Shown here: positions 1 through 11,455 of the stretch, piece after piece
Position numbering within the stretch: the first letter of the stretch is position 1
How the letters are laid out: the number at the start of each line of letters is the position of its first letter
Assembly (NCBI GenBank): GCA_043804695.1
Contig: JAZDIV010000049.1
Span: forward strand, 1-11,455
DNA: 11,455 nt
Origin: PVC group bacterium
GTDB lineage: Bacteria > Auribacterota > Erginobacteria > Erginobacterales > Erginobacteraceae
Reading direction: 5' to 3'
Notes under the pieces: model-generated
Seen by the model: the letters and a program-made list of their open reading frames with translations, nothing else
Told to the model about the DNA's origin: nothing
Databases searched by the model: none
Program-made: the position numbers and the translations under genes

Positions 1-95
1 GGCCCGGCGACTCATCGAAGATGGGGGGCGCTGGGAGGATGGGAAAGGAAATATCCCTTGCGTACCAGAGGATACCAATATATACTAATCATACC

Positions 96-326
96 ATGAA
101 GAACAAGAAGGCTGACCGAAACGAGTTCATGACCCTGCCGGAGGTGGCGGAATATCTCCGGCTCTCCATTCATACGATCTACAAGATGGCCCAGAACGAC
201 CGCATTCCCGCCTTGAAAGCGGGGGCGGTCTGGCGATTCAACCGGGCGGAGATCGACGAATGGATGAGGAGCGAGGCGACGCGGCGGCGGGAAGAGCGCC
301 GGAAGAAGGCGGGGGGCGGAAATTAA
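96..326 (+). CDS. Excisionase-like helix-turn-helix DNA-binding protein (HTH_17/MerR-like); candidate recombination directionality factor
   Basis: The translation FMTLPEVAEYLRLSIHTIYKMAQNDRIPALKAGAVWRFNRAEIDEWM fits the excisionase-family HTH pattern. Its stop is 3 nt before the recombinase ATG. ATG at 96 is preferred over 21 because the domain starts just after it. Confidence 0.85.
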   Translation: MKNKKADRNEFMTLPEVAEYLRLSIHTIYKMAQNDRIPALKAGAVWRFNRAEIDEWMRSEATRRREERRKKAGGGN

Positions 327-329
327 ACC

Positions 330-2000
330 ATGAGCACCGGAACAGCAAACAACGGGGACAATAAAAGGAAGCTCTGCGGGCTCGTAATCCGCGTGAGCAC
401 GGCGCGGCAGGCGGACAATCCCGAGGGCTCGCTGAAGAACCAGCTCCAGCGGCTTCGCGCGCACATCGACTACAAGAACACGGCCTGCGGTGAGAAATGG
501 GTCGAGTCCGAAAAATATGTGCTTGAAGCCGTATCGGGGAAGGATTCGATCAGGAGCCGTGAGTTCGCCCGTCTCTTCGACGACGCACGGACCGGCAGAA
601 TCAATACCGTCATCTGCACTTCCCTTGACCGGATAAGCCGCTCGGTAAAGGACTTCCTCAATTTCTTCGAATATCTCAACCGCTATGATGTCGAGTTTGT
701 TTGCCTCAAGCAGAATTACGACACCACCACCGCCCAGGGGCGCCTGTTTGTCACGATGATGATGGCGCTGGCAGAGTTTGAGCGGGAACAGACCTCGGAG
801 CGGAACCGGGAGGCGACGCTGGCCCGGGCCGAACGAGGCCTGTGGAACGGCAGCCAGATTTTCGGCTACGACATGGACCCGATAAACCGGGGCCGGCTCA
901 TACCCAATGAAGCGGAGGCGGCGATAGTCAATTTCGCCTTTGACCATTATCTGAAGCACGGTTCGATCAGCGAGACGGCCAAGGAGCTCAACCGGAGGGG
1001 CTACCGGACCAAGTCTTACAAGTCAAGGCGGGGGACGATCCATCCGGCGAAAGAGTTCAAGTTCACCAGCGTTCACAGAATCCTCCACAACCTGGCCTAT
1101 CTCGGCCGGAAAGAGATCAACAAGAAACAGAGGGGAAGAGACGATCTGCCGGAAGAGCGGCGTTACCGGGTGGTGAAAGCCGTCTGGCCGGCAATAGTTG
1201 ATGAGGAGAAGTTCTACCAGGTCGCGAAACTGACCAAGGCCAATAACCACTCGAACGGGAATAAGGCCCGCCCGGTAAGACACAATTACCTGCTGAATCA
1301 AGGGTTCATCTGGTGCGGCAAGTGTGGCAAGCAGATGGAGGGCCGGTCGGGCACCAGCCATAGACAGAAACGCTATTATTACTACGCCTGCAAAAACACC
1401 CTCTGCCGTTTCCGTATTCCGGCCGATGAGATAGAGAACATTGTCCTGGGAAGGCTCAAAGAACTCGCCCGGCAAAGGGATATTCTGGAAGAGATAGTGG
1501 CGGCAACTAACATCAAGCTGAGAAAAGAGCTGCCGCAGCTGAAAGAGCAAAAGGCGCTGCTGGGAAAAGAGCTGGATAAGATAAAGAATTTGGCCGACCA
1601 ACTGCTTGGGGATACGGCCAACCTGGCGACGGAGGAAAACAAGGTCTTCCTGAAAGAAAAGCTCGATGATCTGGCAAAGAGACGGCGGGACCTGGAGAAC
1701 GGCCTGGAAGATGTGGATATGACCATTGAAGAGATCGAGCGGGAATCAGTGAGCAAAGACCTGGTGAAGCTTGCTCTCAACAATATTATGGATGCCTTCG
1801 ATAAGGCAAACCCATACCAGCAGAAACAATTGCTGGGGCTTGCCCTTCACAAGGTGGAGATTTCTGGTAACCGCATCAAACTGGCTTTGCGCGGCCGGCC
1901 GCCGGAAATGCTTGCCCTGGAGCCGGAAAAAGTGATGGCGCAGAGCGTAGGACGCTCTGCGCCATCCAACTGGCTCCCCGGAGAGGGCTCGAACCTCTAG
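330..2000 (+). CDS. Large serine recombinase (integrase), 556 aa
   Basis: N-terminal resolvase domain with IRVST (catalytic Ser), SGK, LDRISRS and LAEFERE..ER motifs, then a recombinase domain (FGYD, ELNRRGY, ILHNLAYLG, PAIVDEE), a Zn ribbon (CGKC..CKNTLC) and a coiled coil. Confidence 0.95.
   Translation: MSTGTANNGDNKRKLCGLVIRVSTARQADNPEGSLKNQLQRLRAHIDYKNTACGEKWVESEKYVLEAVSGKDSIRSREFARLFDDARTGRINTVICTSLDRISRSVKDFLNFFEYLNRYDVEFVCLKQNYDTTTAQGRLFVTMMMALAEFEREQTSERNREATLARAERGLWNGSQIFGYDMDPINRGRLIPNEAEAAIVNFAFDHYLKHGSISETAKELNRRGYRTKSYKSRRGTIHPAKEFKFTSVHRILHNLAYLGRKEINKKQRGRDDLPEERRYRVVKAVWPAIVDEEKFYQVAKLTKANNHSNGNKARPVRHNYLLNQGFIWCGKCGKQMEGRSGTSHRQKRYYYYACKNTLCRFRIPADEIENIVLGRLKELARQRDILEEIVAATNIKLRKELPQLKEQKALLGKELDKIKNLADQLLGDTANLATEENKVFLKEKLDDLAKRRRDLENGLEDVDMTIEEIERESVSKDLVKLALNNIMDAFDKANPYQQKQLLGLALHKVEISGNRIKLALRGRPPEMLALEPEKVMAQSVGRSAPSNWLPGEGSNL
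1926..1966 (-). terminator. Probable intrinsic terminator of tRNA-Asn, embedded in the recombinase CDS
   Basis: Perfect 15-bp inverted repeat gatggcgcagagcgt (1934-1948) / acgctctgcgccatc (1952-1966), 4 nt past the CCA, followed on the - strand by ACTTTTT. Confidence 0.7.
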
Positions 2001-2139
2001 CCTAGTGGTTACAAGTGCCCCGGAGTTTCCTCCGGGCTTGGACTATCTCATCTTCCTCGAACGATGGAAGTCGGGCGCTACTGAGGCTTATTGGTAGGGA
2101 ATCCTCATCCTCTAGTCTCTGCACGTTCCTGCCTACTGC

Positions 2140-2161
2140 CAGGACTAAAGTCCTGCACTAC
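2140..2161 (-). repeat. GTAG-type REP-like palindrome in the intron P6 extension
   Basis: The - strand reads GTAGTG CAGGACT TT AGTCCTG. Confidence 0.7.
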
Positions 2162-2241
2162 GCAACACCCTTTCGGCAGGCTTCGCTCAGGGTTGCCATA
2201 TCCGGACTGTTATCGGAATATAACGCCTTTGGAGCAATTTC

Positions 2242-2296
2242 GTAGGGCAGCCCTTCAGGGCTGCCCTTATCAGGCAGGGCTAAAGCCCTGCGCTAC
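2242..2296. repeat. Inverted pair of GTAG-type REP-like palindromes (REPIN-like) in the intron P5 extension
   Basis: GTAGGGCAGCCCTTCAGGGCTGCCC on + (2242-2266) and GTAGCGCAGGGCTTTAGCCCTGC on - (2296-2274). Confidence 0.75.
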
Positions 2297-2387
2297 GAGC
2301 ATTATCGAAATTCCGATACTTGGACTTAGGTTCCCCTGAATTCACCCGATTTTTCAACCGCGGTTACCCGCGGAAGCTGCCATGAGA

Positions 2388-2474
2388 GATCCTTCGACTC
2401 GCCCTTCGTCCTTCGACCCATTCGACAAGCTCAGGGACTACGTCAAGTTCAGAACTCAGGACTCGCTCAGGATC
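2388..2474. repeat. Nested CCTTCG...CTCAGG repeat units in the intron P1 loop
   Basis: Four (c)cttcg/attcg left arms are followed by four ctcagg/ttcaga right arms; the innermost unit is ccattcgacaagctcaggg. Confidence 0.65.
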
Positions 2475-2536
2475 AATTTTCGCTTTGCGAAAATTGACAG
2501 CCACCCGCTCTACCATTGAGCTACCGGGGAATAGTT

Positions 2537-2595
2537 CAGTAATCAGTGATCAGTAAACAGTAATCAGTTAACTGCCGGTGACTGATTGCTGGACT
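2537..2595. repeat. Heptamer tandem repeat (CAGTAAT-like x5) followed by inverted copies
   Basis: cagtaat cagtgat cagtaaa cagtaat cagttaa, then actgattgctggact. Confidence 0.75.
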
Positions 2596-2658
2596 TCAGT
2601 TTGTCAATGAACAGACTTTCACCAGGAATATTACCGACTGGGGCAAGAAAATCAATTC

Positions 2659-2698
2659 TTTCTTTTTCCATCCTGCCTGGCAGGACGGAAAAAAGAAA
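2659..2698. terminator. Terminator-like hairpin, potentially bidirectional
   Basis: tttctttttccatcctgcc-t-ggcaggacggaaaaaagaaa: a GC core flanked by T- and A-tracts. Confidence 0.5.
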
Positions 2699-2699
2699 A

Positions 2700-2817
2700 A
2701 GCCGGGACGGCCGGCACAATGAGGTAAAGGTGCTCCGGAAATCCGGATCATGTCCTGACACCTCAGGCTATCTCAACCTCGGACCTGATTCGCGGACTCG
2801 TGCTCGACCGCCCGGCT
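2700..2817 (-). ncRNA. Candidate structured ncRNA B (unassigned)
   Basis: Nested helices AGCCGGG/CCCGGCU, CGGUCG/CGGCCG, GCACGA/UUGUGC, GAGGU/ACCUC, GAGGUG/CACCUU, UCCGGA/UCCGGA. The G.U pairs work only on the - strand. Followed by a U-tract. Confidence 0.45.
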
Positions 2818-2840
2818 GATTCCTGCTCTGTCCCTGGTTA

Positions 2841-2863
2841 CGCAGGCTAAAGCCTGCGGCTAC
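2841..2863 (-). repeat. GTAG-type REP-like palindrome
   Basis: The - strand reads GTAGC CGCAGGCT TT AGCCTGCG, the same family as the copies inside the intron. Confidence 0.7.
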
Positions 2864-2880
2864 CAATAAATATATTTAGC

Positions 2881-3030
2881 AAAAATTATAATGCTGGGCG
2901 GCCGCTAATGCTGGTAGCGCTTCGGCTTCCCGAATGGGCGACGCTTTCGCGTTCTGTCCCGTCCCGACGCTTTCAGAAGTTTCACCCGGCCTTCTGATAT
3001 TTCGGACGTAGGTGATTATGGCCGCCCAGC
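2881..3030 (-). ncRNA. Candidate structured ncRNA A (about 140-150 nt, unassigned)
   Basis: An 11-bp closing stem GCUGGGCGGCC (3030-3020) / GGCCGCCCAGC (2903-2893) encloses hairpins UCAGAAG/CUUCUGA, ACGC-GAAA-GCGU and UUCGG-GAAG-CCGAA. It begins at the predicted promoter +1 and ends in UUUUU. Confidence 0.55.
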
Positions 3031-3036
3031 AATTCT

Positions 3037-3065
3037 AATATACAATATGGGGAAGACACTGGCAA
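3037..3065 (-). promoter_or_regulatory. Sigma70-type promoter for ncRNA A
   Basis: TTGCCA (3065-3060), 17-nt spacer, TATATT (3042-3037); the predicted +1 is G3030, the first base of the closing stem. Confidence 0.6.
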
Positions 3066-3090
3066 GAGAAAAAATAAAAATAAATTAGCG

Positions 3091-4035
3091 TCAAACGGTG
3101 ACCTTCTTAACGTCCTCGCCGGTCTTTTTCAGGAGGGAGGCCCACTGGTCGTCCACCCAGGCCTGGAACTCGGCCAGCAGGGGCTTGTTCTTCTCTTCCA
3201 GCAGGTGCTTGAACCGGCCCTGGACCTTGATCCATTCCTCGATCGTGAGTTTCTCTTTCGGCTTGTAGTTCAGTTTCCAGGCCTCGTCCTCCACCTCGTA
3301 AAGCGGCCAGAAGCAGGTCTCCACCGCCGCCTTCACGATGTCGATCGAGGTGACGGGCTGCGTGCGCCAGCCGCGGAAGCAGGAGGAGAGGACATTGATG
3401 AAGGTGGGCCCCTTGATGGCGAGCGCCTTCTTGACCTTACCGATGTAATCCCGCCAGTTATGAGGAGATGCCTGGGCAACATACGGGATGTGATGGGCCG
3501 CCACGATGGCGGTCAGGTCCTTGGGGAACTGGGTCTTGCCGGGGATGACATCGCCCGCCGGGCTGGTGGTGGTGGAGGCGCAGAAGGGCGTCGCGCTGGA
3601 GCGCTGGATCCCGGTATTCATGTACGCTTCATTGTTGTAACAGATATAGAGGAAATCGTGTCCCCGCTCCAGGGCGCCGGACAGCGACTGGAGGCCGATG
3701 TCGTAGGTCCCGCCGTCCCCCCCGAAGGCGATGAACTTGACGTCCCCCTTGATCCTGCCCCTCTTTTTCAAGGCCCGGTAGGCGGTCTCCGTCCCGGTGA
3801 TAGTGGCGGCGGCATTCTCAAAGGCATTATGGATGTAGGGAATCCGCCAGGCGGTATAGGGATAGATGGTAGTTGAGACCTCCATACACCCGGTGGCGAA
3901 AGAGACGACGACCGGACCTTCCACCGCCATCAAAGCCTGTCGGATGGCAATGACGCTGCCGCACCCGGCGCAGGCACGATGCCCCGGGCTCAACAGCTCA
4001 GGCTTCTTGGAGAGTTCTTTTAGATTCAATGGCAT
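3091..4035 (-). CDS. porB: Pyruvate/2-oxoacid:ferredoxin oxidoreductase beta subunit (TPP-binding)
   Basis: GHRACAGC, ATGCMEV, GGDGGTYDIGLQSLSG and NNEAYMNTGIQRS motifs. Confidence 0.93.
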   Translation of the reverse strand: MPLNLKELSKKPELLSPGHRACAGCGSVIAIRQALMAVEGPVVVSFATGCMEVSTTIYPYTAWRIPYIHNAFENAAATITGTETAYRALKKRGRIKGDVKFIAFGGDGGTYDIGLQSLSGALERGHDFLYICYNNEAYMNTGIQRSSATPFCASTTTSPAGDVIPGKTQFPKDLTAIVAAHHIPYVAQASPHNWRDYIGKVKKALAIKGPTFINVLSSCFRGWRTQPVTSIDIVKAAVETCFWPLYEVEDEAWKLNYKPKEKLTIEEWIKVQGRFKHLLEEKNKPLLAEFQAWVDDQWASLLKKTGEDVKKVTV

Positions 4036-4052
4036 GAGAAAATCCCCTTATG

Positions 4053-4077
4053 ATCGGGGTTGAAAACCCCTCCCACA
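4053..4077 (-). repeat. REP-like palindrome (GTGG variant) between porA and porB
   Basis: The - strand reads TGTGGGA GGGGTT TTC AACCCC GAT. Confidence 0.5.
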
Positions 4078-4085
4078 TTAATCGA

Positions 4086-5255
4086 TTACTCGCGGACTCC
4101 GAGATGGAAGGCCGCTTCCTCATAGAAGCGACCGGCCTTCAGGTCACCAAAGACGCCGGCGATCATCTCGGGGGTGATATCCCGCCCGCCCAGGCCGTAC
4201 ACGTAGCCGGAGACCGGGATGTCCGCCTTCCGGTAGAGCGCCGACCTGACCTCCGGGAAAACGGGACCGGCAATGCTGTTAAATCCTTCCGCGCGATCAA
4301 GAACGGCGACCGCCCGGGAGCCGGCGATTGCTTTCGCTATCTCCGGCGCCGGGAAGGGCCGGAAGACCCGGAGCTTGAGAACTCCGACCTTCTCCCCCCG
4401 TTCTCTCAGATCATCCACGGCGGCCTTGGCCGTGCCGGCGGTGGAGCCGAGGACAACCACTACATATTCCGCGTCACCGGTGCAATACTCATCGAAGAAG
4501 CCGTAGGGGCGGCCGGAGATTTTTCCGAACTCCTCTCCCACGTCCAGGATCACCTTCTTGGCGTTCTTCATCGCCATCGCCTGCTGCATCTTGTGCTCGA
4601 AATAGTAATCCTGGAGGTCCAGGGGGCCGTAGGTCACGGGATGGCTGACGTCAAGGAGGGAATAACGGGGCTTGTATTCGCCGATGAACTTTTTGACTTC
4701 ATCGTCTTCCAGCACATCCACCCGTTCCACAGTGTGGCTGATGATGAAGCCGTCGTGGGTCGACATCGCCGGCAGAAGAACATCCCTGTTCTCGGCGATC
4801 TTCAGGGCCTGGATGATGTTGTCATAGACCTCCTGGGAGTTCTCGCTGTAAAGCTGAATCCATCCCGAGTCCCGGCAGCCCATGGAATCGCTGTGGTCGC
4901 AGTGGATGTTGATCGGGCCGGAGAGGGCGCGGTTGACCACCGCCATCACAATCGGCAGACGGGTAGAGGCGGCGATGTAAACGATCTCCCACATCAGGGC
5001 CAGCCCGTTGGCCGAGGTGGCCGACATGACCCGGGCGCCGCCGGCGGAGGCGCCGACCGCGGCGCTCATCGCGGAGTGCTCCGATTCAACCAGGATCATC
5101 TCGCTCTGGACTTTCCCGTCGGCAACGTACTGGGCGAAAGTCTGCATCAGTTCCGTCTGGGGAGTGATCGGATACGCGGGCACCACATCCGGGTCGATCT
5201 GCTTCATGGCATAGGCGCCGGCTTCGTTGCCGGTGAGGGCGAGCATTTTACTCAT
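4086..5255 (-). CDS. porA: Pyruvate/2-oxoacid:ferredoxin oxidoreductase alpha subunit
   Basis: GNEA, AYPITPQT, VESEHSAMS, NRALSGPINIHCDHSD and GLGGRD motifs. Confidence 0.93.
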   Translation of the reverse strand: MSKMLALTGNEAGAYAMKQIDPDVVPAYPITPQTELMQTFAQYVADGKVQSEMILVESEHSAMSAAVGASAGGARVMSATSANGLALMWEIVYIAASTRLPIVMAVVNRALSGPINIHCDHSDSMGCRDSGWIQLYSENSQEVYDNIIQALKIAENRDVLLPAMSTHDGFIISHTVERVDVLEDDEVKKFIGEYKPRYSLLDVSHPVTYGPLDLQDYYFEHKMQQAMAMKNAKKVILDVGEEFGKISGRPYGFFDEYCTGDAEYVVVVLGSTAGTAKAAVDDLRERGEKVGVLKLRVFRPFPAPEIAKAIAGSRAVAVLDRAEGFNSIAGPVFPEVRSALYRKADIPVSGYVYGLGGRDITPEMIAGVFGDLKAGRFYEEAAFHLGVRE

Positions 5256-5353
5256 AATAAAATTTTCCTTCAGAAAATTTTAACTTACAGTTAATCAACA
5301 ATTAGATATTTATTTCCGGGTTCCGTTTTCGCCCTACAAAATTGAGATTCGAA

Positions 5354-5695
5354 TCAACTTCCGGGTGGTGATTCCCTGATCCCCCATTCATCAATCCCGA
5401 TTTCCGGGACCTTCTCTTCCAGTACCATTTCGATCGCCTGCACCGGACAGGTATGAGCGCAGATCCCGCAGCCCTTGCAGTGCTTGTAGTCATAGCCGGC
5501 CATCTTTTCATCTTCAACCAGGACCGAGCCGTCGGGACAGAAGATCCAGCACTGCAGGCAGTCGATGCATTTTCCCTTATCAAGGACCGGACGGGCTGCC
5601 CGCCAATCGCCGGTCTCGTACTCAAAGGAGTTGCCGGCGTGGACAATCAGGCCGCCGATCGGTATCTCTTTCCACCCGGGTGCTTTTTCATTCAT
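5354..5695 (-). CDS. porD: Pyruvate/2-oxoacid:ferredoxin oxidoreductase delta subunit (2x[4Fe-4S])
   Basis: TGDWR..RP, CIDCLQCWIFCPD and CKGCGICAHTCP; overlaps the gamma-subunit stop by 4 nt (ATGA). Confidence 0.92.
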   Translation of the reverse strand: MNEKAPGWKEIPIGGLIVHAGNSFEYETGDWRAARPVLDKGKCIDCLQCWIFCPDGSVLVEDEKMAGYDYKHCKGCGICAHTCPVQAIEMVLEEKVPEIGIDEWGIRESPPGS

Positions 5696-6264
5696 GTCGT
5701 TACTTCCTCGAATGCTCGTTCAACCGCTTTGATATTCCCATTCAGAATATGGGGGGTGAACTTCCTGGCCAGCTCCTGACGGATATCGGAGACAACCGAC
5801 TCCAGCTTCACCACCCCGGTTGCCTTTACCAGCGCTCCGAGAAGGGGCATGTTGGGAATGGCGCGGCCGATCTCTTCTTTCGAGATCCGGTCCGCGTCAA
5901 CCACCCAGACCTTCTTTCCTTCCAGGAAGGGATACTGTTCCTTGAGCTTGCCGGCAGGGAAAGTGCTGTTGATAATGATCGTCCCCCCTTCCTTCAGGCC
6001 GTCGCAGACATTGACAGTATCGAGGAGGCTTGGATCCAGAACAAGGACAATATCGGGATGGTAGACGGCTGAGTGCATTTTAATCAGGCCGTCGCTGATC
6101 CGGGTATACCCCTTCATGGGGGCGCCCGAACGTTCCGGACCATACTCCGGAAACCCCTGACTGTATTTCCCTTCATTGAGGGCCACAAACGCTAAAAACT
6201 CCGCCACGGTCTTGGCGCCCTGACCGCCGCGGCCATGCCACCGTATTTCGATTATCTCTGTCAT
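5692..6264 (-). CDS. porC: Pyruvate/2-oxoacid:ferredoxin oxidoreductase gamma subunit
   Basis: EIRWHGRGGQGAKT and FPEYGPERSGAP motifs. ATG at 6264 is preferred over GTG at 6276. Confidence 0.92.
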   Translation of the reverse strand: MTEIIEIRWHGRGGQGAKTVAEFLAFVALNEGKYSQGFPEYGPERSGAPMKGYTRISDGLIKMHSAVYHPDIVLVLDPSLLDTVNVCDGLKEGGTIIINSTFPAGKLKEQYPFLEGKKVWVVDADRISKEEIGRAIPNMPLLGALVKATGVVKLESVVSDIRQELARKFTPHILNGNIKAVERAFEEVTT

Positions 6265-6296
6265 AAAATAACTCACTTCGTTTGTTATTTTATCCG

Positions 6297-6373
6297 GCTC
6301 CCCGATTGAATCAATCGGGGAGCTGTTGGTTAACTAAACTATATTCATCAATGCAACCCCGATTATATCGGGG
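6297..6373. repeat. Two CCCCGAT...ATCGGGG palindromes upstream of the por operon
   Basis: gctccccgattga-a-tcaatcggggagc (6297-6323) and ccccgat-tat-atcgggg (6357-6373); a related core lies at 9691-9704. Confidence 0.6.
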
Positions 6374-6579
6374 CGGAGCACCTTTAAAAAAGCCTTATAA
6401 CCTCAGCCACTATTTGCCCCTATGGAATATAACGTATCAGTCGGCTTTGAAAAGCCCTACAACACAATTATTCCATCCGGTTTGGTTGTACAGTAGCAAA
6501 ACCTTAAGAAATCGGCAAATTATTTTTATCAGAACGATCAGGGGTCACTTTCTTCCCAGGTCAATCGAACGCGCCTTTT

Positions 6580-7179
6580 TTAATACTCGCGACGGCCTTC
6601 GATCGCCTTCATCAGAGTTGCCGGGTCCATGAAATCGAGCGAGCTGCCCACCGGGATGCCAGCGGCGATGCGGGTGACCCTGACCCGGAGGGCTTTGAGA
6701 GCCCGGGCCAGGTAAAGGGCGGTCGTCTCCCCGTCAATATCGGAGCCGGTGGCGATAATCACCTCGTGCGGGGCGGTTTTCTTCGCCCTGGCCAGCAGTT
6801 CCTTGATCCTCAGGTCTTCGGGGTTGAATCCATCCAGAGGGACGATCTTACCCATCAACACGTGATAGACTCCCTGGTATTTCCCGGCCTGCTCGAGGGC
6901 GATCACGTCCTTGGGTTCCTCCACCACGCAGATCAGTCGGTGGTCACGGTGATGGTCGCGGCAGATCCGGCAGACATCGCGGGTGGTGAGGTTCCCGCAG
7001 ACCGGGCAGAACCGTATTTTGGCCTTGACTTCGGCAATCGATTGCAGGAGATCACCGGTCGCGGCATTGCTGTTCCGTAAAAGGTGGAAGAGAATCCTCT
7101 GGGCGCTCCGGGGACCGATACCGGGCAAACCGGTCAGGGCATCGAGCGCTTTCTGCATCACGGTCGGGTAGCGGGCCAT
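6580..7179 (-). CDS. recR: Recombination mediator RecR
   Basis: LPGIGPRSAQR HhH, C4 zinc finger CPVC..CRIC, ICVVEE Toprim, GETTALY; dnaX-ybaB-recR synteny. Confidence 0.97.
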   Translation of the reverse strand: MARYPTVMQKALDALTGLPGIGPRSAQRILFHLLRNSNAATGDLLQSIAEVKAKIRFCPVCGNLTTRDVCRICRDHHRDHRLICVVEEPKDVIALEQAGKYQGVYHVLMGKIVPLDGFNPEDLRIKELLARAKKTAPHEVIIATGSDIDGETTALYLARALKALRVRVTRIAAGIPVGSSLDFMDPATLMKAIEGRREY

Positions 7180-7183
7180 AATG

Positions 7184-7251
7184 AAGTGCCTAAAGTGCCT
7201 GAAGTTTTCAGCCGGAGGCTGATCCGCCTCCGGCGGAGAAGTGCCTAAAGT
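7184..7251. repeat. Nonamer tandem repeat AAGTGCCT(A/G) interrupted by a double-hairpin insert
   Basis: aagtgccta aagtgcctg aagt [tt tcagcc-gga-ggctga tccgcc-tcc-ggcgga g] aagtgccta aagt. Confidence 0.7.
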
Positions 7252-7304
7252 TAAAATCGATTACTCTCGGTAATCGGGATGAGAAGAAGGGAGGCAATAC
7301 AGCC

Positions 7305-7339
7305 TACTGATTACTGCTCACCGATTACCGTTTACTGGA
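7305..7339. repeat. Heptamer tandem repeat x5, reverse-complement family of 2537-2571
   Basis: tactgat tactgct caccgat taccgtt tactgga. Confidence 0.65.
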
Positions 7340-7342
7340 ACC

Positions 7343-7657
7343 TTATATTCCCAGCCCCGGCAGGTTCAGACCGCCGGTGAGGGAGGACATCTGCTCCCGG
7401 CCGGCCTCCTCCACTTTCTCGGCCGCCTGCCGGATCGCGGCCAGGATCAGGTCCTCCAGCATCGGGACATCATCCCGGTCCACCACGTCCGGATTGATGG
7501 AAACAGAGACAAGATCCTTCTTCCCATTGACGACCGCCCTGACCATCCCTCCCCCCGCGCTCCCCTCCGCCTCCATTTTCGCCATGTCCTCCTGCAGGCG
7601 GAGCAGCCGGGCCTTCATCTGCTGGGCCTGCTTGAGCATCTTTCCCATGCCTGCCAC
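7343..7657 (-). CDS. ybaB: Nucleoid-associated protein YbaB/EbfC
   Basis: MLKQAQQM..EGSAGGGMV..MLEDLILAA, between dnaX and recR. GTG at 7657 is preferred because it follows the SD GGAGGTG by 6 nt. Confidence 0.95.
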   Translation of the reverse strand: MAGMGKMLKQAQQMKARLLRLQEDMAKMEAEGSAGGGMVRAVVNGKKDLVSVSINPDVVDRDDVPMLEDLILAAIRQAAEKVEEAGREQMSSLTGGLNLPGLGI

Positions 7658-7677
7658 GGTGAACACCTCCTCAAATA

Positions 7678-7961
7678 TAAATTAGCGCCTTCGGCGCTAA
7701 TTTAGTGAATTTTCTCTTTATTAAATATAAAACAGATTGATAGCGATCCGAATATTAGTTCGAGTCTAACCGCTCAATCCGCAACGGTAAGCCCTTGGTA
7801 TCATAAGGCAAAACCTGATTATTTTATAACGTTAAGGGCTTACCGTTGTTTATTGAGCAGTTGCATTTAAACTAATTCTTGGATAATCATCAGTCTGTTA
7901 CAAGTTTAAAAGGTACAATTCACTCCAATTCTTCTAAATTAGCGCCGGAGGCGCTAATTTA
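7678..7961. repeat. AT-rich 284-bp segment bounded by two near-identical 27-bp palindromes (MITE-like)
   Basis: taaattagcgcc-ttc-ggcgctaattta (7678-7704) and taaattagcgcc-gga-ggcgctaattta (7935-7961), with a long internal inverted repeat at 7768-7796 / 7834-7862. Confidence 0.6.
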
Positions 7962-7964
7962 TAG

Positions 7965-9572
7965 CTACTCCTTCACTTCCAGGATGCTCCCGTCAAACAT
8001 CTCGAGCGCGGACTCAATCAAAGGATTCTCCCTGATGATGGTCTTCTTCTTCTCCGGGGACGATGGCGGCGTCTCCACGGGTTCCCTGCTGGAAGAATTA
8101 TCTGCCCGGACCGCGAAAGCAAGCCGGACGGGAAAACCGAGTTTATTCTTGAGGAGGGTTTCCATGTAGGAACGTTTCGGAGGGGACTCCAGCGCCTCCC
8201 GGTGAAAATCGAACTCCTCGTTAAAATAGACCGTCAGAACGCCGTCTTCGAGCGGACCGGGTTCCGCTTCGGTCAGGTACGCCTTCAGGATCGGTCGGTT
8301 GGCCCCCAGGGTTTCCAGAAAATCCGGCCAGATTTCGCTGACGGAACGGGTTGGCACGGAATCGGTCTCCTTCTCCAGGTACTCTCCCGGGCCGGAAGGC
8401 TCATCCCGGTTCGCCGGAGGGGAAGGCAGGCCCGCCTCCAGTTCTTCCACCCGGGCGATCAGCTCATCGAGATAAACCCGGCCCCGGGACTGGGCGACCT
8501 TGATCAAGGCCATCTCCAGGGCAACCTGCTCTGAAATGGCGTTTTTAATCGTCCGCTCCGTCCCGATCAATTCATTGAGGATAAAGAACAAGCGGGGACC
8601 GGTGAAGGCCGCGCCCAGTTTTGTCATCTCCCGGGCTTCCTCGGCGGGGACATCGGTCAGCGGATCGGCCGATTGACTGATCGAAATGACGAGGAGATCG
8701 CGGAAGTGCCTGATCAGCGAGGAGAGAAACTGGGAGACGTTCCATCCTTGATCGATAATCTCCCCCACCAGGCTAATGATCCGGGAGAGATCACCGGCCA
8801 GGATGACATGGGAGAACTCGGTCACCACTGTACGGGGGACCAGGCCCAGCAAAGCCGTGACGTCCTGCTGCCGGATAGCGCCGTCGCAGTATACCAGCAG
8901 CTGATCGAGGAGGGATTCGGCATCCCGCATCCCTCCCTCGGCCGCGGACGCGATCGTGATCAGCGCCTCTTCCTCGCAGGGGACGTTCTCTTCCTCCAGA
9001 ATCTGCTTGAGCCGTTCCAGAATCTTGTGCCGAGGGATTTTTCTGAGGTCGAAACGCTGGCAGCGGGAGACGATGGTATCCGGAATTTTGTGAGGCTCGG
9101 TGGTGGCAAAGAAAAATTTAACGTGGGGGGGCGGTTCTTCCAGCGTCTTTAACAGCGCGTTGAAGGCGGCGGTGGAGAGCATGTGGACTTCATCGATAAT
9201 GTAAATCTTGTTCCGTCCGCGGGACGGGGCGTACTTGACATTCTCCCTCAGCTGCCGGACGTCGTCCACGCCGGTGTTGGAGGCGCCGTCGATCTCCATG
9301 ACGTCGAGGTTGTTCCCGGCCATGATCTCCCGGCAAGAGTCGCATCGGTCGCAGGGGGTCGGGGTGGGCGAATCAGCGGCCAGGCAATTCAGGCTCTTGG
9401 CAAAAATCCGGGCCAGCGTGGTCTTGCCGATGCCGCGGGGGCCGGTAAAGAGGTAGGCGTGGCCGAGACGGTTCTGCTTGATCGCGTTCATCAGCGTGGT
9501 GGAGATGTGCTGCTGTCCCACCACCTGGTCGAACTGCTGCGGCCGCCATTTTATCGCCAGTGCCTGGTACAT
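7965..9572 (-). CDS. dnaX: DNA polymerase III subunit gamma/tau
   Basis: KWRPQQF, Walker A GPRGIGKTT, Zn cysteines, EIDGASN, IIDEVHMLS, LLKTLEEPP and SRC motifs; SD GGAGG upstream. Confidence 0.98.
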   Translation of the reverse strand: MYQALAIKWRPQQFDQVVGQQHISTTLMNAIKQNRLGHAYLFTGPRGIGKTTLARIFAKSLNCLAADSPTPTPCDRCDSCREIMAGNNLDVMEIDGASNTGVDDVRQLRENVKYAPSRGRNKIYIIDEVHMLSTAAFNALLKTLEEPPPHVKFFFATTEPHKIPDTIVSRCQRFDLRKIPRHKILERLKQILEEENVPCEEEALITIASAAEGGMRDAESLLDQLLVYCDGAIRQQDVTALLGLVPRTVVTEFSHVILAGDLSRIISLVGEIIDQGWNVSQFLSSLIRHFRDLLVISISQSADPLTDVPAEEAREMTKLGAAFTGPRLFFILNELIGTERTIKNAISEQVALEMALIKVAQSRGRVYLDELIARVEELEAGLPSPPANRDEPSGPGEYLEKETDSVPTRSVSEIWPDFLETLGANRPILKAYLTEAEPGPLEDGVLTVYFNEEFDFHREALESPPKRSYMETLLKNKLGFPVRLAFAVRADNSSSREPVETPPSSPEKKKTIIRENPLIESALEMFDGSILEVKE

Positions 9573-9674
9573 TATATTTTTTCCTCCGGAAAAAATAACG
9601 GAAAAGCATTTTACGCTATAAGTTATAAAATGACTATATCATCAGCTGAGATATATCCTTAGAAAGTCCTACAC

Positions 9675-9720
9675 TATTTTATTTTCAGCGTCCCCGATCG
9701 GGGACGCTGAAAATAAAATA
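9675..9720. repeat. Perfect 46-bp palindrome at the SRP RNA 3' end (possible terminator or processing stem)
   Basis: tattttattttcagcgtccccga|tcggggacgctgaaaataaaata. Confidence 0.6.
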
Positions 9721-10006
9721 CCACGCACCCTCTGTCGAGGCTCCTGAATCCGTTCTCCCCGCCGATCGGCTCCGCCCGGGTTGTTCCGCACCCCGCAAGA
9801 GGCCTGCTTACCGCTGCTTCCTTCCGGATCTGACGGGGTTGGCGAGCATTGCGTGCGCAGGACCCGGGCCTCAACGCTTCTCTAAACGGTTCAGCCGGAA
9901 TCGGGATCACCCCTCAATCGGGAATTCGGCCCTGCTGAAGCGGATTGCAGGTCATCCACCGAAACCGGTGAAATCAGGGCACCGCTGGCTCCCCGCTTAG
10001 CGTGGT
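9720..10006 (-). ncRNA. ffs: Large (Alu-domain-containing) bacterial SRP RNA
   Basis: The - strand has CCACGCTAAGCGGGGAGCCAGCGGTGCCCTG..ACCTGCAATCCGCT..GCAGGG (Bacillus scRNA-like Alu domain), helix 8 CCCCGTCAGATCCGGAAGGAAGCAGCGG and a closing GCGTGGT. It lies in the typical tRNA-Ser/ffs/dnaX position. Confidence 0.95.
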
Positions 10007-10065
10007 ATTTTATTTCTTCGAAATAAAATAGTGTTTCTCTTTCTGCTTAAAGCAGAAAGAGAATA

Positions 10066-10725
10066 TTATAAAATGTACTTAGCCTTCTCCTCTTTTAATA
10101 TGTTTTTGATCTTCTTAATCTTTTTGTTTCCCATTCCTTTCAGTTGCAATAGTTCATCGTCCGATGCATTAAAGATGTTCTCTAAAGAACCGAATTTATT
10201 CAACAGGAGTTCGGCGTATTTGGGTCCTATCGACGGTATTGTCTCCAGCATACGTTTCTTCTGCGCATGCTGGTGACTCGATTTTCTCCGCCAGTAGTTT
10301 TTAGGCGTTTTGTTCGTGCCTTTATTATCAAGTTGCTTCTGAATTCGCACAAGGTATTCCGCGGTCTCTGCCGGACATTCTGAGAAAAGAACCGGGAGGC
10401 CCCAGGAAACGGTTATCGCTATCAATGCTCCCTTTATCGCCTGCGGAGAAGCCCCTCGTAACATGGTCGGGGGTAATCCCTCTACAATCAACAATTGCCT
10501 CTGCCCGTAATGACGCAATCTTGCTATCTGTTGAAATAATCTTCCACCCGTAAGTGAATTAACAAAATCCTGAGAAGATTTGCGCTCAATGTATATGCGA
10601 TCATCAATGACATAATCGCCGACAATCAATTGTCTTATCCCAAAATCAACTTTGTGTTTACTTAATGCCTGAATGACCCCTGATCTCTGCTCCCGATAAT
10701 CAATCAGAATCATAAGGCGGTTCAC
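10066..10725 (-). CDS. ERCC4-domain (XPF/Mus81/Hef-like) structure-specific nuclease with C-terminal HhH
   Basis: IDYRE, GDY...IERKS..DFVNSL..GRLFQQ and LIVEG motifs; tandem HhH IPSIGPK..LKGMGNK. The start may be ATG at 10713. Confidence 0.88.
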   Translation of the reverse strand: MNRLMILIDYREQRSGVIQALSKHKVDFGIRQLIVGDYVIDDRIYIERKSSQDFVNSLTGGRLFQQIARLRHYGQRQLLIVEGLPPTMLRGASPQAIKGALIAITVSWGLPVLFSECPAETAEYLVRIQKQLDNKGTNKTPKNYWRRKSSHQHAQKKRMLETIPSIGPKYAELLLNKFGSLENIFNASDDELLQLKGMGNKKIKKIKNILKEEKAKYIL

Positions 10726-10835
10726 TCACACAAATGGCTATCTTCTGGTATTAGCTATACCATATATCGTATCATGCTGAGAATTACAGCATCAAATGCT
10801 TTTACGCTATTTTTTCGCGAAGCGAAAAAATAAAA

Positions 10836-10923
10836 CGGAGAGGCAGGGATTCGAACCCTGGATACCCTTGTGGGGTACACTCGCTCTCCAGGCGAGCCGA
10901 TTCAGCCGCTCTCGCACCTCTCC
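10836..10923 (-). tRNA. tRNA-Ser(GGA), no encoded CCA
   Basis: GGAGAGG acceptor, CTCGC-CTGGAGA-GCGAG anticodon arm, long variable arm, CAGGG-TTCGAAT-CCCTG, discriminator G. Confidence 0.96.
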
Positions 10924-11006
10924 TTTAAAATTTTTCTAGCGAAATATTTTATTACAATTTTCCTGCGGAAAATTGGATAACGCCAATTATGCGTTACACT
11001 ATTGTA

Positions 11007-11252
11007 CTATTCTTCCGCCAGATTGTCCTTTAAATATGATTCGATGCTTTCGTTGGCCCGGACGGCATCGCCTTCCAGGACCATCAGGTCTCCCCAGTAT
11101 CCGCGGGCGGCCTTCATGATCCCGTCCATCCAGGGTATCTGTCCGGACCGTAATTCGCTGGAGATCCCCTGTTCCTGAAGAACCTCTTGTAACAGTAATC
11201 CCTGAGCTTCGTCCTCCAATTGCCAGACGTTGATTATACGATCTTCCAGCAT
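11007..11252 (-). CDS. Small protein, DUF2007-like (putative signal-transducing family), 81 aa
   Basis: EDEAQGLLLQEVLQEQGI...GDLMVLEGDAVRANESI resembles DUF2007. The start is trimmed to ATG 11252 because the longer ORF overlaps a tRNA. Confidence 0.7.
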   Translation of the reverse strand: MLEDRIINVWQLEDEAQGLLLQEVLQEQGISSELRSGQIPWMDGIMKAARGYWGDLMVLEGDAVRANESIESYLKDNLAEE

Positions 11253-11295
11253 TAAATATTTACTCTCTATTTTTTTGCGCAGCAAAAAAATATAA

Positions 11296-11383
11296 CGGAA
11301 GGGCTGGGATTCGAACCCAGGGCCCCGCAATGCGGGGCAACGGTTTTCGAGACCGCCCCGATCGTCCACTCCGGCACCCTTCC
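11296..11383 (-). tRNA. tRNA-Ser(CGA), no encoded CCA
   Basis: GGAAGGG acceptor, GCGGT-CTCGAAA-ACCGT anticodon arm, variable arm GCCCCGC/GCGGGGC, CTGGG-TTCGAAT-CCCAG. Confidence 0.95.
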
Positions 11384-11412
11384 AATAAAATTTTTATGAA
11401 GTAAAAATTTTA

Positions 11413-11454
11413 ATTTCGAGTCGTGCGCATTCAACCGGACTCTGCCACCTCTCC
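11413..11454 (-). pseudogene. Orphan 5' half of a second tRNA-Ser(CGA)
   Basis: GGAGAGG TG GCAGAGTCCGGTTGAATGC G CACGA CTCGAAA T, then AT-rich DNA in place of the expected (T)CGTG and the 3' half. Confidence 0.8.
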
Positions 11455-11455
11455 T

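Follow-up and report, generated by a model that had tools for sequence, protein, structure and literature searches.

Does the decoding of asparagine in a bacterium outside the CPR depend on a ribozyme? The question is raised by a locus on contig JAZDIV010000049.1 of a PVC group bacterium (assembly GCA_043804695.1), of which the whole stretch from position 1 to 11,455 (11,455 nt, hereafter the window) was analysed. A sequence-only reading of this window had proposed that a group I intron splits a tRNA-Asn(GUU) gene between anticodon bases 35 and 36, and that the host, which did not look like a patescibacterium, may extend the range of such introns. The view of the host is borne out, as its genome has a size of 2.97 Mb and a GC content of 57.8%, and the best named relatives of its DnaX are labelled Verrucomicrobiota, Omnitrophota, and Lentisphaerae (approximately 40% identity).

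The number of intron settings in bacterial tRNA genes was raised from 4 to 21 by Williams (2020, bioRxiv 10.1101/2020.01.27.920355), with 17 new settings added to the classical Leu.3Ug, Arg.5Ug, fMet.2Ug, and Ile2.5Ug, whose four introns were assigned to subgroup IC3. By the naming rule of that study, the setting described here is Asn.4Ug (loop CUGU/UAA, U at − 1, omega-G). The intron was likewise found as an Rfam match inside a split tRNA, but Asn.4Ug is not among the four classical settings, and "Asn" occurs 0 times in the running text of the study (i.e., outside Table 1, Fig. 3, and the supplements). A literature search yielded no publication in which a bacterial tRNA-Asn group I intron or "Asn.4Ug" is named, the accessible parts of PMC5733544, the tRNAscan-SE 2.0 preprint, and PMC11835236 make no mention of a bacterial tRNA-Asn group I intron, and a recent report of Asn 35/36 introns from Patescibacteria only, which the sequence-only reading had mentioned, was not traceable in the same search.

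A tRNA-Asn gene split within the anticodon

The split tRNA-Asn(GUU) gene is located on the minus strand (2530–1971). Its 5′ exon (2497..2530, 34 nt, tRNA positions 1–35) ends with GGCTGT at U35, while its 3′ exon (1971..2011) starts with TAACC at U36 and runs to an encoded CCA. The intron between them (2012..2496), delimited by the exon join, is exactly 485 nt long, the distance that had been given for the two tRNA halves, and ends with the omega-G at 2012. A terminator-like hairpin, consisting of a 15-bp stem and a T run (1934..1966, minus strand), lies 5 nt past the tRNA 3′ end.

The joined exons were folded by ARAGORN into a tRNA-Asn(gtt) of 75 nt whose 7-bp acceptor stem is perfectly paired, in agreement with the cloverleaf that had been rebuilt from the two halves. 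Among the joins accepted by ARAGORN at the locus, no other combines a U at − 1 with a G at omega. Joins yielding Ser(act) and Val(aac) were discarded, as both require C at − 1, and a tRNA-Tyr call that appeared at the locus once introns were allowed was considered false. With default parameters, only two tRNA-Ser genes were listed for the whole window, so the expectation that standard tRNA finders miss the split gene was correct.

The suggested checks included a covariance search and a count of other tRNA-Asn genes. The Rfam group I model RF00028 (gathering score 50) matched positions 2396–2019 on the minus strand with 71.5 bits (E 6.5e−17, model positions 1–253, not truncated), the only RF00028 match in the genome. 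No second tRNA-Asn gene was found among the 36 tRNA genes predicted by ARAGORN in the 155 contigs of this 88% complete genome, a list from which other tRNA species (e.g., His) are likewise absent. We consider it very probable that the gene at 2530–1971 is the organism's tRNA-Asn(GUU), into which a group I intron of 485 nt is inserted between U35 and U36. Given that the search turned up no further tRNA-Asn gene, splicing is probably essential, meaning that all Asn decoding in this non-CPR lineage probably depends on a ribozyme.

Ribozyme structure and predicted splicing

The internal guide sequence GCAGC (2376..2380, minus strand), which forms the 3′ strand of P1, pairs with GCUGU of the 5′ exon (2501–2497), with a U35·G wobble at the splice site; this wobble and the terminal G at 2012 had both been noticed from the sequence alone, and both hold. 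In an alignment of 12 rows, the five P1 pairs are invariant wherever letters are present (12, 12, 12, 11, and 11 of the 12 rows, one of which was misaligned by MAFFT), and the U·G at the 5′ splice site occurs in 11/11 rows with letters. A G precedes the 3′ exon in 17/17 mapped Asn loci, this G being required by the search.

P2 (2358..2373) is a hairpin of CCGCGG/CCGCGG with a GUAA loop, and 4 of its 6 pairs show compensatory change. The catalytic core (2071..2349) comprises P3 (2349–2345/2075–2071), P4 (2339–2334/2192–2187), P5, P5a, P6, P6a, the 5′ strand of P7 (2117–2113), and, between P7 and P3′, an additional hairpin (2112–2083) that appears as an insert in the Rfam alignment. It is followed by P8 (2070–2052, 5/6 pairs covarying), the 3′ strand of P7 (2045–2041, with P7 invariant in 12/12 rows), and the P9 hairpin with its GAAA loop (2036–2019, 5/7 pairs covarying), all of these elements being on the minus strand. 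Over the 12 homologues, the 62 pairs of the P1–P9 model, counted on the MAFFT alignment, are 98.4% paired, and 29 of them show compensatory change. None of 500 shuffles reached the observed values, and slid controls paired at 30–46%, a cells-paired measure on which the model is favored by having been hand-drawn from one row. P1 and P7 are invariant and therefore uninformative for covariation. The anticodon stem, P1, P2, P4, P5, P5a, P7, and P9 were independently recovered by RNAalifold from 8 homologues.

In the window copy, 61 of the 62 modelled pairs are standard (the exception is an A-A at the base of P8), and homologues from other phyla have the same P1, P7, and omega-G. Also visible in the intron are a CCUAAG/UAUGG motif in P5 and an L9 loop of GAAA, a putative receptor and tetraloop pair. 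By its covariance score, the U·G in P1, the omega-G, and the P3–P8 core, the insert is a group I intron, for which self-splicing is predicted. Like the tRNA-Ile2 intron, it is placed in a bacterial tRNA anticodon loop, has a compact P3–P9 core, and has the tRNA body attached at the anticodon stem. Unlike that intron, it occupies Asn 35/36, which is loop position 4 as opposed to position 5 of Ile2 (in the numbering of Williams), it reaches 485 nt with two peripheral insertions of approximately 118 nt and the extra P7–P3′ hairpin, and its self-splicing is predicted.

The splicing route proposed here takes its catalytic steps, and self-splicing itself, from known group I intron chemistry, and builds on direct observations of sequence anatomy, covariation, and family distribution and on the finding of no second gene. 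The precursor would be a single RNA ending at the hairpin terminator (1966–1934), in which G31–U35 of the anticodon stem and loop would pair with the guide GCAGC to form P1, placing the U35·G wobble where cleavage would occur. An external guanosine held in the P7 pocket would attack after U35 and would then be replaced by the terminal G of the intron (2012), after which the free 3′-OH of U35 would attack the bond before U36, joining the exons and restoring the GUU anticodon. Both non-coding hairpin insertions sit in L1 and distal P5, peripheral loops that would tolerate them. The share of sampled words present in any one public sequencing run did not exceed 13%; four runs (three RNA libraries and one of unknown kind) contained contigs of relatives only, as unspliced short forms lacking the two insertions, along with intact tRNA-Asn of unknown origin.

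The insertion in the P1 loop (L1; 2381..2496, minus strand) is 116–118 nt long and starts with a short hairpin from intron base 1, followed by a long imperfect hairpin of facing short units (MFE − 38.2 kcal/mol for the fold of 2496–2379). The second one, distal to P5a (2204..2321, minus strand, 118 nt), is strongly structured (MFE − 54.7 kcal/mol). In L010, the shortest relative, the L1 loop measures approximately 8 nt. The P5a-distal insertion is not present in short relatives and is skipped in the relatives' contigs from the public runs, whose joints run from 2203 to 2322/2324 with different sequence in between. The insertions were rejected as simple multi-copy genome repeats, as blastn-short gave just 1–3 weak matches within the intron. 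The ATCCTGAGCG motif of the L1 insertion has 21 copies in the genome, about 7 of which are in similar intergenic hairpin arrays, and only the hairpin type centered on it recurs, with 0 and 1 other exact-type genome copies for the GC hairpins at 2245 and 2274, respectively. A resemblance of the insertions to the hairpin arrays of the genome is retained at a looser class level.

Slower or impaired folding is a possible consequence of these two insertions, one of which sits right in the P1 loop. They may even block unaided self-splicing, in which case the intron would splice in vivo only with the help of a protein chaperone or a maturase-like factor; many group I introns require protein cofactors according to the accessible part of the review PMC3984707, and P1 must close over a long loop here, because the 5′ splice site is separated from the guide sequence by a 116-nt insertion. 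However, both inserts fold as closed hairpins, so their ends would be brought together, an ORF of approximately 350 nt is tolerated at the same place in relatives, and no candidate cofactor gene was seen adjoining the intron. We regard such a need for help as unlikely.

The ORFs of the relatives are of the HNH type. They are situated in the P1 loops of L007, L008, and the Nitrospira copy L105, at the place of the L1 insertion of the window, and are 60–82% identical, with borderline Pfam scores for HNH (21.5 and 20.7 bits vs. a cut-off of 21.4). In the window copy, no sense-strand ORF of at least 60 aa, as looked for in a mobile intron with an endonuclease gene, was found within 2012–2496, and the HNH protein of L007 matched the window (tblastn) only over 17 residues overlapping the ribozyme core. 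The HNH homing-endonuclease gene carried by relatives was either lost from the window copy or never present in it. Two ORFs on the plus strand (2015–2245 and 2091–2339) are antisense to the ribozyme core. An endonuclease of a tRNA-fMet intron was reportedly described by Bonocora and Shub in 2001. The family of the window intron is similar to such endonuclease-bearing tRNA introns in that the three relatives named above carry a small intron endonuclease ORF and in that close relatives differ in having the intron or not, but it differs in the HNH type of this ORF and its location in the P1 loop, and the window copy is without any ORF.

Distribution and origin of the intron

The same intron was found at the same site in 14 of the 79 species genomes of the host's phylum and in 3/50 named genomes of other phyla. 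Its signature was also recovered, by pattern counts, from 21/301 sampled genomes of the phylum of a Nitrospiraceae MAG and from 42/301 sampled genomes of the phylum of an Omnitrophota MAG. Because the same intron recurs at the same site in several phyla, the proposed extension of range is weak. The intron is a fairly ordinary member of a family common in several bacterial phyla, and established knowledge of group I introns is unchanged by it. Judging from the pattern counts, parts of the two sampled phyla would share the dependence on this ribozyme.

Within the host's phylum, 13 of the 14 genomes with a split gene, several of them 92–98% complete, have no tRNA-like intact Asn match, while such a match is present in 46 of the remaining 65. 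For annotation, this means that tRNA finders report the host and 13 other genomes of the phylum as being without tRNA-Asn, even though the gene is present in split form; unless introns are allowed for in the search, conclusions on the completeness and codon capacity of such MAGs are therefore wrong.

The same counts bear on the idea that the insertion is dead, i.e., that the split gene is a pseudogene and a working tRNA-Asn resides in the unassembled 12% of the genome. The incomplete assembly (88%), the further tRNA species missing from the ARAGORN list, and the large L1 and P5 insertions would be compatible with it, and in one split-gene genome (G001) a second contig yields an intact-type match. 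Nevertheless, the intact match of G001, a genome with 8% contamination, deviates in its anticodon stem, the other 13 split-gene genomes are without one, and the ribozyme core of the window copy is intact, with all but one of its modelled pairs standard and with the same P1, P7, and omega-G as in homologues of other phyla. We hold a dead insertion to be highly improbable, and the split gene is treated here as the functional tRNA-Asn.

Alleles with and without the intron, with identical exons, occur within three genera (G013 vs. G011; G002, G005, G006, and G008 vs. G007; G059 vs. G039 and G060). Together with the HNH genes in some copies, this presence/absence within genera indicates that the intron family still moves. 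A recent arrival of the window copy itself, through endonuclease-driven homing or lateral transfer of another kind, and its inheritance from the phylum ancestor are evenly balanced in our judgment. A recent arrival is favored by the three genera in which the intron comes and goes between identical exons, the similarity of the HNH ORFs of L007, L008, and the Nitrospira copy, the closeness of the core of the Nitrospiraceae copies to that of the window copy, and the existence of two intron subtypes at the same site within the host's phylum. On the other hand, closely similar copies are carried by 5 of the 8 other genomes of the family and by a genome of the same genus, and vertical descent within the family therefore fits as well.

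A serine recombinase gene at the tRNA 3′ end

A large serine recombinase gene (330..2000, plus strand, 556 aa) is convergent with the tRNA gene, and its last 30 nt overlap the T-arm and the acceptor end. Its assignment is based on Pfam, with the N-terminal Resolvase (PF00239, 5.5e−32), Recombinase (PF07508, 5.5e−19), and zinc-ribbon (Zn_ribbon_recom PF13408, 8.1e−10) domains all present. Homologues adjoin tRNA-Asn at 7/17 split loci vs. 7–8/20 intact loci, i.e., about as often, and a recombinase travelling with the intron was thus rejected.

Genomic islands integrate at the 3′ ends of tRNA genes, usually with tyrosine integrases. Similarly, a recombinase gene is found right at the 3′ end of the window tRNA, whose T-arm differs from that of its family, and the stop codon of the recombinase (1998–2000) is the exact point at which the tRNA departs from the family sequence. 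The locus differs from such islands in that it encodes a large serine recombinase, whose reading frame extends into the tRNA. The association of this recombinase with the tRNA-Asn 3′ end is the less expected part of the locus, worth a separate study. The putative island is seen here at the recombinase–tRNA junction, as the contig stops at base 1.

Tentatively, and with more doubt than confidence, the locus may be read as selfish elements nested in three layers on one essential gene. The first would be an integrative element that encodes a large serine recombinase and attaches at tRNA-Asn, and which would have supplied the T-arm, the CCA end, and the terminator; the second would be the group I intron located within the anticodon; and the third would be genome-wide hairpin-array repeats of the host, which would have colonised L1, the place of the relatives' endonuclease, and P5. 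If this were true, the tRNA-Asn would be a chimera of a host 5′ half, an intron, and an element-borne 3′ end.

Group I intron in the anticodon loop of tRNA-Asn(GUU)

A tRNA-Asn(GUU) gene on the minus strand of the window (2530–1971) is interrupted by an intron at 2496–2012. According to the sequence, its 5′ part (2530–2497) carries the acceptor, D arm, 5′ anticodon stem and loop nucleotides C-U-G-U, while the 3′ part (2011–1971) carries U-A-A, the 3′ anticodon stem, variable loop, T arm, acceptor and an encoded CCA, the two being exactly 485 nt apart. The exons, joined by coordinates, were called by ARAGORN as tRNA-Asn(gtt) of 75 nt whose acceptor stem is perfect; this bears out the rebuilding of this tRNA from two halves in an earlier, sequence-only reading. 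Every U or C at −1 with G at omega (the terminal intron G) around the Rfam match was tried as a join; three joins were accepted by ARAGORN at this locus, of which the Asn join alone carries U at −1. On the intact window, ARAGORN returned only two tRNA-Ser genes by default and, when introns were allowed, a tRNA-Tyr that we rejected as a miscall; the earlier remark that the gene escapes standard finders is therefore correct. The tRNA 3′ end is followed, 5 nt on, by a 15-bp hairpin and a T run. Directly upstream of the tRNA, window 2535–2560 consists of short ACTGAT-like units, a stretch for which blastn-short gave ca. 28 further matches in the genome; promoter prediction returned nothing sigma-70-like in the interval from these units to the tRNA.

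The Rfam group I intron model RF00028 matched 2396–2019 (minus strand) over the whole model length with 71.5 bits (E 6.5e−17) against a gathering score of 50, so the proposed class also stood up to a covariance model; this was the sole match in the 2.97-Mb, 155-contig genome. The guide sequence (3′ strand of P1) GCAGC at 2380–2376 (minus strand) pairs with exon GCUGU at 2501–2497, the last P1 pair is U35·G, and the terminal intron base is G at 2012, in agreement with the wobble and terminal G first noticed by eye. Together with 11 homologues that share its subtype, the window copy was aligned, and P1–P9 were drawn by hand from one row, giving 62 modelled pairs in 13 helices, with a standard pair formed in 98.4% of cells and change on both sides in 29 pairs. 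None of 500 shuffles reached any of five measures, and 30–46% of cells were paired in a control with the 3′ partners slid by 1–3 columns; on cells paired, a structure derived from one of the aligned rows has an inherent advantage over its slid counterparts. Covariation was found in P2, P5a, P6a, P8, P9 and an extra hairpin between P7 and P3′, and P1 and P7, invariant in the alignment, are uninformative either way. RNAalifold (8 sequences, no hand input) recovered the anticodon stem, P1, P2, P4, P5, P5a, P7 and P9. The window copy has a single non-standard modelled pair, an A-A at the base of P8.

Judging by family membership, the best-supported reading is that the intron would follow the standard two-step group I pathway (reviewed in PMC3984707), which was worked out for the pre-tRNA-Ile intron of Azoarcus (PMC13168695). 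G31–U35 would form P1 with the guide sequence, an external G would attack after U35 and then be replaced by omega-G, and U35 would attack before U36, restoring the GUU anticodon.

The shortest homologues have 203–275 nt, and the 485-nt length of the window intron is explained by two insertions. One, of ~116–118 nt, separates the splice site from the guide sequence within the P1 loop (2496–2381, minus strand; closed hairpins, MFE −38.2 kcal/mol), and the other, of 118 nt, is distal to P5a (2321–2204, minus strand; closed hairpins, MFE −54.7 kcal/mol). Genome comparison ruled both out as plain multi-copy repeats. The second P1-loop hairpin is made of facing short units around ATCCTGAGCG, a motif with 21 genomic occurrences, of which ~7 belong to intergenic hairpins of similar build. 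No endonuclease ORF was found in the window intron. The TTTTCGC-loop-GCGAAAA hairpin that opens the P1 loop is also present at window 10812–10828, shortly past the 3′ end of tRNA-Ser(gga), and on another contig of the genome (C48, 34285). Contigs from two public metatranscriptome runs (X19, X20) matching window 2172–2531 represent intron-containing tRNA-Asn of close relatives, possibly through DNA carry-over, and are devoid of both 118-nt insertions.

Distribution among relatives

In the host's phylum, RF00028 matched 20 of the 79 species genomes searched, at 23 places. In fourteen of these, the intron follows loop nucleotide 4 of a tRNA-Asn(gtt) gene, −1 is U and omega is G (14 genomes, 8 families; introns 233–655 nt), and all fourteen share the guide GCAGC. 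The remaining loci (L014, L015, L099, L012, L013, L016, L101–L103) comprise tRNA-Met(cat) genes in three genomes (introns of 650–663 nt after loop nucleotide 2), one tRNA-Lys(ttt), one tRNA-Arg(tct) and four places with no host gene assigned. Many loci had further joins that passed ARAGORN; the one kept has U at −1, a 7-nt loop and guide pairing. The Asn introns fall into two subtypes, with the extra P7–P3′ hairpin (including the window copy) and without it. Two loci (L007, L008) have a P1-loop ORF of 117–135 aa (Pfam HNH 21.5 and 20.7 bits; cut-off 21.4).

DnaX loci gave access to 50 named genomes from other phyla, three of which had the split-gene signature (MAGs of Nitrospiraceae, Nitrospira and Candidatus Omnitrophota), in each case in tRNA-Asn at the same split point; the Nitrospira copy has an HNH ORF in two frames. 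The host itself is not CPR-like, as had been supposed (2.97 Mb, 57.8% GC; named DnaX relatives in the PVC group and Omnitrophota). The suggested range extension beyond Patescibacteria did not survive: besides the 14 genomes of the host's phylum, the split-gene signature was found in 21 of 301 sampled genomes of the Nitrospiraceae MAG's phylum and 42 of 301 of the Omnitrophota MAG's phylum, and the window intron therefore adds another member to a common family. The classical bacterial settings (Leu, fMet, Ile2, Arg) were extended from four to 21 by Williams 2020 (bioRxiv 10.1101/2020.01.27.920355), by whose naming rule the window intron is 'Asn.4Ug'. 'Asn' is absent from the running text of that study, which names its settings in a table and figure, and our literature search turned up neither a report of a group I intron in a bacterial tRNA-Asn nor a mention of 'Asn.4Ug'.

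Gene copies and the tRNA-Asn site

Essential splicing had been made dependent on a single tRNA-Asn gene. ARAGORN found no second one among the 36 tRNA genes of the genome, but the genome is 88% complete and other species (e.g., His) are missing as well, so that this gene is only probably the sole one. An uninterrupted anticodon arm plus T arm pattern was found in 45 of 79 phylum genomes, and a looser pattern added tRNA-like matches in two more (G007, G053), along with some non-tRNA-like ones. Split and intact tRNA-Asn are complementary across the phylum: a tRNA-like intact match occurs in 46 of 65 genomes without the split gene and in 1 of 14 with it (G001, 8% contamination, the match having a different anticodon stem). 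Three genera have intron-plus and intron-less alleles with identical exon sequence.

A large serine recombinase ORF (330–2000, plus strand) is convergent with tRNA-Asn and overlaps it by its last 30 nt. Homologues grouped with it (L098, L106, L006–L008, L097, L107, L108, L111, L112, L114, L124, L126) are convergent and abutting or overlapping at 7 of 17 split and, likewise, 7–8 of 20 intact tRNA-Asn loci, and were found at none of five other intron loci; it is therefore tRNA-Asn, not the intron, with which the recombinase is associated. Its closest homologues, in a different family of the phylum and in the Omnitrophota MAG, are 75% and 47% identical, respectively. The window T arm is AGAGG/CCTCT with an encoded CCA, versus GCAAG/CTTGC in the host's family, and matches a recombinase-bearing Omnitrophota locus; the departure from the family starts exactly at the recombinase stop codon. 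This one comparison suggests that an integrated element may have supplied the 3′ part of the gene. The other end of the putative element lies beyond the contig. Several contig ends of relatives fall within tRNA-Asn or immediately behind it (G022:C1 and G022:C2, with loci L120 and L121; G020:C33; G029:C6), which suggests that a repeat or integrated element at this site breaks assemblies; the two G022 contig ends share the same tRNA-Asn sequence.

The other window genes are ordinary and on the minus strand: two tRNA-Ser genes (gga, 10836–10923; cga, 11295–11384) and six neighbours (3091–4035, 5692–6276, 6580–7179, 7343–7666, 7965–9572, 10066–10725), listed as 2-oxoacid:ferredoxin oxidoreductase TPP-binding and POR-family subunits, recR, ybaB, dnaX and an ERCC4/HhH nuclease. 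A bacterial large SRP RNA, likewise ordinary, lies at 9721–10005 (minus strand, 116.3 bits).
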